Origin: a virus
Length of the DNA: 64,000 nucleotides
Strand: one strand, 5' to 3'
Virus record (IMG/VR): IMGVR_UViG_3300048925_000129
In this document: positions 1 through 64,000 of the stretch, one piece after another
Layout of the letters: every line of letters starts with the position of its first letter
Position numbering within the stretch: position 1 is the stretch's first letter
The notes under the pieces: model-generated
Database searches by the model: none
Told to the model about the DNA's origin: nothing
What the model saw: only the letters and a program-made list of their open reading frames with translations
Translations under genes and position numbers: made by a program

Positions 1-4
1 AAAC

Positions 5-31
5 AAAAAATCCCTCACCGAAGCAAGGGAT
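5..31 (-). terminator. Rho-independent terminator after 52..684
   Basis: Minus strand atccct..aggga hairpin followed by T tract. Confidence 0.6.
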
Positions 32-51
32 AATTTTTAAATCAGAAACGA

Positions 52-684
52 TTACTTTGCAGCACCATTAACACTGATAGTACCGATAGCACCAGCTTTT
101 GCTCTTTCGATAGAAGCCTGTCTTTCAGCATTCAACTGTTCAATTAACTGATTGTTTTGTTTCTCTAGGAACTCATTCTTCTCAGTTAGAGAAGCAATTT
201 GAGATTTGCTCTCGATTGTATCAGTCTTGTGATTGGCTTCAGCTAGTTTAGCTGCTGCTTCATACTGAGACTTCAACGTGTTTCCTACGATAGCCGTAGC
301 AGCATCTACCTCTTTCTTAGTGTTTGCTCTAGCAGTCTCTAAGTCACTTTGAAGAGTTTGGAACTCTGCCTTAGAGATAGCTATTTTACCACTTGTAGCC
401 AAGTGATCACTTACCACCTTTTCTGAGTTTTCCTTGAATTGCAATCCAAATTCAACCTCTTTTTGTCTTAACTTTTCAGCATAAATAGTATTTAAATCTT
501 CTATCTCAGAAGTTTTGTTAGCTACTTGAAGAGAAAGCTCTGCTGCTCTGTCTTCTAACCCATCTACATGAGCTATTGCTGCTTTGAACTCGGCTGTTGC
601 TTTTGCTAGTGCATTAGCTGAAGCCCCAATTACTGTTTCTGTTGCTACGTTTGTTTTTCTTGTTGTTGCTTTAGGATTTGCCAT
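52..684 (-). CDS. coiled-coil hypothetical protein
   Basis: 210 aa Ala/Glu/Lys-rich helical ORF. Confidence 0.7.
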   Translation of the reverse strand: MANPKATTRKTNVATETVIGASANALAKATAEFKAAIAHVDGLEDRAAELSLQVANKTSEIEDLNTIYAEKLRQKEVEFGLQFKENSEKVVSDHLATSGKIAISKAEFQTLQSDLETARANTKKEVDAATAIVGNTLKSQYEAAAKLAEANHKTDTIESKSQIASLTEKNEFLEKQNNQLIEQLNAERQASIERAKAGAIGTISVNGAAK

Positions 685-699
685 AATGTAAATTTAAAT

Positions 700-984
700 T
701 TAAGATGTTTTTGTTATTATATATGCTGTGTTTTCTGTTGTTATAACCATGCTTCCCTCTTTTATTAATGGATGGTCAAGCTTAATTGCCCCTTTATAAG
801 ATATACCACGTGGGATGGATTTAACTGATTGTACTTTTGTAGGAATGCCTGTTTCTTTGATTAAGAAGTGAGTACCTTGGGGGAAAGTAACAGTATTTAT
901 TACTTCCCACCCATTTGATAAATACTCATTTAAATCATCAGTTGCACTAGAATCATGGTTATAAACTGTGATTAATTTCTGCAT
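700..984 (-). CDS. hypothetical protein
   Basis: ORF in tightly packed operon. Confidence 0.6.
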   Translation of the reverse strand: MQKLITVYNHDSSATDDLNEYLSNGWEVINTVTFPQGTHFLIKETGIPTKVQSVKSIPRGISYKGAIKLDHPLIKEGSMVITTENTAYIITKTS

Positions 985-985
985 C

Positions 986-1570
986 TTACTTCTTTTTTAA
1001 GTTGTACTTCACGTTGTCTACAATTAGATATTGAATCGTTCTTGTATCAACTTGTCTCAGTCTACTATCATAAGCTCCTGGAGCTGGAAGAGGTTTCTCC
1101 ATATCAACAAAGTTTACTCTACCAAAGTTATCCTGAGCACCATGCCATCTTCCTCTCATCACTCTAGGATCTGTCTTTTCTTTTGTGTCAACTGGTTTTG
1201 AAGCATATTCTTCAATTGCACTTGCACCCTTTGCCATGAAAGCTCTTCCTACTTCTTCAGCCCATGCTGCTCTTTCTGCTTTCAATTGTCTTACACCTTT
1301 GTCTTTTCCTTGTGGGATGAAACACACTGTCAGAACTCTGTAAGGATTAGCTAAGAAAATTTCAGCCAACTCTGTAGCTGTTTTGTCCTCCTCAGATGAA
1401 AAATAATCTCCTGAAACCAAGATATCACTATCAACATAATCTTTACTAAGGGTAATTTCGTTACCCATATCATCATTAACGATGATTCCTCCTTTACCAT
1501 CAGACTTTTCTACTACGTAGTAAGCTGTTTCTGATAAAATGTCTCCTTTTTTAAATGTTTGTTTACTCAT
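986..1570 (-). CDS. hypothetical phage protein
   Basis: 194 aa ORF in operon with vWA gene. Confidence 0.7.
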   Translation of the reverse strand: MSKQTFKKGDILSETAYYVVEKSDGKGGIIVNDDMGNEITLSKDYVDSDILVSGDYFSSEEDKTATELAEIFLANPYRVLTVCFIPQGKDKGVRQLKAERAAWAEEVGRAFMAKGASAIEEYASKPVDTKEKTDPRVMRGRWHGAQDNFGRVNFVDMEKPLPAPGAYDSRLRQVDTRTIQYLIVDNVKYNLKKK

Positions 1571-1580
1571 TGCTGTAATA

Positions 1581-2438
1581 TTACTTTTTGTTAACTGTTT
1601 TGTAGAATCCTCTTGTCACCTCTTTACCTTGAACTACGTTTGAAACGTATGCAAATTTAGAGCCTAGTGTTAATGACATTGCTGTCTCTAAACCTTTTGC
1701 TGTACCATCATACCCCAATGTGTTTGAAGCATGAATGTTAATGTCTTTCTGGATTTCTTTTACATCTTCATGAGTTCCTACAAAAGTGATAGTAAATCCA
1801 TTTTCCTCTAACTCAGAAATCATTTTCTTAATTTTTTCACTCGTGAACACTCTAGAAGAATTTTCTTCTCCGTCTGTGTAGATATTCACTAATACTTTAG
1901 CATCTTTAAAATCAGATGAATTTTTCAAATCAGATAGCATGTTAAGAGTTTTTCCAATAGCATCATAAAGAGCTGTTGCACTCCCCATCTGGAACTGTGG
2001 TATTGATGTTTTTAATGTAAGTTTTTTAACCTTAGCTATATAAATACTTTGAGCATAACTAAAGGTGGTAATTCCATAGAAATAATCCACTGGCTCCTTG
2101 CTTACTTTTAGAGCTTCTAATGATTCTCTAATTCCTGACACAGCTTTACCAATTTTGTCACCAGATCTCATAGATGTACTAACATCTAAAACGTCAACCA
2201 TCACAATCTTTGGCTTCTCCTGTTTTACAACTTTTGTTTTCTTAACTTTGCTAGGTTTCAGTGCCACATCTGTTTTAGCATCAGAAATGGTTTGTGACGG
2301 AGATCCGATCATGCCTTCTAAGAAAGCTTTGTAAAGGTCAGCCGTTGTATACCCAGCTTCCTTAGCTAGTTTTTCTCTTCTTAATAAATTAGCTTTCTTA
2401 AATGAAGCTAATGCTTTTTCAAAAAATTGAATACTCAT
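1581..2438 (-). CDS. vWA domain protein
   Basis: MIDAS DVSTSM, TALYDAIG, TDGEEN motifs. Confidence 0.85.
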   Translation of the reverse strand: MSIQFFEKALASFKKANLLRREKLAKEAGYTTADLYKAFLEGMIGSPSQTISDAKTDVALKPSKVKKTKVVKQEKPKIVMVDVLDVSTSMRSGDKIGKAVSGIRESLEALKVSKEPVDYFYGITTFSYAQSIYIAKVKKLTLKTSIPQFQMGSATALYDAIGKTLNMLSDLKNSSDFKDAKVLVNIYTDGEENSSRVFTSEKIKKMISELEENGFTITFVGTHEDVKEIQKDINIHASNTLGYDGTAKGLETAMSLTLGSKFAYVSNVVQGKEVTRGFYKTVNKK

Positions 2439-2454
2439 TATAAATTGTTACTTT

Positions 2455-3381
2455 TTAAAATTTAATAAAACCTTGGTTTACATTTAGGACGAACATTCCC
2501 AGCTTATGGAAATTTCTTGTCACCCCTATTCTGTCATCCAAAACTCCAACAACGTTGAATCTTGGTAGCAAGTCTCTTAATACTATTTCTTCTTTGACAA
2601 TACTGTCATTTCTTTGGTCTTTGGCTTTTCTCATGTAGATTTCAGAGTCTGTCATCCACAGGTTTTTATCTTTCAACCACTGAGTTGTTGTGTCCTTACA
2701 TGAATCCTGCCTACCTGATACAAACACTATCTTGAAACCATCTTTATGAAGAGCTCTGATAATATGTCCTACCTCTTTGATCTCAGTATCCAAGTGGAGT
2801 TTTGAGTCGTCAAAAATGTCTCTATCTCCTTTCAAAGCAACTGTTCCATCAATGTCTACAATGTAGGTATCTGGAAGAGAAGTATTGAATTTTACTTGTG
2901 GAGCTGTTTGAGGATAGTAAAGCTGCTGTCCATGCATTGATTTCTTAAGCTTCAGATACTCGTTATAGTGCTTCTCAATATAGGTAGGAACTGTAGCCAG
3001 ATTGTTTCTTTTTACAACTCTTTCCTGAGCCTCTTTCAAAGTAACATCACAGAATACTAATTCAATGTCAGCCAAATGGTTGTACTTAAACAAAATCTCA
3101 TCAATGTATTTCTTTTGAAGATGGGTGTTGTCAATTACAATGTTCTTTCCTTTATGTAAAGCATTGTAGATAGTATCTTCAATAGTTTCAGAAACTAAAT
3201 CCTCACATGCTCTGATGTCTTTTCTGTTGTAATAAGTTTGATCTGATTGACTAACTCCAAACAACATTGTTCTGGCATCATCTCTGTTAACTCTGATTGT
3301 ATTTTTGTCTTTTAGTAATGGAGCTGAGAATGTTGTTTTTCCTGCTCCAGATATACCGATTAAAACGGTGATTATACTCAT
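2455..3381 (-). CDS. pseT: polynucleotide 5'-kinase / 3'-phosphatase (T4 PseT-like)
   Basis: P-loop GISGAGKTT, NRDD; HAD DIDGT, SGR, DDR. Confidence 0.93.
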   Translation of the reverse strand: MSIITVLIGISGAGKTTFSAPLLKDKNTIRVNRDDARTMLFGVSQSDQTYYNRKDIRACEDLVSETIEDTIYNALHKGKNIVIDNTHLQKKYIDEILFKYNHLADIELVFCDVTLKEAQERVVKRNNLATVPTYIEKHYNEYLKLKKSMHGQQLYYPQTAPQVKFNTSLPDTYIVDIDGTVALKGDRDIFDDSKLHLDTEIKEVGHIIRALHKDGFKIVFVSGRQDSCKDTTTQWLKDKNLWMTDSEIYMRKAKDQRNDSIVKEEIVLRDLLPRFNVVGVLDDRIGVTRNFHKLGMFVLNVNQGFIKF

Positions 3382-3416
3382 AGGCTTGGTTGTTTTAGTT
3401 GATTAATTATTAGATT

Positions 3417-3475
3417 GCAAAGGTAAGAAAAAGAAATGACATATGCAAATTTAAAATGTTAAAACTTTGTTAAAG
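3417..3475 (-). promoter_or_regulatory. Bacteroidota sigma70-type promoter with upstream TTTAACA pair
   Basis: Minus strand TTTAACA..TTTAACA..TTTGCATAT..TACCTTTGC. Confidence 0.8.
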
Positions 3476-3478
3476 TTA

Positions 3479-3976
3479 TTAGGCTAATCTTAATTTACTA
3501 AGAAAATCTCTTAGGAAAACATTCTTTTTACCTCCTAATCTTTCAATATAGTGCTCTTCAGTCTCAGGAGTACGATAAACTGTTAAAACCATATCTCCGT
3601 TTACAAGGGGACCCCCAAAATCTCGGTCAGGGTACTTTTCTTTATCCCAAACTCTCTCATCTACTAGGAAGTTTACTGAGGTAAGTTGATCTCCTAAATC
3701 TGGTTCGTGAAACTTAGCATAGTCAATATTATTTACAATAAGCTCGTCCAGATACTGATTTAAGGTTCCCTTACTGTCTCCTTGATACCCCATGTTTGTT
3801 GTGCCACCATTTAAAATAATGAAAGTTTTATCATTATTAGCCCAGTATTGAGTCTCAGGTTTGTTCATGTGCTTCATCATGTACTCAACTACTCCATGAC
3901 CATGTTGAATTCCTTTCTGGATATCTGAAATGTTATACGGAACTAAACCGTACATTCTGTATCGTAATCTATTCAT
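3479..3976 (-). CDS. Pth2-like peptidyl-tRNA hydrolase family protein
   Basis: GIQHGH, IILNGG, FHEPDLGDQLTSV pattern. Confidence 0.6.
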   Translation of the reverse strand: MNRLRYRMYGLVPYNISDIQKGIQHGHGVVEYMMKHMNKPETQYWANNDKTFIILNGGTTNMGYQGDSKGTLNQYLDELIVNNIDYAKFHEPDLGDQLTSVNFLVDERVWDKEKYPDRDFGGPLVNGDMVLTVYRTPETEEHYIERLGGKKNVFLRDFLSKLRLA

Positions 3977-4175
3977 TATCTAAATGTTTTCTTTGAATTA
4001 TTCCTCTTTGTCCTGTTTGAGGATTATAGTAAGCTCCTATACTGTCCCCATCACCTTTTGCTGGATCATATCCAATGATGTATTTGCTTTCAGTTTTGAA
4101 CTTTAATCTGTGCTGATGAAAGAGTGGAAATCCTAGGACATCCACTCCTATACAAAATGTGATTATCTTTATCAT
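3969..4175 (-). CDS. hypothetical protein
   Basis: ORF overlapping neighbours in operon. Confidence 0.5.
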   Translation of the reverse strand: MIKIITFCIGVDVLGFPLFHQHRLKFKTESKYIIGYDPAKGDGDSIGAYYNPQTGQRGIIQRKHLDNE

Positions 4176-4468
4176 TCTCTCGGTCTACTCCAACCTTTTT
4201 TACCTGTTGTTTGAATTGTATCTGTAGTTTTCACATAGAAAGGAATCCAAGTTCTTTCCTTTTTGACCAACATCTGCTCCTCAGTGTAATACTCTTTGTT
4301 GATGTCAATGTCTTTATTGTTTCGGATTAGCTTTTCCTGAGGAACAACCTCTCTGACAATCTCCATTGTTTCATAACTTGAAGGAGTTAATCTAAACCAG
4401 ATCAAAATTGGTATTAAAATTAAAGCAGATAGGATTATTTTGAGGAGTATATTACGTCTGTATTCCAC
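4172..4468 (-). CDS. membrane-anchored hypothetical protein
   Basis: N-terminal hydrophobic helix. Confidence 0.55.
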   Translation of the reverse strand: MEYRRNILLKIILSALILIPILIWFRLTPSSYETMEIVREVVPQEKLIRNNKDIDINKEYYTEEQMLVKKERTWIPFYVKTTDTIQTTGKKGWSRPRE

Positions 4469-5217
4469 GGCTCGTCATTTTTTAGGTTAGAAATATTGGT
4501 GAATGAAAATAGTGTAATTGCTACTAATAAAATAAAGGTAGTTATTCCTATAAAAGGACCAATTCCAGTAATCAGTGCTACTAAAAATAAAAGTGTTGCA
4601 GCAAGGAATATAACAGATCTAGCTCTGTTGGATGCAAAATCCCTGTTATGTCTATCTCCTAAGAACCATAGTTTTCTAGTTTCTTGGAAATCATTACCCC
4701 AGTTGTGAACTTGAGAGAAAACATCTTCTAATTGAGCTTTATTTTCATAACTATTTCTCTTATCTGTTCTATAGAATAAGATAGGATCTCTATCCAGATA
4801 AAACTGTTTAGTTTCAAACATTTCAACTGGAGCCAAGATGAACATCTCTCTATCAGAGATGGGCAGCTTATTTTTATCACAAAAATCTTTGATGTAATCA
4901 GCCGTATCAGCAGGAACTGTTCCTTTGTAATAGGAAGTCGGCAGCATTCTCAGATTATACATATTACAAAGTTCTTTAATTTGAGCTCCTGTATAAGAAT
5001 CTACTTTGTACCTCTCTTCCACAGCTTTAGTTCTTTTGTAGTCCTCTGTAAGTCTAGGCTCAATAGGATTACTGGAAAGACCAGCCTGTTTCAGGATTTT
5101 CTCTGACTCATTATCATACCCGATAAGTAAAGTCTTCACCTGATCTACAACACTCTCAATAGGAGCATTCTCTCTTTGTTTTACTTTTTGTAGTTCTGAT
5201 TTTAATTTTGCACTCAT
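4435..5217 (-). CDS. hypothetical protein with two C-terminal TM helices
   Basis: 260 aa ORF. Confidence 0.7.
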   Translation of the reverse strand: MSAKLKSELQKVKQRENAPIESVVDQVKTLLIGYDNESEKILKQAGLSSNPIEPRLTEDYKRTKAVEERYKVDSYTGAQIKELCNMYNLRMLPTSYYKGTVPADTADYIKDFCDKNKLPISDREMFILAPVEMFETKQFYLDRDPILFYRTDKRNSYENKAQLEDVFSQVHNWGNDFQETRKLWFLGDRHNRDFASNRARSVIFLAATLLFLVALITGIGPFIGITTFILLVAITLFSFTNISNLKNDEPWNTDVIYSSK

Positions 5218-5221
5218 TGCA

Positions 5222-5515
5222 CTAAATTTTACCGTTTTTAAGGATTAAAATGTTTCCGTCTCGAACCCATTTGAGTTCATATTTACCTGTGACTATAACA
5301 TAATCATTTGTTGTCCAGTCTCCTTCTCCATGACCACCTCTGGAAGTATGACTTCCTGCTGCTCTGAATATTCCTGTAACATCCTGACTTTTGTTATAAA
5401 CCAGTTTACCTTCCAAATCTTTTGGGGAGTAGTCTGTTCTACCGTTTGTTTGTCTCACGGTAGGAATTAGTTTGTCTCCCCAAGTTGTTTCAATTTTAAA
5501 ACTTTGTTCCTGCAT
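5222..5515 (-). CDS. hypothetical protein
   Basis: ORF in operon. Confidence 0.55.
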   Translation of the reverse strand: MQEQSFKIETTWGDKLIPTVRQTNGRTDYSPKDLEGKLVYNKSQDVTGIFRAAGSHTSRGGHGEGDWTTNDYVIVTGKYELKWVRDGNILILKNGKI

Positions 5516-6638
5516 GTACTGTGTCTAATCTAAATTGTAATAAAAGATCTTTCATTCTGTCTATACTAACTTCCTCTGGAAGATCTACTGTAATGTAGTT
5601 TCCTTTGATAATATGAAACCTGTGTTCTGCTTGTTTCATCAAATCATCATAGTTGTACTCTCCTGCTCTAATAGCTCGAAGAAACTCTACGTTATCTGAT
5701 TTCACTTTAAGACCTTTTCCTGTGGAAATGTTGTCAGCCATATCTAAAAGTCTGAAGAGGTGAGACATGTTTTTCAGATCGACACCCTGTCCTGCCTTTT
5801 GATTAGCATTAAATCTCTCCTCATTTCTCTCAGCTTCCCACTCCCAATACTCCTTGTGATCCTTACAATGAACTTGGAAACCATCTAAGTTGTAATACAT
5901 AGTGATTGCCTCGAAATTTGCTGCCAATTCTTTTGGAATAGAAGATAATCTCAGATTGACTGAATTCTCATCTTTAATCAATCCTCTGAACTGGTACTTG
6001 TTTTCGTTGTCAACATATAGACCATGAAGCCCTTTACCTACTGGAAGATCAACCAATCCACATGTATCCAAATTGATGTTCAACTGGTTTGCCCATGTTT
6101 TAAGTGGAATTGAATTATGACCTGAAATAATGTAACAGAAGTCTAAGATTGACTTTCTCTCCTTTGGTTGAGGATTATTCATTTTCTTGTTTAATCCTGT
6201 GGCTTTCTTGATCTGAGAGTCTGCATAACCTAAGATGGTTTTTTCAGTAAGTGTTGTGATCCAAGGTTTTGGGTCATCAAACACATGCATAGAAGGATCT
6301 TTATAGATGATACAGTTTTCTGGAATATCCAAAGCCTCAATCATGTTAGGATTATTCTTTGCCAGGAGTTCCATGAAATTCTGGATCTCAAACCCAACTA
6401 CATCATCTCCACCAATCTTCATATCCTTCTTGTAGTTATTCTTTAAGATCTCGTTAACTGGCTGCTTGTACACAAAGGTGATATCCACATCTGATTGTGG
6501 AGTGTTTGTTCCGTACATATGGCTACCTCTTACGAATGCCAATAGAATTTTAATGTTTCTGGACTTCTCAATCTGAGGAATAAGCTCTCTGAAGTTTTCT
6601 TTCTCTGTTTCAAAATCCTGTGCTTTTAAGTGTGCCAT
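5496..6638 (-). CDS. DNA Pol-beta superfamily nucleotidyltransferase (NrdC.11/YcgL/RlaP-like)
   Basis: RGSHMYGTNTPQSDVD, NPN, KNMSHLFRLL, AIRAG motifs. Confidence 0.85.
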   Translation of the reverse strand: MAHLKAQDFETEKENFRELIPQIEKSRNIKILLAFVRGSHMYGTNTPQSDVDITFVYKQPVNEILKNNYKKDMKIGGDDVVGFEIQNFMELLAKNNPNMIEALDIPENCIIYKDPSMHVFDDPKPWITTLTEKTILGYADSQIKKATGLNKKMNNPQPKERKSILDFCYIISGHNSIPLKTWANQLNINLDTCGLVDLPVGKGLHGLYVDNENKYQFRGLIKDENSVNLRLSSIPKELAANFEAITMYYNLDGFQVHCKDHKEYWEWEAERNEERFNANQKAGQGVDLKNMSHLFRLLDMADNISTGKGLKVKSDNVEFLRAIRAGEYNYDDLMKQAEHRFHIIKGNYITVDLPEEVSIDRMKDLLLQFRLDTVHAGTKF

Positions 6639-7147
6639 GTTTGTATAAATTCTTTTTTGTTATATTCTGTAATACTATTTAATCCTACATTATAGCATCG
6701 GACTAACCTTTTGTAGTTGTAGCTCTTTAAGTCGTAGAAGAAACCTTTAAGAGCCTCAGTAAACCATCGGTTAGACTCTTCAATGTCTCCATCATCATGT
6801 TCTACGTCTAGGAAGTGAGCCTCCTCCCATTCTGAAATAAACATTCCAGTTGAAAATGGGGTTTTGAGATCATACTTCTCAACGAATTCTGAAGCATAGC
6901 ACCAAATACAAATACAGATCTTCTTTCTCAACTCATCAACAAATGAAGCATCTACTACATGTCTACCGAAACCGTATAATCCTTTTGCATCTCCGTGACC
7001 CATCATTATAATGACATCATGTTGCCTAATTAAACTTTTTAACAAGGAATCTCCAATTTCAGTTCTAATTACTGTGAAGTCCTTTGTGTAAGTAGGACAT
7101 AAGAAATCTGTTGTGCTATCCTGTGGATGAATTACTAGTACTTTCAT
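6626..7147 (-). CDS. hypothetical protein, possible caspase-hemoglobinase-like fold
   Basis: MMGHG ... IWC motif. Confidence 0.55.
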   Translation of the reverse strand: MKVLVIHPQDSTTDFLCPTYTKDFTVIRTEIGDSLLKSLIRQHDVIIMMGHGDAKGLYGFGRHVVDASFVDELRKKICICIWCYASEFVEKYDLKTPFSTGMFISEWEEAHFLDVEHDDGDIEESNRWFTEALKGFFYDLKSYNYKRLVRCYNVGLNSITEYNKKEFIQTWHT

Positions 7148-7382
7148 TTTGTTTAGTTAATGTTTTTGATTTTATAGGGGTCTTCTTTGCTATAGTTTGC
7201 TCACACTGAATAATAGCCCATTCATACTTACTCTCCTCCATGTTGTCAACAACTGTATTGATATCTAACTCTAAGTTTTTGTGAGAATACATTCTCTTAA
7301 ATATCATTTGTTCTGCTTCTGTACACTGAGCTAAAAGCTCTTTTAACATATCAGTGTATGCCTGTTTAATTTTTGGATTCAT
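7116..7382 (-). CDS. hypothetical protein
   Basis: ORF in operon. Confidence 0.6.
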   Translation of the reverse strand: MNPKIKQAYTDMLKELLAQCTEAEQMIFKRMYSHKNLELDINTVVDNMEESKYEWAIIQCEQTIAKKTPIKSKTLTKQNESTSNSSTG

Positions 7383-7668
7383 GTATAGTATTTTTACATT
7401 CCACTACTTTAGCCTTATCTACAACACACAAATCATAAGTAATATCTTGCACAGTTTTAGTTGCTTGATACCTGATCTCTAAATCTGTTTGAATGGCAGC
7501 TTTTGCTTTATCATAGCTATGATATATTGAATAAGGGTTATCATCATATTGAACCCATATAGGGATCAACCATAGGAATTTAATAAGTTTTTCTGCATAG
7601 AAAACTGAATGTGTATATTCCCCACTCTTATTAAAATGCTGCTCTTCTCTAATTCTTATCTTTCTCAT
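7366..7668 (-). CDS. hypothetical protein
   Basis: ORF in operon. Confidence 0.55.
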   Translation of the reverse strand: MRKIRIREEQHFNKSGEYTHSVFYAEKLIKFLWLIPIWVQYDDNPYSIYHSYDKAKAAIQTDLEIRYQATKTVQDITYDLCVVDKAKVVECKNTIHESKN

Positions 7669-7955
7669 GTGTTCAACTCTATTCTTATTAAAGACCCAGG
7701 ATGAGTAGATCCTTTAGGGGATTCATATTGATATGTCGGATACCCTGATATTGACTCATCTGTGATAAGAAGAATGTTTCCTCTATCTAAAGCATTTCTC
7801 CAATTTGTAGCAACTCCCATGAAGTTATTGTCTAACTGAGGAAATTCTGCCAGTAAGAGTTCTAGGTCTTGCTCATTCTCTACCACGTATCTTTCAGTGA
7901 TGAAAGTTTGGGCTGGGTTGGTAAACTGTGCTATTTTTAAATTTGATCTTTCCAT
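7665..7955 (-). CDS. hypothetical protein
   Basis: ORF in operon. Confidence 0.55.
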   Translation of the reverse strand: MERSNLKIAQFTNPAQTFITERYVVENEQDLELLLAEFPQLDNNFMGVATNWRNALDRGNILLITDESISGYPTYQYESPKGSTHPGSLIRIELNT

Positions 7956-8254
7956 TCTATTTCTTTTTGATTGTTAAAATAAGCTTCATTGACATCCTCT
8001 ATGTTTCTTTTTAGCTGTTCCCACATAACCTCCTTTGCTTTCTCATAATCTACTTCCCAGTGTCCATGTAGGTTTACATCTGAGCCTAAATAAAACCCAA
8101 TAGAAGTTGTGTAATTATTTCTATCAATTAAATAGAAATAAGTTTCTGGATGCTTGGTAGAAAAACTTAATGTTTCATACGATTCAATTCTACCTCTTCT
8201 GATTCTGTACACATTTGTTCCTAAAGGAAGTTGTGATATTTCGTGTAAAGTCAT
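7937..8254 (-). CDS. hypothetical protein
   Basis: Start moved to ATG 8254 because a promoter occupies 8275-8332. Confidence 0.6.
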   Translation of the reverse strand: MTLHEISQLPLGTNVYRIRRGRIESYETLSFSTKHPETYFYLIDRNNYTTSIGFYLGSDVNLHGHWEVDYEKAKEVMWEQLKRNIEDVNEAYFNNQKEIEWKDQI

Positions 8255-8328
8255 AGTTTCATGTTTTTGATGTTGCAAATATAAATAAAAAAAATGAGAC
8301 TCACAAGAGTCTCACTGTTAAAATTTTG

Positions 8329-8526
8329 TTAATGTTTATCATTGTACGTCCTAAATATTCCATACAAAGCTTTCACAACTAAAATAATAGGGGCTAGTAT
8401 CATATAAAATAGAAACTTTCCTATTTCATTGGTATCACCATCAGAGCCTCTCCATTCTTCCTTATCTTGAACCATAGAAAATGCTCCATATACAACCCAT
8501 AAGGCTGCAATTAAAATGTAAATCAT
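8329..8526 (-). CDS. small membrane protein
   Basis: Two hydrophobic segments. Confidence 0.55.
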   Translation of the reverse strand: MIYILIAALWVVYGAFSMVQDKEEWRGSDGDTNEIGKFLFYMILAPIILVVKALYGIFRTYNDKH

Positions 8527-8536
8527 AATGTTTAGT

Positions 8537-9199
8537 TTAAAAATTATCTTCCCAATACCCTAAGGTACAAGTGAATTTATCTACAGAGTGATAACTGGAA
8601 CCTCCTGGGTGTCCTACTCTCTCAGAACTTAAGAAAGGACATTCTTTACAAGTATCTTCATCTCCGTCTTCTTCAGGACAGTAGTCTGGTCTTTCATCAA
8701 CTTTTCTCCTTTTGGTTACATCCTTTCTTAAACTGGGTAACTCTTTTAGTTTAATCCAACCGTAGCTCAAAAGTGTTGGAACATCCAGACCCATCCAACT
8801 TACTGCAAAACCATAATATCTTAACCAGTCTATATACTCATAAGAAGTCCTCTCTGCATCAATAGTTACTGAACTGTAAGAAAACCCTTCGTCATCTTCA
8901 GGAGTCTCGTTGTCTGGATATCTAAACTCAATAATGAAGCATTTTTCAGGAACTACAATTATGTTAATGACTTCACTTTTTGAATTGAAGCTAAAGAAAG
9001 TCTCCAAAAATTTCTGACCCTCTTTTAAAGTCATTTGATTTATTGGTCTAACTAAAATAGAACAAGTATGTAATAAGGGATTTTCAGAATCAAATAAATG
9101 ATCATGAATAAGACCACTTGGATTTCCATTACATAGATAAATATCTTGTCCATAATATTGAGCAAAGAATTTAGTCTTATTTTCTATAGTGTTTTCCAT
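8537..9199 (-). CDS. hypothetical protein with C-terminal Cys cluster
   Basis: ATG 9199 coupled to the upstream stop. Confidence 0.6.
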   Translation of the reverse strand: MENTIENKTKFFAQYYGQDIYLCNGNPSGLIHDHLFDSENPLLHTCSILVRPINQMTLKEGQKFLETFFSFNSKSEVINIIVVPEKCFIIEFRYPDNETPEDDEGFSYSSVTIDAERTSYEYIDWLRYYGFAVSWMGLDVPTLLSYGWIKLKELPSLRKDVTKRRKVDERPDYCPEEDGDEDTCKECPFLSSERVGHPGGSSYHSVDKFTCTLGYWEDNF

Positions 9200-9900
9200 T
9201 ATTTTGCTATTAAAACTCCTCCTATAATCCCCAAAGCTAAAGCTACTGCCACAGGCATCACCCAAGTGTATTTTTTATTCTGGATGGTTACCTGATAAGT
9301 TTTAAGCTCAGGGGTGGTAGAGTACGGGTTTTTATTATTTACTAAACTAAATGGTGTACCTTTACCTAGTCCTAAGAATCCTGTGTTTTCAAATCCTACT
9401 ACTACAGTGTACTCATCTTTAGTGTGTATATTGATGGTAGTAGAGTCAGGGGTAGCTACTGTATTACCAAATACCCATCCTTCTTTGTTAAACTCACTCC
9501 TATAGATTAACTTTTTAGCCTGTTCTACAGTATAAACTGTATCAACTTTGGTTGGAACAGTAGTAGATACTTTAGTTTCACTTGTAAAGTTGGTAACGTT
9601 ACCTCCTTTTTTGAGTTGTTTTTCGTATTTTTTTACTTCAGCTTGGAGTTTTTGGATAGTCTCATCCTGATTTTTCAGTTTGATGAAATCTTTTGGGTCT
9701 TGAGTAGTAACTACTGATGTTTTAGTATTACTTAATCCCTGCTTATCCTTCCAAATTTTCACTGTATCATTCAAACTATTGATAAGTCCTGACTGTTCAG
9801 CAACTTTATCAGACTCTCTACATGTTCTCAAGGTAAGAAGAGCACTACAAAGTAGCAGTGCTCCAATCACAATTAAGAAAATTCTTGTTTTCTTATCCAT
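9199..9900 (-). CDS. membrane protein, possibly spanin-like
   Basis: N-terminal hydrophobic segment with Cys, coiled coil, C-terminal TM. Confidence 0.5.
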   Translation of the reverse strand: MDKKTRIFLIVIGALLLCSALLTLRTCRESDKVAEQSGLINSLNDTVKIWKDKQGLSNTKTSVVTTQDPKDFIKLKNQDETIQKLQAEVKKYEKQLKKGGNVTNFTSETKVSTTVPTKVDTVYTVEQAKKLIYRSEFNKEGWVFGNTVATPDSTTINIHTKDEYTVVVGFENTGFLGLGKGTPFSLVNNKNPYSTTPELKTYQVTIQNKKYTWVMPVAVALALGIIGGVLIAK

Positions 9901-10121
9901 TAGCTAGAAGATTTAGTTGAGCTGGAGCTGCTTTTAAACAGAATTCCACTCAAGAAGTTAATCCCGACTGCTTGCCAGAATGTGATTTTGGTTAATCCGA
10001 AGATTACTGGCATCAACCAATTCCATAACAGCATGGTTGGGAATGCTAATAGTAAAGCAAAGAATGCTACAATAACTAGTACTAATAAACCTAGTACAAT
10101 GGTTTCAAAAATTTTGTCCAT
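9900..10121 (-). CDS. small membrane protein
   Basis: LLWNWLMP..FGL..ITFWQA hydrophobic pattern. Confidence 0.7.
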   Translation of the reverse strand: MDKIFETIVLGLLVLVIVAFFALLLAFPTMLLWNWLMPVIFGLTKITFWQAVGINFLSGILFKSSSSSTKSSS

Positions 10122-10865
10122 TTATTTTCTTTTTTTAGTTGTCGGTTCTAACCACATGTTCTCACCGAATATGTATTTTAATACAGAGATATTTGTCAAT
10201 TTCTCTAGATCACTTAGTAATCTAAGTGTCTTTATAGTGTCATGTTTAAACATCTTATAAACCTCTTCTCTGATTCTTTCTTCAGAAACTACATTTATAA
10301 ACTTCACCCACATCTCTTGATCTTTAAGAATCACTCGTTCAATAGAAGCATCCATTGTGAAATTCTTTGTGATAGAAAATCTAAGAGCTCTTAACATCCT
10401 TAAAGGATCATCGTTGAAAGAGGTTTGAGCCGAGATGGGACATCTTAAAATGCCCTTCCTTAAATCTGCCTGACCTCCAAATGGGTCAATCAATAGTCCA
10501 TCTTCATCCTCAGCAATGGCATTACAGGTGAAATCTCTTCTGAGCTGGTCTGCATATAAATCTCCCATCTCCACTATAGGAATTCTACTTTCTGGGTTAG
10601 GGTAACTTTCTTTCCTTGCCATTACATAATCAACATCTTCATCATTAAACTTACCTCTGATAGTAAAACAATCAGGTTTTGTTATATGTATTTTAACCCC
10701 CATTTCTAACAAGCATTTTTCCATCCTTAAAAAGTAATTTTCAGGAGTGACATTTTTATCAATTTCTTGAAATACAAATACATAATCTATGTCTTTAGAT
10801 TTAACTCCCATTAACTTATCTCTAACACACCCACCAATCTTGTATAATTTAAATTTGTCTTTCAT
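10122..10865 (-). CDS. cca: tRNA nucleotidyltransferase (CCA-adding, class II head domain)
   Basis: GGCVRD, KDID, RRDFTCNA, DDPLRMLRALRF, SEERI. Confidence 0.92.
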   Translation of the reverse strand: MKDKFKLYKIGGCVRDKLMGVKSKDIDYVFVFQEIDKNVTPENYFLRMEKCLLEMGVKIHITKPDCFTIRGKFNDEDVDYVMARKESYPNPESRIPIVEMGDLYADQLRRDFTCNAIAEDEDGLLIDPFGGQADLRKGILRCPISAQTSFNDDPLRMLRALRFSITKNFTMDASIERVILKDQEMWVKFINVVSEERIREEVYKMFKHDTIKTLRLLSDLEKLTNISVLKYIFGENMWLEPTTKKRK

Positions 10866-11671
10866 ATTTCTTTGTTTTTTCTTAATCTTTGAATAATTGT
10901 TCTAACACTACTATAAGGTAGTCCTAATAATTCGTGAATTTCTTTTTGGGTTTTTTCTTCTTTAAATAGATTCTTTATTTTTATAATTACCTCATCTGAA
11001 ACGTTTCTTCTAGTAAGGGTTTGAAGATATTCTTTAAACTCTAAAAATTTACTTTTTTTTCTATTAAGGGAAAAATCATACTCATTATTAAACAACAAAG
11101 AAATTAGTTTCTCTATCTGTTTATTTCCTCTTATTTCTAGCATAGCAGAATTTATAGAGTCTTGATTCCTCAACCTAATTTTAGAAGATTTTATTTTTAG
11201 ACTTAATAAGTATTGTTTTATTAATTCCAATATTGAAATATTTGAAGAAAAACAAATTGTGTAACCTTTATTTGAATCTCCATATATAGAACCATCTCCA
11301 TCAAAAAACCCTCTTAGCATATCGTTAAAATACTCTTGTGGAATATCAGGTAGATTTGTAGATAAGTAAGTTTTATTTTGAACTACTCCCAATTCTATTA
11401 TCTTATTGATAAGTCTTTTTGATGTAATACTTAATAAAGAATAAGACATATTGTTTATTACTTTAGTACTAATTACTCCAGAATAATTTACTTCTTGTTT
11501 TATAAATTCTAGTACTTCAATATCTTTTTTACTTAAACATATTGTTAAATTTCCTTTTGCTTTATTTATAGAACCATCAGCATAAATAAAACCTAAAATG
11601 TAAGCTTTATTAACTGAGTCAATAATATCAAAATAATTTTCATTCAATGTGTATTTTCTTGGTCTTGCCAT
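10862..11671 (-). mobile_element. free-standing double-motif LAGLIDADG homing endonuclease
   Basis: YILGFIYADGS and LRGFFDGDGS motifs, C-terminal HTH. Confidence 0.92.
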
Positions 11672-11728
11672 AATATTTTATTTATAGCAAATATACTACT
11701 CTTTAAATCAATATACAAATATATAAAA

Positions 11729-11908
11729 TTAATTATTAATTTGACCTACAACCACATCTATAATACCAAACTCTTTATAAATTGCTATGACTTGATAACC
11801 TTTACCTGTATCCATTCCAACATAAGGAATACTATCTCTATGAACAACACTTAAATAATTTCCTTTAAGTCTATTAGCTTCACCCATGTATATAAATAAT
11901 TCATACAT
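11729..11908 (-). CDS. small hypothetical protein (59 aa, MYELFIYMGE...)
   Basis: Read by eye, below ORF-track cutoff. Confidence 0.45.
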   Translation of the reverse strand: MYELFIYMGEANRLKGNYLSVVHRDSIPYVGMDTGKGYQVIAIYKEFGIIDVVVGQINN

Positions 11909-11942
11909 ATCCTCCTACTTTATATAACTTGTAATCTTTCAT
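11901..11942 (-). pseudogene. orphaned original 5' end of the CCA-adding enzyme gene
   Basis: MKDYKLYKVGGYV* versus MKDKFKLYKIGGCV. Confidence 0.75.
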
Positions 11943-12313
11943 TAGTATAAATATATTAATAAATAAGTGTAATAGATTAATGCCACAATAGCATGTCCTC
12001 TGTATATCCAAGGTTTAACGTTCCTGTTGTCTTTAAATTTTTTATTTAATGCCCCTATCAAAATCCATTGGAATCCTAGAAATATGACAAATAAAATATT
12101 ATGAACAATAAACATACCCATAACTCCCCAAACAATAAAAATTACAACAGATAATAACAAGATGGATAACTTTTTTGTATTTTCCTCATCTAGCATCCCT
12201 GATTTGAATTGTTCAAAAAATTTCATATTCTCATCATAGGCTTTCTTGGCTCTAAGGAGAACATTAATTTCATAGTAAATAAGATATATTGTAAGTATAA
12301 AAAATAGTATCAT
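11942..12313 (-). CDS. membrane protein
   Basis: Several TM segments. Confidence 0.65.
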   Translation of the reverse strand: MILFFILTIYLIYYEINVLLRAKKAYDENMKFFEQFKSGMLDEENTKKLSILLLSVVIFIVWGVMGMFIVHNILFVIFLGFQWILIGALNKKFKDNRNVKPWIYRGHAIVALIYYTYLLIYLY

Positions 12314-12708
12314 GGGTTGTAATGTTTAGTTATTTCATAGATGATAAACCCAATCACAAAGAGTGAATTTATCACATTATAGACGATTCTGAACGGTTTC
12401 CCGTGCATGGCACTAGAGACCTTAGGATAGACCAAAAGAGTCATGACGAAGAAGAATATGAAATCCAGATAATACTTCGTAAATAAGCCTAAAATAGCCC
12501 ACAGTAAGAATGTCCAAGTGAATACCGTTCTTGACTGGATGAAATCTATGTAGAACTTAGGTTTGTTTTCATAATCTACATCAGGATTATCCATATCCCA
12601 TTTTTCCAATTCCTCCGTCTTCTTGACTACTGCTTTGACGTTGAAAAGATCACTGAGTTCCATGATAATTAAGAACCCTCCTATAAGGTAAAAAATGTGT
12701 GTTAACAT
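12310..12708 (-). CDS. membrane protein
   Basis: Several TM segments, architecture like 11942..12313. Confidence 0.65.
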   Translation of the reverse strand: MLTHIFYLIGGFLIIMELSDLFNVKAVVKKTEELEKWDMDNPDVDYENKPKFYIDFIQSRTVFTWTFLLWAILGLFTKYYLDFIFFFVMTLLVYPKVSSAMHGKPFRIVYNVINSLFVIGFIIYEITKHYNP

Positions 12709-12728
12709 AGTTTTAATTTTGATTTTGA

Positions 12729-13094
12729 TTAATATAAATCCCAGGCATTACCAATAGTCAGAAGGAAGTTAGCACAATCTGCTAGATATTCCTTAACTCT
12801 TTCAGGTTTCTGGGCTTTAAGTGCAAAGTACAACTTTGACTTGTGATACTCAAGCTCTAATAAAGCCTGATCTACGTTGGTGAATGTTAAAATATCTCCC
12901 TTCTCAGCATTGTCTTTGTTTTCTTTTATCATCTGCTGCTTAAAGGCTTCTGCAACTTCTTCAAAGGTTTTTACTTTATTTACCTCAACATTTTCTACAG
13001 GTCGTGGCATTTGGCATTGACACCACTCTCCTCTGAGAGATTCTGCACATGGTGCAAAGCATTTTCTAACTTCTGGATTGAAAATTAAGCTCAT
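12729..13094 (-). CDS. hypothetical protein, MazG-like helical signature
   Basis: EYLADCANF. Confidence 0.5.
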   Translation of the reverse strand: MSLIFNPEVRKCFAPCAESLRGEWCQCQMPRPVENVEVNKVKTFEEVAEAFKQQMIKENKDNAEKGDILTFTNVDQALLELEYHKSKLYFALKAQKPERVKEYLADCANFLLTIGNAWDLY

Positions 13095-13100
13095 ATAATT

Positions 13101-13499
13101 TTATAATTTATCAAAGTAAACAATTGATGAACCATTCCCAGATCTCTGCATCTTTGTCGGGCTGATCTTTGTGAAGATATAAGTCCCATATGATATTCCT
13201 GCTGTCATTGAGAATGTGTAGTTTGTCTCACTTATTTGTTCATCCACTTTGGCTGTCTGTCCTGTAGCTGCTGCTTTTTGCATCACTTCAGTATAGCTAG
13301 TATAGGGTGATATCAGTATGAAGTCATCCGATGTGAATTTGAAATACTGAGTGTTAGTTCCAGAAATAACCCAAGTACCTTGAATCCAAGAAGGAGGGTG
13401 AAAATACTGATCATTAGTTTGAACTAATGGTTCATCATTTGATGTTGAACATCCTATAAAAGATAATGTCATCATCAGTATTAAAAGTAATTTTTTCAT
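13101..13499 (-). CDS. lipoprotein
   Basis: MKKLLL...SFIGC lipobox, WIQGTW. Confidence 0.75.
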   Translation of the reverse strand: MKKLLLILMMTLSFIGCSTSNDEPLVQTNDQYFHPPSWIQGTWVISGTNTQYFKFTSDDFILISPYTSYTEVMQKAAATGQTAKVDEQISETNYTFSMTAGISYGTYIFTKISPTKMQRSGNGSSIVYFDKL

Positions 13500-13503
13500 A
13501 ATT

Positions 13504-13695
13504 TTAAATTTTATCGTTATCGTTATCGTCTTTTCCTAGTTGGCTGATAAAAGGAGAGCATACAAATCCTGCAATACCTAATATTACCAGTATAACCCCT
13601 AAACCAACAGTTTTAGCTGTCATTAAGGCTCCTCCAACCATCATCATTACAACTGTGACAATTAATGTCACCCTAAATAGTGTTAATTTTGTCAT
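13504..13695 (-). CDS. small membrane protein
   Basis: Two TM segments. Confidence 0.55.
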   Translation of the reverse strand: MTKLTLFRVTLIVTVVMMMVGGALMTAKTVGLGVILVILGIAGFVCSPFISQLGKDDNDNDKI

Positions 13696-13697
13696 TT

Positions 13698-14357
13698 TTA
13701 TAAATTTTCTTTAATAAATGATGTAAATCCTAATTCTTCTAAAGGTTCTAATGTTTTTCTTGTAGCTTGTTGCCAACAATTTTTAAGTAGTACTAGAACC
13801 TCTTCTCTGCTATAAGTATCCTTTACTTTTTTAATAGTAATAGTATTGTCTGAGTCTACTTTTAATCTTTCTTTAAATTTACCATAAATGGCAGGAGAAT
13901 TTGGTTTAGTATTATAAAACTCATATTCAACCAACACATCTTCAATTACATTACCTTTGTTATACTCTTCAATAAACTTTTTGATAAATGATTGAGAAAC
14001 ATTAGGATGTGGTTTTAATTCTAGCCACTGGTCTGTTGTAGCTATTATTTTTTTACAACTACCATAATTATAGTTTTCAATACATCTTTCTAAATCTTCT
14101 TTAGTAACTTTTATTAACTCTGTGGGAGCCAGTGGTGATAATCCTTCTAAACACCAATCACCTTCTTTAATCTCTTCGTCACTCAATATATAAAGATGTT
14201 GAGATATCAATTCATCTAAAGAAGATTCAGGCTTATTATATAACCCTGTTTTATTTTCTTCTAGATCTAAATATATTGTACTTTTATTTTCAGTAGCCAA
14301 CATAACTACTTTACATTGTTGGTAATATTTACCATTTTGTTCTTTTAAACTTGACAT
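13698..14357 (-). CDS. hypothetical phage protein
   Basis: Start moved to 14357; the longer ORF runs over a tRNA-like gene. Confidence 0.7.
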   Translation of the reverse strand: MSSLKEQNGKYYQQCKVVMLATENKSTIYLDLEENKTGLYNKPESSLDELISQHLYILSDEEIKEGDWCLEGLSPLAPTELIKVTKEDLERCIENYNYGSCKKIIATTDQWLELKPHPNVSQSFIKKFIEEYNKGNVIEDVLVEYEFYNTKPNSPAIYGKFKERLKVDSDNTITIKKVKDTYSREEVLVLLKNCWQQATRKTLEPLEELGFTSFIKENL

Positions 14358-14382
14358 ATGTTCTTTGTTTTTAAGATTAATT

Positions 14383-14468
14383 TGTAGTGTAAGGGGGAAT
14401 CGAACCCCCTGACCTTGCTCCAGTATTAATACTATCATCACAATGCTCTACCACTGAGCTATACACTT
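14383..14468 (-). ncRNA. tRNA-like RNA with enlarged anticodon arm
   Basis: D arm TAGCTCAGTGGTAGAGC, T arm GGGGGTTCGATTCCCCC, acceptor AGTGTA/TACACT. Confidence 0.7.
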
Positions 14469-14491
14469 GGGTTACCCTCCACACTTTATTT

Positions 14492-15241
14492 TTATCTTCT
14501 TGAAGAAGAGCTTGGAGATGAGCTCCTATATGAGCTACTACTTGAAGAATAAGATGATGAACTTCTGTATGATGAAGTACTGGGTGAAGAACTCCTATAC
14601 GAAGATGATGAAGATGGTGAACTGCTTCGGTAGCTGCTTGAACTTGGGGAGCTACTTCTATATGAAGACGTACTCTTATAACTGGAACTTGGTGAAGAAG
14701 TTCTGTATGAAGAGGTTGATGTTGACGGACTACTTGGTTTATAACTTGATGTAGTAGTCGGAGATGATGGTCTATAAGTAGTCTGTTTTGTAGTTATTGG
14801 ACTACTTGGTCTGTAAGTTACTGTGGATGGTTTGGTATCAGTATAGGTTATATTCGATGTCTTAGGTGAAGACTGTCTGTAAGCTGGTTTCTGAGCAGGA
14901 GCAGTGTTTACAACATTTTGATCTTGATATGTCTGTCTTGGGTTTGAATCATACTGATAGGCTCTGTCATAGTTTACATAACTTCTATCAAAGGCAGGTC
15001 TGTTATCATAGTAATAGTGATTAACTGATCTGTATCCACCGTTGTTATACAGTTGGTTGAACATTGCATAAGCAATGTAGTACTCGATCAAGTTACCATT
15101 TTGGTCATAGTCTTGTACTTTAACCATTTGCTCTCCCTGAGCATTGTAAACAACCTCATGATATGGTTGTCTGTTTTGTCTACAAGATACTGTGCTAACT
15201 ATTAAAGTTAGTGCTAAAACTAATTTGAATATATTTTTCAT
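14492..15241 (-). CDS. lipoprotein with Ser-rich YRSSSPS repeat tail
   Basis: TVSC lipobox and low-complexity C-terminus. Confidence 0.75.
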   Translation of the reverse strand: MKNIFKLVLALTLIVSTVSCRQNRQPYHEVVYNAQGEQMVKVQDYDQNGNLIEYYIAYAMFNQLYNNGGYRSVNHYYYDNRPAFDRSYVNYDRAYQYDSNPRQTYQDQNVVNTAPAQKPAYRQSSPKTSNITYTDTKPSTVTYRPSSPITTKQTTYRPSSPTTTSSYKPSSPSTSTSSYRTSSPSSSYKSTSSYRSSSPSSSSYRSSSPSSSSSYRSSSPSTSSYRSSSSYSSSSSSYRSSSPSSSSRR

Positions 15242-15257
15242 AAATAATTGATGCTTT

Positions 15258-15470
15258 TTATTGAATGATTACGATTTGTTTTTTTAAAGTAGCTAGGAAA
15301 TTTCCTACCATATTTTTGAACTCATGCAGATCTCCCTCTTCTGTATTCAGAATTTCTCTTGATGGCTCACCATTTGGTTGCATATCATTAAGATCTTTTG
15401 CTACTGATTCTAACCAGTTGATCCATTTTTCTGTGTCTTCTGGTGTTTCGATTGGATTGTAAATTGCCAT
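15258..15470 (-). CDS. hypothetical protein
   Basis: Follows promoter 15507-15566. Confidence 0.55.
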   Translation of the reverse strand: MAIYNPIETPEDTEKWINWLESVAKDLNDMQPNGEPSREILNTEEGDLHEFKNMVGNFLATLKKQIVIIQ

Positions 15471-15506
15471 TGTTTTTTATTTATTTATTTATTTATTTTT
15501 AATGAT

Positions 15507-15566
15507 GCAAATATATGTAAAAGTCCTCACATATGCAAGGACTTTTATGTTAAAATCATGTTAAAG
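15507..15566 (-). promoter_or_regulatory. promoter overlapping terminator-like hairpin
   Basis: TATATTTG, TTGCATAT, TTTAACA x2; aaaagtcct/aggactttt inverted repeat. Confidence 0.7.
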
Positions 15567-15617
15567 TCTTTTATAAAACTTTAGTAAGGATTTGAATTTA
15601 TTCAGAATCCCGTTAAA

Positions 15618-16922
15618 TTATTCTCCATCAGAAACTCCTTGTTCAAGTTCTTTGGATTCCCCCTCAATAAACTTAGGAGATTTTAGTTTGAAGATCTCAT
15701 CTGTTTCAACTAATCTGATACAGATTCCCTCATCTACTTTACAGTCATCGTAGGACTTGTCTAAATATTTCTGTTTTAGGTAATCTAATAAATGGTCAGG
15801 GCTCGTTGATCCTAGGTCTTCAATGAATGGAGGTACTATCTCTCTGACCTTACCATTAAAGTACTCATCAACATATTTGATTCCATACTTATCACAGTAT
15901 CTCTTAACTGCCTCCCATGAGAACTCATAAACTACACCATCTGGATTGGTATAGGTAATCCTATACACAAAGATTTCGTAGTCAAATCCATAAGTAAAAT
16001 TATCTCCCTGAACACCTTTTCCTACAATCTCACCATAAATAGTGATCCCTTTTTCAAGATTTTGCCTGTGCATTTCCATTGCTCTCTTCCAAATGTTGTC
16101 AGAATAGAAACTTGGAGTGTGAGATTGCCAACCTATTTTCTCAGCTTCAACTCCTTTAGGGAGTCTTGATTTTGGTTTACCAGATGAGTGTATGTATCCC
16201 CATTGAGTTTTAGGTAGTGGAGTGATGTATTTGTCAATCAGTTTCTCAAACCAATTTAGCTCTTTTTTCACCAATACATGGCTCAGGATTAGTGAAGATC
16301 CATGATATTTTCTAGTAACAACAAATCTTGTATCACGGTCTTCAAACTTGTCTAGGTTTCTGGCAAAGTGTGCAGTATCAGAATGGAATCTGAATTGATT
16401 ATCCAGTAACAGGTCTTTCAATCTGTTTTCTTTAGGCTGCTTCTCACCTTTTGGTAATCCTGATTGCTTAACTGGTGGAACATACTTCTGACAAATTAAA
16501 AAGTCATCAAAGTGAGTAAAGACATCCCCTGTCTTTAAGAATCCAGCAGGATAAAGTCCTTCTTCATTTAGATAGTTTAAGGCAGTAAGTGGGAGTAGCA
16601 TACCATCAGAGATAGTATCTCTCAATTTAATAGCCTTAACCAACCTTCTTTTAGCAGAAATATAACCTCTTTGATCTGAATCTTTGTTAAGTTGACTCTC
16701 ATCATATAGGCTGTTATGATAGCAAAGTTCTTCTGCCAGTTGTGTACCTGCTACAAAGTAAAGCATTACATCTCCCTCTTTAACGTCTTTGGAGACAATG
16801 ACATTATTCCCAAATAACACTACTCTTTTGATGTTATCGGCATTTTTTATATCAAAAACTTGTCCAATTGTTACAACTGAACAAGGATAATTAAGTGAAT
16901 CTTCACTAACACTAAGTCTCAT
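15618..16922 (-). CDS. RNA ligase (DRB0094/Rnl5-like, N-terminal OB-fold)
   Basis: IKNADNI, ISDGMLLP; motif I RKYHGSS, IYGEIVG, EGICIR, FKLKS. Confidence 0.82.
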   Translation of the reverse strand: MRLSVSEDSLNYPCSVVTIGQVFDIKNADNIKRVVLFGNNVIVSKDVKEGDVMLYFVAGTQLAEELCYHNSLYDESQLNKDSDQRGYISAKRRLVKAIKLRDTISDGMLLPLTALNYLNEEGLYPAGFLKTGDVFTHFDDFLICQKYVPPVKQSGLPKGEKQPKENRLKDLLLDNQFRFHSDTAHFARNLDKFEDRDTRFVVTRKYHGSSLILSHVLVKKELNWFEKLIDKYITPLPKTQWGYIHSSGKPKSRLPKGVEAEKIGWQSHTPSFYSDNIWKRAMEMHRQNLEKGITIYGEIVGKGVQGDNFTYGFDYEIFVYRITYTNPDGVVYEFSWEAVKRYCDKYGIKYVDEYFNGKVREIVPPFIEDLGSTSPDHLLDYLKQKYLDKSYDDCKVDEGICIRLVETDEIFKLKSPKFIEGESKELEQGVSDGE

Positions 16923-17481
16923 TAATATAGTTTTTATAAATTAATTTGATTAAATTTTTAAATTCATCTAAAGTCAAATCACTTTTAGCTCTGTTACAAT
17001 ACTTACAACATGGAGCAAGATTTCCTTTAGTGTAACCTTTTGATGGAACAATTCTATCTATACCATTCAAAAGTAAGCAGTCATTATCTACAATAGAGTC
17101 AGGTCTTTGATATCTACACCTTAATTCATATGGTTCTCTCTTACAGTATGTACAAGGTTGTACAGTAATTTCTTTGACATCTTCCAATGTTATATTAAAT
17201 GGAAGATTTCTTTTCTTACAATCACTCCTGATGTTTCTTAGAAGGATTCCAAAAACAGCATTCCCACTTCTTTTAGTAAACAGTACTTCATTCTTTAAAC
17301 ATCCACAAGACCTTGTCCCCTTTTCTTTTCTCAGATTAATTCCTGCTACTATGGATTCATTTCCACAGTCACATTTACACACCCACTTTCCAAATCCATT
17401 TTTGTCATTGTCAGCTCTTGATAGTACTGTTAGTTTACCATAAACCTTTCCAGTCTCATTTATTAGTTTTCTCTGCTTCAT
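16912..17481 (-). mobile_element. HNH homing endonuclease
   Basis: YGKLTV, CKCDCG, SCGC, GIDRI..KGY..N..CC..CN. Confidence 0.88.
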
Positions 17482-17608
17482 CTTTTATTTTTTGAAGTAA
17501 AATCATTCTGATAAATGCACTAGTGGTTAACCCCAACTGTTTTGCCATAATTTGGAGAGTCTCCTTTGTTTCAATGGAAACCCTCACTTGTAAAAGTTCA
17601 TCTTTCAT
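17456..17608 (-). CDS. ribbon-helix-helix protein (50 aa)
   Basis: MKDELLQVRVSIETKETLQIMAKQLGLTTSAFIRMILLQKI, read by eye. Confidence 0.7.
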   Translation of the reverse strand: MKDELLQVRVSIETKETLQIMAKQLGLTTSAFIRMILLQKIKDEAEKTNK

Positions 17609-17667
17609 TATAAGTAATTTGTAATACAAAAATACTACATTTTACTTACAAATCCAAATAGATAAAA

Positions 17668-18111
17668 TTATTTCTTAACTAATAAATTGACAAAAGTTGT
17701 CAACTGCTCATCAGTTTGAATGTTGTTGAAAAAAATCATTCTTCCCTCTTCCTCAGTATCTGTGTTAAATATAAACAGTGATACAAGCTCTAGTTCCAAA
17801 TCTACTTCTAACATAGATTTCTCAGTTGTTAGTCCATTTTCTACATCAGATTGTTTTAAATCTAATCCAAAAACTGTGTCATCATCCTCTCTAGCATCAA
17901 ATCCTAATGCTAATAAATTTTCTTTTGTAATAGTCATAACTTTGTTTGGTTTAATTAAAAATTCTTTGAACTTTTTTATCTCATGCTGAGTAGCTATATT
18001 AGCTTCAATTTTAGAGAAAAACTCTTTTAGTTCTTTTCCTGTAGGGCTAGTAGTATCATCATATACAGTAGTCCCTATCCCTTTTGTGTAATCAAATGGT
18101 AAATCTGTCAC
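17668..18111 (-). CDS. hypothetical protein
   Basis: ORF in operon. Confidence 0.5.
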   Translation of the reverse strand: MTDLPFDYTKGIGTTVYDDTTSPTGKELKEFFSKIEANIATQHEIKKFKEFLIKPNKVMTITKENLLALGFDAREDDDTVFGLDLKQSDVENGLTTEKSMLEVDLELELVSLFIFNTDTEEEGRMIFFNNIQTDEQLTTFVNLLVKK

Positions 18112-18112
18112 T

Positions 18113-18622
18113 TTAATCTATGTCTAAACTGTAATACGGGTTGTTTGTTTCTGTTACTTTGATACCATTTCCTTTTCGGTAATCAATCTCTTTTTCTAAG
18201 TAAGCAGGGAAGTTTTCTTCTCCTAGTTCCTGTTTAAGTAGAAATAAATCTCTGTCTGAGATGCTTTTCAAAGGAATACCTCTTTCTTTAAGGTCTCCAT
18301 CTTTCTTGTTCCAGATTGTGGTAAGCCTTTCATCAGCAATACCATACTGTTTCATGAATTTCTCATCTTCGGTGTTAAACCACGAGCCAGAGAAATTAGG
18401 TAGAACCTTGGCAGCTATCAACACCTGACTCATTCTATAGTCTGGATTCTCCACCCATGCTTTTTCAACCTCTCCCTGGGACTCCTTTAGGTTCCATTTG
18501 GCTAGGAACTTGTTTACATCAGCTTTGGAAGCTATACCTACAACGTTTTTAAGATATGATTCTTTAACGGTGTCTCTTTGATAGATGTCAAGGAGTATTG
18601 GAATTCTGTTTGGATTTCTCAT
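18113..18622 (-). CDS. hypothetical phage protein
   Basis: MRNPNRI..W.ENPDYR.SQ pattern. Confidence 0.65.
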   Translation of the reverse strand: MRNPNRIPILLDIYQRDTVKESYLKNVVGIASKADVNKFLAKWNLKESQGEVEKAWVENPDYRMSQVLIAAKVLPNFSGSWFNTEDEKFMKQYGIADERLTTIWNKKDGDLKERGIPLKSISDRDLFLLKQELGEENFPAYLEKEIDYRKGNGIKVTETNNPYYSLDID

Positions 18623-18727
18623 TGTTTTTATTATGATTTTTAAATTCTTTCTTTTTGTATTCTACCTGATTTCCTATTGCAAGAGGAAGTATAACGAAGA
18701 CAAGGATAATTAAAAATAGTATCTTCA

Positions 18728-18994
18728 TTAATCTGTTATTTCTACATCGTCTGGGTTAATAATTTCTTCGTCTGAATCCTGAATTACTGGCATCTTTGAG
18801 AAGGTAGTATTAATTCTATCTACTCTGATACCTTGCTCATCATACACATCTAAGGTGATGGTGTTGGTACTGACTACAGCCTCCACTTCTAATCCATCGT
18901 TGATGAATGCTTTGGCTTTCTTTAAGACATCAGTTTGAATGTCTGTTGGTACTGATTGCTGCTGCACAATTGTGCTTATGTCTTTGTAGTTCAT
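18728..18994 (-). CDS. hypothetical protein
   Basis: ORF in operon. Confidence 0.55.
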   Translation of the reverse strand: MNYKDISTIVQQQSVPTDIQTDVLKKAKAFINDGLEVEAVVSTNTITLDVYDEQGIRVDRINTTFSKMPVIQDSDEEIINPDDVEITD

Positions 18995-19527
18995 TAATCT
19001 CTTAATTTTAATGTTAAAGACTGAATTACTTGTTCATCCCAGTCAGTATCTTCCTGACCCCAACCTGTGTTGACATGATTTTCCTCAAATTCTAAAGCCC
19101 ACTTCCTAACAACTTCAAGCATGTAAATAGATCCTTGATTTGAAGCCCATCTGTCATACTCAGAAGAAGATGTTAGTTCTCTCATCATAATCCCATAAGT
19201 TTCCATATAAGATATGATACCATTTGGATAAGAAACTCCAAAGTAATCCTCTTTTGAGCCTCTATCTTCAATGACATTATAATCCTCACGACCCTCTAAC
19301 AATACAGCAGCATCTCCTTTTTGAAAGTAGTCCTCTACTGAGTTATCCTTTACTATTGAAAATTGAGGTCTAACTTCACTGAAATCGAATCGGGTGATAT
19401 AATTTCCTTGTTTGGTTCTTATTAAACCTGATTCTACTTTCTCTCCTTTAAGTTCTATAGTAAAAACTTCTCCTACTATATCTACTTTTAGAGTTTTGTT
19501 TACGTTATCTAAATATGCTTTTTTCAT
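18994..19527 (-). CDS. hypothetical protein
   Basis: ORF with stop/start coupling. Confidence 0.6.
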   Translation of the reverse strand: MKKAYLDNVNKTLKVDIVGEVFTIELKGEKVESGLIRTKQGNYITRFDFSEVRPQFSIVKDNSVEDYFQKGDAAVLLEGREDYNVIEDRGSKEDYFGVSYPNGIISYMETYGIMMRELTSSSEYDRWASNQGSIYMLEVVRKWALEFEENHVNTGWGQEDTDWDEQVIQSLTLKLRD

Positions 19528-20075
19528 TACAAGTCTGATTTTACTTTATCTTTGATGATTTTGATAGCTTTGTTCAGTGTTCGGGTATCATCCATAACCC
19601 CAAGAAAGTTGTCTTTAATGTACTTAGTCTTTACCAAGATAAAAGAGTTGGTTAAGAATCCTTCATCCAGAAACCTAGAGTTGTGAGGCATCAGAGTGTA
19701 TTCATCTTCTGTAGTGGTAAGACAAATACAATAGGCTAGATCTTTCACAATCTTAGCTACAACAATTGGTCTGGCTTTACCATTAACAGAGTATCCCATG
19801 AAAAGATCCCCTTTCTTTATTGTGCTAGGTTTGCACTTTCTGAACTTTGGAACATAAGCCTGAGGCTCATCAGGCTCCACTTTAACCTCAGCCTCAATTA
19901 TTACAGGTTTAGCCACTGGATTAACAGCTCCTATGCTATCAATTCCATATCCAGCCCTACGAAATAGTTGTTCTACATGGCTGGCTACCTCTTTTACCAC
20001 TTTTAATGAGTAAGCTGGTTTATCTCCCTCTCCGATCTTTTTCAGTATATTTTCTACGTTTACGTCTACTTTCAT
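19527..20075 (-). CDS. hypothetical protein with PemK/MazF-like C-terminal region
   Basis: KKGDLF..GKARPIVV..CICLTT. Confidence 0.5.
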   Translation of the reverse strand: MKVDVNVENILKKIGEGDKPAYSLKVVKEVASHVEQLFRRAGYGIDSIGAVNPVAKPVIIEAEVKVEPDEPQAYVPKFRKCKPSTIKKGDLFMGYSVNGKARPIVVAKIVKDLAYCICLTTTEDEYTLMPHNSRFLDEGFLTNSFILVKTKYIKDNFLGVMDDTRTLNKAIKIIKDKVKSDL

Positions 20076-20292
20076 TTCTTTTGCAAATATTGTAAAAATA
20101 ATTGAATTACACAACTATTTCTTTGTTAAACTTTTGTTAATTATCTATTGAAGATATATTTTCCTATTTTGTGTCCTCCAAACATACACATGACAACTCC
20201 ACACCAATAAGATACTTCAAGCATGGTATCAGCTACCCAATAGCAGAAAAATAATCCTAATGATACACAAATTACTCCAAATATTAAATTAA

Positions 20293-20679
20293 TCATACTT
20301 TTGATTTTAAAATTTTATTAACTTCTTTAACTGCTTTATTCATTACTTTGTATCTAGCCTTTTTTCTTGCTTCAAGGCTCCTGAAAGAGGTAATGTAATC
20401 AATGTCTTTGTCAGTAAACTCTGGAAAGGCAAGAACTGTATCTGAATAACTCCAATATCTGTTACTTTCAGGAATATTGTCCAGATAACTATCTAAATTC
20501 CATAGTAAACATGGTAATAACATACAGACACCAAGCTCATCAACAATTTTATCTTTGTTATCATTGAATCTGCTACTTGGTTCTGCTTTTAAGTATTTCT
20601 TAGCCTCCTGATAAACTTTTAATCTTTCTTTTGGAGGCACAACTATGTTTAAACTTGGATGAATATATTTCTTAGCCAT
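20293..20679 (-). CDS. hypothetical protein
   Basis: ORF. Confidence 0.6.
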   Translation of the reverse strand: MAKKYIHPSLNIVVPPKERLKVYQEAKKYLKAEPSSRFNDNKDKIVDELGVCMLLPCLLWNLDSYLDNIPESNRYWSYSDTVLAFPEFTDKDIDYITSFRSLEARKKARYKVMNKAVKEVNKILKSKV

Positions 20680-20995
20680 GGTTAATCATTTGAAATGTTA
20701 CTGTACTTTGTTGATGAAGGTAATTGCTTTGCTCCCATTTCATTGAATGGTAATTTCTCCCCTACTGTCTTACTTACTCCCTGAGGAATTAAGTCATTTG
20801 TAGTGTCCTGAACCTTTGCAGGTCTCTTTTTTATTTTAAGTAATCTGAATTTCATTTTGTTTTCTTTAAGCTACACATGAAAATACTACACACAATGAGA
20901 GAAGTGAGATCACCATGAGAAATACATGGTGAATCTCAAACTCTACGTCCTGTTCAAACTCATCAAACTTTTGTTTAATGGTTTGTTTTTTCTTT

Positions 20996-21322
20996 CTATT
21001 CAGCACCATGATTTTCAAAGGTTTTAATTTCTTCGACTGGCTGTCCTGAATTAGACATCATTTTGTCTGTCCATTTATGAATCCCTTCAATAAAAGGAAT
21101 TCCACCTGCTCCGTGAATCAAATATCCAATTAAATCGAATACTTGACCTCCGAAGTGTACTACCTCAGCTAGGTGAGCTACATTAACCCCTACTACCATT
21201 ACTCCTACCCCAACTACACACTTATAACCCGTTGAATGATTATTCCCGAATAATCCTTCTGATATAAAAGCCACTGGCTTTACAATCCCAACGATATAAA
21301 CTTTTTTGATTGAAATTTTCAT
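20996..21322 (-). CDS. hypothetical membrane protein
   Basis: Hydrophobic core. Confidence 0.55.
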   Translation of the reverse strand: MKISIKKVYIVGIVKPVAFISEGLFGNNHSTGYKCVVGVGVMVVGVNVAHLAEVVHFGGQVFDLIGYLIHGAGGIPFIEGIHKWTDKMMSNSGQPVEEIKTFENHGAE

Positions 21323-21354
21323 AATAGAAAAAATGTATTTAGTTTTTTGAATTA

Positions 21355-21747
21355 TTATTTGTTTTGATTATTGAACCATTTTACATACTCTGTAACTACA
21401 AAGAAGGTAGCTGATAATTTATCAGGAAAAAGAAGTTCTCTGTTGTCTCCTTTCATTATTTCTCCTATAAATACCGTACATCTAAAATGCCCTATTGAAC
21501 AGTAAATCCAATCAGAGTGTATTTTGATGTTGTCTCTAATGGTATTTTTATAAGACTCTTCAATCTTATCAACTACTTTCATTAAAGAGTCCCACGATTT
21601 ATCATAGTTAGGCTGTACCCACTCCTCAGCATAAACTGTGCCATCTTTATCCACAGTTGCATTAATTCCATAAGTTTTACCATAATCAAAAGGATTAGGT
21701 GTAAGACCCATGTATTCTGCTAGAATTTGGTTATCCGTTTTTTTCAT
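21355..21747 (-). CDS. SWDW-family paralog 1
   Basis: N.LA.YMG, SWDSLMKVVDKIE, EYVKWFN. Confidence 0.7.
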   Translation of the reverse strand: MKKTDNQILAEYMGLTPNPFDYGKTYGINATVDKDGTVYAEEWVQPNYDKSWDSLMKVVDKIEESYKNTIRDNIKIHSDWIYCSIGHFRCTVFIGEIMKGDNRELLFPDKLSATFFVVTEYVKWFNNQNK

Positions 21748-22057
21748 TGTACCACTTAATAAATTCTATAGTTGCATCTTGCACAGCAGTCATCTTATCA
21801 GCATCACTGAATGAGAAAATAACCTCAGCATCATCTGTTATTTTACAGAAGTGGGTCTTCTCAACTCTGGAATAAGTAATGTCTATATCATATCCCAGAT
21901 CTTCAATCTTAGAAACTACAGCCATAACCCAATCCCAAGATTCAGTATAAAAATCAGTAAGTGGACTACCTTCTACAGTAAAAAGTAAACCACAACCACA
22001 AGGGCATTCTTCAAATCCAAAGAAGTCCTGAATTAATTTCTCATTTTCTTTAATCAT
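21731..22057 (-). CDS. SWDW-family paralog 2
   Basis: SWDWVMAVVSKIE, EFIKWYN; start moved to 22057. Confidence 0.7.
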   Translation of the reverse strand: MIKENEKLIQDFFGFEECPCGCGLLFTVEGSPLTDFYTESWDWVMAVVSKIEDLGYDIDITYSRVEKTHFCKITDDAEVIFSFSDADKMTAVQDATIEFIKWYNEKNG

Positions 22058-22067
22058 AATATGTTGT

Positions 22068-22487
22068 TTAATATAACCCTGTTTCCTGTTCAAATATACA
22101 CTCAGCAAGTATCCACTCCCATGAGTCTCCACACTGCTCTTTAAGGTCATTTAAGCTGCCATAGTATCCCTCAGCTACCTTTTCCCTTTCAGCCTCCGAA
22201 TAATCGTTTAAATCAACGTTATATTCAGTCCAATCGAATTCTCTGGTTAATGCTTCATCTAAAGTCATACCCTCAGTTATCATTCCTGAGAACTCTTTAA
22301 ATTCATATAACTTGTCTCCAATTTGTCTACCCAGTTGAAAGTTATCAGGATCAGTGAGTACCCATGCAATTCTTTCAGCATTAAGTTCTGAGGATGGTTC
22401 TAATGTGGTACTACCACACACTGTGCAAACTTCTTTGGAAGAGTGCCAAAAGGTTTTACAGTTGGCACATATTACTACTTTACTCAT
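22068..22487 (-). CDS. Zn-ribbon hypothetical protein
   Basis: CxxC..CxxC N-terminus. Confidence 0.65.
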   Translation of the reverse strand: MSKVVICANCKTFWHSSKEVCTVCGSTTLEPSSELNAERIAWVLTDPDNFQLGRQIGDKLYEFKEFSGMITEGMTLDEALTREFDWTEYNVDLNDYSEAEREKVAEGYYGSLNDLKEQCGDSWEWILAECIFEQETGLY

Positions 22488-22831
22488 GACTCTATACCGT
22501 TGTTATATTTGTTATACCATGTTAAAAACTCTATCACTCTATTATATAGAGAGTCAATGTCTCCCCTCATAATATCACTGAATACATAGTCAGTGTCAAA
22601 AAATTCTTCAAATTTCTGACATTCGTGACTCTCAAAATCAAACCCACCTACCACAGTATTGATTTGATTTAATACAGGAATAAGAAGATCCCATGATTTA
22701 TGATAAGATAAATCTTTCTCATAGATACTCTTACCATTAATAGGATACCAAATGGGTTTCTGCATTCCAGAAATATCTGTTTTCTTAGCTCCCATAAATT
22801 GAGCTATTAAAGTATTATTAGTGTTGCTCAT
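22484..22831 (-). CDS. SWDW-family paralog 3
   Basis: NTLIAQFMG, YHKSWDLLIPV, EFLTWYN. Confidence 0.7.
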   Translation of the reverse strand: MSNTNNTLIAQFMGAKKTDISGMQKPIWYPINGKSIYEKDLSYHKSWDLLIPVLNQINTVVGGFDFESHECQKFEEFFDTDYVFSDIMRGDIDSLYNRVIEFLTWYNKYNNGIES

Positions 22832-22968
22832 AACCTCTGTTTTTGTGTTTAGGTTTTCTGTTGTATTGCTTTTTTGACTTTTGAACTCTAGGCATTGTGT
22901 GTTGCCAAATTTCCTGCATGGTGAATGTCACCTCTCTTAACTTATCTTTGTTTGTTTTTGACATAACC

Positions 22969-23208
22969 TTAGTATTTTACCATTACTACTACACAGTATG
23001 AACTACTCCCATTTGAAACGTTAGCCTGTACTTGATAGCCCTGATTAGCATACTTAATGATAGAATCTCCTATCTCTGTAGACATACCTCTAACAACTAC
23101 AGTGCTAACTGGTTTAGCTGGCTTTGTAGTCATGATTCCTGATTCTGTAAAGCTGAATGCAAATATTAAAATTGCAATTATTCCTAAGATTGATAATAAA
23201 TTCTTCAT
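22969..23208 (-). CDS. small secreted or membrane protein
   Basis: Signal-like N-terminus. Confidence 0.55.
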   Translation of the reverse strand: MKNLLSILGIIAILIFAFSFTESGIMTTKPAKPVSTVVVRGMSTEIGDSIIKYANQGYQVQANVSNGSSSYCVVVMVKY

Positions 23209-23213
23209 TTTAT

Positions 23214-23699
23214 TTAATTTGATTTAATTATTGCTAACCCAATTTCTTCTAAGCTCTTTCTATCTTTGAATTTACCATTCATTGTGTAAGCCCAGCAACT
23301 ACCAACATCATATCCCTTTGCTGATAATTCTTTATACCCATATGAACCAATTAGTCTGAACCAATTCCCTTTTAATCCGTCATTAGTATCAGCAACATAA
23401 GAAATCATGGCAGTTCCAAGATTAGCTTTATTTCTGGACTCACTACTCATTCTAAAATGTTTCATAGAAAAGTCTCTAAATAACTCTTGAAGAGCTTTAT
23501 TATACCTCATTTCTTCGGCTACTTCAAACATTTCCTCCTCACTCAGATCATAAACTGATTTAAGGCTTAATTTGTACCCATCATCTACAAGTCTTTCAAT
23601 ATTATCTATTGTCAGAGTTTCAATTCTGTTTTCACTTTCCTTAATACACTCTTGCCCTAAGTATTCGGCAAAGATCTTTATTTTGGTGTTTTTATCCAT
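23214..23699 (-). CDS. hypothetical protein
   Basis: ORF. Confidence 0.6.
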   Translation of the reverse strand: MDKNTKIKIFAEYLGQECIKESENRIETLTIDNIERLVDDGYKLSLKSVYDLSEEEMFEVAEEMRYNKALQELFRDFSMKHFRMSSESRNKANLGTAMISYVADTNDGLKGNWFRLIGSYGYKELSAKGYDVGSCWAYTMNGKFKDRKSLEEIGLAIIKSN

Positions 23700-23788
23700 G
23701 TTAAATTATTTTTGCACCACTAGGGGGAAGTCGAACCCCCGTTCCTATTATTTCAGAACCCCAAACCTGAGAAGTGATGTGTGAGGGG

Positions 23789-24247
23789 TTAATGCCCCTC
23801 TTCATTTGTTATAAATCGTGCTGTAATGTATCTAACCTCACCATGAGCTGAGTCAGATAATCCTTTCTCATCCCAGTTATAGGGTAAATCATGTAGTTGC
23901 TGTAATCTGTAAAAGAAATCAACATGTGTCTTAAAGAATTCAGGTATTCTTTTTTCTTTATCATCCCCTATAATCCCAGGAAGTGAACCACTTTCAAAGT
24001 TATCCAATTCTTTAGCCGAATCAGGTTCAAACAATCTTCCAATAGCACAGCCCTCAGTCTGTTCCATTGTTTTACCTACTGTTAAAGGAGAATAAACACA
24101 CTCTGATTTATCATCAGGTCTGGTACACCGATTATTACTATTGTAATGATTAATCATATCATTCAGAAAGAATGTCAGCTTTTCTTTGTCGGTTAGTGCT
24201 GGGTTATCAATAACTTCTGCAAACTGTGGTTTTAATTTTAGTTCCAT
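23789..24247 (-). CDS. hypothetical phage protein
   Basis: CVY..GCAIGRL..LQQLHD. Confidence 0.65.
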   Translation of the reverse strand: MELKLKPQFAEVIDNPALTDKEKLTFFLNDMINHYNSNNRCTRPDDKSECVYSPLTVGKTMEQTEGCAIGRLFEPDSAKELDNFESGSLPGIIGDDKEKRIPEFFKTHVDFFYRLQQLHDLPYNWDEKGLSDSAHGEVRYITARFITNEEGH

Positions 24248-24248
24248 G

Positions 24249-24620
24249 TTAAATGACGTTTAAGTTAATCTCTTTAGTCTCTCCCTTCAAATATTGAATA
24301 ATCTCTTTATGTGTTTCACTATTAACCATGAAAAGGTACTTTTCTAATGCAGTGAATTCTTTGCCCTTTTTAAAATCCTGCTGCTCAAATTTGTATCCTG
24401 AATGATCTCCAAAACCGTCAATTTCTTTAAAAGTTTTCTTCTTAATCTCTGTAGCTCTTACAGAGTCACAATCCCCAGTCATTTGACCGTAAATACAAGC
24501 TACCTGAGAGTCATATCTAAAACTATTAAAGTCTAGTTTATCTATCTCCTCTTTTGTTGCTCTCTTTTTAATCTTATCAAGTTCCTTTTGAACTTTTTTA
24601 ATGAATGTTTCTTTTTTCAT
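24249..24620 (-). CDS. hypothetical protein, paralog of 24627..24992
   Basis: CIYGQMTG, FTALEKYL. Confidence 0.7.
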   Translation of the reverse strand: MKKETFIKKVQKELDKIKKRATKEEIDKLDFNSFRYDSQVACIYGQMTGDCDSVRATEIKKKTFKEIDGFGDHSGYKFEQQDFKKGKEFTALEKYLFMVNSETHKEIIQYLKGETKEINLNVI

Positions 24621-24626
24621 GATGGT

Positions 24627-24992
24627 TTAATTTAGTGTTAATGTTTCTACATCACCTTTTATATAATCTAAGATGTGTAGTCTCTCTTCCTGAGTAATGA
24701 TGTACAGGTACTTTTCTAAAGCTGTGAACCAGCCTCCATGCTGAAAATCTAAGTCTTCAAAATCAGCATCAAACATTTTACCCTGTCGTGTGATATTCTC
24801 AAACGTTTTTGGAGTTAACTCTTTAGCTCTTCCAGAGAATGAGAACCCAGTAAGCTGACCATAAAGACACCCACCTCCTGAATAATGTATAAAAGTTTCT
24901 CTGTTTAACTTTTCTTTCTCTTCTGCTGTTGCATTAAGCTTAACATTTTCCACTTCTGCAACTACTAATTCAACAAATTCTGATCTGTTCAT
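24627..24992 (-). CDS. hypothetical protein, paralog of 24249..24620
   Basis: CLYGQLTG, FTALEKYL. Confidence 0.7.
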   Translation of the reverse strand: MNRSEFVELVVAEVENVKLNATAEEKEKLNRETFIHYSGGGCLYGQLTGFSFSGRAKELTPKTFENITRQGKMFDADFEDLDFQHGGWFTALEKYLYIITQEERLHILDYIKGDVETLTLN

Positions 24993-25015
24993 TTTGTTTA
25001 GTTTTAAAGTGAGGG

Positions 25016-25909
25016 CTAAAGAGCCCCCACCATTTGATTAATAGAATTAAAAACTTTTGTATCCAGTGCTTTCTGATCTACAAAATTCTTCTGCAATTTC
25101 CCATGAATTAATTCATTGAAGGCAGAGTAAACAAGCCATGCATTAGGCTCTGTTCCTGTGGCAATAGCATCACGGATCACAATGTCATGCACAAGCTGTG
25201 AATTAAGGGACGGAGAGTCATTCTTATCTGACTTATCAAACCTGAAAACTTTGTCCTGCTCATTCAGATCCTTTATCCAGTCAAAGATCTGGCTTTCATC
25301 AATGAAACATACTTTCATCTTATCAATCTTATCTTTGATAGAGTACATTTCATTATCTAGAAAACGTTTCACAATTTCGTCAATCTTTGGGACAAATGTC
25401 TCCATGTTTCCCTTAGTTGCTTTGATGGAAAACTCAATCTGTGTGTGAGTCATATGCATACCATTGTTACAAACCTTTCTGAAAAATCCCAGATACCCAG
25501 CTTTCTTCAATGTACCGTCATAAGAGTTTGTTAATCTTATCATTGGTACAATGGTATCATCTACACCTGCCTGAGTGTTGCCATTGATGGTGATGATCTT
25601 ACTTTCATCATCCAGAATGTAGTCTACATAGAAACGGCTTTCCTCAAGGTTAAAAGAACGTTGTTTGTAGTTTATATTCTGCTCAATGAGTTCGTGTTCC
25701 ATTCTGCCGAAAAAGTCCTTATTTGGTAGCAATCCGTAGGTCGGTGAGCCTGTGTGTACCACTGTACCATTCGAGATAATTGTTTGTGACATTTTCTTTG
25801 CCACTGGCATACCTCCAAAATAATCAGAGGTTGGCACTGCAATAACGTCTCCATAGACATTATCATTCTGGAATTCTTTGTTTAAAAAAACTGTTTCTCT
25901 TGGTTTCAT
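25016..25909 (-). CDS. DUF932/DUF945 family protein
   Basis: YGLLPN, NSYDG, FRKVCNNG, W.VYSAF. Confidence 0.8.
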   Translation of the reverse strand: MKPRETVFLNKEFQNDNVYGDVIAVPTSDYFGGMPVAKKMSQTIISNGTVVHTGSPTYGLLPNKDFFGRMEHELIEQNINYKQRSFNLEESRFYVDYILDDESKIITINGNTQAGVDDTIVPMIRLTNSYDGTLKKAGYLGFFRKVCNNGMHMTHTQIEFSIKATKGNMETFVPKIDEIVKRFLDNEMYSIKDKIDKMKVCFIDESQIFDWIKDLNEQDKVFRFDKSDKNDSPSLNSQLVHDIVIRDAIATGTEPNAWLVYSAFNELIHGKLQKNFVDQKALDTKVFNSINQMVGAL

Positions 25910-25923
25910 AATGATGTAATTTA

Positions 25924-26691
25924 TTAGTGTTGTAACATTCTACAAAATTCTGTAAAAGTAGGAAAGGTTAATGAAGGTCTTCTACCTGTTGTGAATAATG
26001 GTGAAGATTTAAGATCAATTAATCTGAAAGTTGTACTTTCAAGTTCAGGCTCTGGAATGGGATCTTTCTTAGGAATCTCCTTTTTAAAATTAAAGGTAAC
26101 AGTTTTTCTTTTACTGTATCTATAATTACCCTTACCTTTCAGGGCAGAGAATCCGAAGTCAAAGATCTTTATTTTACCATCAATGTAGGCAAGATTACGT
26201 GGTGGATTATCCCAACACTTCATACCCCATCTTTTGTAAAGCTTCAATATTCTGTCCATCTCATTATAAAGATGTTCTACTAATGGAGTTCTATTAAGAA
26301 ACAAAGGAAAATTTAATTCCTCCTGCTCACCACTCAAAATATCTCTAGTATCATTCTCACTGCAAAGTTCCTCCCAGATCCTTTTAGCTGTTCTGTCAGG
26401 TGATTTGTCAAGTGGTGTAACATGTTCGGAGACAATTAGATACAGTTCCTGAGTTCTGTTATTTTCCAGTACGTTGAATATTCTAGTCTTATATACTTTG
26501 ACAAAACAGTCAAACCTTTTGCCCTCCTTAACTAGCTTGGTAGCCATTAAGTAGTCATCCAAATCACGGGTGATTTTATAAACCCTGTTCTTATATAAGA
26601 AGGCTTCTGCAAAGTTGCCACTGCCTAAATACTCAATAAGATCACTATTTACTTTTAAGTACTGTGCTAATATTTCTTTTCTATTTGCCAT
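25924..26691 (-). CDS. Ser/Thr protein kinase-like protein
   Basis: LGSGNFAEAF, VYK, WDNPPRNL, IFDFG. Confidence 0.7.
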   Translation of the reverse strand: MANRKEILAQYLKVNSDLIEYLGSGNFAEAFLYKNRVYKITRDLDDYLMATKLVKEGKRFDCFVKVYKTRIFNVLENNRTQELYLIVSEHVTPLDKSPDRTAKRIWEELCSENDTRDILSGEQEELNFPLFLNRTPLVEHLYNEMDRILKLYKRWGMKCWDNPPRNLAYIDGKIKIFDFGFSALKGKGNYRYSKRKTVTFNFKKEIPKKDPIPEPELESTTFRLIDLKSSPLFTTGRRPSLTFPTFTEFCRMLQH

Positions 26692-26926
26692 AATACTATG
26701 TTTTTTGATGTTTACAGGCTGGAATACAGAGGGGAAAATTTATCCCCTCCTTTTACCAGTCAAAATGATTTTGGTTAAAAAATTATTGCTTCCCTTTCGT
26801 CTTCTACAGGCTCAGGATATTCTTTTTCAATTTCACTCAATGCAATTTCACCTGCAATGATAAACTCTTCTCTTTCTATTTCTAATGATTCTAGTGACAT
26901 GATATTTAATTTTTAGATTATACAAT

Positions 26927-27232
26927 TTAATAAGCACTGTGAGGCAATGTTTGAACCTCTTCAAACTCTGTGCCGTCTTCTCTTAATTGGTGATAATATT
27001 CAGCTAATTGTGAGGCTACCTGATTTAATTCAGGAATAGTTTTCCAGTCTTTTATGGTGCAATCATTCTTAATGCTACCCAACATACCACCACCCAAATA
27101 ATGTTGGTGTGCTGTCATACGACCTGCAAAACCGAAGTCTTTTAAGTCAATCTCTATTCCACCCCCACGGCTCTCAATTTTAAGCCTTAAAGTGTTTTCT
27201 TTGAACTGCTCAGGAGTTATATTTTCTGCCAT
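26927..27232 (-). CDS. hypothetical protein
   Basis: ORF. Confidence 0.6.
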   Translation of the reverse strand: MAENITPEQFKENTLRLKIESRGGGIEIDLKDFGFAGRMTAHQHYLGGGMLGSIKNDCTIKDWKTIPELNQVASQLAEYYHQLREDGTEFEEVQTLPHSAY

Positions 27233-27394
27233 GATTTTAATCGTTATATGTTACAGTGTACCCGAATTTCTTTGCACGGGCTTCTATTGCCTTTTTAGAT
27301 GAGTTCTTTATGTTTAACCATTCAGCCGTTTCTTTCTGGTTAATAAAATGTCTACGTTGTGAGATTGAAGTCTCAATAGTTACTTTATAATTTG

Positions 27395-27751
27395 TCATAA
27401 CTCTATGATTTTAACAATTTCGTATTCTAAGTTAATGCCTCTGTACTCTTCTGTAAAAGGCTCAATTTCTGTTTCAGTGAAAAGTGCTGCCTTTCTACTT
27501 GTATACTCAGGAGTAACACAATGATACATGACTGCAAATTTATGCTTTGCTGTCTTATCATTACGAAGATCCCAAAGATAGTCATTATAAGGAAATAACC
27601 AACGTTTGAAGGCAGAAGGTTTTGCATGTCTGTAATACTGTTTACCACTCTCAAAAACCATTCCATTATCATACGTTTCAGCCTTGCCAGCCCAGCCACC
27701 AAAGCCCCATGCATTACAAGTGTTGACCTTCTCTGTTTTAATTAGTTTCAT
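27395..27751 (-). CDS. hypothetical protein
   Basis: ORF. Confidence 0.55.
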   Translation of the reverse strand: MKLIKTEKVNTCNAWGFGGWAGKAETYDNGMVFESGKQYYRHAKPSAFKRWLFPYNDYLWDLRNDKTAKHKFAVMYHCVTPEYTSRKAALFTETEIEPFTEEYRGINLEYEIVKIIEL

Positions 27752-28094
27752 GACCTTTTATGTTTGAGTTATACCAATTAATAAAATCTATTACTGTATT
27801 ATATATTATACCAATTTCAATTGTAGAAAGTGCATAATAAATATTAGATACCCACTCATCTAGGTCATTCTCTGAGATTATAACATCACATTTTTTAGCT
27901 ACTGGCATAAGCCAGTCCCATGATTTATGATACTCTAATGTTTTGCCCCTGCCCAGATCAATAGTGTTGTGATAACATACACCATGAAGAGGCAACCAAA
28001 TTTCATTCTTATTTAAATTCAGTCTACCTTCTCCATTCAATAAACCACCCATAAAATGGGCAATTAACAAGTTATTTTCAATGATATTATCCAT
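27738..28094 (-). CDS. SWDW-family paralog 4
   Basis: NLLIAHFMG, YHKSWDWLMPV, DFINWYN. Confidence 0.7.
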   Translation of the reverse strand: MDNIIENNLLIAHFMGGLLNGEGRLNLNKNEIWLPLHGVCYHNTIDLGRGKTLEYHKSWDWLMPVAKKCDVIISENDLDEWVSNIYYALSTIEIGIIYNTVIDFINWYNSNIKGHETN

Positions 28095-28276
28095 TATTAA
28101 AGGTATTTACATCTGTTTAACATATCTTTGTGCTCTTCATAGGTTCCAATAAAGTAATATTGACCCCTAGAAGTGTGCAATTTAGTCACCCCTTTTGCAG
28201 ATAGACCAAACACAGGCAATAAGTAATTATACTGCTTTTCTGTGATCTTATATGAGTTATCCCGTGCCATGATATT

Positions 28277-28903
28277 CTATTTAAAATCGGTTTTATTATT
28301 TCTGAAATAAACCCATGTAGCAGACTGTACAATTAAAGGGCTTACATTTAGTTTTTCACCTGCCTTTTGATAAGCAGATACAAAGAACTCGTATTGAATT
28401 TTAGTCATACCCTGATAAAAATCATCTGTACATACTACACCCGTGGCAATACTCAATGCATGTCTATCAATGGTGATATTATCTCCATTGTTTGGGTGTA
28501 GAATATTCTTACAAAAGGCTGTTATTTTTCTACCATTAAGGATTTTATATGTTTGCTCTTCACTTTGTGCAAAATCCATAATTAATTGAGCCTTTTCACA
28601 AAATTGTCTCATGTGAGAACGTTGTTTGCCTCCTGATTTAATAAACAATTCTGCAATCCTTTTATTATCGTCCCATCTTTTAACAGGTGATAAGGCAGCA
28701 ATTACACCACATGCAACAAACAACTGTACATTATATGTTTTACTCAAATAGATGGCAAAATTGTGTGCCTCCTGATACCAGTCATATTTATCTGATTCAC
28801 TGCATAACATAAAAACAGACATGATATTTTTAGTTACTTTGTTAAGAGTGTATGACTTATGTTTGTATGTAATTTTTGGCATGGTTTTAAAATTTGCATT
28901 CAT
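28277..28903 (-). CDS. HhH glycosylase-like phage protein (DUF7178-like)
   Basis: WY..AH, VIAALSP..W..N, G.K..AF, TIDRHA, QSATW. Confidence 0.65.
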   Translation of the reverse strand: MNANFKTMPKITYKHKSYTLNKVTKNIMSVFMLCSESDKYDWYQEAHNFAIYLSKTYNVQLFVACGVIAALSPVKRWDDNKRIAELFIKSGGKQRSHMRQFCEKAQLIMDFAQSEEQTYKILNGRKITAFCKNILHPNNGDNITIDRHALSIATGVVCTDDFYQGMTKIQYEFFVSAYQKAGEKLNVSPLIVQSATWVYFRNNKTDFK

Positions 28904-28909
28904 AATATT

Positions 28910-31700
28910 ATCTTTTATTGTGGGTGTGAGCCGACCGAACGGCTCTATCCTGTATCATTACTTTAATCTGTTCTTCGTTGGGTAAGACCTTCAATCCTAG
29001 AAGGCACTTCACATTAATTTCATGTGTGAGAATTATCCCCTATGGGAACACCCGTTGCATATTTGCTTTAAACACGTTATGTCCGTGCTGATAAAATCAG
29101 ATTTTCTTAATAGTCCTGTGCCTCTTACTGCCATTTACTAGAGCTACACTTTTCAGCCGACAAAAATCTACGTATTACACCCCCTCAGAATTTGCCATAA
29201 TTCTTACCTCATGTAATATGTCAGCCTATTACTAAAAACCTGTGCAATCCCGTTGCACTCCTATTTATCCCGTTGAATTCAAAGACCCCGACCTTTACAG
29301 GTGGGAAAACCTTTACTCTTTAGTTTGTTACATTCTGTACTCTGGTAGGTATCCATTCTCTTTAACATTGTCATGCATTAGATTTTCTAATGTATTTCAT
29401 TCACCTACAATTTCAAACAGTAACGACTTTATTAATCCCAATACTCAAACATTAAACCCGTGAGGGCTGATGAGTTAATCTATTTTATAAAGTCCTAAAT
29501 TTCAAAGAATTCTGCTCTCGGTTTTATCCTACGTTTCAGAGTTTTTATAAGTCTTATAACTATTATATAGTAGCCTGACTGCCAGTGACTTATTTATTGT
29601 CTCTCTGTGTTTCTATTGCAAAGTTACAATTAAATTTTAAACCACCAAATAAAATGTAAAAAATTTTTTATTTATTTTTTAAAACCCTGTGTTTATCAGT
29701 GTTCCCGTGGTTTTGATGTTTAAAAACTATTGCTCTGTCGTTTTGACATTGCAAAGATGTGAAATTAAGTAATACCAAACAAATCCCCTGTTTATAGGCA
29801 TTACAGAAGAAAAACCTCTGGAAAAGCCCATGAATAGGGCTATCAATTTTTGAAAAAAGATTTTAAAAAATTTTATCTTTTTTATGTAAGTGACTGAAAA
29901 TCAGTGAGAAAAATTTCATTTATTTTTTTGGTCTTGTGTGTTGTGAGTGTTGAATGTGATTAAAACCCTCAAAAATCGGTAAACTCTTACTGAAATAAAC
30001 AGGCTTATATAATACTATACAATAGAACAAACAAAGAACACACAGAAACAGCCCTAAAATCGTTTATCTTTTTAAAGTAATATAAATACCTTACTAAATA
30101 GATTGAAGGCTTAAAAGAGCTTATTTGATACCTTAAAGCACAAAAAAAGGCTCACATGTTAATGCAAGCCTTAAAGATTTGTTTCAGATAGTGTTTAGCA
30201 GAGATTATATATAGTAAGACTAATAACAGTTAACACAATAAAAGCAAGCCCCAATAAAACTAACTCTGTTTTAGATTCCTGTTTATTATAGACCCATAAG
30301 CCCGTTAATTGATTAAATTCAATGTCACAATATTGTGCATGTGGGAAAACCTCTAATAGTTCGGAATAGCTTTTAAATGATGTCATAATATTTAATTTAA
30401 GATTAATAAACCCTTTTTAGTTAGTACGTATTGGCTGTAGGTTATTTTAGTTATTAAACCCATCTTTGTTAATGTGTATATTTCTGAGCTGTTTAAGTAT
30501 TCATTGTTAACCAGCTTTGTTAATGATGCCTTCATAAGGTGTAGTAGTTTGTTTAGTTGTTTCTTAATGGTGCAAAGATAAGGCATTTAGAATGTAAACC
30601 AGCATAAACCAGTATATTTTTTTATCAATCTGCCATTTGTAATTGATAAGTTATTGATTATCAGTGAGTTAATATATAAAATATTAGATGTGTGGCTTTA
30701 CAAGGGCAAATTATGAAACTTTCAGTAATTATTGAAAGTTCAATAAGTTTTAGAACTCCAACCCCCTTACAAAGGACACACCCCACTTTTCACCACCATT
30801 TAACCCAATTAAAAATAATAATTACATTATTCGTAACGAAAGTGAATAAAAACCTGTAGACTAAAGATAAAACCCCGTGAAAAAGTTAGCCTCAACAATT
30901 TATTTTGCAATAAAATAATAGTTTTGTTGTGAATAATGCAATGAATTAAATGAATTAAACAGGCTTTAAACCCTGTAAAACAGGGGTCAAGCCGAGCCCG
31001 ACCCGTGCCCGTGATGTGGTTTGATGTGTTGGTGTGTTTGTATGCCTTTGGTTTTTGGTCAGTATGATTGAACCGATTTTCTTATGTGTGAAGCTTATAA
31101 GCATTTAGAATGACATGACCAAACTATTTAACCATAAATTTAAAACTTTAACACTGTTCTATTTAGTTTCAGAGAGATAAGCCCCCGATTTAAACACATA
31201 CTGACAAATTAAAGTGTTAAAAACATATCTCACAGGCTCAAATAAAGCCTCAATTATTTATTATGTATTATGTATCCACCCAATAAGAGTTAAGCAATTT
31301 AAAGGCAATTTGGAATACACAATAGCAATTTAGTTAAAATTTGTTAAAATCAATTTGCAATTAAAATTATTATTCAGACTAAATATAAATAAGTCATCAC
31401 ATTTGTTTTTGTCAGAATGTCGAAATGGACTTTTCAGAATATCACATTGTCACCTCTCACGGCTGCCCCTGAGAAGAGATAAAACCAGAAAACCAGAAAA
31501 ATAAAAACTCAGAAAATTAACTTTATTTAGACTGGATAAAAATCCCTGACAAAAGGTCAGTTCCTTTCATGGGGGTGTGCCAAAAAGTCTCGATTGGGTG
31601 GGGGTATGTTTTCTATATGGGTAACCGATCTACACATATAATGGAGTTTTACCAATTACTACTGAGGTATCACCAAAAAAGAAACCCCTTTGATGGGAGG
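28910..31700. other. gene-poor region, candidate genome terminus/origin with early promoters
   Basis: About 2.8 kb with only two tiny ORFs, several TAnnTTTG promoters and short repeats. Confidence 0.5.
30195..30386 (-). CDS. small membrane protein
   Basis: C-terminal TM. Confidence 0.45.
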   Translation of the reverse strand: MTSFKSYSELLEVFPHAQYCDIEFNQLTGLWVYNKQESKTELVLLGLAFIVLTVISLTIYNLC

Positions 31701-31709
31701 GGTATGTTA

Positions 31710-33629
31710 TTATTCGAATAACCAGTCTGGCAGGATCACTCCTCCCTGCTGGTAGTTTTTCTTCAGTACAATGTTTGGAAAGTTGGCTCTTTTTCTGATA
31801 CTCTTAAACTTGTCACTCTCCTCCTGCATTAGCTTAGGTCTGTCAAATCCTAACTCATCTAGCTGAGGATATAGCTCTCCTAACATTTCATCCATCTTCT
31901 CCTGGCTACCAAAGAAAGGGTACTGCTTTGCTTCATTTGTGCTCATTCCATTCATAGGGATAAACCCGTCTTGATAGGCTTCAAATTTTTTACCTTCCTG
32001 GGCTTTCTTTAAAACGTTCTGGAAAGAGTCCCAACTTAAGGAACCATCTTCTCTAATTCTCCCTCCAACTGGAATAAATTTATCTAAAGCATAATAGGCT
32101 TTTCCTGCCTTAACTTTTGATGAAGGCATGTTAGCATAGAAATTATAGAAATCTTCTCCATCTTCTTGATACTTCTTAAGTCTAATCTCTTCTGTATTTA
32201 GATATTCTGCTTCATCTATTGGGTCCCACTCTGGTACGTTTTGGTACACCGAAATCTCATCTGGACTCTCAGCCATTCTTCTCATCTTTAATCCATTACC
32301 CATTTCAACCTCTACACCATTAGGTTTTCCCATTCTTTTATATCCTGTTAGCCAATCTCTTTGATATCTGTTTACATTTGGTCCTAGGATGTCTACATCT
32401 TTGTTGGATAGATAAACATTGTCAGCTCCAGATAGAAGATCCTCAACAGGAGTAAAGTTACTTGACTGGTTTCTGGCTTCGATAAGCATCTCTGGAGTAT
32501 TGTTCCCTGTATAGGTTGCTCCTTTACTGAAAGAAGCTGGACCAAAGTCTGACCCTTTAACAAGACCCATAGATTCATCTAGAGCCCCTACTGCATCTCC
32601 TTCGAGCTGTCTATAGAAAGCATCTGATTTAGGTCTGAAAGCAAATGGATTGTATTTATAAGCATTGGGAAGTTTAGCTTCTCCAAACTTATCAATGACG
32701 ACCATTGCTTCGGCCTCTGTTGGAATCTTACTAAGAACTCTACCTGCTGCTCCAGTAATCTTTCCAGCATTCTCAGCTATACCAAGACCTGCATAAGTTA
32801 GTGGGTCAGTTAATATGTCTTCAGCTAAAGTGGCGTTGTTTTTTCTACCAGCTATGGCATCCTCAAATTGATAGTCGTTCATGTAAGCTGACTGGACAAC
32901 CTTTGCTGGAACTGCAAGAGGTGCAAGTACTCCAAGTTTATCTGCTACCTTTCTTGTTCCTCCATAATTACCATACTGGATATCATATATTAGTTTATTT
33001 CTCTCACTACTAGTAAGGTTTGGATCTTGGTTTATACTTTTAATAAGCTGCTGGTCTCCTCCTCCAAATTGATCAGACATAGTTGTATAAAGCCCTCTTC
33101 TAAAGTCTGCCCAGTACCCAGGTTCTACCCCTGAGTTTCCTGAATCCATAATGAAGTCTCTTACTTCATTTGGTAGCATTTTATTTATCCTATTAAAGTA
33201 GGCTCCCCTTTCCTCATCACTTTGTCTTGGATTATTTTTCAGATATTGATTAACCAGTTGCTGCTGCATCTCATTATCATAGTTTTGCTTATAAGAAGGA
33301 TTAACTTCCCAGAACTTATCCATACTCTGACCAAGACCTTTAGCTATTGAACCAGTCATCTCATCATCAAAGTATGGCTTCATATAATTCTCAAAACTAT
33401 TTTGTTGAGTAAGCTGCTGGTACTGTTTAAGAATATCGTGAGCTCCTTCTTGTGGATAGAAATTACCTCTTTCATCTTCTCCATAAAGAAGACCTTCTGC
33501 ATAGTAATCCTGATAGTCTGAAGAATCTGTGGCCAGAGTCTCACCTGTGCTTAGCTGCACGTATGTTTTTCCGTCCTCCCCTTGATATTGTTTTAAGACC
33601 CTGATTCCAGGTCCCTGAAATGTTGCCAT
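31710..33629 (-). CDS. large hypothetical protein, possibly virion-associated
   Basis: 639 aa, own promoter, C-terminal YQQGG. Confidence 0.6.
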   Translation of the reverse strand: MATFQGPGIRVLKQYQGEDGKTYVQLSTGETLATDSSDYQDYYAEGLLYGEDERGNFYPQEGAHDILKQYQQLTQQNSFENYMKPYFDDEMTGSIAKGLGQSMDKFWEVNPSYKQNYDNEMQQQLVNQYLKNNPRQSDEERGAYFNRINKMLPNEVRDFIMDSGNSGVEPGYWADFRRGLYTTMSDQFGGGDQQLIKSINQDPNLTSSERNKLIYDIQYGNYGGTRKVADKLGVLAPLAVPAKVVQSAYMNDYQFEDAIAGRKNNATLAEDILTDPLTYAGLGIAENAGKITGAAGRVLSKIPTEAEAMVVIDKFGEAKLPNAYKYNPFAFRPKSDAFYRQLEGDAVGALDESMGLVKGSDFGPASFSKGATYTGNNTPEMLIEARNQSSNFTPVEDLLSGADNVYLSNKDVDILGPNVNRYQRDWLTGYKRMGKPNGVEVEMGNGLKMRRMAESPDEISVYQNVPEWDPIDEAEYLNTEEIRLKKYQEDGEDFYNFYANMPSSKVKAGKAYYALDKFIPVGGRIREDGSLSWDSFQNVLKKAQEGKKFEAYQDGFIPMNGMSTNEAKQYPFFGSQEKMDEMLGELYPQLDELGFDRPKLMQEESDKFKSIRKRANFPNIVLKKNYQQGGVILPDWLFE

Positions 33630-33689
33630 GTATTATTGATTTTTATTTCACAAAGATAAGAAATTATTTTGTATTGTGCAAGTATATAA

Positions 33690-33723
33690 TAAAAAATCCT
33701 ACCCAATTCATTTTAGGTAGGAT
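33690..33723 (-). terminator. terminator ending the tRNA region
   Basis: atcctacc/ggtaggat hairpin plus T6. Confidence 0.7.
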
Positions 33724-33881
33724 CATATAGTTAATTATGAATTTAAAGGGAATCAATTTCCCTGAGTTGAGATTTCATTTTAGCTCTAAATTTTTCTTTA
33801 TGGAAAGGAGCCCAAATACCTTTGTGAGGCTTACATAGTTTGCAGCCACAACCTTTCTTTCGTTTTCTTTTATTATGTCTG

Positions 33882-34340
33882 TTAGGTCCCAATAGGTTTT
33901 GATATTATTTTATATGCTATTTCAACTAGGTCCATGTTATGAACCATTGTTACAACATCTTGTCTTCCAGGTCTGGTATATTTTTTATACAAAGCTTTAA
34001 AAGATCTATCAACTTGAATGTTGGAGACTTTCTCTTGAATCAGCCTTTGTAAGTCTTCTTTTTTAACTAGAAGCCATTTATTTTTAGTTTCAAATGCAAA
34101 AGCATCTGCCTTACCATAAGCCCATCCCGTGTTCCCTCTTACATTTTTAAGCTCAATAAAATTAAAGAGATTTGTAGGTTGATCATCGGATCTATTTATC
34201 CTCTTCATAGCTTTAACATCAAATTTTAAACCTTGGACCTCTACATCCCAATGCTCAAACATGTCTTGCTCTCTTGTTGGATAAACTATATTGCACCCTT
34301 TAAATAAACTAGCAAACTCTTTTTCCTTTTCTACTGACAT
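33882..34340 (-). CDS. PD-(D/E)XK-like nuclease family protein
   Basis: HWDV..FDVKA, IELKN..G..GW. Confidence 0.55.
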   Translation of the reverse strand: MSVEKEKEFASLFKGCNIVYPTREQDMFEHWDVEVQGLKFDVKAMKRINRSDDQPTNLFNFIELKNVRGNTGWAYGKADAFAFETKNKWLLVKKEDLQRLIQEKVSNIQVDRSFKALYKKYTRPGRQDVVTMVHNMDLVEIAYKIISKPIGT

Positions 34341-34357
34341 CTCTTATTTATTTTTAG

Positions 34358-34432
34358 TGGTCTAGGTGGGGATTGAACCCACGTCCTTCTGTTTATGAGA
34401 CAGTTGCTTCGAACCAACCGAGCTCCTAGACC
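34358..34432 (-). tRNA. tRNA-Met or Ile2 (CAT)
   Basis: Cloverleaf, loop CT-CAT-AA. Confidence 0.88.
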
Positions 34433-34468
34433 TTTTAACCAGGATTAGCTAAGGAATCTTTTCTTATG

Positions 34469-34540
34469 AACCCCCACCAGGAATCGAACCTGAATCGTCT
34501 GTTTAGAAGACAGATGCTCTATCCGTTGAGCTATGAGGGC
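34469..34540 (-). tRNA. tRNA-Arg (TCT)
   Basis: Cloverleaf, loop CT-TCT-AA. Confidence 0.9.
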
Positions 34541-34751
34541 AAGTTTCGGTTGTTATGCAAAGACAACCTGTAGTTTAGCTGGTTTAATCAAGAAAAACCA
34601 ATTACTCATCTCGGAGGTTTAAAAACTTCACTGTTTTAAAGATGGGGAGAGGTCGTGACTACCAAACCTTATTCCATTCTTACTACCTACATACCTCAGG
34701 GCAGTTAAGAGAAAGTGATTTAACGTTACACTTATACACGGCTCTGCATTG

Positions 34752-34823
34752 TCCCGATACTAGGAATCGAACCTAGATTTCAACTTTATGAGAGTTGTGT
34801 AATAGCCACTATACCATATCGGA
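34752..34823 (-). tRNA. tRNA-Met (CAT), atypical body
   Basis: Cloverleaf, loop CT-CAT-AA. Confidence 0.85.
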
Positions 34824-35014
34824 AGTTGAGGGCGTTAAGTTAATCAGACTAATACCCTCTTTTAATTTCTTGCTTCCATTTTTTAGGGAAAAGGAAGCAC
34901 CCTGCAACCAAACCTAAGTTTTTTGAACACAAAAACTCATAAAGTACCTCGTATGCCCAGTGTTATTTAACCTTACACACCTCACTCCAAGGCTGAACTA
35001 TTTCAAGGGATTTG

Positions 35015-35087
35015 TAGCTCCACCAGGACTCGAACCTGGATCTTCAGCTTATGAGACTGACGAGGTAACCTATTTCTCCATGTAGCA
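35015..35087 (-). tRNA. tRNA-Met (CAT), initiator-like
   Basis: Cloverleaf, 1:72 mismatch. Confidence 0.85.
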
Positions 35088-35093
35088 ATATTA

Positions 35094-35174
35094 GAGCAGA
35101 GTTGTGGAATCGAACCACTAGTCTAGACTACCTTACTCTTCACGACTAAGACCCTGCCTTCGGGTGACTCTGCT
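35094..35174 (-). ncRNA. tRNA-like RNA with acceptor and T arm only
   Basis: AGCAGAGT/ACTCTGCT stem, GTGGTTCGATTCCAC. Confidence 0.55.
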
Positions 35175-35185
35175 TATAAAAACTA

Positions 35186-35434
35186 CTACTCTATAAGAGC
35201 AGTAGTTGTATTGTTTTCTTTAATAATTTTTAATGACCCTTTAAACTGGAGGCTGCCTTTAGTATGACTACTGTCAGGGGTCTCCTTTGTTGTGAAGCCG
35301 ACTCTGGAATCTAGATGATCCACATAGTAAGTTTCACCTTTACACTTCACTACCCAGGCAGGAATGCTCTGGTCCTCGTTGTGTTTCTTATTGAAGTGGA
35401 ATACTATTCTGGAGCTATTACAAATTGTCTCCAT
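35186..35434 (-). CDS. hypothetical protein
   Basis: FHFNK..W.VK..G..Y.V.H. Confidence 0.65.
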   Translation of the reverse strand: METICNSSRIVFHFNKKHNEDQSIPAWVVKCKGETYYVDHLDSRVGFTTKETPDSSHTKGSLQFKGSLKIIKENNTTTALIE

Positions 35435-35684
35435 ACTTCTCTACAAGTTTAGTCACATAAGATTCAGAAATTTCCTTTCTCTTTGTTGTTTGTCTCTCCT
35501 TTCCTTTCAGAACCGAGTAAGCCTGGAAGAGATGTCTAAGCTCATACCTGTTAGTTTCTCTTTCCGAAACTGGATTTGTAGATGTTCTTTCTCCTGTAAA
35601 GGATTGTTTAATCTGAGGCTTAAGAGTTTTCTGTGCCTCTGATAATGTTTTTATTGCTTGTCTGATTGTTTCAAATTTTTTCAT
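35418..35684 (-). CDS. hypothetical protein co-transcribed with Pth2-like gene
   Basis: LRHLFQAYSVLKGK. Confidence 0.65.
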   Translation of the reverse strand: MKKFETIRQAIKTLSEAQKTLKPQIKQSFTGERTSTNPVSERETNRYELRHLFQAYSVLKGKERQTTKRKEISESYVTKLVEKYGDNL

Positions 35685-35691
35685 GATAATT

Positions 35692-36042
35692 TTAATTTAA
35701 TGTTAGATTAAGATTTTTAAATAAAGACTTGTGTTGAGATCTTGAGATTGCTTCGATGGCTACTGCCGTCATTTGGTTTCCTATGTCAGGTTCCAGGAAC
35801 TTATGATACTTGATTTCCAAGTCATCCAGTTTATGGAGTATCCTTTCAATTTTGGATTCCGAAGCTTCAAGACAACACAGGTAGTTACTACCCATCTGCC
35901 ACTGCTTAAATTCATCGTTAAACTTGACTGCAAAATCAGCCAATGCATGTGCACTTTGCACAACTTTGTAACCTGGAGTTAAATCATCTCTGGTGATGAT
36001 TGTCATAAACTCGTTACCTGTCTAAATACCTGTCTTTGTCAT
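35692..36042 (-). CDS. Pth2-like peptidyl-tRNA hydrolase, probable in-frame UAG at codon 7
   Basis: TRDDL.PG..VQSAHA, FLEPDIGNQMTAVA; upstream in-frame ATG 36042, TAG 36022-36024. Confidence 0.75.
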
Positions 36043-36061
36043 AATATAAAACTTTTGGTTG

Positions 36062-36134
36062 TTCTTTCAACGGGATTCGAACCCGTGACACACAGTTTTA
36101 GAGACTGCTGTTCTAACCACTGAACTATGAAAGA
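36062..36134 (-). tRNA. amber suppressor tRNA (CTA)
   Basis: Cloverleaf, anticodon arm GCAGT-CT-CTA-AA-ACTGT. Confidence 0.88.
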
Positions 36135-36138
36135 ATAT

Positions 36139-36203
36139 TGCTTCGTATAAGGACTCGAACCTCACCTGCTAACTGCCGTGCTCCCAATTACACCATCACG
36201 AAA
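36139..36203 (-). ncRNA. tRNA-like RNA with collapsed anticodon arm
   Basis: D arm TGGTGTAATTGGGAGCAC, T arm GAGGTTCGAGTCCTT, 14 nt between them. Confidence 0.6.
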
Positions 36204-36296
36204 AACTTATCTCTCCCACACGGCAATGCAGTTAAAATAAGATTGATATAAGTTAAGGAGGCTTGCCGACCAACCTTATTTGCCATCAATTTTTTG

Positions 36297-36368
36297 TAGT
36301 CCATAGGGGAGTCGAACCCCTCTTCTTAGATCGAAAATCTAATGTCCTAACCGATAGACGAATGGACC
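36297..36368 (-). tRNA. tRNA-Glu (TTC)
   Basis: Cloverleaf, TTAGA-TT-TTC-GA-TCTAA. Confidence 0.9.
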
Positions 36369-36374
36369 AAGTAC

Positions 36375-37194
36375 AAGCTACAGGTCTTGTTAGTTAATAT
36401 TCCACACCGAGTGCCTCAACCAAGGCTTTGGGAATCGAACCCTCTTCGTCTTTTTTCCAAATAAAAATGTTTTAAACTTTGTATTTGCTGTGTGTAGCTT
36501 TATCAAATTACCGTTTGATGTTAAAATTCCAATTTTTAGCTTTGTTTAATTTGCTGTAGGTAATTTTGTCAGATTGCATACTAAACGTGTGTTTGATTAA
36601 AATTCAAGTGTTTGTTTAATTTGCTGTTAGCAATCTTTTCAGAATAGTATGTTTGAGGATTTGAACCCCTTGAACTGTTTATGAGACAATTGTTTTAACC
36701 AAATTTTTTAGATTTGCTGTAACTATTCTTATCAAGTTTCTATTGTTTTTGGACTATTGCTCTACCAACTGAGCTACTGAAATCCTAAGACTCCAGAAGG
36801 GACTCGAACCCTTGACCCACAGTGTTACATTCCTAAATTTGCTGTTAGAAACTTTATCAAAACTCATTTTTTGTTTTATACGTTGTACTAACCACTATAC
36901 TATCTCCCAAATTTTTCTAGATTAACTTTGTTGGGAGAGGAGGAGTCGAACCTCCGTCTACGGCTCTGAATGCATAACTTTGTATTTGCTGTATGAGTTT
37001 TTATATATTCAGGTTACTTGGGGACGATAAAAGGTCCCGTTAAGTTAAGATTTAAGTCATTCTAGGACTTTCCTATACAATTTTACTTCTCACATACAGG
37101 ACCCGAAGTGTAGAGATGTCTGTGCTTTTGCATTCTACAGTTTCCGTTATTTGAATCAATTATAGTTGTGTGTTGTATTTGCTGATAGTAACCT
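36375..37194 (-). ncRNA. array of 7 Y-RNA-like (ACAGCAAA-stem) RNAs
   Basis: Units 36375-36500, 36505-36566, 36571-36636, 36641-36729, 36734-36854, 36859-37001, 37011-37194, each with own 7-9 bp terminal stem and conserved motif. Confidence 0.8.
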
Positions 37195-37206
37195 TATAAT
37201 AACACT

Positions 37207-37265
37207 GCAAAGATATGAAAACTTTTTGAGATATGCAAATCTTGCAGTGTTAAATTTATGTTAAA
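37207..37265 (-). promoter_or_regulatory. promoter for the RNA array
   Basis: TTTGCATAT..TATCTTTGC, TTTAACA x2. Confidence 0.8.
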
Positions 37266-37276
37266 GGATTTTCACC

Positions 37277-38953
37277 TTATAGAACTTCTACTCTTTGAAT
37301 CAGTTCCTGAGACAATGCCTCTCTCACTAATTCGGCTGCTGTTTTAATCTTGGTGTTAGTCAAGAATCCTACAGTGGTAGCAGAGTACCCACTGAAGTAG
37401 AATACGTTTTGAACGTCTCCGTAAGTTTCGAACTTCTCTCCAGTCCCTCTACCATAGTATCCTGACTGTAGGTTCCAAAGAACGATTACGAAGCTATCTA
37501 CATACTCTTTAGAGAACCCAGCTCTTCTCAAAGTTTCCTTTGCAGTTTCAACGTTAGTTTTACCTAATTGGCTTGGGTTAAATTCACTATCAGATATACA
37601 TAGGATTCCCGATGGGAAATCTTGTTCTGAAACTCCACTCTGTTTCAACCTAACGAATAGGTTAATTACTGATTGGAAGTTAGTACCCCCAATGTAAGAA
37701 GAGTGATCATTCTTCCATTTGTCTACTGGAGTTTGACCTTTCCAGGTATGCATCTGAGCATCAGAGTTGAACTCGATCCATGCATTTGCAAACTTACCAG
37801 TTAAGAACTCAGAGAAGTAAAGGGCAAGTGCTTTACCAATATCGTAGCAGCTCATCTTAGTTCCAGTAGCTACACTACTCATTGAACCAGATGTATCTCT
37901 TACAACAATTAGATTAGTCTGTCCAGATTCACCACCTTTTTGAACAAGAGTAGTAAACTGCTTGTTAATGGTTTCAACTTCATTAGGAGTAACTGATCTT
38001 CTAGACTGCTTACCTAGACCTTCGAATAACTCGTGAACGAATCCAGTATACTTCACCTCCTTAGTTTCTGGAGCCTTGATCCACTCTGCATACTTGTCAG
38101 AAAGTTTCTGGTTAAATAGGAACTTACCTTGAACAAGTTTTGAAAGAGCTCTACCATGAACTTTGTTGAAGTCAATTCTATCAAATTGCTTTGTAGAGAT
38201 TAGCTTCTGCCATTCATGAGCTGTACCAGAAGTTTTTAACTTTCTGTACTGCTTGTAAGTAGAACCTGCATTTTCTTTAGTACCAAACACAAGTGAGCAG
38301 ATCCACTTTGCAATCATTGTATCAGCCTGAGCTTCTACAGTTTTACAAGATGATTTAGCCTTGATTTGTGGCAAATACTTCTTAATTAAATCACTGGTGT
38401 TTGAATTTTCTAATCCTGAAAGGATAAGTTCACCAAACTTTTTCCAGTTTAATTTTCTTCCGTTCCAACCGTGATGAACAAGGTCATAAGAAAGCATCGT
38501 GAAGATATCTTTCCATGATCCTGCTGAGATCATCAATCCTACGTTAGCCCAGAAAGTTTTTTCATCCTTGAAGTGTAACCATAAGAATCTCATGATACCT
38601 TCATGTCTTAGCTCACCTCCTTTTTGTGATTCGGCAGTCATAGTACCATCTTGATACATTGTCTGTCTTGAGATCATTCTTAAGAAGATAGAGAAAGCTA
38701 CTGCATCCCACTTATCATCTGCCCATAACATTTCGGCATCTCTGGTGATATCCTGGAAAGATCTTGGTGCTTTGAATTTACCCATAACTCCGAACTGGTC
38801 AACTAATGTTGAACCTGTTGAGGAATATTTTAGGGCTCCGTTCCCTGATAGTGTTTCTGCTCCTTTCTTTAAAGATGCATTAACGAATGCAGATGTTGCT
38901 TGTGTGTTTTTTGGAGTTACCTCGAATAAACTTTTTTGTTTGCTGTCGAACAT
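37277..38953 (-). CDS. TROVE/Ro60-like helical plus vWA protein (DUF2828-like)
   Basis: NGA..YSSTG, GSWKD, C-terminal vWA VRDTSGSM, GGTNF, ISDSEFN, LWNL, SGYS. Confidence 0.8.
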   Translation of the reverse strand: MFDSKQKSLFEVTPKNTQATSAFVNASLKKGAETLSGNGALKYSSTGSTLVDQFGVMGKFKAPRSFQDITRDAEMLWADDKWDAVAFSIFLRMISRQTMYQDGTMTAESQKGGELRHEGIMRFLWLHFKDEKTFWANVGLMISAGSWKDIFTMLSYDLVHHGWNGRKLNWKKFGELILSGLENSNTSDLIKKYLPQIKAKSSCKTVEAQADTMIAKWICSLVFGTKENAGSTYKQYRKLKTSGTAHEWQKLISTKQFDRIDFNKVHGRALSKLVQGKFLFNQKLSDKYAEWIKAPETKEVKYTGFVHELFEGLGKQSRRSVTPNEVETINKQFTTLVQKGGESGQTNLIVVRDTSGSMSSVATGTKMSCYDIGKALALYFSEFLTGKFANAWIEFNSDAQMHTWKGQTPVDKWKNDHSSYIGGTNFQSVINLFVRLKQSGVSEQDFPSGILCISDSEFNPSQLGKTNVETAKETLRRAGFSKEYVDSFVIVLWNLQSGYYGRGTGEKFETYGDVQNVFYFSGYSATTVGFLTNTKIKTAAELVREALSQELIQRVEVL

Positions 38954-38982
38954 CTTATTATGATTTTTGGTTAATTTTTGAT

Positions 38983-39279
38983 TTAGTTTTTACCATTTCC
39001 CTTTTCTGGAAATTTATGAATTCTAATTGGAAGAAATCCTAATTCTTCACATAAGTTTCTTAAAACTTCTAACTTAGAATCATCTCCTTTTTCTATTTTC
39101 CCATCAAACAAAGCTTCAATTACTTCTCCATCTCCTAAGGAAATAAATCCATTTTGAATATGTCTTTCAGCTAGAAGTGAATATGCTTGAATTTTTGCCT
39201 GAAACTTTACCTGCTCTTTGTTAGCTTCTAATTGAATTCTAATTAGTTCTGCTTGTCTATAAAACTCTTGATCTGTCAT
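38983..39279 (-). CDS. hypothetical protein
   Basis: Follows promoter 39298-39357. Confidence 0.5.
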   Translation of the reverse strand: MTDQEFYRQAELIRIQLEANKEQVKFQAKIQAYSLLAERHIQNGFISLGDGEVIEALFDGKIEKGDDSKLEVLRNLCEELGFLPIRIHKFPEKGNGKN

Positions 39280-39498
39280 TTGTTTAATTATTACTTTGCA
39301 AAGATACAAAAAGTTTTCTTAATATGCAAATTTATTTTGTTAAAGTTTTGTTAAAGTTTTTCGATTATAGAGAAGACAATAAAAATTATGTTCTCAACTG
39401 GTATGTTATAAATCCATCTCATAGTATGTAAAATAAAAAATGTTGCTAATATAAGACTTCACATACTAACAACATTCAATCTACCTTCTTGTAGTTTG

Positions 39499-39570
39499 TG
39501 TGATAACGGGACTCGAACCCTGACTACCAATTTCACAGGTTGGCATGCTAACCTTTACATCATTATCACC
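39499..39570 (-). tRNA. tRNA-His (GTG)
   Basis: Cloverleaf, CT-GTG-AA, G-1 encoded. Confidence 0.85.
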
Positions 39571-39627
39571 ATATAAAGTATCTTTTATTTAAGGGGTTGA
39601 AAGATACAAAACTATCCCTAATTTTAT

Positions 39628-40020
39628 TTAGTAGTTCACTACTCTTACTGGTTTACCAAGATTTTTCATGAGGTCTATCATATTTTTTGTTCCTCTACTC
39701 TTGCCATCCCAAAAAGCTATAAGTACATCTCCTACTTCGGACATCTCTTCATTCCTAATTGGACCAGCAGCATTCCCATACATTTTCCAGTCGGCTGGCA
39801 TAGGAATAACATTGTGATTACTCTCAGCAGCATAAAGCTCTCCAAGTCCATCTGCTCCAAAGACATTAATACCATCTGATGTGGTAAAAGTCTTGGTTCC
39901 CGTGGAGCATCTTCCTGAAACTATTTCGATGTCTCTATGATTCCTAAGGAAATTATCACATTTTGTTTTAACGAGACGATAATCATTCAGATCTCTGCCT
40001 CCTGCTATTATGACTTTCAT
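39628..40020 (-). CDS. SLOG/DUF2493 (YspA-like) protein
   Basis: IIAGGR, GAD, AGPIRN.EM, AFWDGKSRGT. Confidence 0.88.
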   Translation of the reverse strand: MKVIIAGGRDLNDYRLVKTKCDNFLRNHRDIEIVSGRCSTGTKTFTTSDGINVFGADGLGELYAAESNHNVIPMPADWKMYGNAAGPIRNEEMSEVGDVLIAFWDGKSRGTKNMIDLMKNLGKPVRVVNY

Positions 40021-40442
40021 TAGGCTTCAGCAATTGCTTGCTTGATCTCATCAGCTTTATTAATACCTTTACACTCCTTGTTGATCATACCAAATAGTTT
40101 ACCTTCGTGGATGCCTGGATTATCTTCTTTAGTTTGTTTAACCAAAGACACTAATTCAGAATAGGTTAAGGCCTGAGGTAAGTACGACTCAAGAACTTTT
40201 AATTCTGATTCTTCCTTAACAGCAAGATCTATTCTTTTAGAAAGAGTGTAGGCATCAATAGATTGATTCCTTTTCTTAATTTCCCTAGAGATAAGTTTCG
40301 TAACTTCATCTTCAGTTAAATCTCTTCTTAAAGCTATTTTCTCGTTGTCTACTACACTTATTAAAAGTGACAGGGTTGTTTTTGCTACTATATCTTTTGC
40401 CTTTAAAGCTTTTACGTAGTCTTGTCTGATCTTTGATTCCAT
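40020..40442 (-). CDS. GatB/YqeY domain protein
   Basis: ALKAKD, EIKKR..SI..Y..R.DL..KE..E...L..YLP. Confidence 0.88.
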   Translation of the reverse strand: MESKIRQDYVKALKAKDIVAKTTLSLLISVVDNEKIALRRDLTEDEVTKLISREIKKRNQSIDAYTLSKRIDLAVKEESELKVLESYLPQALTYSELVSLVKQTKEDNPGIHEGKLFGMINKECKGINKADEIKQAIAEA

Positions 40443-40469
40443 TTTACTTTTGTTTTAATTATTGATTAG

Positions 40470-40540
40470 TGCAGGTAGGGAGAATCGAACTCCCGACTAA
40501 ACATTGGAAGTGTCCCGTGATACCACTTCACCACACCTGC
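40470..40540 (-). tRNA. tRNA-Gly (TCC), reconstituted copy
   Basis: Cloverleaf, CT-TCC-AA. Confidence 0.85.
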
Positions 40541-40958
40541 CTATTCTTTCCTGATAATGTAAGTCCCTATGACAGTTGGAACATAAAACCTCACATTTCT
40601 CTATTTCTTTTAATGCTCTAGATTTAGAACCACTCTTAAACAGAGCTCCAACTTCAGTATCCTTCTCGTCTGGATTAATATGGTGAAAATCTAAGACCCA
40701 CCATCTATCCTCTGGACATCTATTACATTTTAAATTTTTCTTTATTTCGAAAAATTCTTCCATAGAAGTTTGTCTATAAGCTTTAGATTTAGAAATATAT
40801 TTAGCTTTGTTAGCTTCATAATGTTTCTTTCTATATTCTTTCTGACATTCTCTACATTGCCACTGTAGAATTGTTTTTGTTTTCAATTTTTTAGTAGCAA
40901 AAAACTCTTCTGTCTCTGGTAATTCTTTTTTACAAGAACCACATATCTTCGTACACAT
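40497..40958 (-). mobile_element. HNH homing endonuclease
   Basis: CGSC, CREC, LDFHH, EIEKCEVLCSNCH. Confidence 0.88.
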
Positions 40959-41024
40959 ATTTATTAATTTATACAAAGATACAAAAAAGGTATCGAACTT
41001 CCAAACACATAAAATTAATTATTA

Positions 41025-41065
41025 GGCTTGGAAGGCTAGAGTATTAACCACTATACGATACCTGC
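41025..41065 (-). pseudogene. orphaned 5' half of tRNA-Gly (TCC)
   Basis: GCAGGTA-TCGTATAGTGGTTAATAC-TCTAGC-CTTCCAA-GC. Confidence 0.8.
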
Positions 41066-41160
41066 AATTATAATAGACCATCATACTCTCACTAATGTGA
41101 TTCGTGCACCTGATATACCTTGGGTATATAAGTAGATAGTTTTAGGGGCAACTATTATTG

Positions 41161-41234
41161 TCTCCAGTATAGGATTTGAACCTATGACAACTTCCTTATC
41201 AGAGAAGTGCTCTACCAGACTGAGCTAACTGGAG
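41161..41234 (-). tRNA. tRNA-Ile (GAT)
   Basis: Cloverleaf, CT-GAT-AA. Confidence 0.9.
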
Positions 41235-41259
41235 TTAAACCAGGTTTCCCTGGTATGTT

Positions 41260-41496
41260 TTATTTTTTATAGTGAATGTAAGATTTCACTCCTTTCATGG
41301 CTGCATCTTCTACAAGCCTCAAAGCTAAAGTTTTCAAACTCAAAATTTCAGAAGCTTCGTCTGGATTTAAATCTGCTGTCACATTATCATTAATGTAGTC
41401 GAAAAGCTCAATAGCTCTTTGTTTAATTCCATCAATTACTCCTTCACCTGAAGGGTTGAAATCACCAATTCTTTTTTGTCCTAAAGTTTTTTCCAT
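41260..41496 (-). CDS. Acb2/Tad1-like hairpin protein (candidate signal sponge)
   Basis: TLG..R..FNPSG..I..IK....L...LA...EDAAM.GVK. Confidence 0.5.
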   Translation of the reverse strand: MEKTLGQKRIGDFNPSGEGVIDGIKQRAIELFDYINDNVTADLNPDEASEILSLKTLALRLVEDAAMKGVKSYIHYKK

Positions 41497-42257
41497 TATA
41501 TATCTTTTCTTGTTACAATAAAATCTTCTATTGAGTTATCCTCTTCTAAAATTAGCTTACCAAATCCTGGAGCTATAATAAAATGTGTCCTATCATTTTG
41601 GTCTTCAGCAGGAATAATATCTGAAAAACCTGATTTTTTTGAAATTTCCATTTGGTCTTTAGTAAGTAGATAGATAAGTTCCATTAACTTCAAGTGGTTA
41701 GTTTTAACTTCCATTACTCTTTCTGTCCAAGGAATATGTCTTCCAGTATAATACACAAAGTGAATATGATTCCTTAATGTACCTCTTATATCAGTTTCAT
41801 CTGGATAAGGTTCTGTATTAAATCCATGTGAATGCCACATGTATTCACCTTTATCATTGGTTTCTTTATACTCAACATATAATTTACCCGTTTCACCAGC
41901 ATAGTACCTTTTCAAAACTTCTTCATGTTGTTTAGAAACATCAAATTGTACAGTATCAAATAAGTTTCCAGTAGAAGAATATTCTCCTAATACAAAACCA
42001 ATTCTTATCCATTTATCTGTACTTTGGATATCTTCTTTTGCTAAATAGACATCAGGATCAGTTGTTACTAACACAACTGCTTTAGCATCTTCAGTGACTA
42101 TAAATTGAACACCGTACATGGCATCATCTGTATAAACAGTATTTGGATCACTGAATATTCCTTTGAATATCTCTATTGGAATTCTAGATCCATCAATACC
42201 TAAGTAAATACTTGGGTCTCTTCCTTCTTTTTCTTTGTAAAATCTTTCTCGTATCAT
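41496..42257 (-). CDS. hypothetical protein
   Basis: 253 aa ORF. Confidence 0.65.
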   Translation of the reverse strand: MIRERFYKEKEGRDPSIYLGIDGSRIPIEIFKGIFSDPNTVYTDDAMYGVQFIVTEDAKAVVLVTTDPDVYLAKEDIQSTDKWIRIGFVLGEYSSTGNLFDTVQFDVSKQHEEVLKRYYAGETGKLYVEYKETNDKGEYMWHSHGFNTEPYPDETDIRGTLRNHIHFVYYTGRHIPWTERVMEVKTNHLKLMELIYLLTKDQMEISKKSGFSDIIPAEDQNDRTHFIIAPGFGKLILEEDNSIEDFIVTRKDI

Positions 42258-42463
42258 TTGTTAAAAATTTCATCTGAAAATAAATCAAGAATCCTATCTG
42301 GTTCTCCCCAATCGTGACCTCCATATTTGTGCACTTTAAACTCTTCAAAAGAGGCTATATTATAACCCTCTTGACCATGAATTACTTTTAGGTAAATAAA
42401 TCTTAATCTATACCACCAGTAAACCCTGAATTTATCATACTCATCTAATTCCTGAAATTTCAT
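42254..42463 (-). CDS. hypothetical protein
   Basis: ORF after promoter at about 42468. Confidence 0.5.
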   Translation of the reverse strand: MKFQELDEYDKFRVYWWYRLRFIYLKVIHGQEGYNIASFEEFKVHKYGGHDWGEPDRILDLFSDEIFNK

Positions 42464-42521
42464 TTTACAAATTTAAGAAACTTTTTTGACATGTGCAAGT
42501 TTTTAACAAACTTTAACATTG

Positions 42522-42593
42522 TAGACCTACTAGGATTCGAACCTAGATACCCTGAGTCAAAGTCAGGTGTACTAACCGTTGTACGATAGGTCT
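42522..42593 (-). tRNA. tRNA-Gln (TTG)
   Basis: Cloverleaf. Confidence 0.92.
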
Positions 42594-42596
42594 GTT

Positions 42597-42670
42597 TGGA
42601 GCCCAGAACAGGATTCGAACCTGTGTACCTAGTTTTGCAGACTAGTGTCTAACCACTCGACCACCTGGGC
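42597..42670 (-). tRNA. tRNA-Cys (GCA)
   Basis: Cloverleaf, CCA encoded. Confidence 0.92.
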
Positions 42671-42676
42671 AGCTTG

Positions 42677-42748
42677 AGCCTCTATCAGGAATCGAACCCG
42701 AATCTCAAGATTACAAATCATGTATAATAGCCGTTATACTACAGAGGC
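42677..42748 (-). tRNA. tRNA-Thr (TGT)
   Basis: Cloverleaf. Confidence 0.9.
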
Positions 42749-42751
42749 AAA

Positions 42752-42793
42752 TAAAAAATCCCTTGCAAAGTCGGTTGAGGATTCACAAGGGAT
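42752..42793 (-). terminator. attenuator-type terminator before tRNA-Thr
   Basis: ATCCCTTG..CAAGGGAT plus T6. Confidence 0.8.
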
Positions 42794-42825
42794 AGAAATT
42801 TATAAAAAATAAATTTGTGTATTGT

Positions 42826-42915
42826 CTATTCATAAATGACATCAGACAAAATCATCCCTGTTGAGTGCCCCTGGCAGCCAATAGTTATCTCGATATGTTG
42901 TCTAGTTGTTGTCAT
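42826..42915 (-). CDS. leader peptide B, MTTTRQHIEITIGCQGHSTGMILSDVIYE
   Basis: Lies between promoter (42935-43000) and terminator; residues 1-17 match downstream tRNAs. Confidence 0.75.
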   Translation of the reverse strand: MTTTRQHIEITIGCQGHSTGMILSDVIYE

Positions 42916-42934
42916 TGTTTAAATTTTTACTTCT

Positions 42935-43000
42935 GCAAATATACAAAATGTTTTTGACATATGCAAATTTCTAAAAGAAATTATTAGTTAAAGTTTTGTT
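42935..43000 (-). promoter_or_regulatory. promoter of tRNA operon B
   Basis: TTTGCATAT..TATATTTGC. Confidence 0.8.
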
Positions 43001-43220
43001 AAAAATAATAATACCAGTATTCATCGTGGAATAGCTGCATTTCTTGTTTTAAATTAATCTGCTTTTGGTGCTTATACATCCTATTGCCCTCACAAATGTT
43101 GCATCCACCATTATGTTCACAGAATTTAGATGGTCTTGTTCTGCTTCCATCTCTTACTGTTTTTAAGTGGTTAACACCCATCCATCTATGCTGAGATGGT
43201 TTTCTATAAGTTCTACTCAT
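42999..43220 (-). CDS. small basic Cys/His protein
   Basis: MSRTYRK, CEHNGGCNICEGNR. Confidence 0.6.
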   Translation of the reverse strand: MSRTYRKPSQHRWMGVNHLKTVRDGSRTRPSKFCEHNGGCNICEGNRMYKHQKQINLKQEMQLFHDEYWYYYF

Positions 43221-43236
43221 AAAAATAATTTAAGTG

Positions 43237-43320
43237 AGGAAGACAGAGAGCACGATTCCCAGACCCTGAGGTCCCATTTGTTTAGCAAACAAAGTCTATA
43301 CCCCGATAGATTTAACTTCC
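43237..43320 (-). tRNA. tRNA-Ser (GCT)
   Basis: Long variable arm, TT-GCT-AA, atypical T loop. Confidence 0.75.
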
Positions 43321-43328
43321 ATAATATG

Positions 43329-43409
43329 AGGAGGAAGTGGGACTCGAACTCTCAGACCCAGAGGGTCACAGTTTTCAAGACTGCTGCAATACCATTCTGC
43401 CAATCCTCC
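43329..43409 (-). tRNA. tRNA-Ser (TGA)
   Basis: Long variable arm, CT-TGA-AA. Confidence 0.88.
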
Positions 43410-43415
43410 GAATTG

Positions 43416-43772
43416 TTATTTTACAAAGATAGCCGTCTTACCAATAACTTCGTCTATATTTAGGTAGACAATTCTATCTTCTTTTTGTATATAGATGGCT
43501 AAAATGTCAAACTCATCAACTTCTATTTTATAGATAGTATTAGTATTTTTGTTTGATCTAATTCTTCTTAGCTCTATGTTATATTTGCCCAAACTATTTG
43601 GATCTTTGATAGTTGATTTAACAGATACTCTTTTAGACTCTCCATCTTTATAGATGAACAAATCAAAAGGTGCTTTACCACTCACTTGATTAAAAATGTG
43701 ATAACCTTTACTAGCTAAATCAGCCATTACTTTAATCTCACCTAATTGAGAATACATTGTTTTATTATCCAT
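43416..43772 (-). mobile_element. PD-(D/E)XK homing endonuclease (I-Ssp6803I-like)
   Basis: GEIKVMADL..GY.I, PFDL, RVSVKS, FDILAIY. Confidence 0.8.
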
Positions 43773-43799
43773 AGCTCTTCATCCAGCCAGATTCCCTCC
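43773..43799 (-). pseudogene. orphaned 5' fragment of tRNA-Ser
   Basis: GGAGGGA pairs fully (one G-U) with TTCCTCC of the downstream tRNA-Ser. Confidence 0.6.
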
Positions 43800-43856
43800 A
43801 ATTAAAAGCCCCAGAAATTGTGCATGCAAGCAAAGGCATCTGGGGGATTGATATTT

Positions 43857-44369
43857 TTATTTTAGCAAGTACTGCTCCCAATCTTTAGGAATTGTACCTA
43901 GATGTTTTATAAACATCAAGTAATGTGGTCTTTTAGGATTTGGATGTTCCTTACCCCACTCTTCTATTGTTAAGTCATTTTTTTCCGAGTTACACGGTTT
44001 ACATGCAGTAACTAAGTTGTCCCAAGTGTCTTTTCCACCTTTCGATTTAGGAATAACGTGGTCGATAGTCATTGCTCTTATTTCGTCTTCTCCACAATAC
44101 ACACAAGTGTAGTTATCTCTTTTGAAAACATTGTCCCTGTTACAAGGAACTTTGTGGATATCCAGGTTAATGAACCTTGGAACCCTGATAACTGATGGTC
44201 TGAAGATCTCTAAATCTGGATTAACCAAACCAAACTTCTCTGGGTGTTCATGCAGGATGTCTGCATTACCCTTAAGAGAAACTACATAAGCTCTTTCAGA
44301 TGTCACAATTTGTCTGGGTAAGTACTGTGAATCTAACACCAAGCACTTACGAAAATCTACTTTTTTCAT
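43857..44369 (-). CDS. HNH endonuclease (McrA-like)
   Basis: RDNYTCVYCG, TIDHVIPKSKGG..TWDNLV.AC..CN; start moved to 44369. Confidence 0.9.
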   Translation of the reverse strand: MKKVDFRKCLVLDSQYLPRQIVTSERAYVVSLKGNADILHEHPEKFGLVNPDLEIFRPSVIRVPRFINLDIHKVPCNRDNVFKRDNYTCVYCGEDEIRAMTIDHVIPKSKGGKDTWDNLVTACKPCNSEKNDLTIEEWGKEHPNPKRPHYLMFIKHLGTIPKDWEQYLLK

Positions 44370-44389
44370 TGTTACACTTTTTTGATTAG

Positions 44390-44470
44390 TACTGATAGTA
44401 GGACTCGAACCTACACCCCTTTCGGGAACAGTTTCTAAGACTGCCGTGTCTACCATTCCACCATACCAGC
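44390..44470 (-). tRNA. tRNA-Leu (TAG)
   Basis: Cloverleaf, long variable arm. Confidence 0.92.
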
Positions 44471-44586
44471 ATTTCCCCTAATTGCTTTTTGATACCAACC
44501 ACTGTCAGGCTATGAACCTTCATAAGTCAAGGGGATCGAACCCTTAGTTCATCAATATCCTACTACTTCAATTTGGATAGGATTTG

Positions 44587-44666
44587 TACTCCCACTGGGA
44601 CTCGAACCCAGACCCCGAAGGATAAGATTTTAAGTCTTACGTGTCTACCAATTCCACCATGAGAGC
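44587..44666 (-). tRNA. tRNA-Leu (TAA)
   Basis: Cloverleaf, long variable arm. Confidence 0.92.
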
Positions 44667-44672
44667 ATTTTG

Positions 44673-44745
44673 TGGACCGACAGGGGATCGAACCCTGGTT
44701 TAAAGTTTGCAAAACTTTGGTTTTAGCCAATTAAACTACCAGCCC
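44673..44745 (-). tRNA. tRNA-Ala (TGC)
   Basis: Cloverleaf with G3-U70. Confidence 0.9.
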
Positions 44746-44747
44746 AA

Positions 44748-45023
44748 TTATTTATTATCTTTGTTTCTTCCAATGTGATACCCATCACAGAAGACACATT
44801 TGTAAGTGCTAAAGTGCACTCCTTTCTTTTTCCCCATACTAATTGCTGACTTCAAAGCAGTCTCCTTGGTATTATACATAACCTTAGGCTTACCTGTATC
44901 TGCCCTCTGATGAGAATTTTTATGGAACATTCCCCAGGCATTTCTGGTAATAAAGAAATTTTTAATGAATCTCTTGAGTGGAAGCTGATCCTTCAATGCT
45001 ATTACTATGTTCTTTAGTTTCAT
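44748..45023 (-). CDS. hypothetical Zn-binding protein
   Basis: YKCVFCDGYHIG. Confidence 0.65.
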   Translation of the reverse strand: MKLKNIVIALKDQLPLKRFIKNFFITRNAWGMFHKNSHQRADTGKPKVMYNTKETALKSAISMGKKKGVHFSTYKCVFCDGYHIGRNKDNK

Positions 45024-45231
45024 ACTCTCCTTTTATAATTCTTACTATGTCCTTTGGTGATACTACTGTGCATCGTTTCATTACATCTTGAATTCTACCT
45101 TTAGGTATATCGTAATGATTTTTATGAAACCAGCAAATGTTGATCCCAAGGTCTCTAGCCATTTTATGCAGATTCTGTTTAGAATATGGCAAGCAGACTA
45201 GATGTCTTTTGTTATCACAAATATATTTCAT
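44962..45231 (-). CDS. DUF4031-like protein
   Basis: HL..LH.MA..LGI..WF..HYDI. Confidence 0.65.
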   Translation of the reverse strand: MKYICDNKRHLVCLPYSKQNLHKMARDLGINICWFHKNHYDIPKGRIQDVMKRCTVVSPKDIVRIIKGEYETKEHSNSIEGSASTQEIH

Positions 45232-45233
45232 TG

Positions 45234-45304
45234 TACCTCGTAAAGGAATCGAACCTTTTCCACTTGTATGTAAGACAAGGAAGCTACCGTTACATCAACG
45301 AGGC
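45234..45304 (-). tRNA. tRNA-Val (TAC)
   Basis: Cloverleaf. Confidence 0.88.
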
Positions 45305-45365
45305 ATACAACTATGTGAGTCCTAACTAAACTTATCTCACTTTTACTGGAACCCGTAGGTAGTTT

Positions 45366-45563
45366 TTAAATGTTGTTATTCCAGGTTCTATATCCTGTGG
45401 AAGGGTCAGTATCGACTTTCTTTCCAACAAATGTTATCTCCCAGAATTCTTCACCCAACTCTAGTAGTTGAACAAAATTTCCTTTCTTGGCATGTTTAGA
45501 ATCAATCCAGCATTGTGTGAATTCTTCTTTGCCTTTTTTCTTAAATGTGCATTGTGCCCACAT
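45366..45563 (-). CDS. hypothetical protein
   Basis: ORF between tRNAs. Confidence 0.55.
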   Translation of the reverse strand: MWAQCTFKKKGKEEFTQCWIDSKHAKKGNFVQLLELGEEFWEITFVGKKVDTDPSTGYRTWNNNI

Positions 45564-45580
45564 AACTTTAATTTTTACTG

Positions 45581-45654
45581 TGCCCCCAGAAGGACTCGAA
45601 CCTTCAGTCTACATCTTAAAAGGATGTTGCTTTAACCAATTCAGCTATAGGAGC
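45581..45654 (-). tRNA. tRNA-Lys (TTT)
   Basis: Cloverleaf. Confidence 0.9.
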
Positions 45655-45766
45655 TTTTCTTTCGATTTAGAGCAGAAATCGAACCCGAAACATATACTGC
45701 CTAGATTTCTTAATCCCCGAAAACGACCTTGCCTCAAGGCTTACAGCTTTAACTGATGGATTTTTG

Positions 45767-45838
45767 TCGGGTAGACAGGACTCGAACCTGCATCCTCTTG
45801 CTTCCAATGCAAGTAATCGACCATTGATATACTACCCG
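45767..45838 (-). tRNA. tRNA-Pro (TGG)
   Basis: Cloverleaf. Confidence 0.9.
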
Positions 45839-45845
45839 TAATATG

Positions 45846-45927
45846 TGAGGCATGTAGGATTCGAACCTACTCAGCAATTGCAACTGTTTTACAGACAGTC
45901 TCAGCTCTCCAACTCTGACGATACCCC
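45846..45927 (-). tRNA. tRNA-Tyr (GTA)
   Basis: Cloverleaf, long variable arm. Confidence 0.85.
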
Positions 45928-45935
45928 GTTTAAAT

Positions 45936-46013
45936 TGGTGGGTCCACTGGGAATCGAACCCAGTCCTACAGTTTTTCAGACTATCGTGCAGACCTTAATT
46001 ACACCTTAGACCC
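45936..46013 (-). tRNA. tRNA-Phe (GAA)
   Basis: Cloverleaf, CCA encoded. Confidence 0.88.
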
Positions 46014-46065
46014 AATCGTACAGTTACGTTTCCAAATAGGAAAGAGGCTTGACTGTACATCATTG

Positions 46066-46138
46066 AGGGAGAAGTGGGATTCGAACCCACACAAATCGAC
46101 TTAACAGGTCGGTGCTCTACCATTACAGCTATTCTCCC
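46066..46138 (-). tRNA. tRNA-Asn (GTT)
   Basis: Cloverleaf. Confidence 0.9.
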
Positions 46139-46151
46139 GAATAAAAATTTG

Positions 46152-46223
46152 CACGTCCCACAGGATTCGAACCCGTACCAAAAGTTTTGGAGACTCCTAT
46201 GCTACCATTAACACCAGAGACGT
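46152..46223 (-). tRNA. tRNA-Trp (CCA)
   Basis: Cloverleaf. Confidence 0.88.
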
Positions 46224-46230
46224 ATGTTTG

Positions 46231-46306
46231 CCGTGATAGAGGGATTCGAACCCTCGTTTTTGAAGAGTGACAGTCTAAATCCCCATCCAATGGAGCATAT
46301 ACCACG
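46231..46306 (-). tRNA. tRNA-Asp (GTC), atypical D arm
   Basis: CT-GTC-AC loop, T arm intact. Confidence 0.75.
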
Positions 46307-46314
46307 AGTTATAT

Positions 46315-46352
46315 AAAAATAAAAATCCCTACGAATTTTACTAAGTAGGGAT
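46315..46352 (-). terminator. attenuator-type terminator before tRNA-Asp
   Basis: ATCCCTAC..GTAGGGAT plus T tract. Confidence 0.8.
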
Positions 46353-46385
46353 ATTAATCAAAAAAACTAAAACTATGAACCAAAA

Positions 46386-46502
46386 TCATGTTTGTGTGCT
46401 TTTACTTAATCCTACTATTGTAGAGCTATTATCCCATAACTTATCTGCCCCCAGTACACTAGGGTTAAAGGCAAACGAATAAAAGTTATAAGAGTTTTTC
46501 AT
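46386..46502 (-). CDS. leader peptide A, MKNSYNFYSFAFNPSVLGADKLWDNSSTIVGLSKSTQT
   Basis: Lies between promoter (46520-46578) and terminator; residues 2-26 match downstream tRNAs. Confidence 0.75.
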   Translation of the reverse strand: MKNSYNFYSFAFNPSVLGADKLWDNSSTIVGLSKSTQT

Positions 46503-46519
46503 TGTATATTTTTTACTTT

Positions 46520-46578
46520 GCAAAGATATGAAATTAATTTCACATATGCAAATTTAATTGGTTAAATTTTTGTTAAAT
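46520..46578 (-). promoter_or_regulatory. promoter of tRNA operon A
   Basis: TTTGCATAT..TATCTTTGC, TTTAAC x2. Confidence 0.8.
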
Positions 46579-46637
46579 TTTTAGTAATGCAAAGATAGGA
46601 AATAAAATCCAAAAAAGCAAATACATAAAACTTTTTA

Positions 46638-46847
46638 TTAAAAGTATTCTTCATCAATGAAGAAATCCTCTTCATCTTCCTCCTCATCAATAAGGTGTAG
46701 TAGAGACTCATCTAAGTTTGAGTAAATACTACTGAACAAGGTTTTATCCTTATCCCAAATTCCAGTAGCTTCTGGTAAAACTGATTCCAGTTCACCTGAG
46801 TCCAGGAATGTATCATACAGATCTCTAAGTTTTGGGTTGTTCTCCAT
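46638..46847 (-). CDS. small acidic protein
   Basis: ORF. Confidence 0.6.
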   Translation of the reverse strand: MENNPKLRDLYDTFLDSGELESVLPEATGIWDKDKTLFSSIYSNLDESLLHLIDEEEDEEDFFIDEEYF

Positions 46848-47088
46848 AACCTTTCTTTTTTAAATCATTAATTATAAATAGATACTCATCTTCCATTTTA
46901 GTAGAAGGTTCCTCATCTAATCTATAATTTATCACTTCTTTCCCACTTCCATTATCAAGGACTGTTTTGACTAAGAATTTAGGGGGTTTGGTAGCAGTTT
47001 TTACGTGCAATACACTTTTAACCCCCTTCATTTTTCTTATTACATTTAGCCAATGATTATGGAAAGCCATATCATATAAGCCTTTCAT
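46825..47088 (-). CDS. hypothetical protein
   Basis: ORF. Confidence 0.55.
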   Translation of the reverse strand: MKGLYDMAFHNHWLNVIRKMKGVKSVLHVKTATKPPKFLVKTVLDNGSGKEVINYRLDEEPSTKMEDEYLFIINDLKKKGYGEQPKT

Positions 47089-47099
47089 ACTTCAAATTT

Positions 47100-47912
47100 T
47101 TAGAATGGACTATCATCATCTTCTGCTACTGCATTGGCTGCAAAAGGATTTTCACCTGTTGTAGTTGCTGTAACTGGAGTTTGTGTAGCCACTGGTGTTG
47201 TAGTTGGTTGAGTTTCTTCAGGAGCAGCTTCTGCCCATTCTTTGTAAAACTCAGATTGGTATACATTACCAGCTTTGAAATCTTCGTATCTCTTTAACTC
47301 ATACATTAGAACTTTAGACAGGAAAGTATCCTGAGCTTTGTAGTCCATTGTTTTTTGGCTTGGATTGATTGGGTCCTGTTCAACTATGAACATAGGAACG
47401 TTTCCTTTCTCTCCGAACTTTAATGAGAATTTGATTGGTTGATCTTTGTCTTGTCCTTCCTCTTGCTTATATCTGAAGTAAAGAATCTTGTCAACATATC
47501 CTCTTTGATTTTTATCCCTGTTTGAAGAGATGATAATCGACTTAGAGTAATCTAAGCTAGGAAGGATAGCAATTAGTTTCTTAACTTCATCATTTAATCC
47601 ACCTTTTATACTTTTAAGTGGTAGCTGAATTACATCAACTCCCGAAGGATCTTCATCAGATTGTACTGACAATTCTACGTAGCTAACTTTTCCTTTTGGG
47701 AATGTTTTCTCAGTAATTGCAAGGTATGAAACCTTACCGTAGTCTGTACTCTTATAAGGCTTTTGATAAGTCTTTCTTTCGTTTGCAGTACCTGCATCTA
47801 GAACGATCTCATTAAATCCTTCTTTAGGCTCTTTTGAGCTCTCATATAGTTCCCCTTTAGAGTTGATTCTTAGAAATGTAAAATTTCTCCCTGTTCCGAA
47901 TTCTTTTGCCAT
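47100..47912 (-). CDS. putative single-stranded DNA-binding protein
   Basis: Flexible linker and acidic DDDSPF tail, near recA. Confidence 0.6.
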   Translation of the reverse strand: MAKEFGTGRNFTFLRINSKGELYESSKEPKEGFNEIVLDAGTANERKTYQKPYKSTDYGKVSYLAITEKTFPKGKVSYVELSVQSDEDPSGVDVIQLPLKSIKGGLNDEVKKLIAILPSLDYSKSIIISSNRDKNQRGYVDKILYFRYKQEEGQDKDQPIKFSLKFGEKGNVPMFIVEQDPINPSQKTMDYKAQDTFLSKVLMYELKRYEDFKAGNVYQSEFYKEWAEAAPEETQPTTTPVATQTPVTATTTGENPFAANAVAEDDDSPF

Positions 47913-47998
47913 GTTGTAAACTTTTTATTAATTAGTTATTTATTAGATTGCAAATGTACAACTTTATTTTGACATATGCAAATACATAAAAGTTAATT

Positions 47999-48496
47999 TT
48001 ATGTTAAAAATTTTTGTATTTCTTCTGTAGTTAAAAATATGTCTTCGTCATTCTCGTAAGCCTCCCACTCTTCTTTAGTTAAAATACTTGGTAATCTAGC
48101 TTCAACTGCTTCCACTAAAGGGTACTTTACTTTATAAAGTAACTTATCTTCTGTGAAATCCAATTTAATTTTACCTGTTCCAGGTCTTACGGATACTCTT
48201 CTTGATGTCGTGTGTACCATTCCTGTAGTTCCAGGAACAAGATACTTTGGGCATTTAACAGTAACAAATAAGTCGAACGCTGCACTAAAGATACTGCCAC
48301 ATGCAACTAACTGAAATTGTTCTGGGTCATATGATTCGAAAAGCTCTCTAAGCATTTCTGCAATTATACATTTACCTCCTGGGGAATCAAGCCATACTTC
48401 AAACTTCATCCCTTCTGGTAACTCGTTCTGAAACTGAAGAAATGTTTCAAACACATCCTCGTTCAATTCATCATTCCAATAAAATCTCCTTATCAT
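47999..48496 (-). CDS. ClpP-like protease
   Basis: LDSPGG, FSAA, MVH, DIFLT. Confidence 0.72.
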   Translation of the reverse strand: MIRRFYWNDELNEDVFETFLQFQNELPEGMKFEVWLDSPGGKCIIAEMLRELFESYDPEQFQLVACGSIFSAAFDLFVTVKCPKYLVPGTTGMVHTTSRRVSVRPGTGKIKLDFTEDKLLYKVKYPLVEAVEARLPSILTKEEWEAYENDEDIFLTTEEIQKFLT

Positions 48497-48929
48497 AATC
48501 TAAATCTCTTCTATAAAATTTACCTAAAATATTGTCATTATAAAAGTCATCTGACTCAAGAACACCATAAGAGAATAAACATTGAGATTCATAATAAGTG
48601 ATTTGTTTCTTAGTGAAACACACTTTTAGAATTTCTTTCTTAACTAAATGAGCTCCATCATCCATTGATCCTTTCATTTCTCTTCCAGATGACCCTGCAT
48701 AGGTCTGCCACCTGACTTCCTTCTGGACTATTTCATAGGTTTTTAATCTTTTGTCTGTAATTAGAGCCAACTCCTTTTTAGTAAAATTTCTTTTAGTATA
48801 AGAGTACATAGATTTTCTTCCAATGTATTTCTTCCCATTTGAGAAGTGTAACATGTAAATAAACCCTATGGCTCCTTCAGGGAAGTCTTTAATGTGTTTG
48901 ACTTCCCTTCCTTTAAGAGTCCAATTCAT
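48471..48929 (-). CDS. GIY-YIG-like nuclease family protein
   Basis: GFIY..KKYIGRK, W..Y.GS, YNDNI.G. Confidence 0.7.
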   Translation of the reverse strand: MNWTLKGREVKHIKDFPEGAIGFIYMLHFSNGKKYIGRKSMYSYTKRNFTKKELALITDKRLKTYEIVQKEVRWQTYAGSSGREMKGSMDDGAHLVKKEILKVCFTKKQITYYESQCLFSYGVLESDDFYNDNILGKFYRRDLDYDKEILLE

Positions 48930-48935
48930 TTTGTG

Positions 48936-49901
48936 TTATTTTAATTTTTGAGTAATCTCCTCAACTAACTCAGGATTATCCTTAAGCATTTGAGCAGCCT
49001 TTGGAGCCCCTTGTGCAATGTTTGTTCCATCATAGCTAATCCAAGATCCATTCTTTTGAACGACACCTTTTTTGATAGCAAATTCTAGGAAATCTTGCAT
49101 CTTGTCAACTCCTTCGTTGTAGTATACACTAACAACTGTTTCTTTAAAAGGAGCAGCAATTTTATTCTTGATCACTTTAATTTTCATCAAGTAACCAATA
49201 ACAAGATCTCCATCCTTTATTAATTGTCCTTTTCTTACATCAATTCTCTGAGAAGCATAAAACTTCATTGCATTACCACCAGTTGTAGTCTCAGGATTAC
49301 CAAACATAATTCCAATCTTTTCCCTTAACTGGTTAATGAAAATCACAGTAGTGTGAGTTTCATTTGTTTTTGCTGTAATTTTTCTAAGTGCTTGAGCCAT
49401 AAGTCTTGCAACCTCACCCATTTTCTTAGTTCCCATTTCATCTTCAAGTTCTGATTTAGGAGTCACAGCAGCAATGGAGTCAAAAACAATGATGTCAAAC
49501 AATCCTGACTCAATCATTTTATCTAAAATTTGTAATGCTTCTTCTCCAAATCCTGGTTGGTTTACAACTAGCTTATCTAAATCAACTCCTAATTTCTTAG
49601 CATAACTTGCATCAAAAGCCTGCTCAACATCCACGAAAGCACAAATTTTTCCTTCCTTCTGAGCTTCTGCAATAGCCATAAGAGTTAATGAAGTTTTCCC
49701 AGAAGACTCTGGACCATAAATCTCAATAATTCTACCTTTAGCAAAACCTCCTCCCATACAATCATCAATAGAGTAAACTCCAACTGGATTACATTCTACT
49801 TGTTGAGTGTTTGCATTTCCTAGAACTATTAAACTTCCTTCTCCAAAGCTTTTATTCATAGATGTTAGGAACTCATCTAAACTTAATTTCTTTTCTGCCA
49901 T
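48936..49901 (-). CDS. recA: recombinase RecA
   Basis: GPESSGKT, IFINQLREKIG.MFGNPETTTGG.A.KFYAS. Confidence 0.97.
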   Translation of the reverse strand: MAEKKLSLDEFLTSMNKSFGEGSLIVLGNANTQQVECNPVGVYSIDDCMGGGFAKGRIIEIYGPESSGKTSLTLMAIAEAQKEGKICAFVDVEQAFDASYAKKLGVDLDKLVVNQPGFGEEALQILDKMIESGLFDIIVFDSIAAVTPKSELEDEMGTKKMGEVARLMAQALRKITAKTNETHTTVIFINQLREKIGIMFGNPETTTGGNAMKFYASQRIDVRKGQLIKDGDLVIGYLMKIKVIKNKIAAPFKETVVSVYYNEGVDKMQDFLEFAIKKGVVQKNGSWISYDGTNIAQGAPKAAQMLKDNPELVEEITQKLK

Positions 49902-49902
49902 A

Positions 49903-50640
49903 TTATTTTACTTTGTCTATTTTATCTAATTCTTTTTGTATGTAAAACTTTGTGGATTTTGGGAAGTCAGCAGTTAAAGCCCACCTTGCATATGAAGGGT
50001 CTTTAATAACAGGTTGATCTTTACATTTACCCATAGCCCAACATATTTCTCCATCAATGTATTTTAGTTTACCTAGAGGATCTACAAGATCATCCTTAAT
50101 ACCAAATGCAAAATTAAAATCTGCTGAATGGATGTCTAGGTTATGTGTTTCTATTTGTGCTTTTAAAACCTCCATAGAAGCTTTACAATCGGCTAATGCT
50201 GAGTGTGCATCATCTAAGTCTTTTCCAGTATATTGTTTGTATAGATATGATAGATTTCTAGGCTTGAGGACGGACTCAATTACAAGAGTATCCAATGTCC
50301 TATATTCACTAATATCAAAAGGAAAATCACTTAACAAACATTTCTCCGCAAGTAAAGGTAAATCAAACCGTCTGATATTCTGTCCACAGATAATTTTTCC
50401 TTTAATGAGTTGTAAAACAGTTGGTATAACCTCATGAAAATAAGGCATATGTTCAACCATTTCATTTGTTATTCCATGAATTGCAGATACATCTTCTGGT
50501 ATTGGCTTGAAGGTCTTACAAAGAGTTCTGAATTCTTTTTCTATTTTAAAATCTTTGTCATAATTGACAACAGCTACCTCACAAATCTCGTCTAGAGTTA
50601 GGTTTAATCCTGTTGTCTCAAAATCTATTGTTGAAAACAT
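49903..50640 (-). CDS. DnaQ-like 3'-5' exonuclease
   Basis: IDFETTG, IHGIT, N..FD, AHSALAD. Confidence 0.92.
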   Translation of the reverse strand: MFSTIDFETTGLNLTLDEICEVAVVNYDKDFKIEKEFRTLCKTFKPIPEDVSAIHGITNEMVEHMPYFHEVIPTVLQLIKGKIICGQNIRRFDLPLLAEKCLLSDFPFDISEYRTLDTLVIESVLKPRNLSYLYKQYTGKDLDDAHSALADCKASMEVLKAQIETHNLDIHSADFNFAFGIKDDLVDPLGKLKYIDGEICWAMGKCKDQPVIKDPSYARWALTADFPKSTKFYIQKELDKIDKVK

Positions 50641-50731
50641 AATTTACTTTTTTGCAAATATAAGAAAAATTTCTGACATATGCAACAAAAAAATGAGAAA
50701 GTACAAAAAAATTTATACTTTCCCAAATTAA

Positions 50732-50980
50732 CTAACAATTAATACTTGACTTGAAATTTTTTATGAAGGATTCAATAATCCTTGCACATACCTTTGGTGT
50801 TAGGAGTTCCTGCCTTTCTCCATTGGGAAAGGTGATGCTTGCCTTCGAATACAAGTCATAAAGGTCGAAGGTCATAGCATAGAATTCATCCTCATGCCTT
50901 TGCCATAATTCGTCATCCACAATGTGTTCGGATACATAATCCCAAACATCATTGAAGAATTCATCGTAACTTACTATCAT
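50732..50980 (-). CDS. hypothetical protein
   Basis: Start placed after promoter at about 50998. Confidence 0.55.
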   Translation of the reverse strand: MIVSYDEFFNDVWDYVSEHIVDDELWQRHEDEFYAMTFDLYDLYSKASITFPNGERQELLTPKVCARIIESFIKNFKSSINC

Positions 50981-50997
50981 TGTGTGTGTGGTTTTGT

Positions 50998-51176
50998 GCA
51001 AAGGTATGCAAAAATTTTGAGATCACCAAATTTATAACAAAAAATATTTTTAAAATAATACTTGCATAATTCAAAATAATTTCGTACATTTGCAAAACGA
51101 TTGAAAATTCTACCAAAAACATAAAATTTTTTGTTAGGTATTTGGTCATGTTAAAAAAAAGTATTATATTTGCAAA
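50998..51176. promoter_or_regulatory. divergent promoter region at strand switch
   Basis: Minus TACCTTTG; plus TACATTTG and TATATTTG. Confidence 0.7.
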
Positions 51177-51601
51177 GTCAAATGTGACACTTTCTATGTT
51201 GGTCGGTTGAATACGGTGGCAACATAGATTAAAAACTCACTACCATGAGGGTCCCTAAAGTGAGTAGGCAAGGTGACAGTCTTAATGCCTGGGAGAGGAA
51301 ATACCTCAAATATAAGACAAGTTCGGAATTTGTAAAAGTTAAATTAATCAAGCAAAAGTAATCTCAATCTAAACAAGAGTTACACAACCGAGCCCCAAAG
51401 AGTAGGGAATGAAAACATCATAGCCCTATAAGGGGAAGGTGTGTTCAAACGTTAACCTTTAAGGTTTAGTTTAACCTTTAGTTTTTAGTTATACTATTGG
51501 TTTATTTCAGTAATAGTTTACCTAATAATTTAGTATAACTATAATAACCACTATGCAAAAGTCAGAAATAGATGGCCTTTGTTTTTATTTAACTTAAAAG
51601 T

Positions 51602-51997
51602 ATGAGTGAAGAAAAGAAAATAGATAGTATCTATGCCTACCCAGTTAAGACTGATAGTAGACTGGATCTAATGAAAAAGGCAGTAGCAATATTTGCTACT
51701 CTGGAACGAGTGAGAACGGGGAGAGTAAAAATTAGAAGAAAACTGGAACAAGTGCTTGCATTTTATGCCCTTCAGGGATACAATACTGAAGCTAAGCAAA
51801 TGATAACTCAAACTCTAGGTATTTCTTCTGACAATTTGACACAGATCAATGCAGAGCTGACCAGAAATGGTTATCTAATCAGAGATAAGAATAACTTTAG
51901 AAAAAAATATTTGCATCCAGATATTTTGAGACTGAAAGACACTTTGGCTTCCCCAGTAATAGACAGCAAGAAAGCTATATTAGTTTATTTTGAATAA
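51602..51997 (+). CDS. hypothetical HTH-like protein
   Basis: ORF at start of late operon. Confidence 0.6.
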   Translation: MSEEKKIDSIYAYPVKTDSRLDLMKKAVAIFATLERVRTGRVKIRRKLEQVLAFYALQGYNTEAKQMITQTLGISSDNLTQINAELTRNGYLIRDKNNFRKKYLHPDILRLKDTLASPVIDSKKAILVYFE

Positions 51998-52521
51998 TGA
52001 AAAAAGGTGAAATTAAAAAAGAAATTTACTTTACAAATGATATCTTCCGAGAGGTCTCTAAAAGGATTTCAGTGCAAGAGCCATTGGTAAAAGAAGTTTT
52101 CAATGATTTCATTAAAGACTTCAAGCAGTATATTCTAGATACAGATGGTTTATTTTATGGACTTACTCCTCTTGGAATATTGTCAATAAACAAAAAAGAT
52201 TTGGATAAAAATATCAAAAAATTATCTAATAAGCATTACAAAGAGACTGATGAGGAGAAAAAACAAGAGCTCAAACAATATCTGGAAAATTTCAAGGTGA
52301 GAGAGAAAAGGATGAGAGTAGAACAAGAAAAATTTAAGGTCATCTATCCTGATTTGATATCAAAAGTATTTTTAGATAAAACAAGAAATGCCATGTTTAA
52401 ACCTTCTAAGTTTGAATCTAGTTACTATACTGACAAAGTAAGACTAAAAGAAGCAGAGAAAGAACAAAACAATTATGCTTACAACTGGTATAAAAAGCAG
52501 GGTAAGCCAATCAACCATTAA
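51997..52521 (+). CDS. hypothetical protein, HU/IHF-like N-terminus
   Basis: DIFREVSKR..VKEVF..F..LG.L. Confidence 0.5.
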   Translation: MKKGEIKKEIYFTNDIFREVSKRISVQEPLVKEVFNDFIKDFKQYILDTDGLFYGLTPLGILSINKKDLDKNIKKLSNKHYKETDEEKKQELKQYLENFKVREKRMRVEQEKFKVIYPDLISKVFLDKTRNAMFKPSKFESSYYTDKVRLKEAEKEQNNYAYNWYKKQGKPINH

Positions 52522-53168
52522 TGAAGGAAATAAATAAAGCAAGAAAGATCTTCAAAGGCTTTTTTCCTGATGAGACGGTATCCGATAAGGTGATGGAAGA
52601 GAGAAGATCTCTTTGTGGAGCCTGTGAGTACAACAGTGTTAATACACCATCAGAAAAGCTAAGTCCTATAGACTATCTCAGAAGTAATGTAACATCTGCT
52701 TTTTGTACTCTATGCAAGTGTCAAATTAAAGAAAAGACACAATCTCCTTTTGAGGAGTGTGCAGCTTACATGGCAGGAAAAGAAAAAAAATGGTTTAAGA
52801 CCAGATTAGAAACAATGAAAAACGAAGATTTAAATATAACCAATGTATCTGATGTTAAGGTAGATTTAAGTTTAGTTGGTAACAAATTTGTGGTAGACTA
52901 TGGAGTTCTACATTTCGGAGATAATACCGAGCTAGAATTGTTACTGGATATAAACAGTCCCGACAACTTCAAGATTCATTCAGTACAACCGAGCTGTGGA
53001 TGCACAGTAACAAAATATCACACTATTGAAAATAGGGGAACAATTTACTTTAGATTGGACCTGGGAGCAGTAGCTATAGGAAAGTTTTCAAAAGAAGTAA
53101 GTGTTGAGTATGTAGTTGGTAACCAGCCACATACAGTAGTAATATCATTAACAGGTTTTAGACAATAA
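52521..53168 (+). CDS. Cys-rich N-terminus plus DUF1573-like Ig domain
   Basis: RRSLCGAC, CTLCKC, VQPSCGCT. Confidence 0.65.
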   Translation: MKEINKARKIFKGFFPDETVSDKVMEERRSLCGACEYNSVNTPSEKLSPIDYLRSNVTSAFCTLCKCQIKEKTQSPFEECAAYMAGKEKKWFKTRLETMKNEDLNITNVSDVKVDLSLVGNKFVVDYGVLHFGDNTELELLLDINSPDNFKIHSVQPSCGCTVTKYHTIENRGTIYFRLDLGAVAIGKFSKEVSVEYVVGNQPHTVVISLTGFRQ

Positions 53169-53172
53169 GATT

Positions 53173-53409
53173 ATGAGTGATAGAACTAACTACGGAACAC
53201 TGATTATATCCTCATTAAAGGACTTTCAGACTACATTTCCTAACATGAGTTTTGGTGAGATAATGTATTCTTTCTTAAGGCAAAATGATTTATCAGGTAA
53301 GACTCTACAAGAAATTAGAGCTTTATCAGATGAGGAAATATACCAGTCAATAGAAAAATCAATTAAGTACGAACAAGACGAACCTTTAAACACAGAAGAT
53401 ATTAAGTAA
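53173..53409 (+). CDS. hypothetical protein
   Basis: ORF in operon. Confidence 0.65.
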   Translation: MSDRTNYGTLIISSLKDFQTTFPNMSFGEIMYSFLRQNDLSGKTLQEIRALSDEEIYQSIEKSIKYEQDEPLNTEDIK

Positions 53410-53891
53410 TGGAGATTAAAGATCTACTAGAAAAAAGATTACAGGAGTTAATGACGGTTACCAAAACTCTGTCAGCACAATCTTCTGACCATAAATTCAG
53501 GACAGCCGAAATTATTAAGGAGATTAAATCATCTGGAACTTCAAATACAGACAGAGACAACAACAGAAGATTAGTCACTGAAATGAAAAAGATAAACTCT
53601 TTTTCCTTTGTAAAATCTAACGAGGTAGGAATCAATGTAAGAATCATGAATGAAATTTATGCATTTATGAAATTCATTGATCATGAACCTAACCTTGCTC
53701 CAGAAGATATTGAAGTTTTAGAGTTTAACCTGGCAAACATAAAACCAACTTTCATTCTTGATAAAGGAGAAGTTGTTTTTTTCAGTAAAGAAGCTGAAGA
53801 TTTTGTTATGGAAAAGATGAATCAACCTGATTCTAGGGATGATGAGTATATTGAAAAAATAAGAAACTTTAAGGAGGATGGCAAAAGCTAA
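53409..53891 (+). CDS. hypothetical protein
   Basis: ORF in operon. Confidence 0.65.
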   Translation: MEIKDLLEKRLQELMTVTKTLSAQSSDHKFRTAEIIKEIKSSGTSNTDRDNNRRLVTEMKKINSFSFVKSNEVGINVRIMNEIYAFMKFIDHEPNLAPEDIEVLEFNLANIKPTFILDKGEVVFFSKEAEDFVMEKMNQPDSRDDEYIEKIRNFKEDGKS

Positions 53892-54237
53892 GAATCTAAC
53901 ACCCCATATTGATTACGTTGAGCATTGTCTGGACCTACTTAGAGATAGACTAGATGAATGTAATGACTACATGGCTACAGTCAAATGGACTGAGAAGAAC
54001 ACAGAAGATGAAAGAGAGAAGGAATTCAAGTTTCAGGCTGGTCTTATGAACAACTATATTACATGGATTTCTCAGTATGCCGACCTTTCTGGTATGGTAT
54101 CAGAATTAAAAGAGCTTACCAACACAGGAGATGTGAAGGAAGTAAGAAAAGGATCTAACAAAAGTGCTTATGCAGATATGCTTAAGGCTGGAGAGTTGGG
54201 TGAGCAGCAGAATGATGATGACGATGATGATTATTAA
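53878..54237 (+). CDS. hypothetical protein, possible terminase small subunit
   Basis: Position just before terminase. Confidence 0.45.
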   Translation: MAKAKNLTPHIDYVEHCLDLLRDRLDECNDYMATVKWTEKNTEDEREKEFKFQAGLMNNYITWISQYADLSGMVSELKELTNTGDVKEVRKGSNKSAYADMLKAGELGEQQNDDDDDDY

Positions 54238-54277
54238 AAAATTACTCCCACTACAAAAGTAGTGGGTTTTATTGTAT

Positions 54278-56395
54278 ATGAAGTATAGCAGTCAGTTATA
54301 TATTAACATGAAAGATAAGCCTATTTGGGCTAAAGATAAATCTTTTGAAGAGCAAAAAAGAATTGTACAGCAATTCTATATAGAGGAAGCTAAAAAATTA
54401 CAAACAGGTATTACTATTGGAGGAGTTAAAATTCACCCATGGTTATATTGGCACATTAATTTTTGGAAGTTCCTAAAAGATTTACCACCAGATAAAGATG
54501 GTAACTTTAAATCGGTTAAAGCAAACCCAGATTTAAGGGATAATGAATGGATGCTACAGCAAGCTTTATTTAGAGCTCAAGAAGAGAATAAAGGTATTGT
54601 AGGGGTAGGAGCCAGAAGGATCACTAAATCTGTGTTTATTTCTTCCTGGTTAGGGTTTAATGCCACTACTAAATATGGAGGGGAATTAAGGGTTAATTCA
54701 GTTATTGGAGGTACACAAAAAGACTTAGATAACATTGCAGATTATGTGGATTATGGACTTGACAACATTCATCCTTTCTTTAGAATGGACAAAGTTGGTA
54801 AGGATTGGGGAACAGGTGTAACCTTAGGAACTAGAAACTCAGATAACAGTAAGGAAATCTTTTCTAAGATGACCATTACCAACGTTAACATGGGTACTAA
54901 AAAGTCTACACAGAAGGCTGCTGGATCTACTCCAAACTCTATTGTATTTGACGAAATTGGAAAATATTCTTTCCTAAAAACGTTTAACACAGCTAAATAT
55001 TCCATTGCTACTGAGCACGGTTGGAGAACAATTCCTATTCTATTTGGGACTTCAGGAGAAATGTCTGAAGCAGGAGATGCTCAGAAAATGGTTAACAATC
55101 CAGAGGTTTATAAAATGATTACAATGGATTGGGAATGGTTAGAGAGAAGAAATAGAAAAACTACATGGGTTAGAAAACAATCTTGGGGAGTATTCTTTCC
55201 AGGACAGATGTCATTGGATGCAGGAGTTCCAAAGAAGAAAATCAGCTTAGGTGAATACTTGGAATTAGAGGACCCAGAACTTGCAGAAATAGACTTTTAT
55301 GAGACTCAATGGGCAGAGTCATCTAAAGTTATGCTAGAAAGAAGAAAGCTCCTAGAAAGGACTGATAAGAAGGCATATGAGGATGAACTGATGTTTATGC
55401 CATTAGACCCTGAGGACTGCTTCTTAGATGGAGGCTCAAATCCTTTCCCTATGGCTGAAGCTACAAGACATAGAAGTAGAATTCTAGAAGATGGAAATGT
55501 AGGTAGAGTTATGGATGTATTCAAGAAACATGGTCAGAACGATACTCAAATTCAGTTTGATTTCTCTCACAAACCTATTGCAGAGTTTCCATTTGAAGGT
55601 GGAATTTTAGATTGTGGGATTCAGGTATTTGAAGATCCACCAGAAGAGAATGACTTTGACTATACATATGTTGCTGGTCTTGACCACTATAAGCATATTG
55701 AATCTACAGGAGACTCTATTGGAGCTTTATATATCTTCAAGAGGTTTGTCAACATTAATGATAAATTTGCAAATAGAATAGTTTGTTCTTTTGTTTCAAG
55801 ACCAGCTTCGATGAACACTTTCAATAGAACATGTGAGATGCTTCTTGAAGGGTATGGAGCAGAATGTTTACAAGAAAATGCCGATATCTCTTTCCAGCAG
55901 TATCTTGAGGCAAAAGGTAAGGATATTAAGTTACTTGCTAATGGGGAAGTTATTGCTCAAAGAATGATTTCTGGTACGGCTAGACAGACTAATAAATATG
56001 GACTTACTCCAACTCAAAAGAATAAAGAATACTTACTAAAAGTTATAATTAATTATTGTTGGGAAATTGTTGATTCATATATTGATCACGATGGAAATGA
56101 AGTCTCAGTACTAGGTATTGAGAGGATTAATGATGTCCAATTGTTAGATGAGATAATTGGGTACAAACCTGGTAAGAACGTGGATAGAATTATTGCTTTT
56201 GCTCATGCACTTGTTTGGGCTAGATACCTTGACGATATCAGAGTACTTCCAAGAATTAAGGCAAAGAAACCTACAGATACAGAAAGGTTAAAAAGAGAAG
56301 ACAAGGTAACAAGAATTAAAGATGTTGTTAGAAGAAATTCATATGGTAAAGGAAGACAGTCAAGTCCTAGAAGACCTGGAAGATATGGCTTCTAA
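54278..56395 (+). CDS. terL: terminase large subunit
   Basis: GARRITKS, FDEIGK, FGTSG, VAGLD, VDRIIA. Confidence 0.9.
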   Translation: MKYSSQLYINMKDKPIWAKDKSFEEQKRIVQQFYIEEAKKLQTGITIGGVKIHPWLYWHINFWKFLKDLPPDKDGNFKSVKANPDLRDNEWMLQQALFRAQEENKGIVGVGARRITKSVFISSWLGFNATTKYGGELRVNSVIGGTQKDLDNIADYVDYGLDNIHPFFRMDKVGKDWGTGVTLGTRNSDNSKEIFSKMTITNVNMGTKKSTQKAAGSTPNSIVFDEIGKYSFLKTFNTAKYSIATEHGWRTIPILFGTSGEMSEAGDAQKMVNNPEVYKMITMDWEWLERRNRKTTWVRKQSWGVFFPGQMSLDAGVPKKKISLGEYLELEDPELAEIDFYETQWAESSKVMLERRKLLERTDKKAYEDELMFMPLDPEDCFLDGGSNPFPMAEATRHRSRILEDGNVGRVMDVFKKHGQNDTQIQFDFSHKPIAEFPFEGGILDCGIQVFEDPPEENDFDYTYVAGLDHYKHIESTGDSIGALYIFKRFVNINDKFANRIVCSFVSRPASMNTFNRTCEMLLEGYGAECLQENADISFQQYLEAKGKDIKLLANGEVIAQRMISGTARQTNKYGLTPTQKNKEYLLKVIINYCWEIVDSYIDHDGNEVSVLGIERINDVQLLDEIIGYKPGKNVDRIIAFAHALVWARYLDDIRVLPRIKAKKPTDTERLKREDKVTRIKDVVRRNSYGKGRQSSPRRPGRYGF

Positions 56396-56460
56396 CTAAT
56401 AGTTTCTTTTATCATTTTGTATAATTTAATGATTTTTTTTATCTTTGCAAAAAATATTTA

Positions 56461-59268
56461 ATGAGTGATTTAGGATATTGGTATGGTTCTGCTCTGCAAG
56501 GCAGCAGAGATAATTTTATACCACCCCAAGCTATTCCATTGTCAAAGAAAAATGATAAATGGAGGGAGAGATGCCTTGATGCTTTTGAAAGTATTGGTTT
56601 AAGACAGTTTAAAAAGAATTTAAAATATACGGACATCTTCAGAATGATCAATGGAAAAATGTCATTCTCTGAGATGTCTGAAGCAATGCCTCAGTATAGA
56701 GAACTAGAAAGAGTTTTGAATGACGTTGAGATCCCAACTTTCTTAAGACACTATGATATCATAGGCATCATTATAAATGCATTGGCTGGAGAGCTAATGT
56801 CTAATAGTGATAAATTTTCTATTAATACAAATGATGATGTATCTAGTAATGAGTATCTTAGAACTAAGACAGATAAATTATGGGAAACCATACAAACTGA
56901 TTTAGAAAGAGAACTTGAAACTAGGCTACTTAATCTAGGTATTAATCCTAATGTTCCACAGGAAGCTTTCCAGGACCCACAACAATATCAGCAATATCTT
57001 CAGCAAATACAAAGTAAGAAAGCTGAGATGACTCCTGCTGCAATTCAAACTTATATGGATGCAGACTGGAAAACAGTTGCAGCTAAATGGGCATCCCTTA
57101 AACTAGAAGAGGATAGAATAAATCATGACATGGACATGATGGACTATGAAAACTTCATTGAGTATCTAGCTACAGGAAGATGTTTCAGACATATGTTTGT
57201 ATCCTATGATTATTATAAACCTGAGAAATGGAGTATGATGAATACCTTTTTTTCAGAGGATTTAGAAACTAAGAGAGCTGAAAAAGGAGATTATGTTGGG
57301 AGAGTTCATCAGTTTTCAAGATCCCAAGTTCTTACAAGATATGGTCATAAACTAACTGCTAAGCAGAAGGAAGATATGGCAGGAGTTAATAATATGTTTT
57401 ATAACGACAATGATTATAACTTCGACAGAGATAACAATGTTTCTTACAAGAAAATGTTTGAAAGTCATTTCCATAATCTACAAATTGTTCCTTTTGAAAA
57501 TTATCCTGAGTATCAGTTTAATCTAGATATGCAAGATGCCCTAGGAGTTCCTTTAGGAGAGCAGAAGATTATGAACAGACACGGTGAATATGAAACCGTT
57601 CCAGTAATGCTGCCAAAACTTGCAGATGTTACAGGAGATCTAGGATACAGAGGACACACTAATTTCCAGATGTTAAGAAATGACATCTCAATTAGAAATG
57701 ATTTAATGACAGTAACGGAGGTTTACTGGAAGTCTTTTAAAAAGATAGGTTACCTTAGTTATTATGATGAAAATAATAATTTAACTTCTGCTTTAGTTAC
57801 AGAAGATATTCTACCAGAATTTCTTTCTGAAAACGAAATTAAGAAGCTTAAAAATATTTCTCTAATGGATTTAGAGAAAAAACAAGAAGCAAACACAATA
57901 GTTTGGGACTACATGCCTGAGGTATGGCAAGGAACCAAGATTACAGGTGTTTTAAATGGTCCATCTCAGGGTGGTACTCCAGAAACCTATTATCTTGATA
58001 TTAAACCTTGTGAGTTCCAGATTAAGGGTGATGGAAATATGTTCGATGTGCTTCTTCCAGTAGCAGGTATGATTGATGTAGGTTTAGCACCTAAGATTGA
58101 GCCATACCAAGTAACATATAATCTGGTAATGAATCAGATCTTCAACTTACTGGAAAAAGAGATTGGGTTATTCTTTATTTTTGATATCAACTTTTTACCT
58201 TCAGAGTTTAGAGATTGGGGAGATACAGAGGACACCTTGCTTTACATGAGAGATATTGCAAAGGATATAGGAATTGTTCCTGTAGATTCATCTAAGCAGA
58301 ACCTTGTAGGAGGAGCTAACTTTAACCAGTTTGCTGCTCAGAATTTATCTTTCTCTTCACAAATTCAGGATAGAGTTAATCTAGCTGAGTTTATTAAGAA
58401 TAAAGCCTTTGAGCAAGTTGGAATGACTCCTCAGAGATTGGGAAGCCCGACTAAATATGAAACTGCTGAGGGAGTTAGACAATCTCAGGATGCTTCTTAT
58501 TCTCAAACAGAACAATATTTCTCTAAGTTCTCTTCATTTAAGAAGAATGCTTTAGAACTTCAGTTAAGTGTAGCTCAGTACTGCCAGAAAGAGGGAATTG
58601 ATTTACAAGTATTTTATACTCAGATTGATGCTACCCAGGCTTTCTTAAGAGAGTCAGATCCTGACTTCCACCTTAGAAATTTAGGTATCACTCCGATATC
58701 AAACTCTAAGAAAAGAAAAGAACTTGAAGTGTTTAAACAGTACTTACTTAATACAAACACCTTAGGAACAGATGAGCTTTCTTTAGCTGAACTAATTTCA
58801 TCTGATGCAATGTCAGAAGTTATTGAAGCTGCCAGAGGAGCTAGAGTTGCTAGACAACAACAAGAGCAAGCTGCTTCAGAGCAAAGAATGCAAGAGATTC
58901 AAACTCAACAGGAAGAGCTTAGAAAGACAGAACAACAAAAATGGCAGTTGGAAGAAATGTCTAAAGATAAAGACAGAGAAACTGATATCAGAGTTGCTGC
59001 TATTAATGCTGCTGGTAGAGCTTCAGACAAACAGTCTGATCAGGAAGGATTTGATTATATCACCAACCTTACTAATTTATCTCTACAGCAAACTAAGATG
59101 CAGTCTGATGCTACTAATAAACAATTGGAAACAGAGATCAAGAGAGAAAAAGTACAATCAGACAAAGAGATTGCTATGAAAGAGATTCAATTGAAAATTG
59201 CCGAACTAGCAAACAGAAGAGCTATCTCAAAAGACAACGTTCAGATTGCTAGAATGAATAAAAACTAA
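56461..59268 (+). CDS. portal protein (crAss-like)
   Basis: 935 aa after terL, G.TPQRLG, coiled-coil tail. Confidence 0.82.
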   Translation: MSDLGYWYGSALQGSRDNFIPPQAIPLSKKNDKWRERCLDAFESIGLRQFKKNLKYTDIFRMINGKMSFSEMSEAMPQYRELERVLNDVEIPTFLRHYDIIGIIINALAGELMSNSDKFSINTNDDVSSNEYLRTKTDKLWETIQTDLERELETRLLNLGINPNVPQEAFQDPQQYQQYLQQIQSKKAEMTPAAIQTYMDADWKTVAAKWASLKLEEDRINHDMDMMDYENFIEYLATGRCFRHMFVSYDYYKPEKWSMMNTFFSEDLETKRAEKGDYVGRVHQFSRSQVLTRYGHKLTAKQKEDMAGVNNMFYNDNDYNFDRDNNVSYKKMFESHFHNLQIVPFENYPEYQFNLDMQDALGVPLGEQKIMNRHGEYETVPVMLPKLADVTGDLGYRGHTNFQMLRNDISIRNDLMTVTEVYWKSFKKIGYLSYYDENNNLTSALVTEDILPEFLSENEIKKLKNISLMDLEKKQEANTIVWDYMPEVWQGTKITGVLNGPSQGGTPETYYLDIKPCEFQIKGDGNMFDVLLPVAGMIDVGLAPKIEPYQVTYNLVMNQIFNLLEKEIGLFFIFDINFLPSEFRDWGDTEDTLLYMRDIAKDIGIVPVDSSKQNLVGGANFNQFAAQNLSFSSQIQDRVNLAEFIKNKAFEQVGMTPQRLGSPTKYETAEGVRQSQDASYSQTEQYFSKFSSFKKNALELQLSVAQYCQKEGIDLQVFYTQIDATQAFLRESDPDFHLRNLGITPISNSKKRKELEVFKQYLLNTNTLGTDELSLAELISSDAMSEVIEAARGARVARQQQEQAASEQRMQEIQTQQEELRKTEQQKWQLEEMSKDKDRETDIRVAAINAAGRASDKQSDQEGFDYITNLTNLSLQQTKMQSDATNKQLETEIKREKVQSDKEIAMKEIQLKIAELANRRAISKDNVQIARMNKN

Positions 59269-59392
59269 TATAATAAAAAATCTTAAGGGGTAGATAATAA
59301 AAAATTTTACCCCTAATATTTAATTTTAAAATTATGATAATTTATTACATATTTTGAAATTACGTTAATTAATCTTAAATTTGCAAATATAA

Positions 59393-60598
59393 ATGGAAGA
59401 AAACCACATCACAGACGATTTTTCTGGATTAGAGAGTTTAGGCAATAGTCAAATAGTAGAAAACTTAGGAACTTTTTTAAGTCTTGAAGATTTAGGACTT
59501 AAGCCAGGATCTGAAAATGAAGATTATATTCCTCTTGATAATGTTAACATAACAAAAGAAGACGAGGAAGAAGATACTACTAAACCTACAGAAGGAGCTG
59601 TTACAGCAGAAGCTACTCCAACTACAGAAGAAGTAACTGGGTTAGAAGGTTTAAATGCCTTAGATGAAGGGATTCCTACAGAAGATGTAGAAGTTATTAT
59701 CCCAACAGGAGAAACTGATTACAAATCCATTCTTAAGGATTTGATTGCTGAGGGAGTTCTGCCTGAAATAGGATCTTTTGAAACAGAAGATGGCGATGTC
59801 AGTTTTGATGACATGGCTATTGACAAAGATGCCTTATTATTCCTTATTAAAGACCACCAAGACAAGATTAAAGAAGAGCTAAAATCTTCATCTATTGATG
59901 TTAATGGGGTTTCTGAATTCACAAAGAAATTAATCAGTATTGAGAAACACGGAGGTAATGTTCAACAAGCACTTGAAACTTACCAACAGGTTAAACATCC
60001 AATTGAGTCAATTGACTTAAATGATCCAGTAGGACAAAAAGCTATGTGTTATCTAAGATTCAAAGCTAATGGAATAGAAGATTCTATGGCTAGAGACTTG
60101 ATTAATGCTTATGAAATTAAAGGAGTACTTGAAGAAAAGGCTGCTGAATCTAAAGAACAACTAGATGAAGCATTTAAGCAGAGTATGATCCAACAAGAAG
60201 AGTTGGCTATTAAACAAGAGCAGGAATTCAAAGCTGCCCTTAAAACTTATAGAGGAACTTTAGATAGTGTATTGAAAGATCAACAAATTTCAGATACCCA
60301 CAGAAGAAAGTTACTTGATATAGCAACTAAACAGACTGCTCAAGGAGATTTTGAACTTGATGAATACATTGAGAATTTTAGAAAAAATCCTATTGATGCG
60401 GTTGATTTGTTGATGTTCGTTACAAACAAAGAGGAATTTATTAAGAAGAAAGCTGAGGAAATGATGAAGGAAGAAAGGAAAAAAACCCTTCAAAGAGTTG
60501 CCCTTATTCCTAAAGGAAAATCTTCTAGCCTTACTGTTCCAGAACAAACCAATACAAAACAAGATCCTTACTTACTTGACTTAAGTAAGCTGCAATAA
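59393..60598 (+). CDS. acidic scaffolding-like protein
   Basis: Acidic N-terminus, between portal and capsid. Confidence 0.6.
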   Translation: MEENHITDDFSGLESLGNSQIVENLGTFLSLEDLGLKPGSENEDYIPLDNVNITKEDEEEDTTKPTEGAVTAEATPTTEEVTGLEGLNALDEGIPTEDVEVIIPTGETDYKSILKDLIAEGVLPEIGSFETEDGDVSFDDMAIDKDALLFLIKDHQDKIKEELKSSSIDVNGVSEFTKKLISIEKHGGNVQQALETYQQVKHPIESIDLNDPVGQKAMCYLRFKANGIEDSMARDLINAYEIKGVLEEKAAESKEQLDEAFKQSMIQQEELAIKQEQEFKAALKTYRGTLDSVLKDQQISDTHRRKLLDIATKQTAQGDFELDEYIENFRKNPIDAVDLLMFVTNKEEFIKKKAEEMMKEERKKTLQRVALIPKGKSSSLTVPEQTNTKQDPYLLDLSKLQ

Positions 60599-60633
60599 AA
60601 CAAACAACAAACAATTAATAATTTAAGTAACAA

Positions 60634-62334
60634 ATGAGTTTACAAGCTAGTGGTGTTCCTAGAGTAATAAACGGTGACTATGTTATCGGATATACGAATG
60701 GAAAGAGAATTAAACACATGGGTTGGGAAGATATCTCTTCAATGAGTAAGTGGTATCAGGAGGACCCTAATGAGAGACACTTAGGATTGATCAACCTATA
60801 TGAAAATATGGGAGCTAAACCATTACCAATGTATAAGAATTTCTTTAAAGATAAAGCTATTCTAGAGGTAAATGGTGTTAATGGTTCATTTACTTATGAT
60901 CTTCCAGTAACGAAGAAAAAATCAGGAGTTTATACTACTGAAGATACTTCTGATTACTCTGAAGCTCCAGGTATTGATGGAACTTTATTCCCAATCAAAT
61001 TAGATCAGCCTTATACAAAAGGAGACATTTTAACATATGATGCTTTCCACGGATCACAAGTAATTGTATCTGAAGATAGACACGTTACACAAGAAGGTGA
61101 TTCTTGGGTACATTGGGTTACTTTAGTAGATAACAATTCAGCAGCTTGGTTCCCTATTGACAAATTGAAAGCTGGTATCCAGTACTTCAAAATTGGTCAC
61201 TCTTTAGGAGAGTATTCTACAGACTTCTCAAACATTCAGTCACCTGATACAAACGGAACCATTAAGTGTGAGTTCAGATTAGGTAACCACAGAGGTGTTG
61301 AGACTTACTATACTTACTATGCAAATAGTAGAGACTTCAACGGTGCTACTTTAACAAGTAGAGACTACATCGACCAATGGATGAGAGAAGCCGAAACTAT
61401 TGAAAAAGATGAGAATGGTAAGCCTTTAGATATGTTCTACGTTGGTAGACTTAGAGAAGGAAAACTAGATATGAGAACCGTTAGAATCGGAGCTGTTCTT
61501 GAAAGACTAGCTGTTTTAGAATTGATGAGATTAGAAGCATATTCATTAATCTTCCAAAAAGGTGCATTGATCAATAACATCAATGGTACTAAGAGATTAA
61601 ATGAAGGTATCTATCACCAAATCAGAAGAGGTAGAATTATCAAGTATGCTAAGCCAGGGGCTATCTCAATCAGTCATCTAAGACAAGCTATGGCATTCCT
61701 TTACAGATTCAGAAGAAATGTACCACTTGATCAAAGAAGAATTAGATTCAAAGCTGGATCTATGGCTTATGATAATATCATGAGACTTATCCAGGAAGAA
61801 GCTTTAAGACAAGTAGGAAACCTAGCAATGTTCAACGGTTACGAAAGAACATTACCATCAAACCCAGTAACTGGATCAAGTTTAACAGACCTAAGAGTTA
61901 ACCCTGTTAGATTCGTTGAAGCTTTATTCCCAGGAATTGGTTGGATCGAGGTAGAGCACGACCCATCATTAGACTTCCAACCTCTAACAGACAGAATGTC
62001 TAGAGGATTCTTCGGAGAGGAAGGTTATGCAGATTCTTCTTACTCAGCAGTTATCTGGGATGTCCTAGATCAAGAGTATGCAGATGTAAGCAAAACTATC
62101 GGTGGAGATGCTAGACTTATGGCAGGTGGTAATTCTAGAGCTAACATTTACTATGTTAAGCCAGAAGGAGAAGGATACTTCATGGGATACTCTGAAGGTA
62201 GATGGTCTCCAAATAAAGCAACTGACATTGCTTCATCATTGAAACACATGGCTAGAGAATTCTGGTGTCACTCTGTTTCAGCAGGATGGGTAAAAGATAT
62301 CAGTAGATTTGTTATCATCGAGTTAAAAAGATAA
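60634..62334 (+). CDS. major capsid protein (crAss-like)
   Basis: Size, position, highly biased codons, EGIYHQI, following terminator. Confidence 0.8.
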   Translation: MSLQASGVPRVINGDYVIGYTNGKRIKHMGWEDISSMSKWYQEDPNERHLGLINLYENMGAKPLPMYKNFFKDKAILEVNGVNGSFTYDLPVTKKKSGVYTTEDTSDYSEAPGIDGTLFPIKLDQPYTKGDILTYDAFHGSQVIVSEDRHVTQEGDSWVHWVTLVDNNSAAWFPIDKLKAGIQYFKIGHSLGEYSTDFSNIQSPDTNGTIKCEFRLGNHRGVETYYTYYANSRDFNGATLTSRDYIDQWMREAETIEKDENGKPLDMFYVGRLREGKLDMRTVRIGAVLERLAVLELMRLEAYSLIFQKGALINNINGTKRLNEGIYHQIRRGRIIKYAKPGAISISHLRQAMAFLYRFRRNVPLDQRRIRFKAGSMAYDNIMRLIQEEALRQVGNLAMFNGYERTLPSNPVTGSSLTDLRVNPVRFVEALFPGIGWIEVEHDPSLDFQPLTDRMSRGFFGEEGYADSSYSAVIWDVLDQEYADVSKTIGGDARLMAGGNSRANIYYVKPEGEGYFMGYSEGRWSPNKATDIASSLKHMAREFWCHSVSAGWVKDISRFVIIELKR

Positions 62335-62349
62335 TAAATATTCATATTA

Positions 62350-62385
62350 GATTCCCTAGGGCAACTTAGGGAATCTTTTGTTTTT
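62350..62385 (+). terminator. terminator after capsid gene
   Basis: gattcccta..tagggaatc plus T tract. Confidence 0.75.
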
Positions 62386-62556
62386 AATAAAAATTTTTAT
62401 ATTTTTAATATTATTTTAGGTACTTGTATTTAGCATTTTATTGTTGTATCTTTGTATTTAGAAAGTTAACCATAGAGATAAGTTAATAATAACTTTTATC
62501 TTTTTGTCTAAGTCATAAATTTTTCTTATTTTTGCAAGAAAATAAAATCACAATTT

Positions 62557-63504
62557 ATGTCAGATAAGATAATCATAGAGGTTAACGGACTTAAGATTAA
62601 AGAAAACTCACTTTATAAAGTAATCGACAAGCCAGATGCCAATGCAGTAGCTGGACTTAGAGAACATGGTTCTACTAAAGTTCCTGTGGAGTATATGTAT
62701 AATACAGCAGGATGTAGATTCGATAAAGCAAAGAACGTTTTTGATACAGGTTTCTATACCCAATCACCATGTTATTCTAACTTAGAGAAATCAGTTAGAG
62801 AACAGAAAATAAGATCTCTTAGAGAGCACATCATTGAACCATATGAATTAGTTCATGGTGAAAATATTCTTGACAACAAAAATCATGACTTTTGGGAAAA
62901 TTATACCTATGATTTATTTGAAGGTAGAGTTTTTAACACAGAAAATATTGATGATCTATTAGCTCTTTATATTGCTATTTTAGGTTATGAATTAACTCCA
63001 AAAGAAGCACTAGGTAATCCAGCATTTAATGAGTCACAATTCTGTGTAGAAGATAAAGAAGTTACTTCTAAGAAGAGAAATGAAAGAACTCATAATTACA
63101 TGAGAGCAATGACAGCATTTGCACTTATGTTGACTTCTGAGAAAAATAAACTAATTGCTTGTTTAAGATTTGCCAGAATGAATGGTTCAGATAATCTTGA
63201 TGTTAATACACAAGATTCAACTTTCCAAGCATTCTTCCACGACTGGGTTAATGCAGATGTTAAGAATGTAGATGACTTCTTAAGAGCAACAGACATGATC
63301 ACTAAAAAACCAGGTTTAGAAGAAGTAATTATCTTCAGTCATTTACTTGATTTAGTGAGTTCTAACAAGGTAGTTAAGATCGGAGGGGAATATTCTTTCA
63401 AAGAAAATCCACTAGGTGCTGACCTTAAAACAGCAGCTAAGAACTTAGCAACTAGACCAACGTTAAAAGAAATAAAAACACAAATCTATAAAGAAATTGA
63501 ATAA
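62557..63504 (+). CDS. conserved crAss-like hypothetical protein
   Basis: Position after capsid gene. Confidence 0.65.
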   Translation: MSDKIIIEVNGLKIKENSLYKVIDKPDANAVAGLREHGSTKVPVEYMYNTAGCRFDKAKNVFDTGFYTQSPCYSNLEKSVREQKIRSLREHIIEPYELVHGENILDNKNHDFWENYTYDLFEGRVFNTENIDDLLALYIAILGYELTPKEALGNPAFNESQFCVEDKEVTSKKRNERTHNYMRAMTAFALMLTSEKNKLIACLRFARMNGSDNLDVNTQDSTFQAFFHDWVNADVKNVDDFLRATDMITKKPGLEEVIIFSHLLDLVSSNKVVKIGGEYSFKENPLGADLKTAAKNLATRPTLKEIKTQIYKEIE

Positions 63505-64000
63505 TGCATCCTGAGCTAGTCTATCAAAGAATGTTGGAGAAAACAAACAAGAACCTGAATAATGGTTCTATTGCTTTAGATAGAGCCAGAGCAGTTTCGA
63601 TTTATAGAGAAGAAGAAGGTAAGTTTATTGAGTACTGTCTTCAAAAGAGAAATACTTTTGATATTCAGGATATTCAAATCTTACTAACAACTGAAAAATT
63701 AAAACTAAAGGAGGATACACTAAACTATTCCTCTTTTAGTTTACCTAATAAAGATAAATTCTTTGCATTTTCCAATGTAAAAATTAAAGCCTCATCTGGA
63801 GGCTGCTCTGATTACCTACTTCCTGTAGGTATTAAATCAGAAAACATAGAGGAAGTTCTATTCGATGTGAATAATGAACCCTCTTTTCCATACAGAGAAA
63901 CACCTTATACTATTAGAGATAATTCAATTGTAGTCTTTAAGAAAGATTTCAAGGTAGATAATGTAGATTTAATTTACTATAGATATCCCAAGAAATTTGA
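63504..64000 (+). CDS. putative head-tail ring protein, truncated by window
   Basis: MHPELVYQRMLEKTNKN..., open to window end, Y.RYP motif. Confidence 0.55.
   Translation, partial: MHPELVYQRMLEKTNKNLNNGSIALDRARAVSIYREEEGKFIEYCLQKRNTFDIQDIQILLTTEKLKLKEDTLNYSSFSLPNKDKFFAFSNVKIKASSGGCSDYLLPVGIKSENIEEVLFDVNNEPSFPYRETPYTIRDNSIVVFKKDFKVDNVDLIYYRYPKKF

Follow-up and report, generated by a model that had tools for sequence, protein, structure and literature searches.

A candidate leader-peptide attenuator whose codons match the tRNA genes that follow it in a phage tRNA array

In a 64,000-nucleotide stretch of phage DNA (IMG/VR virus record IMGVR_UViG_3300048925_000129; the whole of this stretch is referred to below as 'the window'), a short open reading frame that ends 77 nucleotides ahead of a tRNA-Thr gene draws nearly all of its early codons from the amino acids served by the tRNA genes that lie behind it, and is followed by a hairpin and U-run of the kind that form an intrinsic terminator. 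We consider it likely, with a probability of roughly 0.7, that this arrangement (termed 'unit B'; Table 1) is a ribosome-mediated, or leader-peptide, transcription attenuator that controls phage tRNA genes. The computed support for an attenuator consists of its layout, a match of composition that is conserved among relatives, the recurrence of the same arrangement with a different partition of tRNAs, covariation within the terminator stem, and a plausible antiterminator that also covaries; from these features we infer that the reading frame is translated, that the hairpin terminates transcription, in which direction the switch would be thrown, and what its biological trigger may be. The first-pass annotation of this DNA had proposed that the reading frame ('leader B') acts as a sensor and works together with a terminator ahead of tRNA genes, and that proposal was well supported by the composition of the leader, by two relatives, by an independent replicate in Cellulophaga phages, and by negative controls.

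Table 1. Window coordinates of unit B, its sister unit A, and the tRNA genes behind leader B.
Feature	Coordinates	Strand	Basis
Sister unit A: leader ORF 46502-46386 (protein P0003, TGA stop); terminator 46351-46322	46322..46502	-	composition, folding
Unit-B promoter, Bacteroidota type: TTTG 42967-42964, 20-nt spacer, TAnnTTTG 42943-42936	42936..42967	-	sequence reading
Leader ORF B (protein P0002), 29 codons + TAG	42826..42915	-	translation
Sensing block, codons 1-20 (up to 22 in the window)	42856..42915	-	composition tests, relatives
G+C-rich hairpin within the ORF, codons 12-19	42861..42881	-	MFE folds of all three phages
Antiterminator 5' strand (candidate), AGGGAUG onward, codons 20-22	42851..42859	-	truncated-transcript folds, pair counts
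Antiterminator 3' strand (candidate), overlapping the base of the terminator 5' arm	42788..42796	-	pair counts
Intrinsic terminator (predicted): 12-pair hairpin 42793-42757, ~-13.9 kcal/mol; U-run 42756-42749	42749..42793	-	folding
tRNA-Thr(TGT), tRNA-Cys(GCA), tRNA-Gln(TTG), directly behind the unit-B terminator	42521..42748	-	ARAGORN, Rfam
Rest of the leader-B tRNA set: Ile(GAT), Gly(TCC), His(GTG), Glu(TTC), CTA suppressor, three CAT tRNAs, Arg(TCT)	34357..41234	-	ARAGORN, Rfam

The window has a low G+C content (0.31-0.38) and derives from a phage of approximately 159 kb that is related to the genus Lightbulbvirus and is found in root and wastewater metagenomes. Its portal protein corresponds to phrog_6547, and its major capsid protein is 36% identical to those of the Cellulophaga phages phi4:1 and phi17:2 and 40% identical to that of the gut phage csAssE-Sib. 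Matching sequence was found in 24 public runs, mostly of root and wastewater DNA; the four that were compared (X6, X8, X10 and X19, the last of which is probably DNA) were compared as contigs. Approximately 25 tRNA genes, called with ARAGORN and Rfam, span positions 46305-34357 on the minus strand. Three tRNAs that were missed by ARAGORN were recovered by reading of anticodon loops: tRNA-Phe(GAA) (45939-46013, minus strand), which is called by Rfam only; tRNA-Asp(GTC) (~46228-46305, minus strand), which is called by neither program in the window and is called in a related phage contig, L001; and a candidate tRNA-Ser(GCT). The last of these (43237-43322 on the minus strand of the window, 5034-5120 in L001, and 6450-6535 in a second relative, L006) possesses an acceptor stem, D arm, anticodon stem-loop and variable arm, together with an atypical T arm. 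It is missed by ARAGORN and, at the gathering score, by Rfam; the three phages all retain it, their acceptor stems showing compensatory changes, and it would account for both the AGT and AGC codons of the leader of unit A ('leader A').

An HNH endonuclease gene (43857-44456, minus strand) lies within the tRNA block behind leader A, where its reading frame overlaps tRNA-Leu(TAG) (44389-44470); the gene is followed by a strong hairpin and U-run (~43807), looks like the insertion of a homing endonuclease, and may split the transcription unit. A 558-aa protein encoded within the tRNA region (37277-38953, minus strand) matches phrog_850 (RNA-binding), and in csAssE-Sib a Ro sixty-related gene is found immediately behind a tRNA-Tyr and tRNA-Lys pair. 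A weak tRNA-Ile(GAT) call (84 nt, 38 bits; 14384-14467, minus strand), distant from the array, may correspond to a degenerate or intron-bearing copy. The array also includes a suppressor-type tRNA with a CTA anticodon (36061-36134, minus strand; labelled Pyl by ARAGORN), of which L001 has one as well. Reading of TAG as a sense codon was considered and rejected for the window, where it produced no gain over a TGA control and hence no sign of recoding; any recoded genes must therefore lie elsewhere in the genome.

The correspondence between leader and tRNA content was quantified by dividing the tRNAs by position, into those located between leaders A and B (set A: Asp, Trp, Asn, Phe, Tyr, Pro, Lys, Val, Ala, Leu and Ser) and those located after leader B (set B: Thr, Cys, Gln, Ile, Gly, His, Glu, Met and Arg). 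Unit A precedes tRNAs for Asp, Trp, Asn, Phe, Tyr, Pro, Lys, Val, Ala, Leu (two) and Ser (two), and it is the recovery of tRNA-Asp(GTC) and tRNA-Phe(GAA) that allows set A to be seen as complete. Each in-set residue of a peptide was scored +1 and each out-of-set residue -2, and the top-scoring segment was taken. For leader B this segment comprised residues 1-22, with 21 of the 22 in set B and all nine members represented; for leader A it spanned residues 2-27, where 25 of 26 belong to set A and none of the eleven members is missing. Within the sensing block itself, leader B contains Met, Thr, Arg, Gln, His, Ile, Glu, Gly and Cys (all nine) and one Ser. Among 200,000 random peptides drawn from the amino-acid frequencies of the phage, none scored as high as leader B (p < 5e-6) and 170 scored as high as leader A. 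When every small ORF in all six frames of the whole window was ranked (976 ORFs of 15-60 codons), each leader took first place for its own set, leader B scoring 19 as compared to 10 for the runner-up, and cross-scores against the opposite set were low (3-4; 4 for leader B). An unbiased scan, in which every small ORF was compared with the next k tRNAs for every value of k, returned leader B at p 4e-8 with k = 11, corresponding to all of the called downstream tRNAs.

The codons that produce this match in leader B are scattered: most of the amino acids are represented by one to three codons, and the sole run consists of three Thr codons. The first-pass annotation had listed ATC, ATA and ATT, CAA and CAG, CAT and CAC, GGC and GGG, AGA, and GAG within codons 1-17, and all of these were found on the minus strand. 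Its emphasis on the presence of all Ile, both Gln and both His codons was not sustained by the relatives, in which leader B is without ATC, CAG and CAC (L006) or without ATC and CAC (L001). This loss of synonymous completeness indicates that constraint acts on each tRNA or amino acid and not on each synonymous codon. ATA and an ATY codon both occur in leader B of the window, L006 and L001, which fits the presence of two different Ile tRNAs, one of which would be a separate Ile2 tRNA; a cloverleaf comparison of the three CAT tRNAs, among them the Ile2 candidate at 34357-34432, made with respect to initiator, elongator Met and Ile2 identities, found no textbook initiator features in any of them. 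Enrichment of rare codons in the leaders was marginal (p ~0.04-0.05) and is due in part to the G+C-rich hairpin at codons 12-19, which accounts for the rare codons GGC, TGC and GGG in leader B.

The two leaders end differently, and do so in all three related phages: leader A with TGA (46386-46388) and leader B with TAG (42826-42828), so that a different release factor would be required for each. Among the 69 long ORFs of the window, 57 are closed by TAA. The possibility that the TAG stop of leader B senses the CTA suppressor tRNA was also rejected, since read-through of that stop would cross the terminator only in the window and not in L006 or L001, and since unit 1 of phage phi4:1 (described below) ends in TAG and has no tRNA with a CTA anticodon in its array, as judged by ARAGORN and Rfam.

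The arrangement was found again, with unrelated leader sequences, in the cultured Cellulophaga phage phi4:1 (NC_021788.1, locus L010), in which 23 tRNAs are organized into three blocks; in front of each block lie a promoter, then a short ORF, and then a hairpin with a U-run. Leader 1 (L010 1566-1634), which has no annotation in the database record, draws 11 of 11 consecutive residues from Pro, Glu, Gln, His, Leu and Arg, which are exactly the amino acids of the seven tRNAs behind it. Leader 2, with a GTG start at L010 2526 inside gp075, draws 22 of 24 from Ala, Lys, Ile, Gly, Met, Asp, Thr, Val and Arg, and leader 3 (L010 4272-4370, unannotated) draws 13 of 14 from Tyr, Ser, Asn, Trp, Phe and Cys; the corresponding random-peptide probabilities are 1e-5, 1.5e-4 and < 5e-6. 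A chance origin of the composition match is excluded by the five independent leaders of the two lineages, with p between 8.5e-4 and < 5e-6 for each. Leader 3 further predicted the presence of Asn and Cys among the tRNAs of its block, in which two are nameless in the GenBank record; their anticodons were found to read GTT and GCA. The Arg tRNAs of phi4:1 reside in separate blocks, with CGT in leader 1 ahead of Arg(ACG) and AGA in leader 2 ahead of Arg(TCT), and CGN comprises only 10% of Arg codons in the phi4:1 genes that were sampled. Phage phi17:2 encodes the same three leader peptides. The phage of the window employs two leaders, with an 11 + 9 partition and with sequences unrelated to those of phi4:1; because both the tRNA partition and the leader sequences differ between the two lineages, the composition of the leaders can be said to track tRNA content.

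Across nine of nine units, the distance from the stop codon of the short ORF to the first tRNA falls between 57 and 79 nucleotides. Within phi4:1, the annotated start of gp075 (L010 2490-2609; NC_021788.1 87989-88108) overlaps the promoter, and the in-frame GTG at L010 2526 is the likely start of the leader. A further small gene, gp076 (L010 4618-4719), located between tRNA-Tyr and tRNA-Ser, displays no match to the tRNA sets. In units 1 and 3 (L010 1548-1566 and 4254-4272) the start codon is found just 4 nt past the -7 box, so that the leader mRNAs may be leaderless or nearly so. As negative controls, three unrelated phages that carry arrays of 16-18 tRNAs (Bacillus phage vB_BcoS-136, Vibrio phage pv27 and Pseudomonas phage vB_PpuM-Amme-3) were put through the same scan; in none of them did an ORF reach a probability under 3e-4, or cover a complete set of several tRNAs with a segment longer than four residues. 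No convincing leaders were found upstream of tRNAs in the capsid relatives from IMG/VR that have 0-4 tRNAs, or in csAssE-Sib.

Closer relatives of the phage permitted an examination of how the leaders change over shorter distances. Both leaders are present in two related IMG/VR contigs, L006/L007 (160 kb; neighbouring genes up to 99% identical) and L001/L004 (157 kb; an adjacent 253-aa protein is 48% identical). Leader B has 29 codons, the same frame and the same TAG stop in the window, L006 and L001, and the non-coding spacer downstream of it has indels. Between the window and L001, 11 of the 29 residues of leader B differ and its composition is maintained: codons 1-20 carry two synonymous changes and six replacements, all five of the replacements at in-set positions remain within set B, and the sixth (Ser to Pro) occurs at the lone out-of-set position. 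Loss of the sole Arg codon, at codon 5, is made good at codon 10, and all nine amino acids are still represented. Synonymous changes in leader B are found at codons 8, 11, 15, 25 and 27, and its internal Met codon is present in the window only, being absent from L006 and L001. Codons 2-25 of leader A display nine synonymous changes as compared to two in-set replacements (2-4 replacement changes), and a variant at 46452 in the public runs is a synonymous Leu change in the same leader.

Exact-pattern scans of IMG/VR, conducted with a conserved 17-mer and with the terminator loop, returned only the two relatives and three chance matches (L002, L003 and L005), and a metagenome scan with a back-translated leader-B pattern gave 0 matches. 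A blastn search of the unit-B region against cultured phages returned tRNA matches only, a tblastn search with the adjacent 253-aa protein returned no match, and a homologue search with the 73-aa upstream protein returned only 2 clusters.

The promoter of leader B, which also registers in a sigma-70-like scan (42967-42938), sits within a longer box that is common to the promoter of leader A (copies of a shared 14-nt box lie at minus-strand positions 46555, 42970 and 3452), and is kept in L001 and L006; an A-rich stretch of approximately 20 nt separates its TAnnTTTG box from the start codon of leader B. Within the reading frame, the G+C-rich hairpin retains eight of eight pairs in the relatives, with one G-U to G-C change, and is a candidate pause or timing hairpin; 3' of the frame, the predicted fold continues with a small hairpin around the stop codon and then an A/U hairpin. 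In the predicted terminator, 97% of stem cells are paired when the three phages are compared, two changes being compensatory and three affecting one side only; the U-run abuts tRNA-Thr, ending at the first base of that gene. Because polymerases that start at the unit-B promoter meet the terminator before any of the tRNA genes, the terminator is expected to be conditional or leaky.

The first-pass annotation had noted that the terminators of units A and B share an ATCCCT/AGGGAT stem base. A common TCCCT/AGGGA base was indeed found in both, but a third hairpin and U-run (window 7-30, minus strand) has the same base, and the motif is therefore better regarded as a general terminator habit of the phage than as a property of its attenuators. 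Further along the array, an additional promoter (42520-42464) is located behind the tRNA-Thr, -Cys and -Gln genes, the more distant tRNA genes of the set alternate with protein genes, at least one promoter beyond that of unit B, and hairpin and U-run sites, and strong sites of the latter type are found inside the two blocks at ~39440 and ~36205 as well as at ~43807. As a consequence of the sites at ~39440 and ~36205 and of the internal promoter of block B, the Glu, Arg and Met tRNAs may bypass the leader-B terminator, and leader B would directly gate only the Thr, Cys and Gln tRNAs, plus, probably, those for Ile, Gly and His.

An antiterminator located directly after the sensing block had also been proposed in the first-pass annotation, on the basis of an 11-nt stretch (42864-42854, codons 18-21) that is complementary to the 5' arm of the terminator. 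That stretch forms six contiguous pairs (AGGGAU/AUCCCU), a 2x2 mismatch and three additional pairs, or seven pairs in a slightly shifted register. Its position and complementarity were corroborated; its pairing energy, in contrast, did not exceed that of shuffled leaders in unit B (p 0.39). Across the three phages, the helix formed by 42859-42851 and 42796-42788 is paired in 92.6% of cells, with three pairs changed on both sides, as compared to 44-59% for controls in which the strands were slid. In L001, a change at the opening base of the terminator stem breaks the terminator pair and keeps the antiterminator pair. The best upstream partner of the terminator 5' arm was found just past the sensing block in every unit. 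When pairing energies were tested against dinucleotide shuffles of the leader, the resulting p values were 0.24 for unit A and 0.39 for unit B of the window, 0.10 and 0.08 for unit B of L001 and L006, respectively, and 0.022, 0.10 and 0.002 for units 1, 2 and 3 of phi4:1; a Fisher combination over the five independent units (window A and B; phi4:1 1-3) gave p ~0.001, the window's own signal being weak. In folding tests in which transcripts were cut before the 3' arm and the footprint of the ribosome was masked, the terminator 5' arm of unit B was predicted to be captured with the A site at codons 2-14 and to be freed once the ribosome covers the segment. With the ribosome placed at the stop codon, the antiterminator was absent in unit B of the window and in unit 1 of phi4:1, and re-formed in several other units, so that thermodynamics alone does not settle the switch. 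Supported by its position and by covariation in the relatives only, the antiterminator of unit B is plausible.

According to the mechanism that we propose, transcription would begin at the unit-B promoter and the 29-codon leader would be translated, its first 20-22 codons calling every amino acid, and where distinguishable every isoacceptor, for which a tRNA gene lies downstream. When decoding is fast, the ribosome would come to cover 42859-42851, allowing the hairpin at 42793-42757 to form and the U-run to halt RNA polymerase ahead of tRNA-Thr. When any of the codons is read slowly, because the corresponding tRNA is scarce, cleaved or uncharged, the ribosome would stall within the sensing block and leave 42859-42851 free to pair with the base of the terminator 5' arm; the antiterminated polymerase would then continue into tRNA-Thr, -Cys and -Gln and probably beyond. 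The output would be a form of feedback that resembles an OR gate and supplies phage tRNAs on demand, the possible trigger being host tRNA cleavage, tRNA decay, or a host supply out of step with the codon demand of the phage. Given the small number of codons per amino acid, such a device should respond best to the severe loss of a single tRNA species, and its sensitivity is uncertain.

While the composition match and its conservation call for translation-linked selection, they leave the output of the device unfixed, and it is conceivable, although unlikely, that the mini-ORF is translated and reports on decoding with an outcome other than read-through upon stalling: a switch of reversed polarity, an effect on the processing or stability of the tRNA precursor (in which case the hairpin would be a processing or stability element), or Rho-type termination. 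The weakness of the antiterminator signal in the window and its reappearance, in several units, when the ribosome is placed on the stop codon are compatible with such outcomes, as is the location in L001 of a tRNA-Met between the promoter and leader B, which makes the leader RNA part of a processed precursor in that phage. Against them stand the canonical U-run that follows the hairpin in nine of nine units and the placement of a complement to the 5' arm just behind the sensing block in all units, significant in two of the three phi4:1 units, which is the geometry of stall-dependent antitermination.

A second alternative, to which we assign a very low probability, is that the region acts as an untranslated and structured 5' leader of the tRNA precursor (a pause site, or an element bound by an RNase or other protein), with the reading frame as a by-product. 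The RNA of unit B does fold into a structure slightly stabler than its shuffles (z -2.0 in the window and -3.0 in L001), and its central G+C-rich hairpin is invariant; nevertheless, the conservation of frame, length and stop codon, the synonymous changes, and the confinement of replacements to the tRNA set all argue for a translated sequence, the Rfam matches in the window are limited to tRNAs, and RNA structure cannot explain a composition that tracks tRNA identities in two lineages. That leader B is instead an ordinary small phage gene or chance ORF beside a leaky or constitutive terminator, its composition alike by coincidence, is the least probable reading of all, because the abundance of small ORFs in the window, the strong conservation of the leader-A peptide (as a functional peptide would show) and the occurrence of the terminator stem motif at an unrelated site are outweighed by the statistics of five leaders, the low cross-scores, the successful prediction of tRNA-Cys, the negative results in unrelated phages, and a divergence of leader B that preserves composition in a manner not typical of a functional peptide.

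The attenuator reading places unit B beside several well-studied regulatory systems. Multivalent attenuators are familiar from enterobacterial operons, such as the ilvGMEDA leader with its Ile, Leu and Val codons and the thr leader with its Thr and Ile codons, and related leaders include trpL, hisL, leuL and pheL. Unit B resembles these amino-acid operon attenuators in having a short ORF (here predicted to be translated) between promoter and genes, the codons of multiple amino acids as the proposed signal, a predicted intrinsic terminator after the ORF, and a candidate for a competing upstream pairing that overlaps the distal part of the ORF. It differs from them in that it would control tRNA genes and not biosynthetic enzymes, in that a single phage leader covers nine to eleven amino acids, with one to five dispersed codons for each in place of the classical tandem runs, and in that it belongs to a phage with Bacteroidota-type promoters in which two leaders jointly cover all twenty amino acids. 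By virtue of its target genes and its lack of comparable codon runs, unit B falls outside of the classical operon-leader family as defined by trpL, hisL, ilvL and thrL.

In Escherichia coli, attenuation of an aminoacyl-tRNA synthetase operon is exemplified by pheST, whose leader (pheM) contains a run of Phe codons. The parallel with unit B would be that leader-peptide attenuation acts on the translation apparatus, such that the speed of decoding feeds back upon decoding capacity; however, pheST senses one amino acid and controls a protein gene, whereas unit B would control tRNAs themselves. T-box riboswitches likewise read the status of tRNA, choose between terminator and antiterminator, and lie upstream of translation-related genes. 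They bind one uncharged tRNA directly, by means of a specifier codon and the T-box sequence, and do so without translation. Unlike a T-box, unit B contains an ORF with many codons, and a scan of the whole window with Rfam found tRNAs only, with no leader or T-box family reaching the gathering score. In the full-text literature that was searched, no description of tRNA genes under leader-peptide control, whether in phages or in bacteria, was found.

What tRNA genes do for phages, and by what means they are expressed, has long been asked, and codon usage, host range and the evasion of tRNA-cleaving defences are among the answers that have been suggested. If the reading offered here is correct, the codons of each leader mirror the tRNA genes behind it because the phage measures decoding and makes tRNAs on demand; leader-peptide attenuation would be extended to a new class of target, and to a new design in which many amino acids are monitored at once and two leaders suffice for all twenty. 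A more ambitious version of the idea, which we put forward tentatively and at less than even odds, is that the two leaders perform an isoacceptor-resolved roll-call, in which the loss of any single tRNA species switches on the matching replacement block; such loss might arise through host anticodon nucleases, through phage-induced decay of host tRNAs, or in a host that is without the species. Were this to be true, the tRNA array would represent an inducible counter-defence or a self-tuning supply, and not a constitutive patch for codon usage. The device is present, unannotated, in the cultured phages phi4:1 and phi17:2, and is thus accessible to experiments at the bench. Its leaders can aid in the annotation of unusual phage tRNAs, as illustrated by the tRNA-Cys of phi4:1, and the module could act as a compact sensor of tRNA availability.

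Follow-up and report, generated by a model that had tools for sequence, protein, structure and literature searches.

A candidate ribosome-mediated attenuator before a twelve-tRNA operon in an uncultured phage with a Bacteroidota-type host

We analysed a stretch of 64,000 nt of viral DNA (IMG/VR record IMGVR_UViG_3300048925_000129; hereafter the window) from an uncultured phage whose host is of the Bacteroidota type. A short leader (leader A) stands before an operon of 12 tRNA genes, and we consider it probable that this leader is a ribosome-mediated transcription attenuator, which would give the phage feedback control over its own tRNA supply. The anatomy of leader A, its conservation, the covariation of its base pairs and the match between its amino acid composition and the downstream tRNAs are all observed. 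The unusual synonymous codons of leader A, which had drawn attention to it in a sequence-only reading, find their explanation in an RNA hairpin with co-varying pairs that lies within the reading frame. If the leader ORF reads decoding speed for the tRNAs that it gates, trp-type attenuation would extend to tRNA genes, and leader A would be a compact sensor of tRNA supply. To our knowledge, phage control of own tRNA genes is hardly known, and our full-text literature searches found no published account of leader-peptide attenuation of tRNA genes. Cultured phages searched at the DNA level gave no match to the window, and its RecA gives only a 53% match, to a Chryseobacterium phage. The sequencing runs listed as carrying this DNA come from root and wastewater samples; none is listed as RNA, and those inspected were contigs, probably of DNA, which carry no information on transcripts.

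Every gene in the leader A region is on the minus strand, as are all features of leader A given below. A 69-codon gene ending at 46638 precedes both leader A promoters, which were located by pattern scans. The upstream promoter P1 (46590..46621) is of the Bacteroidota type (-33 TTTG, -7 TAnnTTTG) and is kept across all relatives. The main promoter P2 (TTTGCATAT-N-TATCTTTG, 46521..46552) is the recurrent consensus promoter of this phage; its motif (TTTGCATAT..TAnnTTTGCA) occurs at about 10 sites in the window, among them 47982, 42967, 39330, 37239, 50689, 15538 and 3449. The -7 box of P2 is followed after 18 nt by the ATG (46502) of leader ORF A, which has 38 codons plus a TGA at 46386 (46386..46502). 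Beyond the ORF lies the terminator hairpin, AUCCCUAC - 12-nt loop - GUAGGGAU (46325..46352, fold energy -11.2 kcal/mol), with its 5' side reading UAUCCCUACU at 46353-46344 and its 3' arm GUAGGGAU at 46332-46325, and then the U-run UUUUAUUUUU (46315..46324). The first gene past the terminator, starting 8 nt after the U-run, is a non-canonical tRNA-Asp(GUC) (46230..46306; Rfam tRNA and ARAGORN), which scores 26.2 bits in Rfam, under the gathering score, and matches in ARAGORN only at a relaxed threshold. Eleven further tRNAs (Trp, Asn, Phe, Tyr, Pro, Lys, Val, Ala, Leu(UAA), Leu(UAG) and Ser(UGA), in this order) reach to 43328 and complete what we call block A. The pattern scan found no consensus promoter on the minus strand from 46521 until 42967, which is the promoter of a second leader (leader B, see below), so the twelve block-A tRNAs depend on read-through of the terminator.

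To collect relatives, we used the neighbouring 270-aa protein (47100-47912), which has 21 homologues at 99-39% identity, as a search anchor. Through these homologues and through scans of viral and metagenome sequences we obtained 12 further leader A loci (L001, L003-L008, L010, L012, L014, L016 and L017). An exact-word scan of viral contigs gave only one relative (96% identical), and of the three short loci that the neighbour protein brought up in metagenomes only L010 was useful. The resulting 13 loci share a common layout, at 86% to 39% identity of the neighbouring protein to the window's copy: each contains two promoters, an ORF of 33-44 codons at the same place, a hairpin with a U-run, and then tRNA-Asp. 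The ORF is open in all 13 loci, its length differences are multiples of three, and its conserved residues carry synonymous changes among loci. Because the indels come in threes and the conserved residues change synonymously, leader ORF A is probably translated; its start context is A-rich, which we take to be the expectation for Bacteroidota. Related leader peptides form 28 clusters in the protein collection. The peptide has a conserved core, NPSxLGA(D/N)(K/R)(L/A)W, which ends at Trp23, and has no PHROG match. A search of 46315-46640 against Rfam (E up to 1) found no leader family (Trp_leader, His_leader, Leu_leader, Thr_leader and others) and no T-box.

Several observations concern the tRNA genes of block A themselves. 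The tRNA-Asp(GUC) of the window (46230-46306, minus strand) has a weak anticodon stem; the homologous gene in L010 is split by an insertion of about 570 nt with an HNH-like ORF (1493-2142), and the one in L008 (around 11600-11700) also looks interrupted. Between block-A tRNAs of the window lie a gene for an HNH endonuclease and a number of small ORFs (43857-44456 and 44748-45563, minus strand), none of which has its own promoter. The inserts of the relatives at those places differ, and include PDDEXK, GIY-YIG, a restriction-methylase pair and DHFR.

Inside the reading frame, a long conserved hairpin (hairpin I) spans codons 4-24 (46432..46493), with an outer stem CUUAUAACUU/AAGUUAUGGG and an inner stem YCCNAG/CUNGGR, as seen in the MFE fold, in RNAalifold and in pair counts. 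Two of its pairs join third codon positions, Asn13 with Gly18 (C-G in 3 loci, U-A in 10) and Pro14 with Leu17 (U-G, U-A or G-U), and both are kept in 13 of 13 loci; in L014, AAC6/AAG21 has changed to AAU/AAA. Counting hairpin I together with the antiterminator helix described below, 89.5% of cells are paired, as compared to 43-53% when the partners are slid, and in 7 pairs both bases have changed; 3 of 500 shuffles give at least that many. The GC-ending codons UCG9, GCC11, AAC13, CUG17, GGG18 and AAG21 sit inside the hairpin I stems of the MFE fold. The conserved peptide residues also coincide with the stems, and the sole variable residue of the core is encoded in the loop. Hairpin I, a conserved fold overlapping the ORF, may serve as a pause hairpin, a role that is conjecture.

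The comparison of loci indicates that synonymous codon choice in leader A is set mainly by base pairing in hairpin I and not by isoacceptor sampling. The sequence-only reading had listed TCT/TCG/AGT/AGC, AAA/AAG, AAC/AAT, GCC/GCA and CTG/TTA, all of which are present in leader ORF A, and had remarked on GC-ending codons among them as unusual for an AT-rich genome. We compared this set with a null in which the codons for the same peptide are drawn at the frequencies found in 43 long window ORFs (GC3 0.275). The pattern does not exceed chance: there are 10 GC-ending codons versus 8.7 expected (P=0.36) and 22 distinct codons versus 23.8 expected (P of at least 22 = 0.90), and the lean towards rare codons is weak (P=0.06). 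The same reading had further proposed that selection made each of these codons a test of a separate host isoacceptor, which we now regard as quite improbable. It would agree with the slight rare-codon lean, with the use of both UCN and AGY for Ser, and with the occurrence of both CUN and UUA Leu boxes in the sensing part of 12 of 13 loci, in a phage that has tRNA-Leu(UAG) and tRNA-Leu(UAA); against this, two Leu codons fall in two boxes at about even odds, no phage tRNA for AGY is found in the window, and codon diversity and the GC-ending count are at expectation. At residues that are fixed, the codons vary among relatives (all four for Val16, CUG/CUA/CUU for Leu17, GCA/GCG for Ala19), and a synonymous choice that varies in this way speaks against particular codons as isoacceptor probes. 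The wobble bases concerned are paired and co-vary. By the decoding rules, AAC and AAU are read by one tRNA-Asn, a single isoacceptor, and AAA and AAG usually by one tRNA-Lys.

Downstream of hairpin I, a terminator and a candidate antiterminator share one RNA strand. Each of the 12 relatives analysed has a U-run behind a hairpin of -11 to -17 kcal/mol, which in L004 and L008 is built from other sequences. Two segments, AGUAGGAU (46416-46409) and GGGAUA (46435-46430), had been put forward as complementary to the terminator 5' arm and as the basis of a switch. Both are present where claimed. In the window alone, dinucleotide shuffles do as well as the best duplex between the 5' arm and the ORF (P ~0.48), and that duplex does not use AGUAGGAU, so the complementarity of AGUAGGAU exceeds chance only through comparison with relatives; there it holds in 12 of 12, and that of GGGAUA, which is not conserved, falls away. 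For the comparison we folded the RNA from just past the Trp codon to the end of the 5' arm, omitting the 3' arm. In all 12 sequences the 5' arm then pairs with the homologous codons 28-32, and the predicted antiterminator is a long irregular hairpin that encloses the A-rich tail of the ORF, the stop codon and the U-rich 3' UTR. In the window its 5' strand is AGUAGGAUUAA (codons 29-32, 46406..46416), whose partners, as long as the 3' arm is missing, are CCUACU and UUAAU. Pairing at the same place came to 3-15% per sequence in the shuffle control (28% in L004, for which the test window was wider). What the sequence-only reading had observed is thus real and in itself unremarkable, and its suggestion of an antiterminator is supported by the relatives.

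Natural variation supplies compensating changes: L004, L008 and L014 each have another arm sequence, and the partner is altered along with it. L008 has the arm UCCCUGUU and the partner AACAGGGA, which gives -13.2 kcal/mol with its own arm versus -7.6 kcal/mol with other arms. In L004 and L017 the partner strand is AAGUAGGG, which lies in a different frame of the ORF and faces the arm CCCUGCUU or CCCUACUU, and between L007 and L014 an A-U pair of the antiterminator became G-C. GUA is the Val codon of the antiterminator strand in 10 of 10 loci, in contrast to the core residue Val16, for which all four codons occur. GGGAUA (46430..46435, the Trp-Asp codons) was considered as a second antiterminator and rejected; L007, L014 and L010 have GGAAU there (Asp to Asn). 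A weak candidate for 'region 1', UCUAC (46420..46424), forms a small local hairpin with GUAGG. CUAC-N4-GUAG is found in 9 of 12 relatives, L008 has UUGUU..AACAG in its place, and the small hairpin does not prevent the antiterminator in our models.

We modelled the effect of a ribosome by masking a footprint of -15 to +14 nt around the A site; this size, like the speed of the ribosome relative to the polymerase, was assumed. In the pre-terminator transcript of the window, an A site at any of codons 2-25 leaves the arm sequestered with a probability of 0.6-0.8, which falls to 0.4 for codon 26 and to 0.1 for codon 27 and beyond. Of 12 sequences, 11 show the drop at this position and L008 shows no sharp drop. 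Folding with footprint constraints, which had been suggested along with the original claim, lets the antiterminator stand for ribosomes at codons 2-25 and removes it for those at codon 27 or later. Without a ribosome the 5' arm is still sequestered (0.65), because the CUAC/GUAG hairpin is too weak to prevent it. At equilibrium, folding of the full leader with footprints favours the terminator at nearly all ribosome positions in four of six sequences (the window, L006, L010 and L008) and flips only in L007 and L004. The terminator wins at equilibrium, so the switch would have to be kinetic, and folding of this type cannot capture it; in the E. coli trp attenuator, too, the terminator is the more stable helix and the switch is kinetic. 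The models thus point to a race as the likely logic of leader A, with read-through as the default when no ribosome is present. The stop codon is 33 nt upstream of the terminator 5' arm, a gap at which a terminating ribosome would leave the terminator uncovered and which fits the distance dependence as summarised in PMC4824070.

The composition of the leader peptide matches the tRNAs behind the terminator. Residues 2-27 include all 11 amino acids of block A and one outsider (Gly), which has P=4.4e-5, or 7e-6 when all 11 are required, given the amino acid frequencies of the window (0.61 for the block-A set, set A). Among 34 distinct leaders, 90% of the residues up to Trp belong to set A, as compared to 58.5% in the tail and 61% in the background. 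The pure stretch stops at residue 27, in agreement with the boundary that the footprint model places at codons 25-27. There is no run of identical regulatory codons, and the Gly18 codon and the AGY codon of Ser15 have no cognate block-A tRNA in the window. The best reading of the sensing unit, placed upstream of a conserved antiterminator, is the amino acid or codon box and not the isoacceptor, which corrects the isoacceptor idea. The correspondence is imperfect among relatives: L004 has lost five block-A tRNAs and retains their codons in the leader, and L010 has tRNA-Arg(ACG) in block A and no Arg codon in the leader. L004 has tRNA-Arg(UCU) in block A, with Arg codons in leader A and none in leader B; its sister L017 has tRNA-Arg(UCG) in block A and Arg in both leaders. 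As a natural experiment the Arg shift of L004 is suggestive, and not clean given L017.

These features can be combined into the following scheme. Transcripts would start at P2 or P1, and the 38-codon ORF would be translated. Before the 3' arm is made, the 5' arm AUCCCUAC would be captured by AGUAGGAUUAA to give the antiterminator hairpin. If a ribosome has reached about codon 27 or beyond as the arm emerges, it would hold that strand open, the terminator would form and the tRNA genes would be off; if it lags in codons 2-25, where nearly every codon stands for an amino acid carried by a downstream tRNA, the antiterminator would persist and the tRNA genes would be transcribed. Inferred in this scheme are translation of the ORF, the ribosome-polymerase race and the direction in which the regulation runs.

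Structural features of an attenuator are found in leader A: a promoter-proximal short ORF that is likely translated, a terminator before the first gene, no consensus promoter between them, and a predicted antiterminator pairing that excludes the terminator. The regulatory codons are cognate to the operon product at the level of amino acids, not at the level of synonymous codons. A short ORF, a terminator and a mutually exclusive antiterminator that uses the terminator 5' arm are also found in trpL, hisL, leuL, pheL and the multivalent thrL and ilvL of E. coli and Salmonella, in which leader codons are likewise cognate to what the operon supplies and ribosome position decides. Those attenuators control biosynthetic enzymes, whereas leader A precedes tRNAs. 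It also differs from them in that it has no tandem regulatory codons, about 25 codons sampling 11 amino acids once or a few times each, and in that its anti-antiterminator is weak and its ribosome-free default appears to be read-through. Leader A is, moreover, phage-borne, in a Bacteroidota-type host, and has no sequence relation to the leaders of amino acid operons (no Rfam match). The pheST attenuator, in which a leader peptide controls an aminoacyl-tRNA synthetase operon, is similar in that a component of the decoding machinery, not a biosynthetic pathway, is attenuated; its leader responds to a single amino acid (Phe). T-box riboswitches also sense tRNA status and switch between terminator and antiterminator before translation-related genes, but they bind uncharged tRNA directly and have no ORF, whereas the sensor of leader A would be the translating ribosome. 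As for tRNA genes, an Anabaena tRNA operon is reported to be controlled by the transcriptional repressor TrcR (PMC10272220), and phage tRNA genes are under active study as a counter to tRNA-cutting host defences (for example PMC10264068 and PMC11555353).

A second cassette of the same kind (42752-42967, minus strand) consists of a consensus promoter, a 29-codon ORF (leader B, 42915-42826) and a terminator (UAUCCCUUGUGA..CAAGGGAU plus a U-run), with tRNA-Thr following at once. Residues 1-17 of leader B use exactly M, T, R, Q, H, I, E, G and C, which are the amino acids of the tRNAs that follow (set B; P ~4e-7). In ten relatives, 98.7% of the head of leader B belongs to set B versus 39% in the background, and the variable sites toggle only among set-B residues. 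The pure stretch and the modelled boundary agree more loosely than for leader A. The peptide is unrelated to that of leader A, and the layout is alike. Leaders A and B may together form a two-leader device, which we put forward tentatively, in which a leader would compare the passage of the ribosome with that of the polymerase and read-through would be the default, so that a tRNA operon would be on when any of the matching host tRNAs is scarce and off once the phage tRNAs have restored decoding speed. An equally tentative part of this proposal is that A and B together spell all 20 amino acids, each only those behind its own terminator. If true, such a device could answer, for example, the cleavage of tRNAs by host anticodon nucleases.

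We weighed three further explanations of leader A. It may be a plain small gene (for a micro-protein or a small RNA) with a leaky terminator, past which the tRNA genes are read constitutively, the pairing and the amino acid match having no regulatory role; we consider this unlikely. The conserved peptide core would suit such a gene, and a 12-nt loop with a modest -11 kcal/mol makes the terminator probably leaky. The residues of that core, however, are conserved where they form the stems of hairpin I and vary where they form its loop, the peptide resembles no PHROG, and a gene of this kind would give no reason for an alternative pairing that is retained through changes of sequence and of reading frame or for composition matches at P ~4e-5 and ~4e-7 in leaders A and B.

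The other two explanations keep a switch and replace its sensor, and both seem very improbable to us. In one, a nascent peptide of the TnaC/SecM/SpeFL type would stall the ribosome near codons 23-25, perhaps when triggered by a ligand, and so keep the antiterminator. The core does end at Trp23, among the last positions where a stalled ribosome leaves the antiterminator free, but conservation follows the RNA stems and wobble covariation and not a peptide pattern, leader B has the same layout with an unrelated peptide, and the match of amino acids to the tRNA sets is left without explanation. In the other, translation of the ORF would be irrelevant, and the direct ligand of hairpin I or of the antiterminator, as in a T-box, would be a factor or a tRNA. 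The conservation of hairpin I with covariation and the position of the leader before tRNA genes are in line with this; the lack of any Rfam match at E up to 1 argues against a T-box, and an ORF that is open in 13 of 13 loci, changes length in threes, keeps its amino acids through synonymous change and has an A-rich start context in line with Bacteroidota argues for translation. Attenuation by a translating ribosome remains the reading that we prefer for leader A.

Some further observations were made around leader B and in the relatives. The leader B ORF stops at UAG in 9 of 10 relatives, and TAG makes up only 5 of 68 long-ORF stops; a tRNA with anticodon CUA is found downstream of leader B, at 36061-36134. 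Six relatives (L005 at 7255-7330, L012, L014, L004, L008 and L017) have a tRNA-Met(CAU) between promoter B and the leader B ORF, and the window is without it. In L004 (6952-8991 and 1-2595) a RecA-like gene of 679 aa has two RecA_N matches, which suggests an insertion or an intein, and a large gene adjoining it has intein and LAGLIDADG matches. Finally, a consensus promoter in the window is followed by about seven units (36400-37239, minus strand), each with ACAGCAAAU and pieces that resemble tRNA T-arms, and with no evident ORF.
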